From contig JAIRPH010000161.1 of assembly GCA_031257135.1 (NCBI GenBank), positions 1 to 39,405 on the forward strand: DNA of 39,405 nt. Direction: 5' to 3'. The translations under genes were made by a program, and so were the position numbers. Every line of letters begins with the position of its first letter. Position 1 is the first letter of the stretch. The notes under the pieces are model-generated. The model ran no database searches. It had not been told where the DNA came from and saw only the letters and a program-made list of their open reading frames with translations. This document shows positions 1 through 39,405 of this stretch, piece after piece. This stretch comes from Spirochaetaceae bacterium (GTDB taxonomy: Bacteria > Spirochaetota > Spirochaetia > Treponematales > Breznakiellaceae).

Positions 1-2
1 AG

Positions 3-125
3 GAACTGCGTATTCAGGGCGTCGAAACCAACCAAGCCCAGCAGTTACGGATCATCCGGGAACCCCGGTTCCGTTCCGGCGCGTTCGGCATCGCCTATTA
101 CGAGGAACTCCCGGAAAAACCGTAA
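3..125 (+). CDS. 3' end of a CDS entering from the left edge (last 40 codons: ELRIQGVETNQAQQLRIIREPRFRSGAFGIAYYEELPEKP*); product unknown
   Basis: Frame 3 is open from the window edge to TAA at 123-125 (own translation). It is not on the ORF track because it has no start. Confidence 0.3.
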   Translation, partial: ELRIQGVETNQAQQLRIIREPRFRSGAFGIAYYEELPEKP

Positions 126-158
126 GAAGACGTACGGCGATCTGCCGCGCTCAGGGAA

Positions 159-187
159 TTCCCACTTTTCCTGCGGTCTGATATACT
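159..187 (+). promoter_or_regulatory. sigma-70-like promoter, TTCCCA-17-TATACT, 7 nt before the kinase ATG (leaderless geometry)
   Basis: -35 at 159-164, -10 at 182-187, ATG at 195. No Shine-Dalgarno can fit in the gap. Confidence 0.35.
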
Positions 188-194
188 CGGCTTC

Positions 195-1394
195 ATGCGG
201 CAGTTTATTAAACGGGCTTTGCAGAAACTCAATAAAATGACCGGAGAACAGATTCGGGACTTACTGGTTTCTACGGCTATTGAAATCGACCGGCTTGAAA
301 CCGTGCTGGATTCTCTCACCGACGGGATTCTCGTCTGCGATACCGAACACACCCTGATTCTTGCCAATAAATACGCGGAACGTCTGCTCCCGTTGAGCTA
401 TTCCGAGCAGAGCGCGGAACCTATCTGGAGGTCTGTACGGGATGAGGAAATGGCGGACTTCTTTGAAGCTACCCTGCGGAACGGGGATCGGGTAGTAGAA
501 CAGGAATTCAATGTGGAAATCAAGGGGAAAATTCGGCTCCTCAGCGTAAGCGTACTGCCTCTGGTACAGGATCGTCAGGTTTCGGGTTCCTTAATATACC
601 TCGAGGATGTTACCGAAAAACGAAGCAAAGAAGCCCGAATGAGACGGATGGAAAGCCTCGCCAGTTTGACTACCTTAGCCGCGGGAGTAGCCCATGAAAT
701 CAAAAATCCTCTGGGGTCCCTGTCGATTCATATCCAGCTCATCCAGAAAGCGATGACCGCTAATCGGGAATGGTACGCCGAAACCGAAGAATCAGGACGC
801 CATTTCGACCTTATCAACAAGTATATCGGAGTAGTCAATGAAGAAATCGACCGGCTTAACGGGATTGTGGTGGATTTTCTCTTTGCGGTGAGACCCATGG
901 ATATGGATTTAAGGACGGGAAACGTTAACGCTCTGATCGGGGAACTAAGCGAGTTTGTGCGGTTTGAACTGGAAGAAGCCCATGTCCGGTGTACGCTTGC
1001 GCTGGATAAGGAACTGCCGGATATCGACTTTGACGAACGCTACATGAAGCAAGCCCTCCTGAATCTTATCAAGAACGCCGTAGCCGCTATGCCTCGCGGC
1101 GGGACGCTTACCATAAAAACCGAAGCTCAGGAAGCGGAGGTTTTCATCCGGGTCTATGACACGGGCGTCGGGATTTCTGAAGAACATCTTTCTAAAATCT
1201 TTGAGCCGTATTTTACCACTAAAGAAACCGGTTCCGGGCTGGGGCTTACGCTGGTTTTCAAGATAATCCGGGAACATCATGGGGAAATTACCGTCAAATC
1301 CAAAATCGGAGAGGGAAGCTGTTTTAGTATAGCCCTGCCTATCCCTCAAAAAGAACGCCGGCTTATCAAATATATGGAGATATGGGAACTATGA
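195..1394 (+). CDS. cytoplasmic sensor histidine kinase (PAS-like N-terminus + HisKA + HATPase_c), NtrB/AtoS-like
   Basis: 399 aa. H-box HEIKNPL, N-box LLNLIKNAV, G1 YDTGVGI, G2 GSGLGL. No hydrophobic TM segment. Confidence 0.9.
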   Translation: MRQFIKRALQKLNKMTGEQIRDLLVSTAIEIDRLETVLDSLTDGILVCDTEHTLILANKYAERLLPLSYSEQSAEPIWRSVRDEEMADFFEATLRNGDRVVEQEFNVEIKGKIRLLSVSVLPLVQDRQVSGSLIYLEDVTEKRSKEARMRRMESLASLTTLAAGVAHEIKNPLGSLSIHIQLIQKAMTANREWYAETEESGRHFDLINKYIGVVNEEIDRLNGIVVDFLFAVRPMDMDLRTGNVNALIGELSEFVRFELEEAHVRCTLALDKELPDIDFDERYMKQALLNLIKNAVAAMPRGGTLTIKTEAQEAEVFIRVYDTGVGISEEHLSKIFEPYFTTKETGSGLGLTLVFKIIREHHGEITVKSKIGEGSCFSIALPIPQKERRLIKYMEIWEL

Positions 1395-2755
1395 AATTCA
1401 AAATCCTAATCGCGGACGATGAAAAAAATATCCGGGAAGGGTTAGCCGCGGCGCTTGAAATGGACGGACATGAGGTAGTTACCGCGGCTTTCGGCGATGA
1501 GGCTTGGCGCAGGTTCCAGAAAGGAGACATAGACTTGGCGATTACGGACCTCCGTATGGCGGGCTTAACCGGCGAGGAACTGCTCAAACGCATCATCGCC
1601 GAAAGCCCCGGAGTGCCGGTAATCATGCTTACCGGTCACGGCACGGTAGAAACCGCGGTGGCCGCTATGCGGAGCGGCGCGTACGACTTCCTCACGAAGC
1701 CGGTAAATCTTGACCGTCTTTCTTTGCTGGTTAAGCGGGCTTTGCAAAACCGAGAATTGATCCTCAAACACCGGCGTATGGAAGAGGAACTGGAACATCA
1801 GAAACAGTTTGAGACCATCATCGGTACCAGCGCGCCTATGCGGAAGGTTTTCGACATGATCAGCCGAGTAGCGCCTTCTAAGGCTTCAGTGCTGGTTACC
1901 GGCGAGTCAGGAGTCGGGAAGGAACTGGTAGCCGACGCCATTCACGCCTTGTCTCCCCGCAAGGGAAAGCCCTTAGTTAAAGTCCACTGCGCGGCTCTTT
2001 CCGCGGGCATCTTGGAAAGCGAGCTGTTCGGGCATGAGAAGGGCGCGTTCACCGGCGCGGCGGGCAGACGGCGGGGACGGTTCGAGCTTGCCCATGAGGG
2101 AACCCTGTTTCTTGATGAAATCGGGGAAATCGATCAGAATATTCAGATTAAACTCCTCCGAGTGTTGCAGGAAAAAGAATTCGAGCGGGTCGGAGGCGAA
2201 GAAACCATCGAAACTGACGTGCGGATCGTGGCGGCTACAAACAAAGACCTCAAGGCGGAGATTGAAAAGGGCAATTTCCGGGAAGACCTGTACTTCAGGC
2301 TCAATGTAATAAATATTCTGATTCCGCCCTTGCGGGAACGGAAAGACGATTTACCTTTGCTGATTACCTCGTTTCTCAAGGAATTCGCCGGGGAAAACAA
2401 TAAGCCCATCGAAGGCATCGACGAGCGGGCGCGGGCCGCGATTTACGCCTACGATTGGCCCGGCAATGTCCGGGAATTGCGGAACTGCATGGAAAGCGCG
2501 GTGGTTATGGCAAAGGGATTAGTCATCACCGAAGACGATCTGCCCCCTACGGTACGGGCGAAAAGCGACGAAGGATGGATTCGGATTTCTCTGGGTACGA
2601 CCCTTGAGGACGCGGAGAAGGTCATCATCCGGGACACCCTTTCCTTTCTCAAGGGCAATAAAAGCAAAACCGCAGAGGTTCTCGGCATAGGCCGCAAGAC
2701 TTTGCACCGGAAACTTACCGGCGAATCCCAAGAGCAGACCTCCATCGACGATTAA
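1391..2755 (+). CDS. sigma-54-dependent response regulator (REC + AAA+ enhancer-binding domain + Fis-type HTH), NtrC family
   Basis: REC ILIADDE...AITDLRM. Walker [15 protein letters not shown] loop (HEKGAFTGA), Walker [10 protein letters not shown]-terminal [22 protein letters not shown]. Start set to ATG 1391, which overlaps the kinase stop (ATGA); the ORF track starts at 1382. Confidence 0.93.
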
Positions 2756-2775
2756 TCCATCTGCGGGAACTAGTC

Positions 2776-3213
2776 TTATACGCTGAGGGTCAGCGCGCCT
2801 TCTTTTTTAAGCCTGAAGATATAATCGGCGTATTTTTTATCGGATACCGCGATATGCGCGAGAATCCAATCCCGCAGGAACCGGACGAACTGATTCGGGA
2901 CAAAGCTCTTGCCGCTTTCAAAGTTTTTGACTTCCTCCAAAACTTTTTTGACAAAAGCCTCATGCTCCTGCTTATGAGCGAGCAATTCAGGATAATTAAC
3001 CCGCTCAAGGATTTGCTCTTCTGCGGAGAAATGCTTTTTTACATACTCGACGGTCTGGCGGATGGTATCCTTAAAAATTGCTCCTGCGGCTTCATCACCT
3101 TCCCGGCACGCTTCATAGAGCGCGTTGGTCAGGTTCAGCAATTCCTTGTGCTGTTCGTCAACCATCAGAATACCTATCGCATACCGGTCTTCCCATGCAA
3201 TAAATGGTTCCAT
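2776..3213 (-). CDS. bacteriohemerythrin (hemerythrin-like metal-binding protein), paralog 1
   Basis: 145 aa. Di-iron ligand motifs present: DEQH, HFSAEE, HKQEH (HxxxH), HIAVSD. Confidence 0.9.
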   Translation of the reverse strand: MEPFIAWEDRYAIGILMVDEQHKELLNLTNALYEACREGDEAAGAIFKDTIRQTVEYVKKHFSAEEQILERVNYPELLAHKQEHEAFVKKVLEEVKNFESGKSFVPNQFVRFLRDWILAHIAVSDKKYADYIFRLKKEGALTLSV

Positions 3214-3247
3214 GCTATAATCCTCGCTGTACTAAAATCTCTATAAT

Positions 3248-3276
3248 AGTATAGAATATTAGACGCTTTTGAGCAA
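3248..3276 (-). promoter_or_regulatory. sigma-70-like promoter of hemerythrin 1, GGCTTGCTC(-35)-17-TATACT
   Basis: Read on the minus strand: TTGCTC at 3276-3271, TATACT at 3253-3248. A roughly 30-nt leader with GAGGA precedes the ATG at 3213. Confidence 0.5.
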
Positions 3277-3287
3277 GCCTTTTGAGG

Positions 3288-3725
3288 TTATACGGTTTTT
3301 TTCGTCCGCCGGATGTATTCCTCATATTTTTTATCTGACATGGCGATGTGGGTCAGGACCCAATCCCGCAGGAACCGGACGAACTGATTCGGGACAAAGG
3401 TCTTACCGCTCTGAAAATTTTTGACTTCCTCCAAAACTTTTTTGACAAAAGCCTCATGCTCCTTTTTATGAGGCGCCAATTCGGGAAAGCTGATTCGTTC
3501 CATAATCTGCTCTTCCGTGGAAAAATGAAACTTGACGTACTCTACGGCGCTGTGGATTACATCCTTAAAATGCGTCTTAGCCGCTTCGTCACCTTTGCGG
3601 CAGGCGTTATACAGCGTGTTGGTCAGGTTCAGCAGTTCCTTGTGCTGTTGGTCGATAATCTGAATACCAACCGAATAGCGTTCTTCCCATACAACGAAAG
3701 GTTCTTCAGCCATTTGTTCCTCCAA
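3288..3725 (-). CDS. bacteriohemerythrin, paralog 2
   Basis: 145 aa. DQQH, HFSTEE, HKKEH, HIAMSD. 99/104 nt identical to paralog 1 over 3359-3462 versus 2866-2969. Confidence 0.9.
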   Translation of the reverse strand: MEEQMAEEPFVVWEERYSVGIQIIDQQHKELLNLTNTLYNACRKGDEAAKTHFKDVIHSAVEYVKFHFSTEEQIMERISFPELAPHKKEHEAFVKKVLEEVKNFQSGKTFVPNQFVRFLRDWVLTHIAMSDKKYEEYIRRTKKTV

Positions 3726-3750
3726 ATATCCTGAAAATTTAATCTAATAA

Positions 3751-3779
3751 AGTATGCAATATCAAATCGGTTTTGACAA
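3751..3779 (-). promoter_or_regulatory. sigma-70-like promoter of hemerythrin 2, GGCTTGTCA(-35)-17-CATACT
   Basis: Minus strand: TTGTCA at 3779-3774, CATACT at 3756-3751. Shares the GGCTTG..AAAA -35 context with the other two hemerythrin promoters. Confidence 0.45.
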
Positions 3780-3829
3780 GCCCCAATAGTATATCTGAAA
3801 CAGCCGAAGCCTTTTTGCGGAGAGAGGGC

Positions 3830-3858
3830 TTGTCTAAAATCTCCGGTTGCAGTATAAT
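3830..3858 (+). promoter_or_regulatory. sigma-70-like promoter of hemerythrin 3 and probably of the downstream kinase/vWA/PP2C genes, GGCTTGTCT(-35)-17-TATAAT
   Basis: TTGTCT 3830-3835, TATAAT 3853-3858, AAGAGG 3879-3884, ATG 3892. Confidence 0.55.
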
Positions 3859-3891
3859 TAAATATCTTTAAGAACGTTAAGAGGTATTTTT

Positions 3892-4335
3892 ATGGCCGAG
3901 GAAGCCTTTATTGTATGGGACGAGCGGTATATTATCGGTATTCCCGTCGTCGATGAACAGCATAAGGCGCTGTTGGATTTAACCAATGAGCTGTATGAAG
4001 CGTGCCGGAAGGGCGACGAAGCCGCGCGGGAGCAGTTCAAAGATACTATCCGCCGGACCGTGGATTATGTGAAGTTTCATTTTTCTAACGAAGAAAAAAT
4101 TCTGGAGCGGGTTAAGTACCCCAAAGCCGGCGAGCAGAAACAACAGCATGAGTGCTTTGTCAGAAAGATTCTGGAAGAAGTACATAATTTTCAGACCGGT
4201 AAAACTTTTGTGCCGAATCAGTTCGTCCGGTTTCTGCGGGACTGGATTTTAGAGCATATCGCCGTATCTGACAGGGAGTACGCCGACTACATCCACCGGC
4301 TTAAAAAAGAAGGCGCCCTTAATCTGGGAGTGTAA
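3892..4335 (+). CDS. hemerythrin-like protein, paralog 3 (one canonical iron ligand replaced)
   Basis: 147 aa. DEQH, HFSNEE and HIAVSD are present. The HxxxH motif reads QKQQH (Gln82 where paralogs 1 and 2 have His). Confidence 0.88.
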   Translation: MAEEAFIVWDERYIIGIPVVDEQHKALLDLTNELYEACRKGDEAAREQFKDTIRRTVDYVKFHFSNEEKILERVKYPKAGEQKQQHECFVRKILEEVHNFQTGKTFVPNQFVRFLRDWILEHIAVSDREYADYIHRLKKEGALNLGV

Positions 4336-4344
4336 CCAAAAGAA

Positions 4345-5643
4345 ATGCGGGAGTTCGGCAAAGGCTATAAAATAGCGTTAGACCACGGAGGATACGCAGA
4401 GGTTATCCGAAAAATCGGAAGCGGCGGGCAGGGTATTGTTTATGAAGTTACCTTAAACGATAAACGGTATGCGCTCAAATGGTACACCTGTAGGTTTAAA
4501 AACCAAGAAGCCTTTCGGGAAAATCTGCGTTCCAATATTGAAATGGGCGCGCCAGACGATAAATTTTTGTGGCCCAAGTATCTAACCGCCGAGGAAGCGG
4601 GGAGTTTCGGTTATATTATGGATTTGCGCCCCCCGGAATTTTCTGATTTTTCGGATATTTTAAACAATACGGTGAAATTTCCTTCTACGGATATGCTGAT
4701 AAAGTCCGCCTTGAACATTGTGAACGGATTCCGAGAGCTTCACCGCAAAGGCCGGAGTTATCAAGACCTGAACGACGGCAATTTTTTCATCAACGCCGCC
4801 ACCGGGGATGCGCTTATCTGCGATAATGACAACGTCACCCCCGGAGACCAGAAAAACAGCGGCGACGTAGGGGGAAAGCCGGGGTATATGGCGCCTGAAG
4901 TGTTTCGGGGAGACGCTCACCCTAATTCCCTGACCGACTTTCATTCGCTGGCGGTGATTCTGTTTAAGCTGTTCCTCCGGCATGATCCCCTTTGGGGGGC
5001 GGCTCATGAGCGCGCGCCGTGCATCACGGAAGAGCTGGAAATGGAACTCTACGGTACGAATCCGGTATTCATCTTTGATCCCGAGGATGCTTCAAACCGT
5101 CCGGTCAACGGGGTTCATCCGAATCCGATCAACCTCTGGCCCCGGTATCCTGAGTTTTTTCAGAATGCCTTTATCGAATCCTTTGTCAAAGGCATGAAAG
5201 ACCCTAACGCGCGCCTTCCGGCGAATGAATGGCAGAAGATTCTCATCCGCCTCCGGGACGAAGCTATCTCGTGTCCCTTCTGCAAACGGGACTGGCCCAT
5301 TACCAAGCTGAGTCAGAACAGTCCCATAGCCTGTCCCTGCGGGCGGACCTTCAGCGCGCCTCTGCGCCTCCAAACCGGCAAGTACGGGGTTCCGCTGTTT
5401 CCGGGAAAGAAGCTCTACGGATGCCATACCATAGACGGAAGCGACGATTATCATACCGCTACCGGCGAAGTCATTATGAACAAGCATAATCCCGGACTGT
5501 GGGGAATCAAAAACCTCTCGAAAGAGGATTGGGAAATGACAAGCCCCGGGGGAGAACCCAAAAAAATAACTCCCGGATCGGTGGTCCCTATTGGAACCGG
5601 CGTATCTGTGGTTTTCAAGGAACTTACCGGTAAGATACTATAA
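4345..5643 (+). CDS. Ser/Thr protein kinase-like protein with a C-terminal zinc ribbon and a beta-rich (FHA-like?) tail; kinase component of a TerY-P-type triad
   Basis: 432 aa. Gly loop GSGGQG, Lys in YALKWY, catalytic loop YQDLNDGN (Asp141/Asn146), DND in place of DFG, GYMAPE, DFHSLAVIL. CPFC-x17-CPC at residues 310-332. Confidence 0.85.
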   Translation: MREFGKGYKIALDHGGYAEVIRKIGSGGQGIVYEVTLNDKRYALKWYTCRFKNQEAFRENLRSNIEMGAPDDKFLWPKYLTAEEAGSFGYIMDLRPPEFSDFSDILNNTVKFPSTDMLIKSALNIVNGFRELHRKGRSYQDLNDGNFFINAATGDALICDNDNVTPGDQKNSGDVGGKPGYMAPEVFRGDAHPNSLTDFHSLAVILFKLFLRHDPLWGAAHERAPCITEELEMELYGTNPVFIFDPEDASNRPVNGVHPNPINLWPRYPEFFQNAFIESFVKGMKDPNARLPANEWQKILIRLRDEAISCPFCKRDWPITKLSQNSPIACPCGRTFSAPLRLQTGKYGVPLFPGKKLYGCHTIDGSDDYHTATGEVIMNKHNPGLWGIKNLSKEDWEMTSPGGEPKKITPGSVVPIGTGVSVVFKELTGKIL

Positions 5644-5652
5644 GGAAAAAAT

Positions 5653-6384
5653 ATGAGTGATGAGATGTTCGGCGATGTCCAAGGCATCGTGCGCAGACAG
5701 ATGGTATTGTTTCTCTTGATTGATACCTCCGGCAGTATGGAAGGGGAGAAAATCGGCATTGTAAACAATACTATCCGAGAGGTACTGCCTGAGCTTCGGG
5801 ACATCGGCGGCGCGGACGTAGATTTGAAAATAGCCGCTTTAGCGTTCTCTACCGGCTGTAAGTGGCTTCATGCCGAGCCGGTTTCGGCGGACGCCTTTCA
5901 GTGGAACAACATGGAAGCTGACGGCGTAACCGATTTAGGAGCGGCTCTGCGGGAACTGAACTCGAAAATGTCGAAGGATACCTTCTTAAAAGCCCCTTCC
6001 GCGTCGGTGGCTCCGGCGATTTTTCTCTTATCTGACGGACAGCCTACGGACGATTACGACGGCGGACTTGAACTCCTGCGGAAGAACAACTGGTATAAGT
6101 ACGCTATTCGGGTAGCTCTCGCCATAGGGGGCGACGACGCCGACAAAGACGTACTGGCGAAATTTACCGGCAACAAGGAAGCGGTTATTACGGTGCATAC
6201 TCCTGAAGCCTTGCGGCGATGGATACGGTTTATTACCGTAACTTCCACTCAGATAGGGACTAAAAGTCAGCCCCTACAGGACGGTCAGATAGAAACCAAA
6301 CAGAATCAGATGACCGAAGCGATCCAACAGCAGACCGATCCGGATATGATTGATTCAGTATCTACCGACGAGGGTTCATGGTAG
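5653..6384 (+). CDS. von Willebrand factor A domain protein, TerY-like
   Basis: 243 aa. MIDAS DTSGSM, GVTDLGAAL, LLSDGQPTD. AAGGA sits 7 nt upstream of the ATG. Confidence 0.85.
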   Translation: MSDEMFGDVQGIVRRQMVLFLLIDTSGSMEGEKIGIVNNTIREVLPELRDIGGADVDLKIAALAFSTGCKWLHAEPVSADAFQWNNMEADGVTDLGAALRELNSKMSKDTFLKAPSASVAPAIFLLSDGQPTDDYDGGLELLRKNNWYKYAIRVALAIGGDDADKDVLAKFTGNKEAVITVHTPEALRRWIRFITVTSTQIGTKSQPLQDGQIETKQNQMTEAIQQQTDPDMIDSVSTDEGSW

Positions 6385-6388
6385 CGCA

Positions 6389-7321
6389 ATGTTTACAGGA
6401 TTCAAAGCGGTTGCCCCGGGTTTCAGTCATAACGAACAGAATTGTCAGGATGCGGCTGACGCGATCCTGCTGAACCGGCGCGACGGCGTCGGCATCGCCT
6501 TAGTAGCGGACGGTCACGGAAGCAGACGGCACTTCAGAAGCGCCCGGGGAGCGGAACTTGCGGTACAGGTCGCGAAGGAAGCTATTACTCGGTTCATCGA
6601 AATAACCGAGGAAAAAAACGCGGTCTTTTGGAACGAAACTATTCGGGCTAATCCGAAAAAAGCCGCTGAAACCCTCAGACAGCTTGAAAGCAATATTATC
6701 TATTGCTGGCGGGAAGCGGTACTGCGCCACAGTAAGACAAGCCCTTTTACCGGCGAAGAACATACGCTGTGTACTGAAAATAATATCAACCTCGAAGATG
6801 AAAACGATCTGGTTGCAATATACGGGTCTACTCTGCTGGGAGCGGTGATTGCTCAGGAATTTTGGTTCGCCATACAGATTGGAGACGGCGCGTGCGTGAT
6901 TATTACCGACCGCGGCAAAGTGGAGATAGGAATCCCTGAAGACAAACGCCTTGAATTCGGGCGGACTACCTCGTTATGCAATACCGACGCGTTGGAAAGT
7001 TTCCGGCACCGCTTCGGCGAGCGCATCGCCGGAATTACGGTTGCAAGCGACGGAGTTACGGATTCATTTCTTCCCAATAAGTACGCCGACTTCACTATGC
7101 AGTTGCTTAGAAACTTCGTCAGGTATCCTGACCTTGCGGAGCGGAATTTGCAGTCATTTTTACCGGAATTATCCCGGCGGGGCAGTAACGACGATGTTTC
7201 TCTGGCGGGTATTTTTGACCTCGCCCAGGGGAAACATATTCTTAACGAACTGCCCGCGGAAACGCCGAACAGCAATCCTGCCGAGTACGGCGAATATTGT
7301 ACCTCGGACGCTGGGAACTAA
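6389..7321 (+). CDS. PP2C-family Ser/Thr phosphatase (bacterial PP2C_2 type)
   Basis: N-terminal GFSHNEQNCQDA, ADGHGS, GSTLLG, IGDGA, ASDGVTD, NDDVSL. Start set to ATG 6389, 4 nt after the vWA stop; the ORF track starts at 6350. Confidence 0.85.
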   Translation: MFTGFKAVAPGFSHNEQNCQDAADAILLNRRDGVGIALVADGHGSRRHFRSARGAELAVQVAKEAITRFIEITEEKNAVFWNETIRANPKKAAETLRQLESNIIYCWREAVLRHSKTSPFTGEEHTLCTENNINLEDENDLVAIYGSTLLGAVIAQEFWFAIQIGDGACVIITDRGKVEIGIPEDKRLEFGRTTSLCNTDALESFRHRFGERIAGITVASDGVTDSFLPNKYADFTMQLLRNFVRYPDLAERNLQSFLPELSRRGSNDDVSLAGIFDLAQGKHILNELPAETPNSNPAEYGEYCTSDAGN

Positions 7322-7345
7322 AAAAAGGAGCGGTTTTCTTTACTT

Positions 7346-7699
7346 ATGGAAGCAAACGTTATTTTATGTAAATGCACAAAACAGCATACCTTCGGGATTC
7401 GAGTGGAAAAACGCAATGACGATTGGTTTAGAACCTGGGCGTTTAAAGTGGATGAAAAACGGATAAAACGGGAAGGTTTCGATAAAGCGGTAATTAGAGG
7501 AAGTATGTCGAACGATCCTGAATATCCGGGCTGTCCCTACTGCGGAGGGCATGGGTTTTTCCAATGCGACTGCGGAAAGATTAACTGTTTCAAAGAGAAC
7601 GAAGACAAAGAAAAATGGGAAGTTATCTGCAACTGGTGCGGCAAACGGCTTACCGTTGTGCGGGCGAGCAGTTTTGAAATGAAAGGCGGCGGTTTGTGA
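7346..7699 (+). CDS. small Cys-rich putative zinc-binding protein (possible stand-alone TerY-C-like metal-binding module)
   Basis: 117 aa with 9 Cys: CKC near the N-terminus, then CPYCGGHGFFQCDCGKINC and CNWCG. Co-directional, 24 nt after the PP2C gene, with AAGGAG upstream. Confidence 0.6.
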   Translation: MEANVILCKCTKQHTFGIRVEKRNDDWFRTWAFKVDEKRIKREGFDKAVIRGSMSNDPEYPGCPYCGGHGFFQCDCGKINCFKENEDKEKWEVICNWCGKRLTVVRASSFEMKGGGL

Positions 7700-7718
7700 A
7701 AAAGCCGCCGGGACTGGT

Positions 7719-8612
7719 TCAGCAATTCAGCGTATACCCTTCCTGTTCCAAGTCGGCTAAAAAGGTAAGCCGTTCCCGGGGATATTTCGGATCAAGCTGT
7801 ACCGCCTGAGCGTAGTCCTGAAGAGCAGGATCATACTGTTTCAGCAAGTAATAGGCGTCTCCCCGCATCGCAAAGACTTCGATATAGTCGCCTTTGAGCC
7901 TGATCGCTTCAGTATAATCCGCGATAGCGTCGGTATAGCGTTCCTGTTCGGCTCGGACGTTGCCTCGTTCGTAAAAGGCTTCCGGGTAATCCGGTCTCAG
8001 CCGGATTACTTCGCTGTAATCCGCGTAGGCTTTATCGTCTTCTTCGCCTACATAGTAGGCTCTGCCTCGCATCATGAAGGCTTCCGCGTAATCCGGCTTG
8101 ATGCGGATCGCTTCGGTGTAGTCCGCGATAGCCCGGAGAGGATTATCTTTGAAGTATAAAGAATAGGCGAAGCCCCGCATAAAAAAGGCTTCCGCGTAAT
8201 CCGGCTTGATGCGGATCGCTTCGGTATAGTCCGCGATAGCCCGATCATATTCGTCTTGTAAATAATACGACATACCCCGCCGGACAAAGGCTTCCACGTG
8301 ATCAGGTTTTATCTTGATGACCTCGGTATAATCCGCGATAGCCCGATACCCTTCGTCGTTTAAGTAGTAGAGCGTGCCTCGGTTATACAAAGCCTCGATG
8401 TAATCGGGTTTGATGCGGATCGCTTCGGTATAATCCGCGATAGCCGAAGGCTGATTATCGCTAAACGTATACGCTATTGCCCGCATAAAAAAGGCTTCCA
8501 CGTAATCCGGCTTGAGCTGAACAGCTTCGGTATACTCCGAGACTGCCGCGTCATAGGCTCTTTCTTCAAAATAGGCGTCGCCCTGCTTTTTATAAGTTTC
8601 GGCGTCAGTCAC
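7719..8612 (-). CDS. TPR-repeat protein built from near-identical 34-36-aa units (AIADYTEAIRIKPDYxEAF...)
   Basis: 297 aa. GTG start at 8612 preceded by AGGAGG with 6-nt spacing. At least 7 consecutive TPR-like units. Confidence 0.9.
   Translation of the reverse strand: MTDAETYKKQGDAYFEERAYDAAVSEYTEAVQLKPDYVEAFFMRAIAYTFSDNQPSAIADYTEAIRIKPDYIEALYNRGTLYYLNDEGYRAIADYTEVIKIKPDHVEAFVRRGMSYYLQDEYDRAIADYTEAIRIKPDYAEAFFMRGFAYSLYFKDNPLRAIADYTEAIRIKPDYAEAFMMRGRAYYVGEEDDKAYADYSEVIRLRPDYPEAFYERGNVRAEQERYTDAIADYTEAIRLKGDYIEVFAMRGDAYYLLKQYDPALQDYAQAVQLDPKYPRERLTFLADLEQEGYTLNC
8077..8243 (-). repeat. intragenic direct repeat, period 108 bp (57/58 nt identical: 8077-8134 versus 8185-8242)
   Basis: aaggcttccgcgtaatccggcttgatgcggatcgcttcggt[g/a]tagtccgcgatagcccg occurs twice. 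More diverged copies lie along 7880-8530. Confidence 0.85.
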
Positions 8613-8766
8613 TATAAACCTCCTAAGATTATACTATTTCCCGTCATTTTTCTACACCGCACGTTCCAGTTATCTTCAAAAAGAGCTTTTGATTTACCTC
8701 GGTTCCATCGATCTACGATATACTATTGCCGACAATCTGTCAATTAGAAATAATAGCGTCAGAGGC

Positions 8767-8795
8767 TTGCTTATTTAATCAACGGCTGGTATGCT
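8767..8795 (+). promoter_or_regulatory. sigma-70-like promoter, GGCTTGCTT(-35)-17-TATGCT, 7 nt before ATG 8803
   Basis: TTGCTT 8767-8772, TATGCT 8790-8795. Suggests the peptidase starts at the third in-frame ATG (8803) as a leaderless mRNA. Confidence 0.35.
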
Positions 8796-10038
8796 TATGA
8801 ATATGGATTTCAGCGCGGAAGAATTGAGAACCAGACGGAACCGGTTTACGGCGGCTATGAATCGCCGCTGTCCGGATTGGGATACGGCGATACTCATTGA
8901 TTCGGTAAATCAATACTACCTGACTGGTACGATACAAGATGGAATGGCGGTTATCCGCAAAGACTCGGCGGTTCCTGAAGGAAGCCGGTTATACTACGGC
9001 GTGCGGCGGAGTTTCGCCAGAGCCGCGTTGGAGTCGCCGCTCTTCCGGGAGACCGGGAACGTTTCTGAAGAACTCCTGCCTATGGTTTCATACCGGGACA
9101 TGGCGGATAAAATCGGCTCTGATTTGGGCAGAGTGTACCTTGAAGGAGATACTCTGCCGACCGCTGTTTTGGAGCGGCTTAAAAAATATTTTTCTTTTTC
9201 CGGGAGACCGGCTTTTCTGGATGCGGTAATTCGCGGGGTTAGGAGCGTAAAGTCTCCGGCGGAGATTGAGCTTATTCGGCGGTCCGGCGAAGCTCATCGG
9301 CTACTGCTGGAAGAACGAGTTCCGGCAATCCTCCGGGAGGGCATGACGGAAGCCGAATTTGCCGGAGAACTCAGCGCGGAGATGTACCGGCTGGGCTATC
9401 AGGGGCTGACGCGGTTTCATCAAATTCAGGCGGAAATGTCCATCGGGCAGATCGGTTTTGGAACGAATTCGCTCTATCCTTCGCTCTTTGACGGTCCGGG
9501 CGGAGCGAAAGGTCATGGTCCCGCGTCGCCTCTGAGCGCGGACGGAGAACGGCGGCTTAAAAAAGGAGACGCCGTTTTCGCCGATATAGGCTTCGGAGTA
9601 CGAGGCTACCACAGCGATAAAACTCAGGTGTACGTTTTCGGCGCGGAGCCTCCGGAGGCGTTTGCGAAAGCTCATCAGTTCTGCATGGACTTACAGAAAG
9701 CCCTTGCGGAAAGGCTGGTTCCCGGAGCGGTTCCGTCGGAGTTATACCGGGACATCCTAGGCTCTCTCGGCGAAGCGGAACTCGACTGCTTCATGGGCGT
9801 AGATAACCGCCACCGCGTGAAATTTTTGGGACACGGCATTGGACTCGATATTGACGAATTGCCGGTCATAGCCAAAGGCTTTGACGAACCGCTGGAGGAA
9901 AATATTGTTCTTGCCCTAGAACCTAAGAAAGGAGTTCCGGGTATAGGAATGTCCGGCGTGGAAGATACCTATATCGTAACCCCCCGGGGAGGTCTCTGCG
10001 TTACCGGCGGAGGACGCGAGATTATACGGACAACATGA
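8791..10038 (+). CDS. M24-family metallopeptidase (Xaa-Pro aminopeptidase-like)
   Basis: 415 aa. Creatinase-like N-terminus plus pita-bread core with DIGFGVRGYHSD, GHGIGLDIDE, ALEPK, GVEDTYIVT. The true start may be 8803. Confidence 0.85.
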   Translation: MLMNMDFSAEELRTRRNRFTAAMNRRCPDWDTAILIDSVNQYYLTGTIQDGMAVIRKDSAVPEGSRLYYGVRRSFARAALESPLFRETGNVSEELLPMVSYRDMADKIGSDLGRVYLEGDTLPTAVLERLKKYFSFSGRPAFLDAVIRGVRSVKSPAEIELIRRSGEAHRLLLEERVPAILREGMTEAEFAGELSAEMYRLGYQGLTRFHQIQAEMSIGQIGFGTNSLYPSLFDGPGGAKGHGPASPLSADGERRLKKGDAVFADIGFGVRGYHSDKTQVYVFGAEPPEAFAKAHQFCMDLQKALAERLVPGAVPSELYRDILGSLGEAELDCFMGVDNRHRVKFLGHGIGLDIDELPVIAKGFDEPLEENIVLALEPKKGVPGIGMSGVEDTYIVTPRGGLCVTGGGREIIRTT

Positions 10039-10922
10039 ATACCAAAGCCGTCCGAGCGGATATACTGCTTCTTTTAACGGCCTGCATCTGGGGATTCGGT
10101 TTTGTCGCCCAGCGTTCCGGCATGAAATTTGTGGGTCCTTTTACGTTCAACGCCGTCAGGTTTTTATTGGGGAGCATTTCCTTAATTCCTCTCATTATGA
10201 TCAGGCGGAAAACAGGGTCTCAGCCGGCTAAGGCTGGTCCTAGAACCGCGATTTTTTCGTCTTGGACAGCCGGAACCTGTCTTTTTATTGCGGTATCTCT
10301 ACAGCAAATCGGGCTTATGTACACTACCGCCGGGAACGCCGGATTTATTACCGGGCTTTATGTGGCGCTGACCCCGATTTTCGGCATATTTCTAGGGAGA
10401 AAAACCGGACTTCCTACTTGGATCGGGGCGGTATTTACGGTAGGAGGGCTTTTTTTCCTCAGCGCGGCGGGTCATATAGATGCGATTAACCCGGGAGATG
10501 CGGTTACTGCGGCGAGCGCGGTCTTCTGGGCGTTTCATGTACTCATCATTGATCGGATGGTACAGCGGGTTGATCCTATTATACTTTCTTCCGGGCAATT
10601 CGGGTGGTGCAGTATCTATTCTTTTATCGCTGTTTTTTTCAGGGAATCTATTGCCCTTGATTCGGTGAGTAACGCTCTGATTCCCATCCTTTACGGCGGA
10701 CTTGGCTCGGTAGGCGTCGCGTATACCTTACAGGCGGTTGCCCAGCGGGACGCTCCTCCGGCTCATGCTACCATCATACTCTGTTTGGAGGGGGTCTTTG
10801 CGGCGTTGGGAGGGGTCCTTATCCTCTCTGAACCGCTGGGCCCTTGGACGCTACTCGGCTTCGCCTGTATGCTCTGCGGCATGATAATAACTCAATGGGA
10901 CGTCATCCGCTCAGAAAAGTAA
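10035..10922 (+). CDS. DMT-superfamily transporter (EamA family), about 10 TM segments
   Basis: 295 aa, highly hydrophobic, two EamA-like halves. The start overlaps the peptidase stop (ATGA). Confidence 0.85.
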   Translation: MNTKAVRADILLLLTACIWGFGFVAQRSGMKFVGPFTFNAVRFLLGSISLIPLIMIRRKTGSQPAKAGPRTAIFSSWTAGTCLFIAVSLQQIGLMYTTAGNAGFITGLYVALTPIFGIFLGRKTGLPTWIGAVFTVGGLFFLSAAGHIDAINPGDAVTAASAVFWAFHVLIIDRMVQRVDPIILSSGQFGWCSIYSFIAVFFRESIALDSVSNALIPILYGGLGSVGVAYTLQAVAQRDAPPAHATIILCLEGVFAALGGVLILSEPLGPWTLLGFACMLCGMIITQWDVIRSEK

Positions 10923-10961
10923 GCCTCTGGATTTACGCCGGCGTGGACAGCCTTCAAGGTT

Positions 10962-11034
<73 letters not shown>

Positions 11035-11046
11035 GGTACTTTCTAA

Positions 11047-11074
11047 AGTATACTGATTAGGAAAAAAAGATCAA
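11047..11074 (-). promoter_or_regulatory. sigma-70-like promoter of tRNA-Thr, TTGATC-16-TATACT
   Basis: Minus strand: TTGATC at 11074-11069, TATACT at 11052-11047, about 12 nt before the tRNA 5' end. Confidence 0.5.
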
Positions 11075-11132
11075 GTCCTCCCGTTGCCTCAATGAAATAA
11101 GATCGGAATATTCTCCGCCGCATCCGGCATCG

Positions 11133-11161
11133 TTGACAAGATATACCGGGGGACATATACT
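11133..11161 (+). promoter_or_regulatory. consensus-like promoter TTGACA-17-TATACT, 6 nt before ATG 11168 (leaderless geometry)
   Basis: TTGACA 11133-11138, TATACT 11156-11161, ATG 11168. No room for an SD. Confidence 0.55.
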
Positions 11162-11167
11162 GTCCCC

Positions 11168-12667
11168 ATGTTTGAAAAAAAACATATCAGTATAATAGAA
11201 GAAACCCTCCCGGAAGATGAGGTTCATTTTAAGCCCCTGTTCGGACTCAGACCCGGAGTGTATCTCGCGGGGCTGTACGGAACGGTTCTGGCGGTTATCC
11301 TTTTTTTCGTATTGCTCTACCCCGGACTGACCAAGCCGGGTACGGTGTTCAGCCTTAGCTCCGAGCCTTCTGGCGCGGCGGTCCGGGCGGATAACGTGTA
11401 TATTGGAACTACGCCTTGCGAGGCGTTTATCCCGAAGGGAACCCGCCGGATTGAGATGGTCCTTCCCGGATTTGAACCTTCCCGGCAGGAACTGGAAGTC
11501 AAGAGCCGGCTTTTCGGGTCTTGGCTGTTTCCCCGGCGGGAACGGCTTGCGGAAACCCTCGCGGAAACTGATACCGGCGGGGCGTTGCTTGCGGCGGCTT
11601 CTGAGTACGGCGTGTGGTCATTCACCGGCGAGCCTACCGTGACCCGGCAGATTCCTCAGGTCCTCTCTGAAGGCGCGTATCGCTCAGGTCCGGGGGCGGC
11701 GGATTCAACTGGGCGGATATACCTCGAAGGCATCCTGAAAGGGTCGGCGCGGTTTACCTCGACCAGAGCCGGACTGCGGGACCTCATTCGGGCGAAGCAT
11801 CTGGCGGATAACGCGGGACTCTCGCCTTCCCCGGCGAGTACCCTTCATTCTTTGGAAGATATGCTGGTCTATCTTTCGGAAGCTCCGGGCGCGGCTCAGT
11901 GGCTTGGGTCGGCGCTTCCCCCTGAGACTTCGGCGGTTTTGACGAATTCCTCCTGGTACGCGGCGCAAAACGCGAAGGCTTCGGAAATCCGAAGCCGAAG
12001 CCGGTCGGTTTCCGGGGTTTTCGGCGAGGCTGTGCCGGTTGATTCTCTGATTTTTCGGGAAATTTCCGAAGGAACGCTTGTACAAGGCGGCGTTTTTCCC
12101 CGGGAAGTTCCGATATCCGCGTTCAGCATCGCTGAAACGCCGGTTTCCTACGCGGATTGGGAAGTTTTTATGAAAGCTAATCCTGAATGGGAGATTGAGC
12201 ATACCCGGACATTGACAGCTAAGGGTTTAGTTACCGCGGATTATCTTGGTCCGGGGGGTTATTCGGGGTCTTCGGCATCCGGGGTATCGTGGTACGGAGC
12301 GGAAGCCTATTGCCATTGGCTTACGTCTCGGCTTCCCGCAGGCATGGCGGATTATGAGGTCCGGCTTCCAACTGAAGCGGAATGGGAATACGCCGCAAAA
12401 GTCGCTGACCAGAGCGGCTCCGGTCCGAAAGGCATGGGCGAGGGGCTATGGGAATGGTGCGCTGATCCCTATGCGCCTCATTGGTCTTTGCCGGCGGACC
12501 CGGCGGTTATCGCCGCGATAGGCTCGCCTGAACGGTCGGTTCGGGGAGGCTTGTCCGGCAAAGACTCAGGCTGGGATTTTTTGGAAACCAGAGGCTCTCT
12601 CTTTCCCGCGGCGTGTTCTCCTTTCGGCGTGTTTCGTCCGGTTTTGGCGAAAAAGGTTTCTCGGTAG
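11168..12667 (+). CDS. membrane-anchored PEGA-domain / formylglycine-generating-enzyme (SUMF1/FGE-sulfatase) family protein
   Basis: 499 aa. N-terminal TM (VYLAGLYGTVLAVILFFVLLY), PEGA-like SSEPSGAAVRADNVYIGTTPC, C-terminal FGE motifs GVSWYGAEAYCHWL, LPTEAEWEYAA, WEWCAD. Confidence 0.8.
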   Translation: MFEKKHISIIEETLPEDEVHFKPLFGLRPGVYLAGLYGTVLAVILFFVLLYPGLTKPGTVFSLSSEPSGAAVRADNVYIGTTPCEAFIPKGTRRIEMVLPGFEPSRQELEVKSRLFGSWLFPRRERLAETLAETDTGGALLAAASEYGVWSFTGEPTVTRQIPQVLSEGAYRSGPGAADSTGRIYLEGILKGSARFTSTRAGLRDLIRAKHLADNAGLSPSPASTLHSLEDMLVYLSEAPGAAQWLGSALPPETSAVLTNSSWYAAQNAKASEIRSRSRSVSGVFGEAVPVDSLIFREISEGTLVQGGVFPREVPISAFSIAETPVSYADWEVFMKANPEWEIEHTRTLTAKGLVTADYLGPGGYSGSSASGVSWYGAEAYCHWLTSRLPAGMADYEVRLPTEAEWEYAAKVADQSGSGPKGMGEGLWEWCADPYAPHWSLPADPAVIAAIGSPERSVRGGLSGKDSGWDFLETRGSLFPAACSPFGVFRPVLAKKVSR

Positions 12668-12675
12668 TTTTTCTT

Positions 12676-14589
12676 CTACCGTAACAGCGTTCCGTCCTGA
12701 TAGTCATGCCATACCCGTTCAAACCAAGTATCTGAAGCGGGAATAGGACGAACCTCGCGAACAGCGGTATGGACACTGCTGTCGCGGTATCGAGAGAGAA
12801 TAACCGTATTTCTAAAGGAAGCATCGATTTCTGCGTCTGTTTCAAGCGGAGCCGACGCAGAAATGCTGTCGAGAATCATGTAAGAGCCTCTGCTTTTCCC
12901 GCCATGAGTAATATAATAGAGAACCGCTTCATACATGAGACGGCTTAGAAGCAGTGTTTCTTTCGCCTTGAAGAGATTCCGCAAATCCGTTTCCGGCTTG
13001 ATCGGCGTCTTACTAAGCCGATCAAGTTCCGCGATACCTTTTTCGATGTTTTCTCTGGTTCTGAGAAAGGTTATAGAAGCGGAATTGAGGCTTTGAATCT
13101 GATGCAGTAAATCCGATGCGGTTATTCCGCCGGCTTCAGGTTGGACGAACTCTTGAGCAAAGGCTTCGATAGTTTTTCTGGCTTGGGACATAAGGTTTTC
13201 AATATTCTCGAAAGAGGGTTCTTTTTCTTTCAGATAACGTCCCGCAATATAAGCCGCCGCCCGCAGTCCGCCGACTTGCCCGGAGTTCAGCGCGCTACCT
13301 CCCGGACGCTTGACTCCGTGAGTTCCGGCGCATTCGCCGACGGCAAAGAGATGCGGCATCGACGTTTCCCACCAGATGTTAATCCCAACGCCGCCGTTGT
13401 GATGTTGCGGTAGCACATCAATCTCGATATACTCTTTCGCAAGGTCGATGCCGCGATCTTTATACAGCCGGTACGCTCCGGGATTAAGCTGTAAAAGCCG
13501 GTCGATAGGCTTCGTACCGAGGGCGTTTGAGTTGGCAAGATACGCGTACGCGGTAGGATTTATCTTCGAGAGATCAAAGGTCTGCTCCAAAGGATTACGC
13601 ATGAAGTCGAGATAGATACGCTTTCCTTTAAGATGTTTCTCGATATAAACCGCTCGGTCGATGAGGGAAGAACCTTCGCCGCGGATATGCTCAGGATTAA
13701 AAGGCCATTGATAACCTTTCAAAAATGTTGCGGTAATGAGTTTATCAGAACTTGAAAAATATCGGCATAAAAATTCTTCTTCAACGCCGTTATCTACGGC
13801 GACATACCGGGGAATTACTTGCTGATAACTGCCGGAAAGATTCCATCTGAACCCTATTGAACCTATGCCATATTGCCACTCGGCGATGTTGGCGAACTCG
13901 ACGCCTTCCCGCGCAAGCGCGCCGGATGCGCCGAAATGCCCCAGAGGATACACCGTATCTCGATATAATCCGGCAGGACCGCCGACCGCGAAAATGATAT
14001 TCCGGGCAAAGTATACCGTAAAATTACCTGTTTCGTCTAGGCACAGCATCCCATAAACCCGTCCTGCATCTGACAACAGTTTTACTACCTGAGTCTTGTC
14101 AATGATGCGAATATTTCTGCGTACCGCTTCGGCTTCAAGACACTCGGTCATATCTTTTGACGTATACGGTCCGGCAGAAGAAGCGCGCTGTAACGGATCG
14201 TGATCGGTTTTATAGCCCGGAAACTCGCCGAACCGGTTATGCGGAAAACCTACGCCTAAAGAGACGAGATGAAAGAATTCCTGTAGCGAATGAGCGGCTT
14301 CGCAGAGGGCAATATCGCCGTCCATAGAGCCTCCGGCAAAGAGCGTTTCCGCCATAAGCCGAGGAGCGTCCCGGTCTTCTCCGGCGCAGGAAACTTTATA
14401 GTAGGTCTGCTTATCTGAACCGGTATTTCGAGAAGTTCCGCCGAACCGGTTCTCTGTCAGGACGGCGAAGTTCCGCACTCCGTTACTGTGCAGATGTACC
14501 GCCGCATTGTATCCCGCCGCGCCGGTTCCCACAATGAGAACGTCAAATACCGCTTTATACGGTTCTATCTGTTTTCCCAAAAACTCCAT
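12676..14589 (-). CDS. FAD-binding oxidoreductase, fumarate reductase / succinate dehydrogenase flavoprotein-like
   Basis: 637 aa. N-terminal DVLIVGTGAAGYNAA dinucleotide fold. C-proximal LFAVGECAGTHGVKRPGGSALNSGQVGG, typical of the FRD/SDH/L-aspartate oxidase family. Confidence 0.8.
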   Translation of the reverse strand: MEFLGKQIEPYKAVFDVLIVGTGAAGYNAAVHLHSNGVRNFAVLTENRFGGTSRNTGSDKQTYYKVSCAGEDRDAPRLMAETLFAGGSMDGDIALCEAAHSLQEFFHLVSLGVGFPHNRFGEFPGYKTDHDPLQRASSAGPYTSKDMTECLEAEAVRRNIRIIDKTQVVKLLSDAGRVYGMLCLDETGNFTVYFARNIIFAVGGPAGLYRDTVYPLGHFGASGALAREGVEFANIAEWQYGIGSIGFRWNLSGSYQQVIPRYVAVDNGVEEEFLCRYFSSSDKLITATFLKGYQWPFNPEHIRGEGSSLIDRAVYIEKHLKGKRIYLDFMRNPLEQTFDLSKINPTAYAYLANSNALGTKPIDRLLQLNPGAYRLYKDRGIDLAKEYIEIDVLPQHHNGGVGINIWWETSMPHLFAVGECAGTHGVKRPGGSALNSGQVGGLRAAAYIAGRYLKEKEPSFENIENLMSQARKTIEAFAQEFVQPEAGGITASDLLHQIQSLNSASITFLRTRENIEKGIAELDRLSKTPIKPETDLRNLFKAKETLLLSRLMYEAVLYYITHGGKSRGSYMILDSISASAPLETDAEIDASFRNTVILSRYRDSSVHTAVREVRPIPASDTWFERVWHDYQDGTLLR

Positions 14590-14594
14590 GGCAT

Positions 14595-15761
14595 CTACCT
14601 ATTATTGAGTTGTTTCAAGACTGCTTTGTAATACTCGTTATAGACAACGCATCCATCATTGAGCTGAGACGCCATCAGTTTTGTACACCCGGAACAAAGA
14701 ATACACCAGTTGATTTTTTCCATGTCTCCTGCGGCGAGTTTACGGGGCGTAAGCGGGTCTGCAAAGGTTTGTCTTCCGAATCCGCAGAAATCCGCGTATC
14801 CTTTGACGATCATTTCCGCCATAATTTGCGGAGCCTTATCTTTATGCGCGCTGTATGCGGAACCGATAACCCGAAGCCGCCGGTTTTCCTGCTGAAGCAT
14901 CTGTTTTACTGTTCGGGTATAGCGCAGATGATGAAGAGCAAGATACTTTGAAGGTTCAGTCGGACGAGTAATAGCGCCGGTAAGCGCGGGAATCCCCGCG
15001 CTTACGTTGACATAATCCATACCCAGCGCGTCCATCATCCGGATCACATCGAGCATTTCGGAAATATCTTCTACAATCTCATCCGCGCCGGAAGTGCCGC
15101 AACCTCCGCGGATGCCTTCATAAAGGGAAAGCCGGGAGCCTAAGATAAAATCCCGTTTCAGCCGGTTTTTGATTTCTGTCACCGCTTCCCGGAGCAGTCT
15201 CGTGCGGTTTTCAAAAGAGCCACCCCATTTGTCGGGACGAGTATTGCGGGGACGCAGAATTTCTCCGCCCAGATAGCCGTGACACATCTTGAAATCAATG
15301 CCGTCCGCGCCGGCGGATTCAGCCAGCAGAGCGGCTTTAATGAAGCCGTCTTTTACTTGTTCCAGTTCGCCGCTGGAAAGATACCGGCATCCTTCGGTAT
15401 TCGGCGTTACCGTAGTCCTGTCCGAAAACGAACCGCTTTGCTCTCCTGAATGGGTAAGCTGAAACAGCAAAATTCCTTGAGGATTTTCGGTTTTGAAGGC
15501 TTCTACAAGCCGCTTAAACGGGTCGAGGTTTTTCTCATTGAGGATCAAACCGTTGACCCGCGCGAGAGAACGTTCTGTTATGGAAACCGCCTCAACCACC
15601 GCAACGCCCCAATGTCCGCGGGCTAGTTCCCGATAGCGGTTTATCGTCCGTTCAGAAGGACTGCCGCCAGCTTCGCTGTCGTTTCCCTCCATAGCCTGCG
15701 CGACGAAATGATTCGCGCTCTGTTTTTGTATCTTAACGGTCTCAAACAAATTATGATACAT
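14595..15761 (-). CDS. NADH:flavin oxidoreductase (Old Yellow Enzyme TIM-barrel family) with a C-terminal CxxCxxC...C iron-sulfur-type motif
   Basis: 388 aa, OYE-like barrel (LFQLTHSG, DGIDFKMCHGYL). C-terminus reads WCILCSGCTKLMASQLNDGC. GAGGAG lies before the ATG. Confidence 0.8.
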   Translation of the reverse strand: MYHNLFETVKIQKQSANHFVAQAMEGNDSEAGGSPSERTINRYRELARGHWGVAVVEAVSITERSLARVNGLILNEKNLDPFKRLVEAFKTENPQGILLFQLTHSGEQSGSFSDRTTVTPNTEGCRYLSSGELEQVKDGFIKAALLAESAGADGIDFKMCHGYLGGEILRPRNTRPDKWGGSFENRTRLLREAVTEIKNRLKRDFILGSRLSLYEGIRGGCGTSGADEIVEDISEMLDVIRMMDALGMDYVNVSAGIPALTGAITRPTEPSKYLALHHLRYTRTVKQMLQQENRRLRVIGSAYSAHKDKAPQIMAEMIVKGYADFCGFGRQTFADPLTPRKLAAGDMEKINWCILCSGCTKLMASQLNDGCVVYNEYYKAVLKQLNNR

Positions 15762-15770
15762 AATCTCCTC

Positions 15771-16523
15771 TTACAAACGCTGGATGTGAAATCCGCCGTC
15801 CACATCAATATAATTACCTGTAGTATACAGCAACGTATCTCCCGCAAGCATGACCGCCGCTTCCGCTACATCCTCCGGCTTACCCCAACGGGGAATTGGA
15901 AACGCTCCGTTTTCGATTAAGGCGTCATATTTTTCCCGCACGGTTTCGGTCATATCCGTAGCGATAACGCCGGGACGGATTTCATGGACAAAGATACGCT
16001 CCCGCGCGAGCCTGTCGGCGTATAACAAGGTCAGCATTGCAATTCCCGCTTTGGAAACGCAATACTCTCCCCGGTTGACCGAAGAAACTACGGCTGAACA
16101 GGAAGAAATATTGATGATAGTTCCCCGTTTTTTTCCGGCAGGCTCTTGTTTCAGCATCTGCCGGGCGACAAGCTGAGTCAGAAACATATTCGCTTTTGTG
16201 TTGACGCTCATCACATAATCGAAACTTTCCTCGGTCATGTCCAAAAGGTCTGTTCTGGTTTTCGGCGCGACCCCGGCGTTGTTCACCAGTACATGAATCG
16301 CTCCGAACCGGTTTAAGGCTTCCCGGACAAGCCGTTCCCGATCCTGAGACGCAGATACGTCGCCTTTGACGTAGAGATACTCGCCGCCGATATCGCTGAA
16401 ATCGTCTCCTGCCGGATCGCTAGAGCCGTTAATGACGAGGTTAAAACCTGCCGACCCAAGCCGCGCCGCTATCGCTCTGCCGATGCCCCGGCGTCCTCCG
16501 GTTACTATCGCTGTTTTTTTCAT
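15771..16523 (-). CDS. short-chain dehydrogenase/reductase (SDR, 3-oxoacyl-ACP reductase-like)
   Basis: TGGRRGIGRAIA cofactor motif, NNAG, catalytic YCVSK. Start set to ATG 16523 (MKKTAIVTGG) behind AGGAGG; the ORF track extends to 16565. Confidence 0.9.
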   Translation of the reverse strand: MKKTAIVTGGRRGIGRAIAARLGSAGFNLVINGSSDPAGDDFSDIGGEYLYVKGDVSASQDRERLVREALNRFGAIHVLVNNAGVAPKTRTDLLDMTEESFDYVMSVNTKANMFLTQLVARQMLKQEPAGKKRGTIINISSCSAVVSSVNRGEYCVSKAGIAMLTLLYADRLARERIFVHEIRPGVIATDMTETVREKYDALIENGAFPIPRWGKPEDVAEAAVMLAGDTLLYTTGNYIDVDGGFHIQRL

Positions 16524-16539
16524 GGTATTCCTCCTTATG

Positions 16540-17544
16540 CTACCGCGTCGATTTTCTGACGACAAGGCTCGTATCAGCTACCTGAATCTCCGGTTTCTCC
16601 AACACTCCGTGTTTTTCTTTATACTGAATCTGATAAATCAGCCGCTCCGCGGCGCGTACTCCTATTTCGTACAACGGTTGGGCAACCGTTGTAAGCGGAG
16701 GCTCTACCAGAGTAGCTATATCTACGTTGTCAAAGCCGATAATCGAAATATCATCAGGAACCCGGTAGCCCGCATCATATACGGCGCGCATAATCACTAT
16801 CGCGCGGGCATCGCTGGCGGCGAAAATCGCATCAGGTATATCGCCCTTATTCAGCATCGTCTTGGTAAGCGTATAAAAACTATGCACATCCTGATTTTCG
16901 CCTATCACCAACGCGGCATCGAAGCTCATACCGTAATCATGTAGCGCATCTTTGTAGCCCTGAAACCGATCCGCATACAGCGGCACCGCAGTATCTCCAA
17001 GGGCGACGGCAATTTTTTTATGCCCTCTTTCAATGAGATACGCTACCGCGTTATACGCGGCTTTTTTATTGTCAATCACCACCGCATCGATCTTGCGGTT
17101 ATATGAGCGCAGAGTCAGTACCAGCGGAAACTGTTCGTTCCGCAGTTTCATAATATGCGTCGAATGAGGCATCATCGAGGCGATGATAAATCCGTCGATA
17201 AGCCGGGTTTTGAGCCGGCTTATGTAATCTTTTTCGATAGCAATATGTTCATCCGTATTGGTAAGTATAACCATAAACCCGTACTTCCGGGCGGTATCTT
17301 CAACGCCGCGGGCAATATCAGGAAAGATCATGTTTTGAATACTGGGAATCATGAGGGCAATCGTACTGCTTCTTCCTATTTTCAGGCTCTGAGCCATCAC
17401 GTTAGGGCTATAATTCAACGCCTTAACCGCTTCGAGAACCTTTTTCCGGGTAGCTTCTTTAACATACGTTTTGTTATGCAACGCTCTGGAAACCGTACTC
17501 ATAGACAAGCCGGTATACTGAGCCACATCTTTGAGACCCGTCAT
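16540..17544 (-). CDS. LacI-family transcriptional regulator
   Basis: 334 aa. N-terminal HTH LKDVAQYTGLSMSTVSRALHN plus a periplasmic-binding-protein-like sugar-binding core. Confidence 0.92.
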   Translation of the reverse strand: MTGLKDVAQYTGLSMSTVSRALHNKTYVKEATRKKVLEAVKALNYSPNVMAQSLKIGRSSTIALMIPSIQNMIFPDIARGVEDTARKYGFMVILTNTDEHIAIEKDYISRLKTRLIDGFIIASMMPHSTHIMKLRNEQFPLVLTLRSYNRKIDAVVIDNKKAAYNAVAYLIERGHKKIAVALGDTAVPLYADRFQGYKDALHDYGMSFDAALVIGENQDVHSFYTLTKTMLNKGDIPDAIFAASDARAIVIMRAVYDAGYRVPDDISIIGFDNVDIATLVEPPLTTVAQPLYEIGVRAAERLIYQIQYKEKHGVLEKPEIQVADTSLVVRKSTR

Positions 17545-17549
17545 CAGCG

Positions 17550-18644
17550 TTAGTACCTCGGCATCCGCTGTAAGATACCGTCTCTCGAATAAAAAAGATC
17601 GGTTTCAGCTATGGGAAACGATACAGGCTGTTTCGTTACCGCAGACTTGTAGATGCCGGTAACGACTTCCACCGCATCCCGCCCGGTACGACCGGTAAGC
17701 AGTAACGGCGACGAGGTTTCAACGGCTTGAACAAAATCCGCAATCTGCCCGATATGACCTTCCCAAGACAGAGGCGGATAGCTTTTATACCGGGCTTCAA
17801 TTTCCGCGGCGGTTTCGGCGTCTTCTTCCGGAAAACCTCCGCCTTTGTCTTTCGAGCAGTACACCGAAAACGGTATTCCTAACTCAGCCCGTTCAGTCTC
17901 AAACAGCAGACGCCGTTCCCTGCTGTCTCCATGATGTATCTGAGAACAGGTCAGCTCTCCGACCGCGCCTCCGGCAAACCGGATATACGCCGAAGACAGA
18001 TCTTCTACCTGAGCGGCAGGATGATATACATTCGCCATAAACGCGGTCAGCTCTTTCGGTTTTCCCGCCATCCAAAGCAGTAAATCAAGGTAATGTATCG
18101 CGAGATTTAAAGTACAGCCTCCGCCGGCTTGCTCCCAAGAACCGCGCCACGGCGTATCGTAATATCCCTGTCCCCGCCACCATACCGAGCAGGCTTGAAC
18201 GTACAGCAGTTTGCCGCAGTGTCCTTCTTCTAAGAGCCGTTTAAGATTCCATACGCCGGTAGTATATCTGTTTTGAGCGACTACCGAAAGAAGCCGCTTT
18301 TTCTTCTCCGCCGCAGAAATCATAGCGTCGCATTCAGCCAGAGACGGCGCCATAGGCTTTTCCAGAAGAACATGAAGCCCCGCCTCAAAACAGTCTAGGA
18401 CGATAGCGCAATGATTTCCCGCGGGCGTACAGATCGAAGCGATTTGAAACGCCTGTTCCGACAAGGCTTCCCGATAATCGCCGTAAGCCTTTGCTGAAAG
18501 CGTATGTTTCTGTATCAGGGCTTCCGCCTTAGTTTTATCCGTATCGGCTACCGCCGTTATACGGACCCGCTCGCCCAATGCGCCGTAAGCCGCTATATGA
18601 CTGTTAGCTATTCCGCCGGCGCCGATTATCAAAACAGATATCAT
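17550..18644 (-). CDS. Gfo/Idh/MocA-family NAD(P)-dependent oxidoreductase
   Basis: Rossmann motif ISVLIIGAGGIANSH, EKP motif (LLEKPMA). Start set to ATG 18644 (MISVLIIGAGG); the ORF track extends to 18692. Confidence 0.85.
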   Translation of the reverse strand: MISVLIIGAGGIANSHIAAYGALGERVRITAVADTDKTKAEALIQKHTLSAKAYGDYREALSEQAFQIASICTPAGNHCAIVLDCFEAGLHVLLEKPMAPSLAECDAMISAAEKKKRLLSVVAQNRYTTGVWNLKRLLEEGHCGKLLYVQACSVWWRGQGYYDTPWRGSWEQAGGGCTLNLAIHYLDLLLWMAGKPKELTAFMANVYHPAAQVEDLSSAYIRFAGGAVGELTCSQIHHGDSRERRLLFETERAELGIPFSVYCSKDKGGGFPEEDAETAAEIEARYKSYPPLSWEGHIGQIADFVQAVETSSPLLLTGRTGRDAVEVVTGIYKSAVTKQPVSFPIAETDLFYSRDGILQRMPRY

Positions 18645-18705
18645 ATATCCATGATACCGGTTCTTATATCCCTTGTCAAATGATTTCTGCAAACCTTTGC
18701 ACCTA

Positions 18706-18735
18706 TTGAGCGCAGACGGCTTGACGCTGTATAGT
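18706..18735 (+). promoter_or_regulatory. sigma-70-like promoter TTGAGC-18-TATAGT, 7 nt before ATG 18743 (leaderless geometry)
   Basis: TTGAGC 18706-18711, TATAGT 18730-18735, ATG 18743. Confidence 0.4.
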
Positions 18736-18742
18736 GAGAGAT

Positions 18743-19372
18743 ATGCGTATCCAGAATTTTGTTGTCTTTGAAGGCGGAGACGGAAGCGGAACTACCACTC
18801 AGATTGACTGCCTGAAGAAGCGTTTTGAAGCTGATTCCGCTCTTCCGCGGCTGTATGCTACCTTTGAGCCTACCGGCGGTCCTATCGGAAATCTGATCCG
18901 CTTGGCTTTGAAAGGAGACATTACGCTCCAGCCCGAAACCTTAGCGCGGCTCTTCGCCGCGGACCGAAATGAGCATCTCTATGGTTCGGCAGGCATTATG
19001 GAACACCATCGTCAAGGATCGCTGGTGGTTTCCGATAGGTATGCGCTTTCTTCTTTAGTATACCAAGGCTTAACCTGCGGAAGAGAACTGCCCCGGGAAC
19101 TTAACGCCTCCTTTCCCGTCCCGGAATTGCTCTTGTTTTTTGATATTGAACCGGAAACCGCCTGCCGGCGTATGCAAAACCGGAGCGTCAAGGAAATCTA
19201 CGAGTATCTTGATTTTCAGATACAGGTCCGGGAACGGTACAAGTCGCTCCTGCCCTGGTATGAACGCAACGGAACCGCCGTTGCCGTGATAGACGGAGCT
19301 ATGCCCCAAGAGGAAGTAACCGAAGCGGTATGGAGAGAACTGCAAAACCTGCCGATACTCAAATCGTTATGA
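18743..19372 (+). CDS. tmk: thymidylate (dTMP) kinase-like protein with an atypical P-loop
   Basis: FEGGDGSGTTTQ P-loop (Thr where the Walker-A Lys is expected), DRY motif VSDRYALSSLVYQG, LID-like CRRMQNRS. The ORF track starts at GTG 18734. Confidence 0.75.
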   Translation: MRIQNFVVFEGGDGSGTTTQIDCLKKRFEADSALPRLYATFEPTGGPIGNLIRLALKGDITLQPETLARLFAADRNEHLYGSAGIMEHHRQGSLVVSDRYALSSLVYQGLTCGRELPRELNASFPVPELLLFFDIEPETACRRMQNRSVKEIYEYLDFQIQVRERYKSLLPWYERNGTAVAVIDGAMPQEEVTEAVWRELQNLPILKSL

Positions 19373-19983
19373 AAAAACCGCTTATCCTAACCGGATTACT
19401 TTTGCTCTTTCTCAGCGTCCAAACGAACCTTAACGCGTATGTGGTCAGGTACAAAGAGCAATTCTTTAGATTGTATCATATCCACTATATGCAGAATCCT
19501 GATGATACGATGGAAAATATTTATTGGCTCGAAGAAGCGGTTAAAGCGGATTTCGCAAATCCTCTTTATGCGGTAGCCCGCATCGAAAATGAGGTCCAAT
19601 GGGAAAAATACCGCTATCTTTTTATGATGCACCTCAACCTTAAACTCATTGAGCAATATATTTTTCTGGGAAACAAGTGGAATAAACGGAACGCCTATTT
19701 TTTCAACGCCCCTTGGAAAGAACAAAATCTGGAAAGCCTGACCATCGCAGAAACCTGCTACCAAACCGCGTTGTATTACTGGAATCAAGCCCTAGTCTGG
19801 GCGGAAAAAGCTCAAGACCGCCGGTTCCGGTTCATCAACCTTGAGCGAATCCAAAATTGGGAAGACGAAGCCTTTAGAATCGAGCGGAAATCTCTGGATT
19901 ACGCAAAAACACTCAACCGAGAGCTGGGACTGCTTCAAAAAACGCGGGAAACTTTTGAAGCTATGGACGAAAATACCTATTAG
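19369..19983 (+). CDS. secreted hypothetical protein (signal peptide MKKPLILTGLLLLFLSVQTNLNA)
   Basis: Start set to ATG 19369, which overlaps the tmk stop (ATGA). Hydrophobic N-terminus. No recognisable catalytic motif. Confidence 0.6.
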   Translation: MKKPLILTGLLLLFLSVQTNLNAYVVRYKEQFFRLYHIHYMQNPDDTMENIYWLEEAVKADFANPLYAVARIENEVQWEKYRYLFMMHLNLKLIEQYIFLGNKWNKRNAYFFNAPWKEQNLESLTIAETCYQTALYYWNQALVWAEKAQDRRFRFINLERIQNWEDEAFRIERKSLDYAKTLNRELGLLQKTRETFEAMDENTY

Positions 19984-19994
19984 GCGAATCGGAA

Positions 19995-20972
19995 TTGGAA
20001 AAAACCGAAGCTCAGGCGTTGATGCTGGAAAACCGTATCCGAAAACGATTCAGACATCTCAGAAAATGGGCGAAACGAATCGGAACCGACGCCTTCAGAC
20101 TGTATAATCGGGATATTCCTGAAATCCCGCTGGTTGTCGATTACTATGGACAATGGGTTTCCGCCGCGCTCTATCAGCGTCCCTACGAAAAAGACGAAGC
20201 CGAAGAACGTCATTGGCTTGCGGCTATGACTCAGGCAATAGCCGCGGGACTGGAACTTCCTGAATCTCAGGTGTTTCTCAAAGAACGGAAACGCCAGCGG
20301 GGAAAAAACCAATATCAGAAACTGAGGGATACTCAGGTTGTTCGGCAAGTCCGCGAAGGAGGTCTGACCTTTCAGGTGAATCTGTCGGACTACCTCGATA
20401 CCGGGCTGTTTCTTGACCGGCGGAAAGCGCGGGACCTCTTACGAAAGGAAGCCGCGGGGAAACGGGTTCTCAACTTGTTCGCCTATACCTGTTCTTTTTC
20501 GGTATACGCCGCCGCAGGAGGCGCCCAAGAGATCGATTCGGTAGACCTCTCCAATACCTACTTGGATTGGGGCAAACTCAACTTCAGGCTGAACGGTTTT
20601 GAAGCCGGTTCTCGGTATCGATTCATTGCGGCTGAGACAGAGGACTTTCTTCGCCGGGGAATACGGAATAGACGTACTTGGGATAGTATCATCCTCGACC
20701 CCCCGAGCTTTTCCAATTCAAAAAAAATGACCGGCGCCCTTGATATACGGCGGGATTATAAACGCCTCATCTCCCAAAGCCTTGAAGTCCTCGATAAAAA
20801 AGGCACCTTATGGTTCAGCGCCAACGCCAAAGGTTTCCGCCTGAATCCAGCGGAGTTTCCAGAACTGCATATCGAAAATCTACAGCCCCTCATCATAGAC
20901 GAAGATTTCATCGGGAAAAAAATACCCTCATGCTATAAAATTTCCCGCTCCGCTCCGCTCGCTCGCTCATAA
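19995..20972 (+). CDS. class I SAM-dependent rRNA methyltransferase (RlmK/RlmI-like)
   Basis: 325 aa. LNLFAYTCSFSVYAAAGGA (SAM motif I) and IILDPPSFSNSKK (motif IV), as in the RlmK C-terminal domain. The track start is TTG 19995, so the start is uncertain. Confidence 0.8.
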   Translation: MEKTEAQALMLENRIRKRFRHLRKWAKRIGTDAFRLYNRDIPEIPLVVDYYGQWVSAALYQRPYEKDEAEERHWLAAMTQAIAAGLELPESQVFLKERKRQRGKNQYQKLRDTQVVRQVREGGLTFQVNLSDYLDTGLFLDRRKARDLLRKEAAGKRVLNLFAYTCSFSVYAAAGGAQEIDSVDLSNTYLDWGKLNFRLNGFEAGSRYRFIAAETEDFLRRGIRNRRTWDSIILDPPSFSNSKKMTGALDIRRDYKRLISQSLEVLDKKGTLWFSANAKGFRLNPAEFPELHIENLQPLIIDEDFIGKKIPSCYKISRSAPLARS

Positions 20973-20973
20973 A

Positions 20974-21009
20974 TGACTGACACCTATATTACCTATATTG
21001 ACTGACACC
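20974..21009 (+). repeat. two exact copies of TGACTGACACC 25 bp apart, flanking a tandem ACCTATATT-ACCTATATT
   Basis: Copies at 20974-20984 and 20999-21009, between the methyltransferase stop and the Y1 transposase start. Confidence 0.8.
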
Positions 21010-21043
21010 AAAGCAGATTTCATATCCATACCATATAGGGAGT

Positions 21044-21559
21044 ATGAGAAGATTACGGACACTTGTGGAAGGGGCGACGTATCATGTTGCCTCGAAAATC
21101 GACCATGACGATCCGGCTTTGCGGGAGTCGGCGTTTAAACAGGGCTTTTTGGACTTTGTGACTAAGGCGAAAAAGCGGTTTTCCTTTAAATTATGGAATT
21201 TTATGGTTATGGATAATCACATTCATTTTCTCATTAAGCCCGGACCCGGAGTATCTTTGTCCAAGATAATGCAGTGGATTAAGTGTAATTTTGCCAAATG
21301 GTGGAATAAAATGCACAATACCAAGGGGCATCTGTGGGGGGACCGGTTCTTTTCCCGAATAATCAAGGACGAAAAGGACTTTGAAGCGGTATCTGAGTAT
21401 ATCGACGAGAATCCGGTGAAAGCGAAGCTGGTGAAAACAGCGAAAGAATGGCGGTTCGGCGGGTTATTTCACCGGCTGAGGCGGATTTTCGGCATTATTG
21501 ACAGCGGGACGGACTTTGTGAAGCGCTTTGCCCCGGATATACGTCCGCCGCCGATATGA
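21044..21559 (+). CDS. IS200/IS605-type Y1 (HUH) transposase-like protein, REP-associated tyrosine transposase (RAYT)-like
   Basis: 171 aa. YHVASK N-terminus, HUH motif DNHIHFLIKP, GHLWGDRFFS, catalytic-Tyr region SEYIDENPVKAKLV, EWRFGG. Confidence 0.8.
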   Translation: MRRLRTLVEGATYHVASKIDHDDPALRESAFKQGFLDFVTKAKKRFSFKLWNFMVMDNHIHFLIKPGPGVSLSKIMQWIKCNFAKWWNKMHNTKGHLWGDRFFSRIIKDEKDFEAVSEYIDENPVKAKLVKTAKEWRFGGLFHRLRRIFGIIDSGTDFVKRFAPDIRPPPI

Positions 21560-21598
21560 GATTTTGTCTGTCTTAGCGGATGAAATAGGCGTAATTAC

Positions 21599-21627
21599 TT
21601 GACCCGCATAACGGGGTTCGGTATACT
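21599..21627 (+). promoter_or_regulatory. sigma-70-like promoter TTGACC-17-TATACT, about 220 nt upstream of the next CDS
   Basis: TTGACC 21599-21604, TATACT 21622-21627. No ORF of 60 aa or more between it and ATG 21850. Confidence 0.4.
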
Positions 21628-21849
21628 GAAAATATAAATCGCATCATAAGATTACGAGGGATTCGCAAGTATTCGAGGAACGGTTGAACTGCGCCGACTT
21701 GAACCAGAGCTAAATTCGCTTTCTCTTTATTCTTAGGTTGTCCTCAGAAGGGGGATTGCATTTTTTCTGGCGTCTTCCAATAATAATTTCCGAGACGTGG
21801 TAAACCGGATGTAATGACCGCTATTTTTACGTTTCTATAAGGAGTTTCT

Positions 21850-22299
21850 ATGATAAAAAAAGGAAAAATCGGAATACCGGGCATGGTCATCCGCAGAATG
21901 TGTCTGGCGCTGATTGGTACGGCGGTGATTGCGGGTTGCGCTACTGGGTCTAAGGTTCAATTTTTTAACGACAGCGGGTATGATCGTATTGAAGCCGGCG
22001 ATTATGATCGGGCTCGTGCGGATTTCAACGAGGCGTTGAGGTATAATGCTAAGTGCGCCAGAGCCTATACCGGGCGGGGAGAGACTTATCGGTTGCAAGG
22101 CTGGCATGATGAGGCGTTGAGGGATTTCAATACAGCTATCCGGTTTGATTCAGAGTATGCCGCCGCGTATTGGAGCCGCGGTATGGTATACCGCGACCTC
22201 GGCGACATTGACCGGGCTATAGCGGATTTCGATAGGGCGTTGAGGCTTGATCCGGAATATGCCGAAGTCAAAGAGGCTCGGCAAGGAGCATCCAAGTAG
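21850..22299 (+). CDS. TPR-repeat lipoprotein
   Basis: 149 aa. Lipobox-like LIGTAVIAGC, then 3 TPR units (AxxDFNxALRxxxxYAxAYxxRG). AAGGAG RBS. Confidence 0.85.
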   Translation: MIKKGKIGIPGMVIRRMCLALIGTAVIAGCATGSKVQFFNDSGYDRIEAGDYDRARADFNEALRYNAKCARAYTGRGETYRLQGWHDEALRDFNTAIRFDSEYAAAYWSRGMVYRDLGDIDRAIADFDRALRLDPEYAEVKEARQGASK

Positions 22300-22319
22300 G
22301 ATGCGGCGGCGGATGGTTT

Positions 22320-22330
22320 TGACTGACACC
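22320..22330 (+). repeat. third exact copy of TGACTGACACC (followed by gAAGC, as in the 20999 copy)
   Basis: Intergenic, between the two TPR genes. Confidence 0.7.
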
Positions 22331-22353
22331 GAAGCGGCCAAAAGAGGCGTTAT

Positions 22354-24399
22354 ATGACAAATAGAGTGCGAGCAATCGGCATCATGGCGATGTTCATCGC
22401 GGCGGCGGGCGCGGTTTTCCCGCAGACTGACGCTGATTATGTTGCCGCCGGCGTTCAGTACGCCGAGAAAGGCGACTATAATCGGGCGATTGAGGAATAT
22501 ACCAAAGCTCTGCAAATCAATCCGGGCAACGCCGATGCGTTAGTCGGGCGGGGCTGGGCGTATCGCCAGCGGAATCGGTATGACGCGGCGGTCCGGGACT
22601 TCAGCGCGGCGGTTCGGCTTGATCCGCAGGATGTTTCAGCGTATATCGGGCGCGGGGAGGTCCATTGGACAGAGGGCAGATATGATGCCGCGCTGAAAGA
22701 TTTCAGCGAGGTAATCCGGCTTGATCCGAAGAATGTTTTAGCCTATGTCGCCCGAGGAAAGACGTTTCATCTGCAAGGTCAGTACGAGGCGGCGGTTAAG
22801 GACTTTACTGATGCCCTTCAGATCGATCCGAACAACGTCTGGGCTTACACTTCTCTTGGAGAAACCTATCGGCAAATCGAGTGGTACGACGCGGCGGTTC
22901 AAAATTTCAACGCCGCGCTTCAGCTTGAACCTGCCTATGTTTCAGCGTATGTCGCCCGGGGAAAGACGCGGAGACAGCAAGGTCAGTATGACGAGGCGGC
23001 TCGAGACCTTAATGAGGCGGTGCGGCTCGCGTCTGATTATACCGCGGCCTATATCGAGCTTGGATCGGTATACTTTGACAAGCTCGAATATGATCGGGGG
23101 ATTAAATATATTACCGAAGCGCTTCGGCTTGATCCGTATAATGCCTCGGCGTATATCAAGCGGGGAGAAATATACCGGGAGCAGGGCAGATATGACGCGG
23201 CGATCCGGGACTTTGATGCGGCTCTTCAGTTCAGCTCTGAAAACGCTTGGGCTTATATGGAGCGGGGAACGGCTTATGCGGAAAAGGAACAGTATAACGC
23301 GGCGATCCGGGATTACAATGAAGCGATTCGCATCGTTCCCGATTACGGCGTATTATATCGGCATCGGGGAACAGCCTATCGGCTGATGGGCAGGTACGAT
23401 GAGGCGATTTGGGATTTAAACACGGCGATTCATTTTGATCCGAATGATGTGTGGGCTTATACCAATCGGGGAAGAGCCTACGGAGAGAAGGGCGACTACA
23501 TAAACGCCCTCATGGATTTTCACGAGGCTTTGCGGCTTGATCCCGATTTTATTGACGCCTTATTCGCCCGAGGGTATGTATACAGTCTTGCAGGCAATCG
23601 GGATCAGGCTATTGCGGATTGGACTGAGCTAATCCGCCGGGACCCTAATCTTGCTGTAATGTTCAGCAATCGGGGCTATGACTATTACCTGAAAGGAGAC
23701 TACGATCAGGCTATTGCGGACTGCAATGAAGCGATTCGGCTTGACCCTGATTTCGCGGAAGCCTATCTAAACCGCGCGCTCGCGTACGCGCTCAAAAAAG
23801 AATACCCTCAGGCGATCCGGGACTGTCAGAAGACCTTGCAAATCGATCCGAATCACGCCGAGGCGCGCCGGAATCTGGAGCGGCTTCTGCGCGGAGAAGA
23901 CCCGTTCCCGTTTCCCGGCAGGATAGATTCCTCTGACACCGCCGCAGTAGGCGTTTTTTTACGTCAAGGGCTTCAGTACGCCAAGAACGGCGATGTTGAT
24001 CGGGCGATTCAGTCTTTCAGCGAAGCCGTGCGGATAAATCCCTATGATTCCTATGCCTTTTATTACCGCGGGCTTGCGTATATGCAAAAAGGAGATGCCG
24101 CCGGAGCCATTGAGGATTATACCGCCGCGCTGAGGATCAATCCGTCCTTTGTTTCAGCCTTGAACAATCGGGGCGCGGCGTATTACTACCGGGGCGATTT
24201 TGATCGGTCCCTTGAGGATTACACCGCCGCGTTGAAAATCGACCCGAATAACAGCAGAGCCTTTAATAACCGGGGCGCGGCGTATTTCAAAAAAGGCGAC
24301 CTAAACCGGGCGGAGAAGGACTTTATCGAAGCTCTGCGGATCGATCCGTTCTATTCGGTTGCGGAAGACAATCTTGAGTTTCTGCGCTGGGGGCGATAG
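22354..24399 (+). CDS. large TPR-repeat protein (about 18 TPR units) with an N-terminal signal/anchor
   Basis: 681 aa. Repeated AIxDFxxALxLDPxxxxAYxxRG units. Confidence 0.9.
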   Translation: MTNRVRAIGIMAMFIAAAGAVFPQTDADYVAAGVQYAEKGDYNRAIEEYTKALQINPGNADALVGRGWAYRQRNRYDAAVRDFSAAVRLDPQDVSAYIGRGEVHWTEGRYDAALKDFSEVIRLDPKNVLAYVARGKTFHLQGQYEAAVKDFTDALQIDPNNVWAYTSLGETYRQIEWYDAAVQNFNAALQLEPAYVSAYVARGKTRRQQGQYDEAARDLNEAVRLASDYTAAYIELGSVYFDKLEYDRGIKYITEALRLDPYNASAYIKRGEIYREQGRYDAAIRDFDAALQFSSENAWAYMERGTAYAEKEQYNAAIRDYNEAIRIVPDYGVLYRHRGTAYRLMGRYDEAIWDLNTAIHFDPNDVWAYTNRGRAYGEKGDYINALMDFHEALRLDPDFIDALFARGYVYSLAGNRDQAIADWTELIRRDPNLAVMFSNRGYDYYLKGDYDQAIADCNEAIRLDPDFAEAYLNRALAYALKKEYPQAIRDCQKTLQIDPNHAEARRNLERLLRGEDPFPFPGRIDSSDTAAVGVFLRQGLQYAKNGDVDRAIQSFSEAVRINPYDSYAFYYRGLAYMQKGDAAGAIEDYTAALRINPSFVSALNNRGAAYYYRGDFDRSLEDYTAALKIDPNNSRAFNNRGAAYFKKGDLNRAEKDFIEALRIDPFYSVAEDNLEFLRWGR

Positions 24400-24401
24400 C
24401 G

Positions 24402-24434
24402 AAAAAATAGCCGCCGAATCCTCCGGGACGGCGG
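24402..24434 (-). terminator. intrinsic terminator of the MCP gene (hairpin CCGCCG/CGGCGG followed by a T6 run on the minus strand)
   Basis: Stem 24411-24416 / 24429-24434 with inner TC/GG pairs. The A-run at 24402-24407 is a U-run on the minus strand. Lies between convergent genes. Confidence 0.55.
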
Positions 24435-26594
24435 TTAATCCACCTTGAACTTGGAGATTTCATCGACCAGCATATCAATATGCTGTTTATTTTCGTCGCT
24501 GATGGAACTGACTCGACTTACGGCAGAGTTAATATCGGTTGCGCTATTTTCTATTTTATACATTCCTCCGGTAATCTGCTGGGTAATCGCTTCAAGGGTT
24601 TTGCTTTCCTCCAGAATCAGGCGGCTTCCGTTACGCATAGTTGTAGAATCGCGTTTGATAACGTGCGTTATATCGTTTAGTTTGCCGAGATACTCAAGGA
24701 TTTTCTGACTTCCCAGGGTTTGCTCTTCCATAGCCCTCCGAACTTGTTCTTCCTGTTCGGATACGATAGTTACGTTTTGGTCGATTATCTCAAACCGCTC
24801 GATTACCGCCGCGGTGGACTGGCTTATGTGGATTCTTGATTCTTTCATCTGTTTTAACACGCTGGCTATGGTCTTTGAGTGAGCCGCGGAGGACTCGGCA
24901 AGTTTTCTAATCTCGTCGGCGACCACTGCAAAGCCTTTGCCCGCTTCGCCGGCGTGAGCCGCTTCAATAGCGGCGTTCATGGACAGGAGATTCGTCTTGC
25001 TGGCGATGTTCGCCATGACCGAAGTTATCTCAATAAGCCCTTCAGATTCCTTAGCAATCGACTGAATATCCGCGGATACCGCTTGGAGGCTGGTACGTCC
25101 CACGGCCGCGGCTTGGGTGAGTTTCTCTACGTTCTCGGTATTTTTCACCAACGTCTGAGTCACTGAGGCGATATTGGCGAGCATCGCCTCAATCGCCGAG
25201 GAAGACTGGCTGATGTTCTGAGACTGGATTTCAATGTGTTCGTTTAACTCTTCGATGCCTTCGATAATTTGGCGCATAGTATTATTAGTCTGAGTCACGC
25301 TTTCCGACTGACTGCCGGTTTGGTTAGTAATGTCCCGGATATGCGCGGCAATTTGGGTAATAGCTTCCGCGGTTTTATCCATGTTGGAGGATAGCTCGTC
25401 GCCGGTAATGGACAGGTCTTGGGACTGTTTTTTAATCGTTATCACCAGATTTTTGATTTTATCCAGAGTATCGTTAAAATACAAAACCACGTCTCCGATT
25501 TCGTCATGGGCAAGCGCGGTGAGCCGCCGGGTAAGGTCTCCTTCTCCTTCGGATATATCTTTCATCATAGTTCCGATTCTGACAATCCGATACGCGAGCC
25601 GCTTGGACATAAAAAAAATAACTACCGTGCTGACAACCCCCGCGGCAAGCAGAAACAACACCGCAAACCTGATGAGAATATAAATAGGCGCCAATACTTC
25701 CGCCATAGGCGCTAAAATCATCACTGTCCATGCAATAGTACCGTTTCCCACCGTAAAAGGATAGCTCACGAGAAGATGATTGTCGTTTTCAACCATCACC
25801 AACTGCTGAGTATTGAGAGAATCCATGACGCCGTTTACCCCGTCCTGTCCAAGCTCTTCCAGCGAGGTTTCCTGCACTTTGGTTCCCCGCTTGCCCGCAG
25901 GATGCGCCGCTATGGTGCCGTCATTGGCGTAGACCGCCGCGTATCCCGTGTTGTAGGGCTTGATGTTTTCCACAATAGGCTGAAGACCGGCAATATCTAT
26001 TTCAATGCCCACCACGCCTACAATGCCGGCTTGTCCCGCGATAGGAACGCGAACCGTGATGACGTACGCGCTCTGCCCGTTGATCACCGTCGGCACGGGA
26101 TTGGAAATATAATCTTCTTGGGAAAGGGTGTTCAGCACTTCGGGATAGTTTCTATAGGGCTTTAGGATTATCCTCCCGCCGTCCTGCACGTAGTGCGGGA
26201 TAAACTGACCGGTTTCGTTTGCGCCCGCGGAGCCGATATATTCGGCGTCTGCATTATCCAGAGCGTTAGGCTTCCATACGCTATAAATCCCCACGAAATT
26301 AACATTAGCCTCCAAAACGCCCCGCATGGTTTCGTTATACCGAAGCCGGCGGAGCGGCGTATCTACCGACTCATAGCCGCTCATGATCTGGGCTAAGGTT
26401 CTAGCTACGTCCATATAGGTCTGATATCGGGAACGGATGTCTTTCGCCATAGAAGCGCCGAGGTTCTTCATATTTTCTTCGGCCGCTTCCTGCTGGAGAT
26501 TCCCTGCCCGCCACAATATCACTACCGATATAACCGCAATAAGCATTATCGTGATGCTTGCATTAGTAAAAGTAAGCTTAATGTTTAAATTCAT
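24435..26594 (-). CDS. methyl-accepting chemotaxis protein (TM - dCache-type sensor - TM - HAMP - MA signalling domain)
   Basis: 719 aa. Two TM segments flank a roughly 270-aa periplasmic domain. Conserved hairpin [33 protein letters not shown]. Confidence 0.93.
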
Positions 26595-26603
26595 GGTAGA
26601 GTA

Positions 26604-26631
26604 ATTATATCACATTCCTATACCCTGACAA
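26604..26631 (-). promoter_or_regulatory. sigma-70-like promoter of the MCP gene, TTGTCA-16-TATAAT, 9 nt before the ATG
   Basis: Minus strand: TTGTCA at 26631-26626, TATAAT at 26609-26604, ATG at 26594. Leader of at most 2-3 nt. Confidence 0.45.
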
Positions 26632-26637
26632 TAGAAA

Positions 26638-28353
26638 TTATTCCATATATATTTGAGCGTATTGTCTGAGCCGGGGATTGTTCGGGTCAAAGGAAAAAGC
26701 CTGTTTGTAATAATACGCCGCCCGGCGGTCTTCCCCTCGGCGGCGATAGACTTCCACCATCCCCAGAAGGGCGTCAAAATTCCGAGGGTCTTCAAAAAGG
26801 CACGTCCGCAGGTCTTGCAAGACGCCTTCTTCGTCCCGCTGAAGCCGGCTCCGCAGATAATAATACTGAGCTTTCAGGACGCCTCCGTTCAGCGAAGCTA
26901 ACCGGCTCTCGATAAGGGTTCCAGCCTCCCCGGATTGACCGAGATCAATAAGCGCGGAAATATAAGCGACCGTAGCCTCGTCGTTGGAAGGCTCTCGTTC
27001 ATGGAGTTCCTTAGCGTATCCAAGCGCGCCGGTCTTATTCCCAAGTCCCCGCTCGACCGTATATGCCCGCAGGAGACTCTGAGACGGAAGCCCTTCGTTC
27101 AGCAATCGGGGCAGATACGACTTAGCCTCAGCCCACGCTTCCCGGCGAACCGCGTCCTGAAAGGCGATCTCGATAACTGAAAGGGGCGGCGCAGGGGCTT
27201 GGATCAGTCGCCGGAGCAATTCCCGCCCTTCCTGCTGATCCTCGGCTTGGCTGGATTCCAGCAAAAGTCCGGCGGCGTACACCGCGATTTCATCATCTAT
27301 CCGGGGACGGTTGAGCATAGACCGCAAGTAGTTCAGCGCGGCTCCGAAGTTATGGTAGCCCTCAGCCTGAATCCGGGCGCGGAGAAAAAGATACAGCGTA
27401 TTGGCGGTGTCAGACACCGCATACTGATCCAAAAACGTAACGGCTCTGAGAAACTGCTTCCGCTCAACCAGCGTATGAGCCATCATGAGTATAAACTCGC
27501 TGTCCCGGCTGTTCCGCTGAAGCGATTCCTGAATCGCCGGTTCCGCCTGAGACCATGCTTTATTGCGGTAATACGCAAGGGCAAGCTCCCGTTTGACGGT
27601 CATATTATCGGGAAACTGGACAACCAAATCTTGGAGAATCCATAAGGCTTCCTGTTTTTGTCCGGCTTCGTTCATAAGCCGAACCAACCCTAAAGCCGCG
27701 GGATAACATTCTGAAGATACCGTATATGCCCGCCGATACGCGGAAATAGCTTCCGAAAACCGGTTCATCCGTTCATAGACCAGCCCCATAAAATACAACG
27801 CCAAAACAGACCGAGGATTCAGCTCCTGCGCCCGCTCAAGAAAAGGCAGGGTATTTAAAAGCTTCTGCTGGTCGGCGCTCTCCAATAACGCCAAAAAAGG
27901 AAGAGTATATTCCAAATAATCTTGCGAATTCGCCTGCGGCTCCAGATATATTCCCGCCGCGATTCCTCTCAGAATCCTTGTATAGGGAGAAGTTTGAGGC
28001 AGATCGGACAGTGAAACCGAAAGCCGTAAGCCCGGATTAGGGTATAGTTTCTGGATCAGTGTAGAGATAACCGCGTTCATAACCCGTCCGAAATCATTTG
28101 ATCCAAGCCCTCGGTCGCGGATCAGGGATAAGCCGTTTTGCAGGGACGAAGGGATTCCCAATTCCGCGGCTGACCGGATTTCATCGACAATACCGCCCTC
28201 AGAAGGACGAACCGATACCGGCTCCGCGCTCGGACGCCATTCCGCCGCAGGAAGAGGCGTTTCTTGAATCGCCGCGCCTGTCCCGCAGGAAGCCTCCCAC
28301 AGCGCAAGAACAGCAATTATATAAAAAAAACCGATTTTTTTTGAATAGTTCAT
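26638..28353 (-). CDS. TPR-repeat lipoprotein
   Basis: 571 aa. Signal plus Cys (IIAVLALWEASCG). Multiple TPR-like helical pairs. Confidence 0.8.
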   Translation of the reverse strand: MNYSKKIGFFYIIAVLALWEASCGTGAAIQETPLPAAEWRPSAEPVSVRPSEGGIVDEIRSAAELGIPSSLQNGLSLIRDRGLGSNDFGRVMNAVISTLIQKLYPNPGLRLSVSLSDLPQTSPYTRILRGIAAGIYLEPQANSQDYLEYTLPFLALLESADQQKLLNTLPFLERAQELNPRSVLALYFMGLVYERMNRFSEAISAYRRAYTVSSECYPAALGLVRLMNEAGQKQEALWILQDLVVQFPDNMTVKRELALAYYRNKAWSQAEPAIQESLQRNSRDSEFILMMAHTLVERKQFLRAVTFLDQYAVSDTANTLYLFLRARIQAEGYHNFGAALNYLRSMLNRPRIDDEIAVYAAGLLLESSQAEDQQEGRELLRRLIQAPAPPLSVIEIAFQDAVRREAWAEAKSYLPRLLNEGLPSQSLLRAYTVERGLGNKTGALGYAKELHEREPSNDEATVAYISALIDLGQSGEAGTLIESRLASLNGGVLKAQYYYLRSRLQRDEEGVLQDLRTCLFEDPRNFDALLGMVEVYRRRGEDRRAAYYYKQAFSFDPNNPRLRQYAQIYME

Positions 28354-28367
28354 AAGTCCTTAGTATA

Positions 28368-28934
28368 CTAGCTTTCTTTATTTTGAGAAGTATCCTCAAC
28401 CGGAGGCTTTGAACCAAGAGAAATAAGAACCAGCAGAAGCCCGGTCAAAACCACCAGCAGAGGCCACCATTGCATCATAAAGTGAGCAAACGAAAAGGGT
28501 ACCATATTGAAAGAAAAAATGAGAAGTACCGAACCAAGTATGATAAACGCAATCCCCGGAACCACATAGCGGCTTCGGAACGCGCCATACCGATGCCAGC
28601 CTGCGGGAATAAGAGCAAACCCGGAAAAAACTGAAATAAGGGGCCAAGCCTGAGAAAAGGATACAGGGATAATTTTCAGAGCCGACAGAAAAAGAAAAAA
28701 TCCCAATAGCATAAAAAAGCCCGCAAAAAACAGATACAGCGACCGTTTGTTGAGTTTTATCGCCAATACCGCGCATCCTGAACCGAGAATCACAAAAAAG
28801 AACGCCCGCAGTACAGAAATCCAGGAAGCTCCTGTAATCGTTCCCAACAGAAACGCGCTCCCCAAAAACATGAGTAGCAGACCGATAATAAAAATACACC
28901 GCGCAATAAGCCGCCGAGTCAAGGGAGAAAACAT
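28368..28934 (-). CDS. integral membrane protein, about 6 TM helices, unknown function
   Basis: 188 aa, almost entirely hydrophobic helices. Preferred over the overlapping same-strand ORF 28396-28956, which has low-complexity, non-membrane-like composition. Confidence 0.65.
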   Translation of the reverse strand: MFSPLTRRLIARCIFIIGLLLMFLGSAFLLGTITGASWISVLRAFFFVILGSGCAVLAIKLNKRSLYLFFAGFFMLLGFFLFLSALKIIPVSFSQAWPLISVFSGFALIPAGWHRYGAFRSRYVVPGIAFIILGSVLLIFSFNMVPFSFAHFMMQWWPLLVVLTGLLLVLISLGSKPPVEDTSQNKES

Positions 28935-28940
28935 AGGTAC

Positions 28941-28969
28941 AGCATACCAAAATCACTCGATAAAAACAA
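28941..28969 (-). promoter_or_regulatory. sigma-70-like promoter TTGTTT-17-TATGCT, 6 nt before ATG 28934 (leaderless geometry)
   Basis: Minus strand: TTGTTT at 28969-28964, TATGCT at 28946-28941. Confidence 0.35.
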
Positions 28970-28990
28970 GAGCATACGCCGCCGCACGCC

Positions 28991-29020
28991 GGGTGTCAGA
29001 CACTAGACGAGGTGTCAGAC
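28991..29020 (+). repeat. two copies of GGTGTCAGACA 19 bp apart; the first is an 11-bp perfect palindrome (GTGTCAGACAC). Reverse-complement relative of the TGACTGACACC motif
   Basis: Copies at 28991-29001 and 29010-29020, in the divergent intergenic region between the membrane-protein gene and the nitrogenase-like operon. Confidence 0.75.
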
Positions 29021-29102
29021 ATAAGTTCTCGCAAGTCGAAACGCCGGCTTATATTCCTCTTCGCGCCAAATACGTTGAAAACGGGAAAACGCTGGTATCC
29101 TC

Positions 29103-29131
29103 TTGACATTTTTGAGATTATATCCTACTTT
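29103..29131 (+). promoter_or_regulatory. sigma-70-like promoter of the nitrogenase-like/met operon, TTGACA-17-TACTTT
   Basis: TTGACA 29103-29108, TACTTT 29126-29131, AGGAG 29153-29157. Confidence 0.45.
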
Positions 29132-29163
29132 TTCTATGTGTTTAATATAAATAGGAGATGTGT

Positions 29164-30636
29164 ATGACTGACATCAATCTACGCGCTCAGGCGGCTCCGG
29201 TGCGGGAACGGCGGCTTGGCTCAATCACCGGCTATGCGGGTACCGCCGGAGATCTGGTGGGGTGCGCCAGACGAGGGACCTTAAAGGAAAAGAACCGATC
29301 CTTCAGCCAGTGCCTGGGTTGCTCCACCTCCAATGCGGCTTGTACGGTGATCCTAATCCAGGATGCGGCAGTAGTGAGCCACGGTCCGGTGGGGTGCGCG
29401 GGGTGCCTCCACGAATTCGCCTTTACCTACCGAGTCAACGGCGTTCACCGGAACCTGAAGGAACCGACCCCCCGGCGGATATTCAGCAGTAACATGGGGG
29501 AAGCCGACACGGTGTACGGCGGCAAGAAGAAACTGACGGAAGCCGTCCGGGAAGCCGCCCGGCGGGCAACGCCAAAGGTCATTTTTATCATCACCACCTG
29601 CGCGTCAGGGATCATCGGGGAAGATGTGGAACGCGTTGCCGAAGAAGCCGAGGAAGAGCTGGGCATCCCCGTGGCGGCGATCTTCTGCGAAGGCTTCCGT
29701 TCTCGGATATGGACATCCGGCTTTGACGCGGGCTATCACGGCATCGCCCGGAAGCTCATCAAAAAGCCGGAGAAAAAGCAGGAAGACCTTATCAATATCA
29801 TAAACTTCTGGGGAGCCGACCTCTTTGGGCAGTGGTTCAGCCGTCTGGGACTTCGGGCGAACTACCTGACCCCCTACGCCACGGTCGCCCAGATCGCCTC
29901 GTCTTCGGAAGCCGCGGCGACTATCCAGATTTGCGCCACTCTGGGTTCCTACATGGGGGCGGCGTTGGAACAGGGCTTCGGCGTGCCGGAGATCAAGGTG
30001 AGTCCTCCCTACGGCATCCCCCAGACCGAGCGTTGGTTCCGGGAACTGGGACGCGTTACTCATCGGGAGGAGGCGGTGGAGGACTTTCTGCGGGAGGAGC
30101 GGGAAATATGGACGCCCGAAATCGAAGCCCTGCGGGAGAAGCTCCGGGGTAAGACCGCCTACGTTACCGCCGGGGCGTCCCACGGGCATTCCCTGCTGGC
30201 TGTCCTCCGTGAGTTGGGTATGGAAGTCCAGGGGGCGGCGATCTTCCATCACGATCCCCTCTACGATAACGGGGCGGTGAGCGCGGACACCCTGCAAAAC
30301 GTGGTCAGCGATTACGGAGACGTTTCCCGCTACAATGTCTGCAACAAGCAGGAATTCGAGCTGGTGAATATCCTGAACCGGACGCGTCCCAACATTCTCC
30401 TTGCCCGGCACGGGGGCATGACCCTCTGGGGCGCGAAATTCGGCATACCCTCCCTCCTTATCGGGGATGAGCATTTCGGCATGGGCTATCAGGGACTGGT
30501 TCAATACGGTAAGCGCATCCTTGATACCCTGGAAAACGACGAGTTTGTGAAGAATCTGGAAAAGCACGCCATCAACCCCTACACCGCATGGTGGCTTGAA
30601 CAGGACCCCTACACCTTTTTAGGAGACGGGCAATGA
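29164..30636 (+). CDS. nitrogenase component-1-type oxidoreductase, alpha (NifD/NifE-like) subunit; nitrogenase-like (Nfl/Mar-type) enzyme
   Basis: By-eye alignment to NifD: LGC (Cys62 equivalent), SHGPVGCAGC (Cys88 equivalent), ITTCASGIIGEDV (Cys154 equivalent), IFCEGFRS. Start set to ATG 29164, 6 nt after AGGAG; the track starts at 29158. Confidence 0.88.
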   Translation: MTDINLRAQAAPVRERRLGSITGYAGTAGDLVGCARRGTLKEKNRSFSQCLGCSTSNAACTVILIQDAAVVSHGPVGCAGCLHEFAFTYRVNGVHRNLKEPTPRRIFSSNMGEADTVYGGKKKLTEAVREAARRATPKVIFIITTCASGIIGEDVERVAEEAEEELGIPVAAIFCEGFRSRIWTSGFDAGYHGIARKLIKKPEKKQEDLINIINFWGADLFGQWFSRLGLRANYLTPYATVAQIASSSEAAATIQICATLGSYMGAALEQGFGVPEIKVSPPYGIPQTERWFRELGRVTHREEAVEDFLREEREIWTPEIEALREKLRGKTAYVTAGASHGHSLLAVLRELGMEVQGAAIFHHDPLYDNGAVSADTLQNVVSDYGDVSRYNVCNKQEFELVNILNRTRPNILLARHGGMTLWGAKFGIPSLLIGDEHFGMGYQGLVQYGKRILDTLENDEFVKNLEKHAINPYTAWWLEQDPYTFLGDGQ

Positions 30637-31967
30637 CCGGTCCTCTTGAGCAACAGCGTTATATGTGCGCCATCGGAGCTATGCAGACCGTGGTGGCTAT
30701 TCCCCGGGCAATCCCGATCCTCCATTCTGGACCCGGTTGCGGCGCCATGGTGGCGGGCTTCTTCGAGCGTTCCCGAGGCTATTCCGGGGGTTATACCGCG
30801 CCGTGTACCAACTTCTCCGAAACCGAGGTGATCTTTGGGGGAATTAAAAAGCTGGAGACCCTGATCCGTCATTCCTACCGCGTTCTCGACAGCGATTTGC
30901 AGGTGATCCTACCGGGCTGTACCTCCGCGATTGTGGGGGACGACATCGGCGAAGCGGCCCGACGCTTTGCCGCGGATGGAAAGCCTATCGTCTTTGCCAA
31001 TGCGCCGGGCTTCAAGTTCTCGAACTATGAGGCTCACAGCGTGATTGTGAACGCCATTATCGATCAGTACACGGATAGGTTCGCGGAACGCGGAGCGCCA
31101 ACGGACGCGAAACTGGTGAACCTCTTTGCCTCGGTGCCTTATCAGGATCAGTTTTGGAAGGGGAATCTGGAAGAACTCAAATATCTCATCGAGGGTATCG
31201 GACTCAAGGCGAACATCTTCTTTGGTCCCCGTTCCACCGGGGTAGGAGAATGGCGCGCTATTCCCCGGGCGAATTTCAACATTCTGGTATCGCCCTGGTT
31301 CGGCTTGGAGATCGTGGAACACCTGCGGGAAAAATACGGACAGGATTACTATCAGTTCCCGCATCTGCCCATCGGGGGCAATGGGAGCGCGGAATTCCTG
31401 CGGGGACTCTATGCCTTTGCCAACGAAAAGCAGGCGGGACTTGATGTGACGGCGGCGGAGCGGTTCATTACGGCGGAGGAACAGGCGTTCTACGAGGAGA
31501 TCGACAATCTTGCTACCTTCCTACTGGAATTCCGCTACGGACTCCCGTCTTTTGTTCATATCCTCCACGACGCCAGCTACGTTCTGGGCATGGCGAAATT
31601 CCTACTCCACGAAACAGGGATCGCTCCTAAAGAGCAGTTCATCACCGATAACACCCCGGCGGCGTATCAGCAGGAGATCCGCCGTCTTGCCGCACGAATC
31701 TCGGACAAAAAGGAGATACCCGTCTATTTCGAGAGCGATGCAGGGCTTGCCCAGGAACGGATCGCCGCCCTGAACCGCGAGGGACGAGGACTTATCATCG
31801 GGTCAGGCTGGGACAAAGCGCTTGCGGAACGCAAGGGCTGGGACTTCCTTTCGGCGGCGTTGCCTTCACCCTACCGGCTTGCCATGACCGCCGGATACGC
31901 CGGATACCGGGGAGGCTTACGGCTCATCGAAGATATTTATAACACGGCATTGATGACGTACCGGTGA
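30633..31967 (+). CDS. nitrogenase component-1-type oxidoreductase, beta (NifK/NifN-like) subunit
   Basis: 444 aa. MCAIGA, HSGPGCGA and LPGCTSAIVGDDI match the three NifK P-cluster Cys contexts. The start overlaps the alpha stop (ATGA). Confidence 0.88.
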   Translation: MTGPLEQQRYMCAIGAMQTVVAIPRAIPILHSGPGCGAMVAGFFERSRGYSGGYTAPCTNFSETEVIFGGIKKLETLIRHSYRVLDSDLQVILPGCTSAIVGDDIGEAARRFAADGKPIVFANAPGFKFSNYEAHSVIVNAIIDQYTDRFAERGAPTDAKLVNLFASVPYQDQFWKGNLEELKYLIEGIGLKANIFFGPRSTGVGEWRAIPRANFNILVSPWFGLEIVEHLREKYGQDYYQFPHLPIGGNGSAEFLRGLYAFANEKQAGLDVTAAERFITAEEQAFYEEIDNLATFLLEFRYGLPSFVHILHDASYVLGMAKFLLHETGIAPKEQFITDNTPAAYQQEIRRLAARISDKKEIPVYFESDAGLAQERIAALNREGRGLIIGSGWDKALAERKGWDFLSAALPSPYRLAMTAGYAGYRGGLRLIEDIYNTALMTYR

Positions 31968-31973
31968 GGCGGC

Positions 31974-32762
31974 ATGAACAGCGCGTTTATACAGATACGA
32001 AGGCTTTACAAAAGTTTTCAGGGCAGAGGGCGGATTTTCGCCGTCCTCAAAGGGATCGATCTTATGGTTCAGCGAGGGGACATCTTCGGGATTATTGGGT
32101 TCAGCGGGGCGGGCAAGTCAACGCTGATACGATGCATCAACCGTCTGGAAACGCCCGATTCAGGCAGTATTACCGTTGACGGACAGGAGGTCATGGACCT
32201 CCGCCCGGAAGAGCTGGGAGACTATCGGCGCAAGATCGGGGTTATCTTTCAGCACTTCAATCTGCTGGATTCCCGCACAGTGGCGGGGAACGTGGCATTT
32301 CCTCTGGAGATCGCCGGCGGCGGACGAGCCGCCATTGCCCGGCGGGTAGGAGAGATTCTGGAACTGGTGGGACTGGGAGACAAGCGGGACTTCTACCCCG
32401 GACAACTTTCGGGAGGACAGAAACAACGGGTGGGAATCGCCCGGGCCCTGGCGAACAACCCGGCGATCCTCCTCTCCGATGAGGCAAAGTCGGCGTTAGA
32501 CCCCCTCACGTCCTTATCGATTCTGGATCTTCTCATTGATATCAACCGGAAGCTGGGGCTGACCATCCTGCTTATCACCCACGAGCTGGATGTGATCCGG
32601 TACGCCTGCGACAGAGTGGCAGTTCTGGAAGACGGAGTAATAGCCGAATCGGGAAGCGTGAAACGCGTGTTTTTGAACCCGGTAAGCGAAACGGCAAAAC
32701 TCTTTATGAAGATAAACCGGGATTTTTCCAGCCGGGAATGGCGGGACGGAGGCGGTATATGA
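31974..32762 (+). CDS. metN: methionine-type ABC importer ATP-binding protein (short form, no C-terminal NIL domain)
   Basis: 262 aa. Walker [10 protein letters not shown], signature [15 protein letters not shown], Walker B ILLSDEA, H-loop ITHEL. Confidence 0.88.
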
Positions 32763-33472
32763 ACGCCGCGGGTTTGGCGAAACTGGCGGGGACGATACAG
32801 AGCGCATTCAGCGCGGCAACATGGGATATGGTCTGGTCTTCTATTGGGCAGACCCTGTATATGACCGCGCTTACCACAATTCTGACGGGGATCTGCGGAC
32901 TTATTCTGGGGGTGTCCCTGCTGATAACCGACCGGGACGGGCTTTGCCCCATGCCGGTATTCAACGCGGTAGCCGGAGGAATCGTAAACGCCCTCCGTTC
33001 CATGCCGTCGGTGATCATCATCATTCTGACCCTGCCCTTATCGCGGCTCATCATCGGCGTTTCCTACGGACCCAGGGCTTGTATCATCGCCTTGGCAGTT
33101 ACCTGCATCCCCATGTTCGCCCGGCTGGTGGAAAGCAGTATCCTGGAGGTTCCCAAAGGCAAGGCGGAAGCGGCGGCGGCCATGGGCGCGAAGAAACGGG
33201 ACATTGTGTTCAAGGTGCTACTCCCTGAAGCCCTGCCTAACCTGATACGAAGCTTTACCATCGCGGTGATCGCTATCATTTCCACCACAGCCTTGGCGGG
33301 TTCTTTCGGCGCAGGCGGTCTGGGGGATGTGGCGGTGCGGTACGGGTACAACCGATTCAGGGGAGATGTTCTCATCGCGGCGGCGCTGGCGCTGATCATC
33401 ATGGTAAACCTGGTACAGTTCGCCGGCGCGGGCGCATCCAAAGCCATCCTGAAACGGCGACATTTACTATAG
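32759..33472 (+). CDS. metI: methionine ABC transporter permease
   Basis: 5 TM segments, EAA-like loop [24 protein letters not shown]. Start set to ATG 32759, overlapping the metN stop (ATGA). Confidence 0.88.
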
Positions 33473-33519
33473 GAAACAAGCCCGCCATAGCGCGGACTTA
33501 TTATAACGAAGGAGTTTTT

Positions 33520-34356
33520 ATGAAAAGGACATTGGTTTTCTCTCTGACCGCGGCATTGCTGGTTGCCCTCGTATCTTGTTTTCCCTCTAACGCCGGCGTC
33601 AGCGCAAGCAAGGAAGTTCGCGAGACGCCGCCTGAGGGCAGGACAACCCTCAAGATCGTGGCGGACATCGTTCCTCACCAGGAATTGCTGGAATTCGTCA
33701 AACCCGGACTTGCCGCGAAGGGCATCGATCTGGAGATTTATAACACCGAAGGCAGACTTGCCAACGAACAGACTTCCAACGGCGAATTCGACGCAAACTT
33801 CTTTCAGCACGAGCCGTACCTGAAATCGGTATCGGCGGAACAGGGTTTTGACCTCGTAAACGCCGGCAACATCCATGTGGAGCCTATCGGCGCGTATTCG
33901 GAGAAGTACAAGACCCTCGAGGAGATTCCCCTTCATGCGGTAATTGCCCTTCCTAACGACGCCACCAACGAGTTCCGGGCTTTGACGATTCTGTCCCAAA
34001 ACGGTTTTATTACGCTCAAGGAAAATACCGAGGTCTTCAACACCTCCATTCTGGATGTGGCGGAGTACCTCAAGCCCGTTACCCTCGTGGAGCTTGACGC
34101 CGCGGCGATCATCCGCATCCGGGATCAATTCGATGTGTACATCACCAACACCAACAAGGTGCTGGAAGCGGGGATAGATACCGGCGGGGTCCTGTTTCGG
34201 GAAGGGGCGGATTCGCCCTACGCGAATATCCTAGCGGTAAAGTCCGGCAGGCTGAACGATCCGGCAATCCGGGCGTTGGCGGCGGCGTTGACCTCCGAAG
34301 AGGTTCGGGTCTTTATCGAAAACAAGTATCACGGCGCGGTGATACCCGCGTTTTGA
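33520..34356 (+). CDS. metQ: MetQ/NlpA-family lipoprotein (methionine-binding protein)
   Basis: 278 aa. Signal plus Cys (LLVALVSCF). LPNDATNEFRALTILSQNGFITLK is typical of MetQ. Confidence 0.88.
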   Translation: MKRTLVFSLTAALLVALVSCFPSNAGVSASKEVRETPPEGRTTLKIVADIVPHQELLEFVKPGLAAKGIDLEIYNTEGRLANEQTSNGEFDANFFQHEPYLKSVSAEQGFDLVNAGNIHVEPIGAYSEKYKTLEEIPLHAVIALPNDATNEFRALTILSQNGFITLKENTEVFNTSILDVAEYLKPVTLVELDAAAIIRIRDQFDVYITNTNKVLEAGIDTGGVLFREGADSPYANILAVKSGRLNDPAIRALAAALTSEEVRVFIENKYHGAVIPAF

Positions 34357-34373
34357 ACAAAAGGAGTATGGCT

Positions 34374-35681
34374 ATGTTAAACGAAGGATTGCATTTTGAC
34401 ACCCTGAAGATACGGGCCGCCTACGACCCGGCGGAACATCGGCAGTCTGTGGCGGTGCCGATCTACCAGACCGCGGCATACGAATTCCGGGATACCGCCA
34501 ATGCCGACGGACTCTTCGCCCTCACCGATCCGGGGTTCCTCTATACTCGGGTAAACAACCCCACGGTGGACGTGCTGGAAAGACGGGTCGCAACCCTGGA
34601 CGGCGGGTCCGCGGCCATAGCCCTAGCATCGGGTATGGCGGCGATCTCCTACACCATCCTCAGCCTTGCCGAAGGCGGCGGGCGGATTCTGTCCAGCCCC
34701 TATCTCTACGGCGGGAGTGTGGACGCCTTTCAGAAGATATTCCCCAAGTTCAACATCCACATCGACAAATCGCCGAACATCAATGACATCGCCGCCCTGG
34801 AAAGGGACCTCAAAAGCGATACCAAGGCGATCTTCGTGGAATCCGTGAGCAATCCCAATGGCGTCGTGGCAGACATGGAGGCTCTAGCCGCCCTAGCTCA
34901 CAAACACGGCATCCCTTTAGTGGTGGACAATACCTTCGCCACGCCCTATTTGCTGAATCCTATCAAGCACGGGGCGGACATTGTGATCTACTCCGCCACG
35001 AAGACCCTGAACGGCCACGGCAACCTTATCGCAGGGCTGGTGGTGGAAACCGGCACGTTCCCCTGGGACAACGGGAATTTCCCCCAGTTCGAGGAGACCC
35101 AGTACGTCTTACGGGACAGGTCCACCGGACGGAAGCGCACATTTCTGGAACTTACCCCGGATGCGCCCTTTGTAACCCGCATACGGCTCCACTACCTCAA
35201 TTACTTCGGCGCGGCGCTGGGACCCTTCGACGCCTACCTAGCCCTGCTGGGTATTGAGACCCTTTCAGAGCGGGTGACTAAGCAGGTAAGCAACGCCCAG
35301 AAAGTCGCCGAGTGGCTGGAAAAGAACCCCCATGTGGAATGGGTCAGGTATCCGGGGCTACCCTCCAGTCCCTATCACGCCCTAGCGAAGAAGTACCTGC
35401 CCAAAGGCGCCGGGGCGATCTTCTCCTTCGGCTTCAAGGGAACTATCGAGCAGAGCGAGGCGTTCCTCAACGCCATAGAGCTGTGGAGCTACCATGTGAA
35501 TGTAGGAGACGCCCGCTCCCTCATCGTCAACTCCCCCAAAACGACCCACGGGGAGCAGACGCCGGAGGAGCAACGGTTCGCCAATATCCCGCCGAACCTC
35601 ATCCGGCTTTCCCTGGGACTGGAAGACCCTGCCGACCTTATCGCCGATCTGGATCAGGCTTTTAAGAAGGTGTTTAGGTAA
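34374..35681 (+). CDS. metY: O-acetylhomoserine sulfhydrylase / aminocarboxypropyltransferase (PLP-dependent, Cys/Met metabolism family)
   Basis: PLP-Lys motif YSATKTLNGHG, DNTFATPYL. Start set to ATG 34374, 7 nt after AGGAG; the track starts at TTG 34353. Confidence 0.88.
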   Translation: MLNEGLHFDTLKIRAAYDPAEHRQSVAVPIYQTAAYEFRDTANADGLFALTDPGFLYTRVNNPTVDVLERRVATLDGGSAAIALASGMAAISYTILSLAEGGGRILSSPYLYGGSVDAFQKIFPKFNIHIDKSPNINDIAALERDLKSDTKAIFVESVSNPNGVVADMEALAALAHKHGIPLVVDNTFATPYLLNPIKHGADIVIYSATKTLNGHGNLIAGLVVETGTFPWDNGNFPQFEETQYVLRDRSTGRKRTFLELTPDAPFVTRIRLHYLNYFGAALGPFDAYLALLGIETLSERVTKQVSNAQKVAEWLEKNPHVEWVRYPGLPSSPYHALAKKYLPKGAGAIFSFGFKGTIEQSEAFLNAIELWSYHVNVGDARSLIVNSPKTTHGEQTPEEQRFANIPPNLIRLSLGLEDPADLIADLDQAFKKVFR

Positions 35682-35801
35682 TCCGGGCATTCGCCCATAT
35701 TTCCTATGTAGAGCCGGTTGGAAAAATCTCCGGCTTTACGACAGTAAAGTACTGTTGAGACGTTTAACGGCTGAGTTCCCGAGGTATAATCCGCAGGTCA
35801 A

Positions 35802-36887
35802 TTATCGTATATTGAAATAGTATCGTTCTAAATAAGCGATGCGGCGTTGGGCTTCACTGCCCCGCGGACTTTGAGGATATTCCTGAATCAGACGGCGGTA
35901 ATAGTCAAGGGCAGACCGGATATTCCGGCTCGGACTATTAGCTTCAAAAGATTGCGCGTACAGCCACCAAGCCTCATCGGTGCCTGCCGGATATAGTTCC
36001 CGAAACTGATCCAACAGAGTAATGACTTCCGGGAAACTGCCGGCAGTATAGGCGTCTTTCGCCTGTTGCAGATAATCGGCCCGAGCGGCGGAAGACGCCG
36101 CCCCTGCTATAGAGTCCTGCGCCGCCGCCTGCGAAGAGCCGGAAGAGCCGGCGGTTTCAGCGCGCGAAGAGCCTGACTCAGCGCGATCGCGCTCAACCGG
36201 CTGAGTCCGATTCGTTCCCGCAATCACAGGATTTTCACTGACGATTACTTGCACATATTCGTTTATAATATAATCTTCGATAAAATCTTGACGGTAGAAT
36301 TTAAGGGTATAGGTTCCAACGGAATCAGCCCGGAACACATATTTTTGTCCGTCGAGTTCATTCCGCCGGGAATGATAGACCATGCCTTGACGGTTTTCCT
36401 GTTCTCCTAAATATACCCAGCCGTTTCCCCGAAAAGGAATTTCTATCGATTGTCCCACAATAGCCCAGATGGTCCGTGAAGCGGAGACTTCCTCCCGTTT
36501 CGGCTCGATTTGGGAAGATATTCTGCTGGGAGTCTCAGGAAGAGGCTTAACCGGAGGCGGCGGAGCTTCGTCCGCCGTCGGCGCTTCCGGTTCGGCGACT
36601 CCTATGGAAGCCGGCGGCTCAGGCGGAGGCGGAGGCGTTACGGAACCGCCTTCCGGAGCAGGCTCAGGACTTATCGGGTCAGCAGGCTTGACGGTGATAA
36701 TGCCGGGAGAAACCGGCTCCTGAACGGGAACTGCTGAAGGAGAAACCGTTTCTGGAGGGACTCTTCTCATAACGGAGAACGCAGGCTGAGGAATCGTTTC
36801 GGAATCGTCTCCGTTGCAAGGCTGACCAAAGATGCATCCTAACCATAGTAACGATAAAAACCGGGAAAAAAGCCGTTTCAATTTCAT
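35802..36887 (-). CDS. exported (possibly lipo-) protein with a Pro-rich linker and a C-terminal TPR-like (BamD/YbgF-like) module
   Basis: 361 aa. Signal LSLLWLGC, Pro-rich residues about 40-120. The C-terminal helical-repeat assignment rests only on the sequence AKDAYTAGSFPEVITLLDQFRELYP...YYRRLIQEYPQSP. Confidence 0.65.
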   Translation of the reverse strand: MKLKRLFSRFLSLLWLGCIFGQPCNGDDSETIPQPAFSVMRRVPPETVSPSAVPVQEPVSPGIITVKPADPISPEPAPEGGSVTPPPPPEPPASIGVAEPEAPTADEAPPPPVKPLPETPSRISSQIEPKREEVSASRTIWAIVGQSIEIPFRGNGWVYLGEQENRQGMVYHSRRNELDGQKYVFRADSVGTYTLKFYRQDFIEDYIINEYVQVIVSENPVIAGTNRTQPVERDRAESGSSRAETAGSSGSSQAAAQDSIAGAASSAARADYLQQAKDAYTAGSFPEVITLLDQFRELYPAGTDEAWWLYAQSFEANSPSRNIRSALDYYRRLIQEYPQSPRGSEAQRRIAYLERYYFNIR

Positions 36888-37303
36888 GGAACTCCTTTTA
36901 AAAGTTCATCAATCGCCATTTCTATACGCTTCCGCCACATTTCGGGGTCTTCATCCATAGGGTCCCGCCAAAAGGGGCGGACATCTTCCGCCGTCCACCA
37001 GGGGCGCGGTTCCTGCTCTAAAAGGACCTCCGGGAGAAAATCCGGTTCGTCAGGAAGAAAAAATTCTTCTTGAGGTTTAGACGAAAAGGCGTCATCTACT
37101 TTTCGGGAGGAATCGGAAGAAAGGTTAGCGCTATAATCAATAGCTTTCTGAATAATCTGCGGTATCGTAACAATCGCCGCCAGCAGGATGCCTACTATGA
37201 CAACGCCCATGATAATCAGGCTCCGCCATCTTTGTAGCGTTCCTCCGGCCGCTCCTAAGAGATTTTTAATTATCGATCCTATTTTTGACGCGATGGGCGG
37301 CAT
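36884..37303 (-). CDS. single-pass membrane protein, unknown function
   Basis: 139 aa. TM LIIMGVVIVGILLAAIVTIPQII. The stop overlaps the downstream start (ATGA), implying translational coupling. Confidence 0.55.
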   Translation of the reverse strand: MPPIASKIGSIIKNLLGAAGGTLQRWRSLIIMGVVIVGILLAAIVTIPQIIQKAIDYSANLSSDSSRKVDDAFSSKPQEEFFLPDEPDFLPEVLLEQEPRPWWTAEDVRPFWRDPMDEDPEMWRKRIEMAIDELLKGVP

Positions 37304-37361
37304 AGGCTCAACCCCTTATAATCGACCGCCGCCCGCGGGGAGCGGCAGTCAAGGGAAGATG

Positions 37362-39134
37362 TTACATCCCCTCTTCTTCGTCTCCGGCTTCAGCGGAAAC
37401 GCTCAAGGTATACGCGTTGTTGTCCAGAGGATCATCATCAAGCGTACTAATCAGGATAAAATACGTACCCGGCTGAAGCTCCGTCCGCAGATAAGCGTCG
37501 TAGTTAGCTCCGCCGTCATCGTCGTCGTCAAGATACTCTTGGTTTTCATCATAGAGTTCGATATAGGTATCAAGATGTCCATCGGCGGCAATGGTTCTTA
37601 TCGCATAAGAGCCGGCTTCGGTAATCGTAAACTTCACCCAGTCCGTATCGTCGGCGGTAGTAAGGGTCCGTTGCTGAGAGGTTCCTAGCTGAATCTCTTT
37701 GGCGGTTTCCGCGGTATTATCCGGCTCGAACGCATCGCTGGCTCCGGGAGTTCTCACCTGAGAATACAGCGTGTAACTTCCTCGGTCTCCGTCAACTTCT
37801 TTTACTCGAATATATACCGTTCCGCCGGATACCTGTACCGACGCTCTGGCGTTCAGCCCTCTGCCGGAATCGTCGTCGTCTGCCAGCATTGAGCCTGCCT
37901 CGTCATAGACGGTGATTCTTGTATCCATTCTGCCTTCAGTATATACGATCAGATAGCCTCCGTCTTCAGGAACCGCGAGATAGTACCAATCCTCATCGGA
38001 AGGGGATTGAAAACTCGCCTCTACCGGCGTATCCAATTCGATGACGGTCGCCTGCTCTTGCGCGTCGTTAGGTTCGGAAGGGTCTGTCGGCATGGGATTA
38101 AAGGTCGCCTTGAATCCATAGGAGCCGGTATCGCCTCCAAGTCCGCGGACTTTGGCGAGGTAGGTTTTTCCTGCTTCGGCAAAATACTCAATCCGGGCGT
38201 TAAGGTTGTTTCCGCCGTCGTCATTGCTCGTCAGTCGGGAACTCGATCCGGATGCTCCGTCATAAAGCTCCATAAAGGTATCCATAGAGCCGGTGGTTTC
38301 CAGAATGAGGGTCCCGTTATCGGGCGTTTCTACCGCGAACCAATCTTCATCTCCGTCATGAAGGGTTCTTGAAATTTCGGGGGCGTCGATGTCTGCTTTT
38401 ATCGGATTATCCCGGCTGTCCGGTTCATAGCTGTCCGCGTAGACTCTGGAAGCGGAAGAATCGGAACCGCCGCTCTGGGAGCTTCCTATCAATTCTTGGA
38501 TAAACGGCGTCAAGGTCAGATCAAGGGTCCAGGTAGTAATCAGAGCGGAATCCTCCAGCCGGGTAAGCCGAGTATACAGCCGCAGGATATTCCCGATCCG
38601 CATGATTTCTCCCGCTAAGGTATAGTCCGCCTGAGCGGTCGGATCGGTCACAATAACAAAATTCCGGTCCTGCATGGATGAAAGAATACTCGAGAGCTGA
38701 TTCCGCCAGTATATTCCAAGGTCCGTATCTGTGCCGTTCAGCGAAAATTGACCCAGCCTGATTCGCGCTCCGTTAGGCAGAGACCCAAGCCCTTGTCGAA
38801 TCCAATTTCCCAGCTTCCGGCTTTCCGCGTCAAGCTCGGCAAGGGACGTGACTTGAGACGGTTCCTGACTCTGAAGCGATAAGGTTCCATCAGTTTCAGC
38901 GGTATTCTGTTGAACGTTAGTAGCTGTTGAACCGGTCCGGGCGGCTCCGGGCTGAGATTCGGCGTTCTTCGCAGGCTCCGTCTGATTAGGGGCGGACGGC
39001 TTTTCTCTGACGCCGCTGGACGGTACGGTTCCAGTTTGGGCGTCAAGTTCAACCGCCGGTTGAGCGTGCGCCGCCAACGGAATAAATAAGCCTGCCATGC
39101 CGATCAGTACCAATAAACGAATTCGAGATACCAT
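37362..39134 (-). CDS. secreted protein with three tandem pre-peptidase C-terminal (PPC)-type domains
   Basis: 590 aa. Signal peptide, then three roughly 110-aa repeats each with EP(N/D)D...DEDW(F/Y)...DT.(I/M)ELYD...DDDGG...G.Y...V...Y. AAGGAG RBS. Confidence 0.8.
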   Translation of the reverse strand: MVSRIRLLVLIGMAGLFIPLAAHAQPAVELDAQTGTVPSSGVREKPSAPNQTEPAKNAESQPGAARTGSTATNVQQNTAETDGTLSLQSQEPSQVTSLAELDAESRKLGNWIRQGLGSLPNGARIRLGQFSLNGTDTDLGIYWRNQLSSILSSMQDRNFVIVTDPTAQADYTLAGEIMRIGNILRLYTRLTRLEDSALITTWTLDLTLTPFIQELIGSSQSGGSDSSASRVYADSYEPDSRDNPIKADIDAPEISRTLHDGDEDWFAVETPDNGTLILETTGSMDTFMELYDGASGSSSRLTSNDDGGNNLNARIEYFAEAGKTYLAKVRGLGGDTGSYGFKATFNPMPTDPSEPNDAQEQATVIELDTPVEASFQSPSDEDWYYLAVPEDGGYLIVYTEGRMDTRITVYDEAGSMLADDDDSGRGLNARASVQVSGGTVYIRVKEVDGDRGSYTLYSQVRTPGASDAFEPDNTAETAKEIQLGTSQQRTLTTADDTDWVKFTITEAGSYAIRTIAADGHLDTYIELYDENQEYLDDDDDGGANYDAYLRTELQPGTYFILISTLDDDPLDNNAYTLSVSAEAGDEEEGM

Positions 39135-39405
39135 AATTTCTCCTTACTATATAACATCGCCGTTATGTGAAAATCATAGCATAGTCTGAGTAACAAATGC
39201 AAGATGCCTAATGTCAGATTTAGAAGCAATAATAGAAAAAAGCGGACGCTTCGCATAGCGGGGCTTGTATGCGTTTCATCGGCTAACCGCGGTCAGGCTT
39301 GATCTTTTCCCGAGATACGGTATAGTAAGGGGAGTCCTTAAAAAACAAGCCGAGGAGATGCCGTCTGCCGAGACGGATTTCAGCATAGCAGTTCTTTTAC
39401 AAGAT

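What the first reader, a model, noticed from the sequence alone, without database searches (positions are those of the whole stretch)
3830..7699. Hemerythrin-led five-gene TerY-P-type phosphorylation module (hemerythrin, Ser/Thr kinase, vWA, PP2C, Cys-rich Zn protein)
Seen: five co-directional ORFs with gaps of 9, 9, 4 and 24 nt. I find only one promoter-like element (3830-3858), upstream of the hemerythrin. The kinase has a Gly loop, the Lys of ALK, a catalytic Asp/Asn and APE. The vWA protein has a complete MIDAS (DTSGSM...T...D). The phosphatase has the CQDA/ADGHG/GDG/SDG motifs. Established: vWA(TerY) + PP2C + STK is the TerY-phosphorylation (TerY-P) triad defined by comparative genomics (Anantharaman, Iyer and Aravind, 2012). 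As I recall, it was among the systems giving phage protection in the Gao et al. 2020 screen. Its mechanism and trigger are still unknown. Inference: this locus is a non-canonical version in four ways. (a) A hemerythrin-like O2/NO/iron-sensing protein appears to be co-transcribed as the first gene. (b) The Cys-rich metal-binding module is a separate fourth ORF rather than a C-terminal fusion. (c) The kinase carries its own Zn ribbon plus a beta-rich tail. (d) The kinase catalytic loop is divergent (YQDLNDGN for HRDLKPxN; DND for DFG). A redox- or gas-gated vWA/kinase/phosphatase conflict or stress module has not, to my knowledge, been described.
Basis: partly seen in the sequence, partly recalled or inferred. 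Interest (0 to 1): 0.8.

Follow-up and report, generated by a model that had tools for sequence, protein, structure and literature searches.

The report
Kinase–vWA–phosphatase cassette beside hemerythrin genes
This is a widespread, already-recognised type of bacterial kinase/vWA/phosphatase switch cassette (TerY-P type) that, only in a few termite-gut-type spirochaetes, has ended up directly behind a separate tandem array of oxygen-binding hemerythrin genes; it is a modest local variant, not a new kind of system.

Summary
The five ORFs, their 9/9/4/24-nt gaps and all quoted motifs are real, and profile HMMs place them in Hemerythrin, Pkinase, VWA, PP2C_2 and TerY_C. The conserved unit is kinase→vWA→PP2C: this order holds in about 97-99% of 165 related loci from more than 590 species. 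A small TerY_C protein is a frequent fourth gene.

Three of the four claimed "non-canonical" traits are family-wide or already known. The YQDLNDGN/CDNDN motifs are invariant in the family. Stand-alone TerY-C genes are known. A C-terminal Zn ribbon on the kinase is the published TerY-P architecture. The kinase's beta-rich tail models as an FHA-like fold.

Hemerythrin is the only lineage-specific element. It precedes the kinase in five loci, all among the closest relatives, with 8-48-nt junctions. Sister loci at 84-85% identity lack it, as do all more distant loci. The same hemerythrin array also exists on its own.

One oddity remains. In three genomes the kinase-proximal copy has Gln in place of an iron-ligand His, yet is under purifying selection.

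Verdict: new variant of a known kind. A redox-gated mechanism is possible but unsupported.

The parts
2776..3213 (-). Hemerythrin paralogue, orthologous to the middle gene of the tandem array in L001 and L167. Inverted here.
   Evidence: Pfam Hemerythrin 9e-17. 84% tblastx identity to L001 7054-7476. Tree.
3288..3725 (-). Hemerythrin paralogue, orthologous to the first gene of the array in L001 and L167. Inverted here.
   Evidence: Pfam Hemerythrin 3.1e-17. 82% to L001 6548-6952. Tree.
3830..3858 (+). Sigma-70-like promoter match TTGTCT-17-TATAAT upstream of the third hemerythrin. It is the last intergenic promoter-like site before the kinase cassette.
   Evidence: 10/12 match. Comparable promoter-like sites precede the second and third hemerythrin genes in L001 (sequence printed). 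This is a consensus match only; no transcript data.
3892..4335 (+). Kinase-proximal bacteriohemerythrin, 147 aa. Gln82 replaces the first His of the HxxxH iron-ligand motif.
   Evidence: NCBIfam bacteriohemerythrin 3.1e-34, above cut-off. Q82 aligns with His of the HKEIH motif in DcrH-Hr 2avk. The same Gln occurs in L001 and L167. dN/dS is 0.05-0.09.
4345..5262 (+). Ser/Thr protein-kinase domain (aa 1-306) with family-invariant SYQDLNDGN and CDNDNV motifs.
   Evidence: Pfam Pkinase 3.8e-16. Alignment to GRK2. Invariant columns. Structure model.
5263..5364 (+). Cys-rich Zn-ribbon-like linker of the kinase (aa about 307-340; CPFC...C-P-C).
   Evidence: C310, C313 and C332 are invariant in 23 sequences. 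No Pfam model reaches significance.
5365..5643 (+). FHA-like beta-sandwich tail of the kinase (aa about 341-432, plus the stop codon).
   Evidence: Tail model pLDDT 88.4. The top 50 Foldseek PDB hits are all FHA domains; the best is APLF FHA at E 1.3e-3, TM 0.68. There is no sequence-level FHA match.
5653..6384 (+). TerY-like vWA protein with a complete MIDAS, a conserved VTS[ST]QIGS[KR]S motif, and an acidic tail ending in Trp.
   Evidence: Pfam VWA 2.3e-7. 31% identity to E. coli YegL, E 2e-8. Alignment of 20 relatives.
6389..7321 (+). PP2C-type Ser/Thr phosphatase.
   Evidence: Pfam PP2C_2 9.7e-30. Present after vWA in 138 of 140 loci with enough sequence.
7346..7699 (+). Small TerY_C-type protein: an N-terminal 'TWAF' module followed by a Cys-rich metal-binding part (six invariant Cys in it: C63, C66, C74, C76, C95, C98 by my reading of A4).
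   Evidence: Pfam TerY_C 4e-6 for the window copy, and 18 of 18 relatives hit. Present in all 6 of the first set of closest loci and in L167 (L171 ends within the kinase gene, so it cannot be scored).
7719..8612 (-). Convergent TPR-repeat gene, 19 nt from the TerY_C stop. A neighbour; membership of the module is doubtful.
   Evidence: Pfam TPR. TPR genes lie directly upstream of the kinase in 13 spirochaete loci. The window also has other TPR genes at 22354-24399 and 26638-28353.

Best explanation
The window carries an ordinary member of a very large, horizontally spread family of TerY-P-type phospho-switch cassettes. The cassette is kinase (kinase domain + Zn ribbon + FHA-like tail) → TerY-like vWA → PP2C → small TerY_C zinc protein.

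Shown by sequence and comparison:
- The four genes form the conserved unit.
- The kinase keeps its catalytic residues.
- The vWA keeps its MIDAS site.
- The PP2C keeps its metal-binding motifs.

Inferred mechanism, from biochemistry on distant relatives (E. coli YegI/PphC; Deinococcus vWA-STPK-FHA-PP2C):
1. The kinase autophosphorylates and phosphorylates partner Ser/Thr sites. A candidate site is the conserved VTS[ST]QIGS[KR]S segment of the vWA protein.
2. Its own FHA-like tail docks on phospho-Thr to stabilise an 'on' complex.
3. The vWA MIDAS and the TerY_C zinc protein supply metal-dependent ligand or partner recognition.
4. PP2C resets the switch.
5. The output is unknown. Anti-phage or stress defence is plausible by analogy.

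The hemerythrin is not a core part of this cassette. A pre-existing autonomous tandem array of 3-4 bacteriohemerythrin genes became joined, in one small clade of termite-gut-type Spirochaetaceae, to the 5' side of the cassette. The cassette is now most likely transcribed by read-through from the last hemerythrin's promoter. In the window, the first two array genes were later inverted.
For: Family placement.

Cassette conservation over 165 loci: vWA follows the kinase in 144 of 148 and PP2C in 138 of 140. TerY_C is present in 29 of 125, including 6 of 6 closest and 18 of 30 spirochaete loci. Nine viral-labelled contigs show the same order.

Block boundaries: similarity to the six closest loci is confined to the block, and the flanks differ.

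Family-wide traits: the motifs and the tail are conserved throughout. The tail has an FHA-like fold.

Literature:
- The TerY-P definition includes a Zn-ribbon kinase (PMC11090510).
- YegI is an active kinase and PphC dephosphorylates it (10.1101/819920 and 10.1101/303594).
- A vWA-STPK-FHA-PP2C operon uses FHA as a docking switch (10.64898/2026.01.23.701218).

Hemerythrin:
- It occurs only in the window, L001, L163, L167 and L171.
- It is absent from L161/L162, L164 and L165, which are 76-83% identical over the concatenated kinase+vWA+PP2C proteins.
- Stand-alone 4-gene arrays exist in L168-L170.
- The kinase-proximal copies group with the last gene of the stand-alone arrays.
- Window and L001 share the 9-nt junction CCAAAAGAA.
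Against: - There are no transcript data, so co-transcription rests on 8-48-nt gaps and the absence of a terminator-like hairpin.
- The composite hemerythrin + cassette persists in five genomes with different flanks.
- In three of those genomes the proximal hemerythrin carries a conserved His→Gln change at an iron ligand, under purifying selection. Pure neutral juxtaposition does not predict this.
- The canonical FHA phospho-Thr-binding signature (GR / SxxH / NG) is not evident in the tail (my reading of alignment A2), and no sequence search detects FHA.
- No effector gene is identified.
- The window's neighbourhood is housekeeping, not a defence island.
Confidence: 0.7

Rival explanations
1. 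The kinase-proximal hemerythrin is a recruited O2/NO/iron sensor. It gates the vWA/kinase/PP2C switch, making a redox-controlled conflict or stress module.
For: - Tight junctions of 8, 9, 12, 17 and 48 nt in five loci, with no terminator.
- The composite is retained although the flanks differ.
- The proximal copy in the window, L001 and L167 sits on a long branch. It carries Gln at an iron-ligand position, conserved with dN/dS of 0.05-0.09.
- The closest solved relative is DcrH-Hr, the hemerythrin domain of a chemoreceptor. It is known as an O2 sensor (established knowledge).
Against: - The cassette lacks hemerythrin in sister loci that are 76-83% identical to the window over the concatenated kinase+vWA+PP2C proteins, and in every one of about 170 more distant loci.
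- The same array exists alone, next to unrelated genes.
- L163 and L171 keep the His, so the Gln change is not tied to linkage itself.
- No domain fusion between hemerythrin and any cassette component was seen.
- No paper in the held library links them.
Confidence: 0.15
2. Adjacency without any coupling. The hemerythrin is transcribed alone, and the cassette is driven by an unrecognised internal promoter inside the 3' end of the hemerythrin gene.
For: - Relatives without hemerythrin have their own upstream regions: 360-420 nt in L161 and L164, 51 nt in L165.
- The promoter scan recognises only a sigma-70-type consensus.
Against: - There is only a 9-nt spacer and no terminator-like hairpin.
- No + strand promoter-like match lies between 3858 and 4538.
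- The junction sequence is conserved between the window and L001.
Confidence: 0.08
3. A reading about role, not exclusive of the best explanation. The cassette is not an immune system. It is a housekeeping signalling module that controls lineage-specific repeat-scaffold proteins (LRR, TPR, RCC1, WD40).
For: Same-strand repeat proteins flank the cassette:
- 78 loci have a Zn-ribbon + BspA-LRR protein upstream.
- 13 have a TPR protein upstream.
- 12 have an RCC1 protein downstream.
- At least one (L084) has WD40.

In addition:
- The window has a convergent TPR gene 19 nt away.
- The window's neighbourhood is housekeeping.
- No PADLOC defence model matches vWA, PP2C or TerY_C.
Against: - The distribution across phyla is patchy at 45-60% identity, and flanks vary even between close relatives. 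This is typical of accessory or defence cargo.
- TerY-P-like modules are reported as stand-alone anti-phage systems (PMC11090510 citing Gao 2020).
- The PADLOC negative is uninformative, because E. coli YegL and PphC also give no hit.
- The closest relatives of the window have no conserved repeat-protein neighbour.
Confidence: 0.25

Closest known systems
TerY-P (TerY-phosphorylation) triad of Anantharaman, Iyer and Aravind 2012, as summarised in PMC11090510 and PMC4978471
   Same: It has a TerY-like vWA protein, a PP2C phosphatase and a Ser/Thr kinase with a C-terminal Zn ribbon. These are adjacent, co-directional genes that behave as a mobile cassette. A TerY_C metal-binding protein accompanies it.
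   Different: - Gene order here is kinase-vWA-PP2C-TerY_C.
- The kinase tail continues into an FHA-like domain.
- There are no Ter genes, McrBC/CoCoNuT genes, or other DNA/RNA-processing partners nearby.
- In this clade alone the cassette sits behind a hemerythrin array.
TerY-P-like stand-alone anti-phage system of Gao et al. 2020 (as described in PMC11090510)
   Same: It has the same three enzyme and domain classes, as a stand-alone cassette.
   Different: - The validated version is described as having an OB-fold at the kinase C-terminus. Here the tail models as Zn ribbon + FHA-like.
- Sequence relatedness could not be tested.
- No phage phenotype is known for this family.
E. coli yegL-pphC(yegK)-yegI
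   Same: - It is a vWA + PP2C + eukaryote-like kinase operon.
- Homology to the window proteins is distant: vWA 31% (E 2e-8), kinase 23% over residues 1-310 (E 1e-6), PP2C E 0.004.
- YegI is also an 'atypical' kinase lacking consensus residues, yet it is active. PphC dephosphorylates it.
   Different: - The gene order differs (vWA-PP2C-kinase).
- YegI has a long two-pass membrane C-terminal half instead of Zn ribbon + FHA-like.
- It has no TerY_C gene and no hemerythrin.
Deinococcus radiodurans DRA0331-DRA0334 (vWA, STPK, FHA protein, KI-FHA-PP2C) operon (bioRxiv 10.64898/2026.01.23.701218)
   Same: It is a vWA + kinase + PP2C operon in which FHA modules act as phospho-docking switches.
   Different: There, FHA is a separate protein and is also fused to the phosphatase. 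Here an FHA-like fold is fused to the kinase. No sequence comparison was made.
Bacteriohemerythrins, including the DcrH-Hr sensor domain (PDB 2avk) and McHr (4xpx)
   Same: The window's three 145-147-aa proteins match the bacteriohemerythrin models above cut-off. The two minus-strand copies keep the full H-HxxxE-HxxxH-HxxxxD ligand set.
   Different: The kinase-proximal copy has Gln82 at the first His of HxxxH. It is a single-domain protein and is not fused to any signalling domain.

Membership tests
TerY-P triad | TerY-like vWA protein with an intact MIDAS | tested here: met
   Pfam VWA 2.3e-7, above cut-off. D24-x-S26-x-S28, T93 and D128 are read from the sequence. The DxSxS motif is kept in 17 of 20 aligned relatives (variants DTSRSM, DKSYSM); T93 and D128 are conserved.
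TerY-P triad | PP2C-like phosphatase encoded next to the vWA gene | tested here: met
   PP2C_2 9.7e-30. The gap after vWA is 4 nt. PP2C is present in 138 of 140 related loci.
TerY-P triad | Ser/Thr kinase with catalytic residues | tested here: met
   Pkinase 3.8e-16. K45, D141, N146 and D160 align with the GRK2 catalytic residues.
TerY-P triad | Zn ribbon fused to the kinase C-terminus (PMC11090510) | tested here: inconclusive
   A CxxC...CxC pattern is present, with C310, C313 and C332 invariant. The third Cys (C330) is variable. No Zn-ribbon HMM is significant. Metal binding was not tested.
TerY-P triad | Association with Ter genes or with restriction / DNA-processing systems | tested here: not met
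   The window's neighbours are a two-component system, a peptidase, a transporter, oxidoreductases, an MCP and others. This is a contextual feature, not an obligatory one.
Gao 2020 TerY-P-like anti-phage system | OB-fold at the kinase C-terminus | tested here: not met
   The tail model's top 50 PDB matches are all FHA domains.
Gao 2020 TerY-P-like anti-phage system | Sequence homology to the validated proteins, or a match to a defence-system model | not testable with these tools
   PADLOC gives no hit for vWA, PP2C or TerY_C. It also gives none for E. coli YegL and PphC, so the library seems to hold no applicable model. The validated sequences are not on hand.
Gao 2020 TerY-P-like anti-phage system | Protection against phage | not testable with these tools
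   This requires an experiment.
TerY_C (PF15616) | Match to the family HMM and a conserved Cys set | tested here: met
   The window copy scores 27.4 bits against a cut-off of 28.4. All 18 aligned relatives match, the best at 1.9e-13. Eight Cys are invariant over the whole protein (C10, C63, C66, C74, C76, C81, C95, C98).
Bacteriohemerythrin | HMM match above the curated cut-off | tested here: met
   NF033749 117.9 bits (cut-off 84) and TIGR02481 117.2 bits (cut-off 51.75).
Bacteriohemerythrin | Complete H-HxxxE-HxxxH-HxxxxD di-iron ligand set | tested here: not met
   Copy 3892-4335 has Q82 where DcrH-Hr and the paralogues have His. The two minus-strand copies keep all seven ligands.
FHA domain (kinase tail) | FHA beta-sandwich fold | tested here: met
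   The model has pLDDT 88.4. Foldseek's best hit is APLF FHA, E 1.3e-3, probability 1.0, TM 0.68 by target. The top 50 hits are all FHA. This rests on a predicted structure only.
FHA domain (kinase tail) | Sequence signature for phospho-Thr binding (GR, SxxH, NG) or an HMM match | tested here: not met
   There is no Pfam or PDB-profile hit to FHA. Only G, K/R and N positions are conserved, and there is no SxxH.
E. coli YegI/PphC/YegL operon family | Close homology and the same kinase architecture (two-pass membrane C-terminal half) | tested here: not met
   Homology is only distant. The alignment to YegI ends at residue 310, and the window's tail models as a soluble beta-sandwich domain.

The most novel reading that the evidence does not exclude
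In a small clade of termite-gut-type spirochaetes, the last gene of a hemerythrin array has been captured by a TerY-P cassette. In the window, L001 and L167 it has been remodelled: a His→Gln change at an iron ligand, kept under purifying selection. On this reading it is a dedicated O2/iron/NO-responsive input protein, so the kinase/vWA/PP2C switch fires or is licensed according to redox state. That would make it the first TerY-P-type module with an identifiable sensory trigger.
Probability: 0.15. Interest if true: 0.65.

Novelty: new variant of a known kind. Interest (0 to 1): 0.35.

Why it matters
TerY-P-type cassettes are very common. This kinase family alone has more than 4,000 database relatives and occurs in more than 590 species. 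No trigger or output is known for any of them.

Most of what looked unusual here is the normal anatomy of one large, uncharacterised branch. That branch has two features useful for annotation and for designing experiments:
- a kinase with Zn ribbon + FHA-like tail;
- a frequent stand-alone TerY_C partner.

The hemerythrin linkage is narrow. It does, however, offer a cheap natural experiment. Near-identical cassettes exist with and without the hemerythrin, and one hemerythrin variant has an altered iron site. If the two are functionally coupled, this would be a rare handle on what such a switch senses. If not, it is an example of operon accretion by juxtaposition.

Tried and rejected
- **PADLOC.** There were no hits for vWA, PP2C or TerY_C. 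The kinase gave only generic hits (mad6, PD-T4-6). I rejected this as evidence against a defence role, because E. coli YegL and PphC also give nothing.
- **NCBIfam.** No specific family was found for the four cassette proteins.
- **Sequence-level FHA or OB detection in the tail.** Nothing was found. The FHA assignment rests on the predicted fold only.
- **Primary papers.** Anantharaman 2012 and Gao 2020 are not held. Their content is taken second-hand from PMC11090510.
- **TerY_C in Ruminococcus-type loci.** A family HMM search found no separate or fused copy.
- **Kinase/vWA/PP2C tree.** It could not resolve whether the hemerythrin-linked loci are monophyletic (44.5%) or whether L161/L164 nest inside them (52.5%). 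One gain, with or without one loss, fits either way.
- **Promoter homology.** The upstream regions of the kinase in hemerythrin-less loci show no similarity to the region upstream of hem3 in the window.
- **Rfam, tRNA and repeat scans.** No regulatory RNA or mobile-element ends were found around the locus. The repeats are the hemerythrin paralogues and the TPR units.
- **TPR gene as a module component.** I considered this and down-weighted it, because the window holds other TPR genes and the closest relatives lack one.

Full report
**1. Observation**

The five + strand ORFs exist exactly as described: 3892-4335, 4345-5643, 5653-6384, 6389-7321 and 7346-7699, with gaps of 9, 9, 4 and 24 nt.

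Profile HMMs place them in the following families:
- Hemerythrin, 1.2e-15. NCBIfam bacteriohemerythrin scores 117.9 bits against a cut-off of 84.
- Pkinase, 3.8e-16.
- VWA, 2.3e-7.
- PP2C_2, 9.7e-30.
- TerY_C, 4e-6. The window's copy is 1 bit under the gathering score.

For TerY_C, all 18 aligned relatives hit the same model, the best at 1.9e-13. They share eight invariant Cys (seven in the C-terminal metal-binding part).

The promoter-like site TTGTCT-17-TATAAT at 3830-3858 is the best + strand match. Weaker matches lie inside genes at 4538 and 7215. Such matches are only about two-fold enriched over shuffles.

The other two lie on the minus strand at 2776-3213 and 3288-3725.

**2. The conserved unit**

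The kinase has 4,119 database relatives at E ≤ 1e-5. The best are Treponema and Spirochaetaceae sequences, at up to 88% identity.

Its signature peptides SYQDLNDG and L[IV]CDNDNV retrieved more than 590 species' genomes, from Spirochaetota, Ruminococcus/Oscillospiraceae, Bacteroidales and others. Nearly all match over residues 1-431. A further 494 metagenome stretches were found.

I analysed 165 fetched loci by six-frame ORF search with phmmer:
- vWA follows the kinase in 144 of 148 loci with enough sequence.
- PP2C follows in 138 of 140.
- The order is always kinase→vWA→PP2C.
- Nine relatives on viral-labelled contigs have the same order.

A small TerY_C protein is present in 29 of 125 loci:
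- In all 6 of the closest relatives, it lies downstream, as in the window.
- In 18 of 30 spirochaete loci at 55-66% identity, it lies mostly directly upstream of the kinase.
- It occurs in only 6 of 89 of the distant loci.

Its N-terminal half also occurs fused to a vWA domain (L079).

tblastx of the six closest loci against the window shows similarity confined to the block. The flanks differ in every case. The cassette therefore behaves as a self-contained accessory unit.

**3. The claimed departures from the canonical system**

(d) *Divergent catalytic loop.* YQDLNDGN and CDNDN are invariant across a 23-sequence alignment spanning 57-88% identity. Aligned to GRK2, they correspond to YRDLKPAN and the DFG-equivalent segment. 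K45, D141, N146 and D160 are retained. This is a family signature, not local decay. E. coli YegI is a distant homologue that also lacks consensus residues, and it is an active kinase (10.1101/819920).

(c) *Zn ribbon and beta-rich tail.* The tail is conserved family-wide. The published description of TerY-P already includes a kinase 'fused at the C-terminus to a zinc ribbon' (PMC11090510).

A model of the tail alone has pLDDT 88.4. Its top 50 Foldseek PDB matches are all FHA domains. The best is APLF FHA, with E 1.3e-3, probability 1.0 and TM 0.68 by target length.

The beta-rich tail is therefore an FHA-like fold. It is not the OB-fold that PMC11090510 attributes to the Gao 2020 version. Sequence searches do not detect FHA, and the canonical GR/SxxH signature is not evident. 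Phospho-Thr binding is inferred only.

(b) *Separate TerY_C ORF.* A stand-alone 'terY-C' gene is part of classical ter clusters (PMC12054061). A separate TerY_C ORF is therefore not new.

**4. The hemerythrin**

No hemerythrin ORF occurs within ±7-8 kb of the kinase in any of the 160 genome or metagenome loci except L001.

Context look-ups for the closest kinases and for hemerythrin homologues gave three groups.

*Hemerythrin-linked loci:*
- the window;
- L001 (hem-hem-hem-cassette);
- L163 (hem-cassette);
- L167 (hem-hem-hem-cassette, 8-nt junction);
- L171 (hem×4-kinase, then the contig ends).

*Hemerythrin-less cassettes*, 76-83% identical to the window over the concatenated kinase+vWA+PP2C proteins:
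- L161/L162 and L164, with TetR upstream and a 360-420-nt spacer;
- L165.

*Stand-alone arrays:* tandem arrays of four hemerythrins with no cassette, lying between a CPSase gene and a convergent DXP-synthase gene (L168-L170).

In a tree of 22 hemerythrins, the kinase-proximal copies group with the last gene of the stand-alone arrays. The other window copies pair with the first and second genes of the L001 and L167 arrays.

The simplest history has three steps:
1. An autonomous hemerythrin array existed first.
2. The cassette became attached behind its last gene, once, in a narrow clade. The cassette tree cannot say whether L161/L164 lost it secondarily.
3. In the window, the first two array genes were inverted. 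This is consistent with the 436-nt inverted repeat formed by the paralogues.

Window and L001 share the junction sequence CCAAAAGAA. With gaps of 8-48 nt, no terminator-like hairpin, and a promoter-like site before each hemerythrin gene, read-through co-transcription of the cassette from the last hemerythrin's promoter is the likely state. No transcript data exist.

**5. One unexplained detail**

In the window, L001 and L167, the kinase-proximal hemerythrin has Gln in place of the first His of the HxxxH motif ('GEQKQQHECF' versus 'AHKQEHEAF'). This position aligns with a His of the HKEIH motif in the solved DcrH hemerythrin domain. By established knowledge of hemerythrins, that His is an iron ligand.

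The three copies form a long-stemmed clade. Within it, pairwise dN/dS is 0.05-0.09 with saturated dS, like the other paralogues. The variant is therefore maintained by selection.

L163 and L171 keep the His, so the change is not a necessary consequence of linkage. This is the only observation that hints at specialisation of the hemerythrin for the cassette.

**6. Mechanism**

*Shown by sequence:* an intact kinase, a MIDAS-bearing vWA, a PP2C with its metal-binding motifs, and a Cys-rich TerY_C protein.

*Established on distant relatives:*
- E. coli YegI autophosphorylates, and PphC dephosphorylates it.
- In a Deinococcus vWA-STPK-FHA-PP2C operon, FHA modules act as phospho-docking switches.
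- TerY-P triads are predicted to be metal-sensing phosphorylation switches, and TerY-P-like modules are reported as stand-alone anti-phage systems.

*Inferred for this locus:*
1. The kinase phosphorylates itself and/or a partner. A candidate is the conserved VTS[ST]QIGS[KR]S segment behind the vWA fold.
2. Its FHA-like tail reads the phospho-mark.
3. PP2C resets the switch.
4. vWA and TerY_C provide ligand or partner recognition.

The output is unknown. The window's neighbourhood is housekeeping: a two-component system, an M24 peptidase, an EamA transporter, oxidoreductases, an MCP and nitrogenase-like genes. No defence model matches, but that negative is uninformative.

**7. Comparison and verdict**

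By composition this is a TerY-P-type cassette. It differs from the CoCoNuT-associated and Ter-associated versions in context. It differs from the Gao 2020 version in the kinase tail. It is only distantly related to E. coli yegL-pphC-yegI.

The hemerythrin linkage has not been described in the held literature. It is confined to five loci of one small clade and joins two units that also exist separately.

I rate it a new variant of a known kind, with interest 0.35. The redox-gated reading keeps about 15% probability.

**8. Seen in passing**

In other lineages the same cassette is flanked on the same strand by repeat-scaffold proteins:
- Zn-ribbon + BspA-LRR in 78 loci;
- TPR in 13 loci;
- RCC1 in 12 loci;
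- WD40.

This is a far more frequent association than hemerythrin. These proteins may point to the cassette's real partners or substrates.

Noticed in passing
L011 6897-7943; L091 6263-6976 and 9912-11078; L084 8909-10192; window 7719-8612: The kinase-vWA-PP2C cassette is recurrently flanked on the same strand by lineage-specific repeat-scaffold proteins. These are Zn-ribbon + BspA-type LRR (78 loci), TPR (13), RCC1 (12) and WD40. By eye, several seem to share an N-terminal helical segment. The window has a convergent TPR gene 19 nt after TerY_C, but it also has other TPR genes elsewhere.
   Followed up: partly
window 3892-4335 (residue 82); L001 7551-7988; L167 4993-5436: The kinase-proximal hemerythrin has Gln instead of the first His of the HxxxH iron-ligand motif in three genomes. 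The change is conserved, with dN/dS of 0.05-0.09. The other paralogues and the stand-alone arrays keep the His.
   Followed up: partly
L168 6427-8444; L170 4302-6333: Tandem arrays of four bacteriohemerythrin genes with conserved internal order occur as autonomous units in related termite-gut-type spirochaete contigs. They lie between a CPSase small-chain gene and a convergent DXP synthase gene.
   Followed up: partly
L079 5930-6718; L103 4023-4934: The N-terminal half of the small TerY_C-type protein (TWAF...YPGCPYC) occurs fused to a vWA domain (L079) and to an unrelated 300-aa domain (L103). These fusions link it to the vWA component.
   Followed up: no
window 5653-6384 (aa about 195-243) and 19 relatives: vWA proteins of this family share a Ser/Thr-rich motif VTS[ST]QIGS[KR]S just after the vWA fold, and an acidic C-terminal tail with a conserved Trp at or within three residues of the C-terminus (Tyr in one of 20 sequences). 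The motif is a possible phospho-acceptor and the tail a possible docking element.
   Followed up: no
window 29158-31967: Two adjacent nitrogenase-component-1-type (Oxidored_nitro) genes are followed by an ABC-transporter ATPase. They are unrelated to the finding.
   Followed up: no
L020 11231-12463 (44 loci); L011 11254-12276 (18 loci): In Ruminococcus-type loci the cassette is followed by one of two genes. One is a conserved 411-aa protein with no Pfam hit, a Q/G/P/Y-rich low-complexity centre and a basic tail. The other is a membrane GGDEF protein.
   Followed up: no
window 10962-11034: A tRNA-Thr(CGT) gene lies on the minus strand. It is the only Rfam or ARAGORN hit in the window.
   Followed up: yes

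Follow-up and report, generated by a model that had tools for sequence, protein, structure and literature searches.

A Group IV-A nitrogenase-like gene pair in a sulfur/methionine gene block, probably acquired horizontally, of a spirochaete

Background

What does a nitrogenase-like D/K pair do when it is encoded in one block with genes for methionine import and synthesis, and with no gene for its usual reductase or maturase nearby? This combination occurs in the window, the whole 39,405-nt stretch of DNA analysed here, which is an entire contig and derives from a termite-gut-type spirochaete. An earlier note on this DNA took the Mar reductase of R. rubrum as its model and argued for sulfur salvage, not N2 fixation.

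Results

Gene layout and junctions

An ORF check recovered all six co-directional, closely packed ORFs on the plus strand at 29164-35681, encoding NifD-like and NifK-like proteins, the parts of a MetN/I/Q-like ABC importer and an O-acetylhomoserine sulfhydrylase (Table 1). Re-reading the junctions from the sequence confirmed the earlier description: the K start overlaps the D stop codon in an ATGA at 30633, 6 nt separate K from metN (31967 to 31974), the metI ATG overlaps the metN stop codon in a second ATGA at 32759, and a 47-nt gap precedes metQ. The overlap or near-abutment described at metY likewise holds, with 11-17 nt between the metQ stop and the best candidate start (ATG 34374, with AAGGAG ahead of it) or its alternative at ATG 34368, while a third candidate, TTG 34353, would produce an overlap with metQ. 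For the D gene, ATG 29164 is a likelier start than 29158, having AGGAG 6 nt upstream and giving the same 490-aa product as database protein P0001. The supposed promoter-like site, on the other hand, amounts to a perfect TTGACA at 29104 with no acceptable -10 element; a consensus scan called no sigma-70-type promoter on the plus strand of the leader, and sites in the region were as numerous as in shuffled sequence. Neither the gathering nor a relaxed threshold brought up an Rfam riboswitch in the leader. In the closest relative (locus L005) conservation covers the ~60 nt directly ahead of the start codon and leaves out the TTGACA.

Table 1. Features of the six-gene block (window positions)
Feature	Positions	Strand	Evidence
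5' leader and left edge of acquired block	29101..29163	+	TTGACA 29104-29109; AGGAG ribosome-binding site 29153-29157
nfaD-like, predicted alpha-type subunit, Group IV-A nitrogenase-like component 1	29164..30636	+	490 aa; PF00148 E = 2e-83
nfaK-like, predicted beta-type subunit	30633..31967	+	444 aa; PF00148 E = 4e-60
metN-like ABC ATPase	31974..32762	+	262 aa; TIGR02314 E = 2e-94
metI-like ABC permease	32759..33472	+	NF008049 MetI E = 3e-45; PF00528
metQ/nlpA-family substrate-binding lipoprotein	33520..34356	+	278 aa; PF03180 E = 1e-63
metY, O-acetylhomoserine sulfhydrylase, PLP-dependent	34374..35681	+	PF01053 E = 8e-120; TIGR01326 E = 3e-142
Whole six-gene module, compositionally distinct	29101..35681	+	GC3, RSCU, windowed G+C

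Composition and origin of the block

The hint of foreign origin that had been drawn from two 60-nt lines, whose G+C is indeed 58% and 63%, was confirmed by a proper GC3 and codon-usage test. GC3 ranged from 0.65 to 0.75 in the six block genes, the window's 25 other genes having 0.47-0.64 (Mann-Whitney p = 2.7e-6), and the RSCU correlation between block and remainder was 0.68, as against 0.87-0.93 for random gene sets. Windowed G+C was 0.56-0.61 in the block and about 0.50 in its flanks. Nucleotide homology to L005 (88% identity) begins exactly at 29101, with no match upstream; no repeats were found flanking the block. The six-gene block was probably acquired horizontally.

Family, clade and ligands of the D/K pair

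Both PF00148 matches and the retained ligands bear out the view that D and K make up a component 1 of the nitrogenase family, P-cluster cysteines included, and the cysteine contexts HGPVGC, TTCASGIIGEDV, HSGPGC and PGCTSAIVGDDI were all found. D scores below every NCBIfam Nif/Vnf/Anf/Bch cut-off. Among solved structures, the best matches are to Mar, for D 9fmg_A/9d9u_A (E = 2e-133) and for K the MarK chain 9d9u_C (E = 2e-112). Even so, the identity of D to R. rubrum MarD is only 43-44%, versus 76-77% to E. proavitum NfaD (P0022), and K is 63% identical to NfaK. The phylogenetic placement that the earlier note had proposed was run for D, and its outcome was a Group IV-A clade, not a grouping with Mar (Group IV-C): in a neighbour-joining tree the window D falls within a tight clade with E. 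proavitum NfaD, to which the Mar clade is sister. By sequence, then, the pair is a member of Group IV-A, the clade to which Endomicrobium's disputed "Group IV nitrogenase" belongs, with NfaD as type member, and not of the Mar clade that the earlier note took as its model.

Residue numbering was checked for MarD against 9fmg_A and the literature, and the published Nfa numbering (Cys50/53/60/78/81; NfaK Cys13/37) agrees exactly with P0022 and L002. D conserves the P-cluster ligands C53, C78 and C146 and the L-type cluster ligands C257 and H416, while K Cys12, Cys36 and Cys96 correspond to NfaK Cys13/37/97 and MarK Cys32/56/121. Across 83 clade members, C66, C91, C158, C270 and H429 (MarD numbering) are invariant, as are W195, F199, F374 and H375. 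Other positions set the clade apart from Mar. His194, which every active Mar enzyme retains, is replaced by Ile, Val or Met throughout Group IV-A (Ile in the window), and the window further has Thr for Ser196 and, in the channel, Asn for Met70, Phe for Tyr98 and Thr for Ile101; positions 194 and 196 are unlike Mar in 83/83 members. Because His194 and the channel residues differ throughout the clade, the substrate of the enzyme is probably not identical to that of Mar. The dN/dS of D against L005 (0.07) indicates strong purifying selection.

Absence and supply of H and B

A six-frame search of the whole window found neither the NifH P-loop GKGGxGK[ST] nor a CxxxCxxC motif, and Pfam scans found no nif-type gene among its other large ORFs. 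The reported lack of NifH and NifB genes is upheld, and the 39 kb of the contig hold no NifX-like gene either. The architecture that the earlier note called unusual is, however, not singular. Of the Group IV-A loci compared, 48 are flanked by 5 kb or more on each side; among these, H lies nearby in 81% and B in 77%, and 9 (19%) carry D and K only, as do 5 of 11 spirochaete loci. Such loci recur in several lineages, and every one of them has 64-93% identical relatives with adjoining H and/or B, which makes the DK-only form a recurrent minority. The earlier note had left a choice between supply in trans and another electron donor. Since the Cys/His ligands for an L-type cluster are conserved, a NifB-type maturase should still be needed, and supply in trans is much likelier than another donor. 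H and B are most likely supplied from elsewhere, in keeping with reports that NifB is able to replace MarB and that a single NflH in Heliophilum probably works with several D/K pairs.

Neighbourhoods across Group IV-A

Sulfur-assimilation genes stand beside D/K in 44 of the 48 well-flanked loci (92%); a 2023 preprint had already remarked that Group IV-A genes adjoin sulfur and methionine genes. In 33 of them the pair has a MetY homologue no more than 10 kb away; a CGS-type PLP enzyme is a neighbour in 31, CysK in 28, an NMT1/Ssu-type binding protein in 20 and MetQ in 17. The closest Treponema relatives (L090, L091) have these six genes too, but arranged differently from the window, as metY-metNIQ-D-K; B and a NifX-like gene come next, with H additionally present in L090. 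The E. proavitum cluster runs MetY, Ssu-type ABC, D, K, metQ remnant, NifX-like, CGS, CysK, B, NifX-like, H; this remnant, together with a split metY in T. primitia, indicates that clusters of the group do decay. A P-II (GlnB/NifI) homologue was not found in 1.49 Mb from 88 loci, a weak test run without a positive control, and P-II, AmtB, NifA and NifEN families were absent from ten Pfam-annotated loci. Genomes such as L028 and L030 possess, next to their Group IV-A pair, a second pair of Mar type (HWS motif, 58-61% identical to MarD).

Importer and MetY

The metN-like protein matches TIGR02314 over profile positions 2-246 of 343 only, with 317 bits against a cut-off of 500. It has no C-terminal regulatory domain of the kind found in canonical MetN and is 57-73% identical to homologues beside Group IV-A D/K in other genomes. 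Its metQ-like partner, whose lipobox LVSC spans residues 17-20, does not reach the MetQ equivalog cut-offs; among solved structures its best matches belong to the MetQ/NlpA family of binding proteins, such as methionine-binding Tp32 and E. coli MetQ, and it keeps the FFQH, PNDxTN, NTN and SPYxNI blocks of the methionine-binding structures of this family. The C-terminal metQ remnant after E. proavitum nfaK is 67% identical to it.

Discussion

Comparison with known systems

The closest counterpart, E. proavitum NfaBHDK, shares with the window the extra cysteines Cys50/60/81 (E. proavitum numbering), Ile at MarD position 194, metY, an ABC importer and metQ, the last as a remnant. It differs in having B, two NifX-like genes, H, a CGS-type enzyme, CysK and an Ssu/NMT1-type importer, where the window holds only D, K, metNIQ and metY, and in a published function, N2 fixation, that the window context does not suggest. 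The sister system, R. rubrum MarBHDK (PDB 9FMG, 9D9U), has the same P-cluster and L-type cluster ligands, but marB and marH share an operon with marDK, and MarD has an N-terminal Cys-rich insertion absent from the window D. Mar releases methanethiol, used by O-acetylhomoserine sulfhydrylase (OAHS), and under sulfate limitation R. rubrum co-induces marBHDK, metINQ homologues and OAHS. In its arrangement the window resembles, by published description, R. palustris NflDK3 (RPA2363-2364), which adjoins a methionine transporter and OAHS without its own H or B, those genes lying about 9 kb away; NflDK3 is induced by sulfate limitation and conserves the cluster ligands, but was inactive on every organosulfur compound tested, with no substrate found (bioRxiv 10.64898/2026.08.20.746119). 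With a reported 52-56% identity to MarDK1, it is probably nearer Mar than the window pair is. The isethionate reductase IsrBHDK of Rhodobacter capsulatus (Group IV-F), also nitrogenase-like, cleaves a C-S bond for sulfur assimilation from a sulfur-starvation cluster with Ssu/Tau-type ABC importers, a setting analogous to many Group IV-A loci with NMT1-type importers. Unlike the window pair, it belongs to a distant clade with only a [4Fe-4S] cluster predicted and no L-cluster ligands, and its IsrB has a radical-SAM domain only.

Proposed function and its alternatives

On balance, we favour the reading that the block is an operon for sulfur/methionine acquisition, gained by horizontal transfer, in which D/K forms the catalytic component of a Group IV-A nitrogenase-like reductase. 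By sequence, this D2K2-type component carries a P-type cluster where D and K meet and, held by Cys257/His416 of D, an L-type [Fe8S9C]-like cluster, as in the solved Mar enzyme. It would receive electrons from a NifH-family ATPase and its cluster from a NifB-family radical-SAM enzyme, both encoded elsewhere in the genome. Most likely, by analogy with the sister-clade Mar and from gene context, it would reductively cleave the C-S bond of an organosulfur compound to methanethiol or sulfide. MetY, whose family assignment is clear, may then join this product to O-acetylhomoserine, yielding methionine or homocysteine. The importer, MetNIQ-like by family, may be co-expressed in the same sulfur-starvation response and import methionine or a methionine-like thioether, which may or may not be the substrate of the reductase.

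The sulfur-salvage role proposed earlier is supported by the sulfur/methionine context, but simple homology to Mar, the model used in the earlier note, does not yield it. It also runs against the label that the clade now carries, because the published function of NfaDK is N2 fixation, and the clade's only physiology, in E. proavitum and Heliophilum, consists of N2-dependent growth, acetylene reduction and 15N2 uptake; no activity of a Group IV-A enzyme on a sulfur compound is reported in the literature. Might the pair instead be an alternative nitrogenase, reducing N2 to ammonia with NifH and NifB from elsewhere, its met neighbours incidental? Its closest characterised relative is NfaD, and E. 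proavitum, which has a single NFL system, expresses nfaH only without ammonium; Heliophilum fasciatum is diazotrophic yet lacks canonical nifHDK; and L-cluster-bearing scaffolds such as NifEN reduce N2 slowly (review, section 2.5.1). The review nevertheless doubts N2 fixation as the primary function, pointing out that activity was low and growth arrested, that the gas may have contained fixed-N contaminants and that key nitrogenase residues are missing. Together with the prevalence of sulfur-assimilation neighbours, the lack of P-II in the weak search of 88 loci and of P-II, AmtB, NifA and NifEN families in the ten annotated loci, and the translational coupling of D/K into a single operon with metNIQ and metY, these doubts make this alternative unlikely.

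That the pair is a bona fide Mar acting on the R. rubrum substrates (DMS, ethyl methyl sulfide, 2-methylthioethanol) seems more doubtful still. The structure matches, the shared metal-cluster ligands and residues W195, F199, F374 and H375, and the adjacent MetY that a Mar pathway requires are offset by low identity to MarD, a separate clade and the replacements at positions 194 and 196 and in the channel; moreover, the side-by-side Mar-type and Group IV-A pairs of L028 and L030 argue for different specificities, and R. palustris Mar1 and Mar2, though 65% identical, differ in substrates. We give least credence to a stranded, non-functional remnant, or an enzyme using another electron donor, left after loss of H, B and the NifX-like gene. 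Such loss would fit the gene content of L090 and L091 and the known decay of clusters in the group, but D and K are intact, keep every ligand and are translationally coupled to intact met genes, and D evolves under purifying selection; DK-only loci recur across lineages, and published systems share H and B in trans. To our knowledge, no nitrogenase-family component 1 works without an H-type ATPase.

Gene neighbourhood is association, not reaction chemistry. The operon context indicates sulfur scavenging rather than nitrogen fixation, and the operon adds to the case for Group IV-A as primarily a sulfur enzyme.

A nitrogenase-like pair in a probable sulfur-salvage operon

Six co-directional open reading frames occupy positions 29103-35681 of the plus strand: the nitrogenase-like genes D and K are followed by metN-, metI- and metQ-like importer genes and by metY. 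Every junction described in the earlier note is present—ATGA at 30633, by which the D and K genes overlap, a 6-nt gap before metN, ATGA at 32759, and a 47-nt gap before metQ—and metY starts 11-17 nt past the metQ stop, most plausibly, given the AAGGAG ahead of it, at ATG 34374. The most likely start of D is ATG 29164, which has AGGAG six bases upstream and gives a predicted protein of 490 aa corresponding to database entry P0001; as P0001 sits on a contig of 39,405 nt, the window appears to be an entire contig. Opposite-strand ORFs inside the operon were rejected as genes, since they are typical for G+C-rich coding sequence.

The promoter-like site proposed in the earlier note comes down to a lone TTGACA (29104) that is not accepted by a consensus scan. 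We rejected a sigma-70 promoter here, as the scan makes no call, the site count is at the level of shuffled sequence, and the TTGACA is not conserved in L005, the closest relative. Nor was any leader RNA found ahead of D, where a methionine operon would be expected to have an S-box riboswitch: at the Rfam gathering threshold the whole window yielded one tRNA only, and at E <= 5 the interval 28850-29200 gave only an sRNA match at chance level. A terminator scan called no intrinsic terminator 3' of metY. A weak hairpin, spotted by eye between the convergent metY and TPR lipoprotein genes, may act as a weak bidirectional terminator.

Features of the window and the matches or motifs that define them
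Feature	Position	Strand	Evidence
D-like subunit		+	PF00148 Oxidored_nitro, E = 2e-83, residues 55-458
K-like subunit		+	PF00148 Oxidored_nitro, E = 4e-60, residues 13-439
metN-like ATPase	31974-32762	+	TIGR02314, E = 2e-94
metI-like permease		+	NF008049, E = 3e-45
NlpA/MetQ lipoprotein		+	PF03180, E = 1e-63
metY	 	+	TIGR01326 O-acetylhomoserine sulfhydrylase, E = 3e-142; PF01053, E = 8e-120
Hairpin, possible terminator	35712-35735		AGCCGG-N12-CCGGCT then TTT
PAS histidine kinase and sigma-54 response regulator	195-2755		
Ser/Thr protein kinase, VWA-domain protein, PP2C phosphatase	4345-7321	+	
IS200-type Y1 transposase	21044-21559	+	PF01797, E = 8e-19

The remaining large ORFs of the window include a histidine kinase, a sigma-54 activator, a kinase/VWA/PP2C trio, TPR proteins, an MCP, oxidoreductases and an IS200-type transposase. 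The three genes of the trio are adjacent and represent the 'TerY-P'-like genes of the earlier note; the PAS histidine kinase and sigma-54 response regulator precede them. That the window holds no gene for a NifH-type ATPase (H) or NifB-type maturase (B), as first read, was borne out in all frames by the absence of the NifH P-loop and of the CxxxCxxC radical-SAM motif, and neither a dedicated NfaH nor a dedicated NfaB gene lies within the 39 kb.

D and K belong to Group IV-A

As two adjacent paralogous genes, each with a full-length PF00148 match, D and K form component 1 of a nitrogenase superfamily system. Against curated NCBIfam cut-offs, D scores best with NifE (165 bits, cut-off 505) and reaches 127 with NifD (654), and K reaches 60 bits with the NifK profile (427); assignment to NifDK/VnfDK/AnfDK, NifEN or Bch was rejected because the scores fall far under every curated threshold. 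Among solved structures, 9fmg_A/9d9u_A for D (E = 2e-133) and 9d9u_C for K (E = 2e-112) were far ahead of any other match. We rebuilt these chains from the printed alignments, and since the result reproduces the published Rhodospirillum rubrum MarD residues M70, C73, Y98, I101, H194, C270 and H429, the chains are those of MarD and MarK, from the methylthio-alkane reductase (Mar) of Group IV-C.

D is nevertheless 76-77% identical to P0022, the NfaD of Endomicrobium proavitum, versus 43-44% to MarD. P0022 has cysteines at exactly 50, 53, 60, 78 and 81, and the adjoining K has Cys13 and Cys37; a 2026 Chem Rev review gives those cysteine numbers for NfaD/NfaK and describes E. proavitum as having a single NFL system. 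Identity and cysteine numbering together place the window pair in Group IV-A (the Nfa clade) and not in Group IV-C. Close relatives of D (66-93% identical) come from termite-gut Treponema and Spirochaetia, Endomicrobium, Synergistaceae and many Clostridia, and when representatives at 50% identity were searched exhaustively, a single one, P0111, stood for the whole clade, the next lineages being at most 46% identical. A neighbor-joining tree of 71 sequences, which is distance-based and carries no bootstrap or support values, puts the window in a tight IV-A clade with E. proavitum NfaD, Acetobacterium tundrae, Ruminococcus albus, Paenibacillus and Ruminiclostridium; its sister is the Mar clade holding RrMarD, with which the Mar-type sequences P0244, L028_2095 and L030_9071 group, apart from the window. 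The pair lies outside the Mar clade, which the earlier note had taken as its model.

Cluster ligands are retained and the active site is altered

By alignment, the P-type cluster cysteines of D (C53/C78/C146) correspond to MarD C66/C91/C158 and NfaD C53/78/146, and those of K (C12/C36/C96) to MarK C32/C56/C121 and NfaK C13/37/97. The three D cysteines are invariant in 83 clade members, as is the pair C257/H416 (window numbering), equivalent to the MarD pair C270/H429 that in Mar holds an L-type [Fe8S9C]-like cluster. With a dN/dS of 0.07 relative to the 93%-identical L005, D is under strong purifying selection.

Four further residues, W195, F199, F374 and H375 in MarD numbering, are invariant in the same 83 members, the window included. 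MarD His194 is instead Ile in the window; across the clade this position holds Ile, Val or Met and in no case His, and Ser196 is Thr in the window and always in the clade; H194, W195, S196, F199, F374 and H375 are conserved in Mar, Mar1 and Mar2. The channel residues Met70/Tyr98/Ile101 of MarD are replaced by Asn/Phe/Thr in window D. Such changes in the active site suggest that the substrate differs from Mar's. Two database loci (L028:2095-5100 and L030:9071-12000) carry a Mar-type D/K pair, with the HWS motif and 58-61% identity to RrMarD, in the same cluster as a IV-A pair, and just one H and one B were detected nearby; such side-by-side occurrence argues that the two clades are not redundant. 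Third, more distant D/K pairs (26-31% identical) occur in L051, L060, L069, L071, L076 and L078.

A divergent MetNIQ-family importer

The MetN-like protein, of 262 aa, matches profile positions 2-246 of 343 (317 bits versus a cut-off of 500) and consequently lacks the C-terminal domain of canonical MetN, which in E. coli mediates inhibition of uptake by internal methionine. Its homologues beside D/K in the spirochaete loci L090 and L091 are also 262 aa long. The MetQ-like protein scores 119 versus an equivalog cut-off of 374 and keeps sequence blocks common to methionine-binding structures of the MetQ/NlpA family. Membership in the MetNIQ family is clear, and by these scores the importer is a divergent member. 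For MetY, TIGR01326 is the top-ranked family (474.5 bits over residues 14-438), just below its cut-off of 495.

Sulfur genes surround D/K across the clade

Relatives were scanned in one genome per species, the best 80 loci all being Group IV-A, and neighbours were located by tblastn with the window proteins and the E. proavitum cluster proteins as seeds. Within 10 kb of D/K, at the 48 loci flanked by 5 kb or more on each side, H was present in 39 (81%), B in 37 (77%) and a NifX-like gene in 40; among sulfur genes, MetY was found in 33, a CGS-type PLP enzyme in 31, CysK in 28, an NMT1/Ssu-type binding protein in 20 and MetQ in 17. At least one sulfur gene accompanied D/K at 44/48 loci (92%), and nine (19%) had neither H nor B. 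A common complete layout runs B, NifX-like, H, D, K, metN, metI, metQ, NifX-like, CGS, cysK, metY. P-II homologues went undetected in 1.49 Mb of the 88 loci, a weak test run without a positive control, and do not appear in the Pfam-annotated loci.

The nfa cluster of E. proavitum (L002, CP009498.1) reads metY, Ssu-type ABC, D, K, a 90-aa fragment, NifX-like, CGS, CysK, B, NifX-like, H. The fragment (L002:12928-13200), just 3' of nfaK, is 67% identical to residues 189-277 of the window MetQ (E = 5e-38) and represents the C-terminal remnant of a MetQ/NlpA lipoprotein, metN and metI being gone; the E. proavitum cluster therefore once had a D-K-metNIQ layout like that of the window.

Layouts vary among spirochaetes: metY-metNIQ-D-K-B-X-H in L090, metY-metNIQ-D-K-B-X in L091, metY-D-K-B-X-H in L088, H-D-K in L006 and L089, NMT1-H-metY-D-K in L086, and D/K without H or B alongside (DK-only) in the window, L001, L008, L085 and L087. 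DK-only loci are scattered, and each has 64-93% identical relatives with H and/or B alongside. Measured by identity to E. proavitum NfaH, the H genes beside IV-A D/K form two classes, at about 73-87% (for example L006, L012, L013 and L064-L083) and about 47-52% (Ruminococcus and many other Clostridia), so that the clade pairs with two different H lineages.

Several individual loci deserve mention. In the DK-only locus of Treponema primitia (L001:8687-9998, AEEA01000051.1), metY directly upstream of D is split into two overlapping ORFs of 354 and 111 aa, which suggests a frameshift or sequencing error. Bins labelled 'Methanosarcina sp.' (L071) and 'Patescibacteria group bacterium' (L069) contain D sequences that share 58-59% identity with that of the window and about 80% with those of Bacillota loci, and their host labels probably reflect mis-binning and not real hosts. 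In L086, from a Treponema endosymbiont of Eucomonympha, a URO-D family gene (PF01208, positions 1-755) lies about 9 kb from D/K, and four tandem SBP_bac_3 binding-protein genes and a transposase lie downstream; we take PF01208 to be the family of the 'mlp'-cluster methyltransferases. In L005, the two ORFs preceding D matched no Pfam family.

The block is compositionally foreign

The hint of foreign origin in the earlier note held up in a GC3 and codon-usage check, which sets the six genes apart from the rest: GC3 is 0.65-0.75 in all six versus 0.47-0.64 in the 25 other window genes (Mann-Whitney p = 2.7e-6), and codon usage of the block correlates with the rest of the window at 0.68, random six-gene sets giving 0.87-0.93. 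Nucleotide homology to the nearest relative begins abruptly at 29101, the DNA upstream being unrelated. Sequences from Spirochaetota, Elusimicrobiota, Synergistota and Bacillota are intermingled in the D phylogeny at 70-80% identity, which fits lateral spread among gut anaerobes. Searches for repeats or insertion scars flanking the block returned only repeats of chance size, and no link was found between the block and the IS200-type transposase about 7.5 kb upstream of the operon.

Proposed function and alternatives

What the sequence shows is a D/K catalytic component that has the ligands of both a P-type and an L-type cluster and whose genes are translationally coupled to those of MetY and of an importer of the MetNIQ family. 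We regard a role in sulfur salvage as on balance probable: D/K would cleave a C-S bond, MetY would fix the released methanethiol or sulfide, and the H-type ATPase and NifB-type maturase would be supplied from elsewhere. For the importer, co-regulation in a sulfur-starvation response would be the simpler reading, and delivery of the reductase substrate the less simple one; in R. rubrum, marBHDK, metINQ homologues and OAHS are induced together. Supply from elsewhere has published precedents: NifB can replace MarB, R. palustris NflDK3 comes without its own H/B, and in Heliophilum there is a single NflH for five D/K pairs. A search with E. proavitum NfaH found no Treponema among the best 120 matches, all at least 84% identical, and is uninformative on H in trans.

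The main rival is the clade's published label, by which D/K would be an N2-fixing nitrogenase (Nfa). It draws on the physiology of E. proavitum and Heliophilum fasciatum, although the Nfa enzyme has never been isolated and the 2026 review itself doubts that N2 fixation is the primary function of Group IV-A; we consider it unlikely. That D/K is a true Mar acting on Mar's substrates (DMS, EMS, MT-EtOH) is quite improbable, given its placement in another clade and the changes at His194 and Ser196. A dead remnant, or an electron donor other than H, sits badly with intact ligands, with purifying selection and with DK-only loci turning up repeatedly, and we give this last reading very little credence.

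Implications for Group IV-A

A 2023 preprint on mlp gene clusters associated Group IV-A genes with sulfur and methionine genes, and a DK-only locus beside a methionine transporter and OAHS has already been described in R. palustris, so that the window is a pared-down, rearranged example of a known module. The news from the locus itself is modest, namely one more pared-down, horizontally transferred copy. Group IV-A, which is common in termite, rumen and human-gut anaerobes, is now filed as the sole nitrogenase-like clade fixing N2 without NifEN and without canonical active-site residues, and it is used in arguments on nitrogenase evolution. Across the window and 88 related loci, E. proavitum included, the clade is almost always wired to sulfur assimilation (MetY, CysK, a cystathionine-type enzyme, MetNIQ-/Ssu-type importers). 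This wiring makes the question of nitrogenase or sulfur enzyme directly testable, and Ruminococcus albus, Acetobacterium tundrae, Treponema primitia and Ruminiclostridium cellobioparum are cultivable carriers for such tests. The context survey and the E. proavitum metQ remnant add weight to the view that enzymes of the 'Group IV nitrogenase' clade are fundamentally sulfur enzymes. The broadest form of sulfur salvage we hold evenly between acceptance and doubt: Group IV-A 'Nfa' enzymes, the E. proavitum 'Group IV nitrogenase' included, may chiefly serve to reduce C-S bonds within a mobile module for sulfur/methionine salvage that is widespread in gut and rumen anaerobes, with N2 fixation a side activity of the L-type cluster, and the window would then be a minimal version, D/K-metNIQ-metY, dependent on the NifH and NifB of its host's ordinary nitrogenase system.
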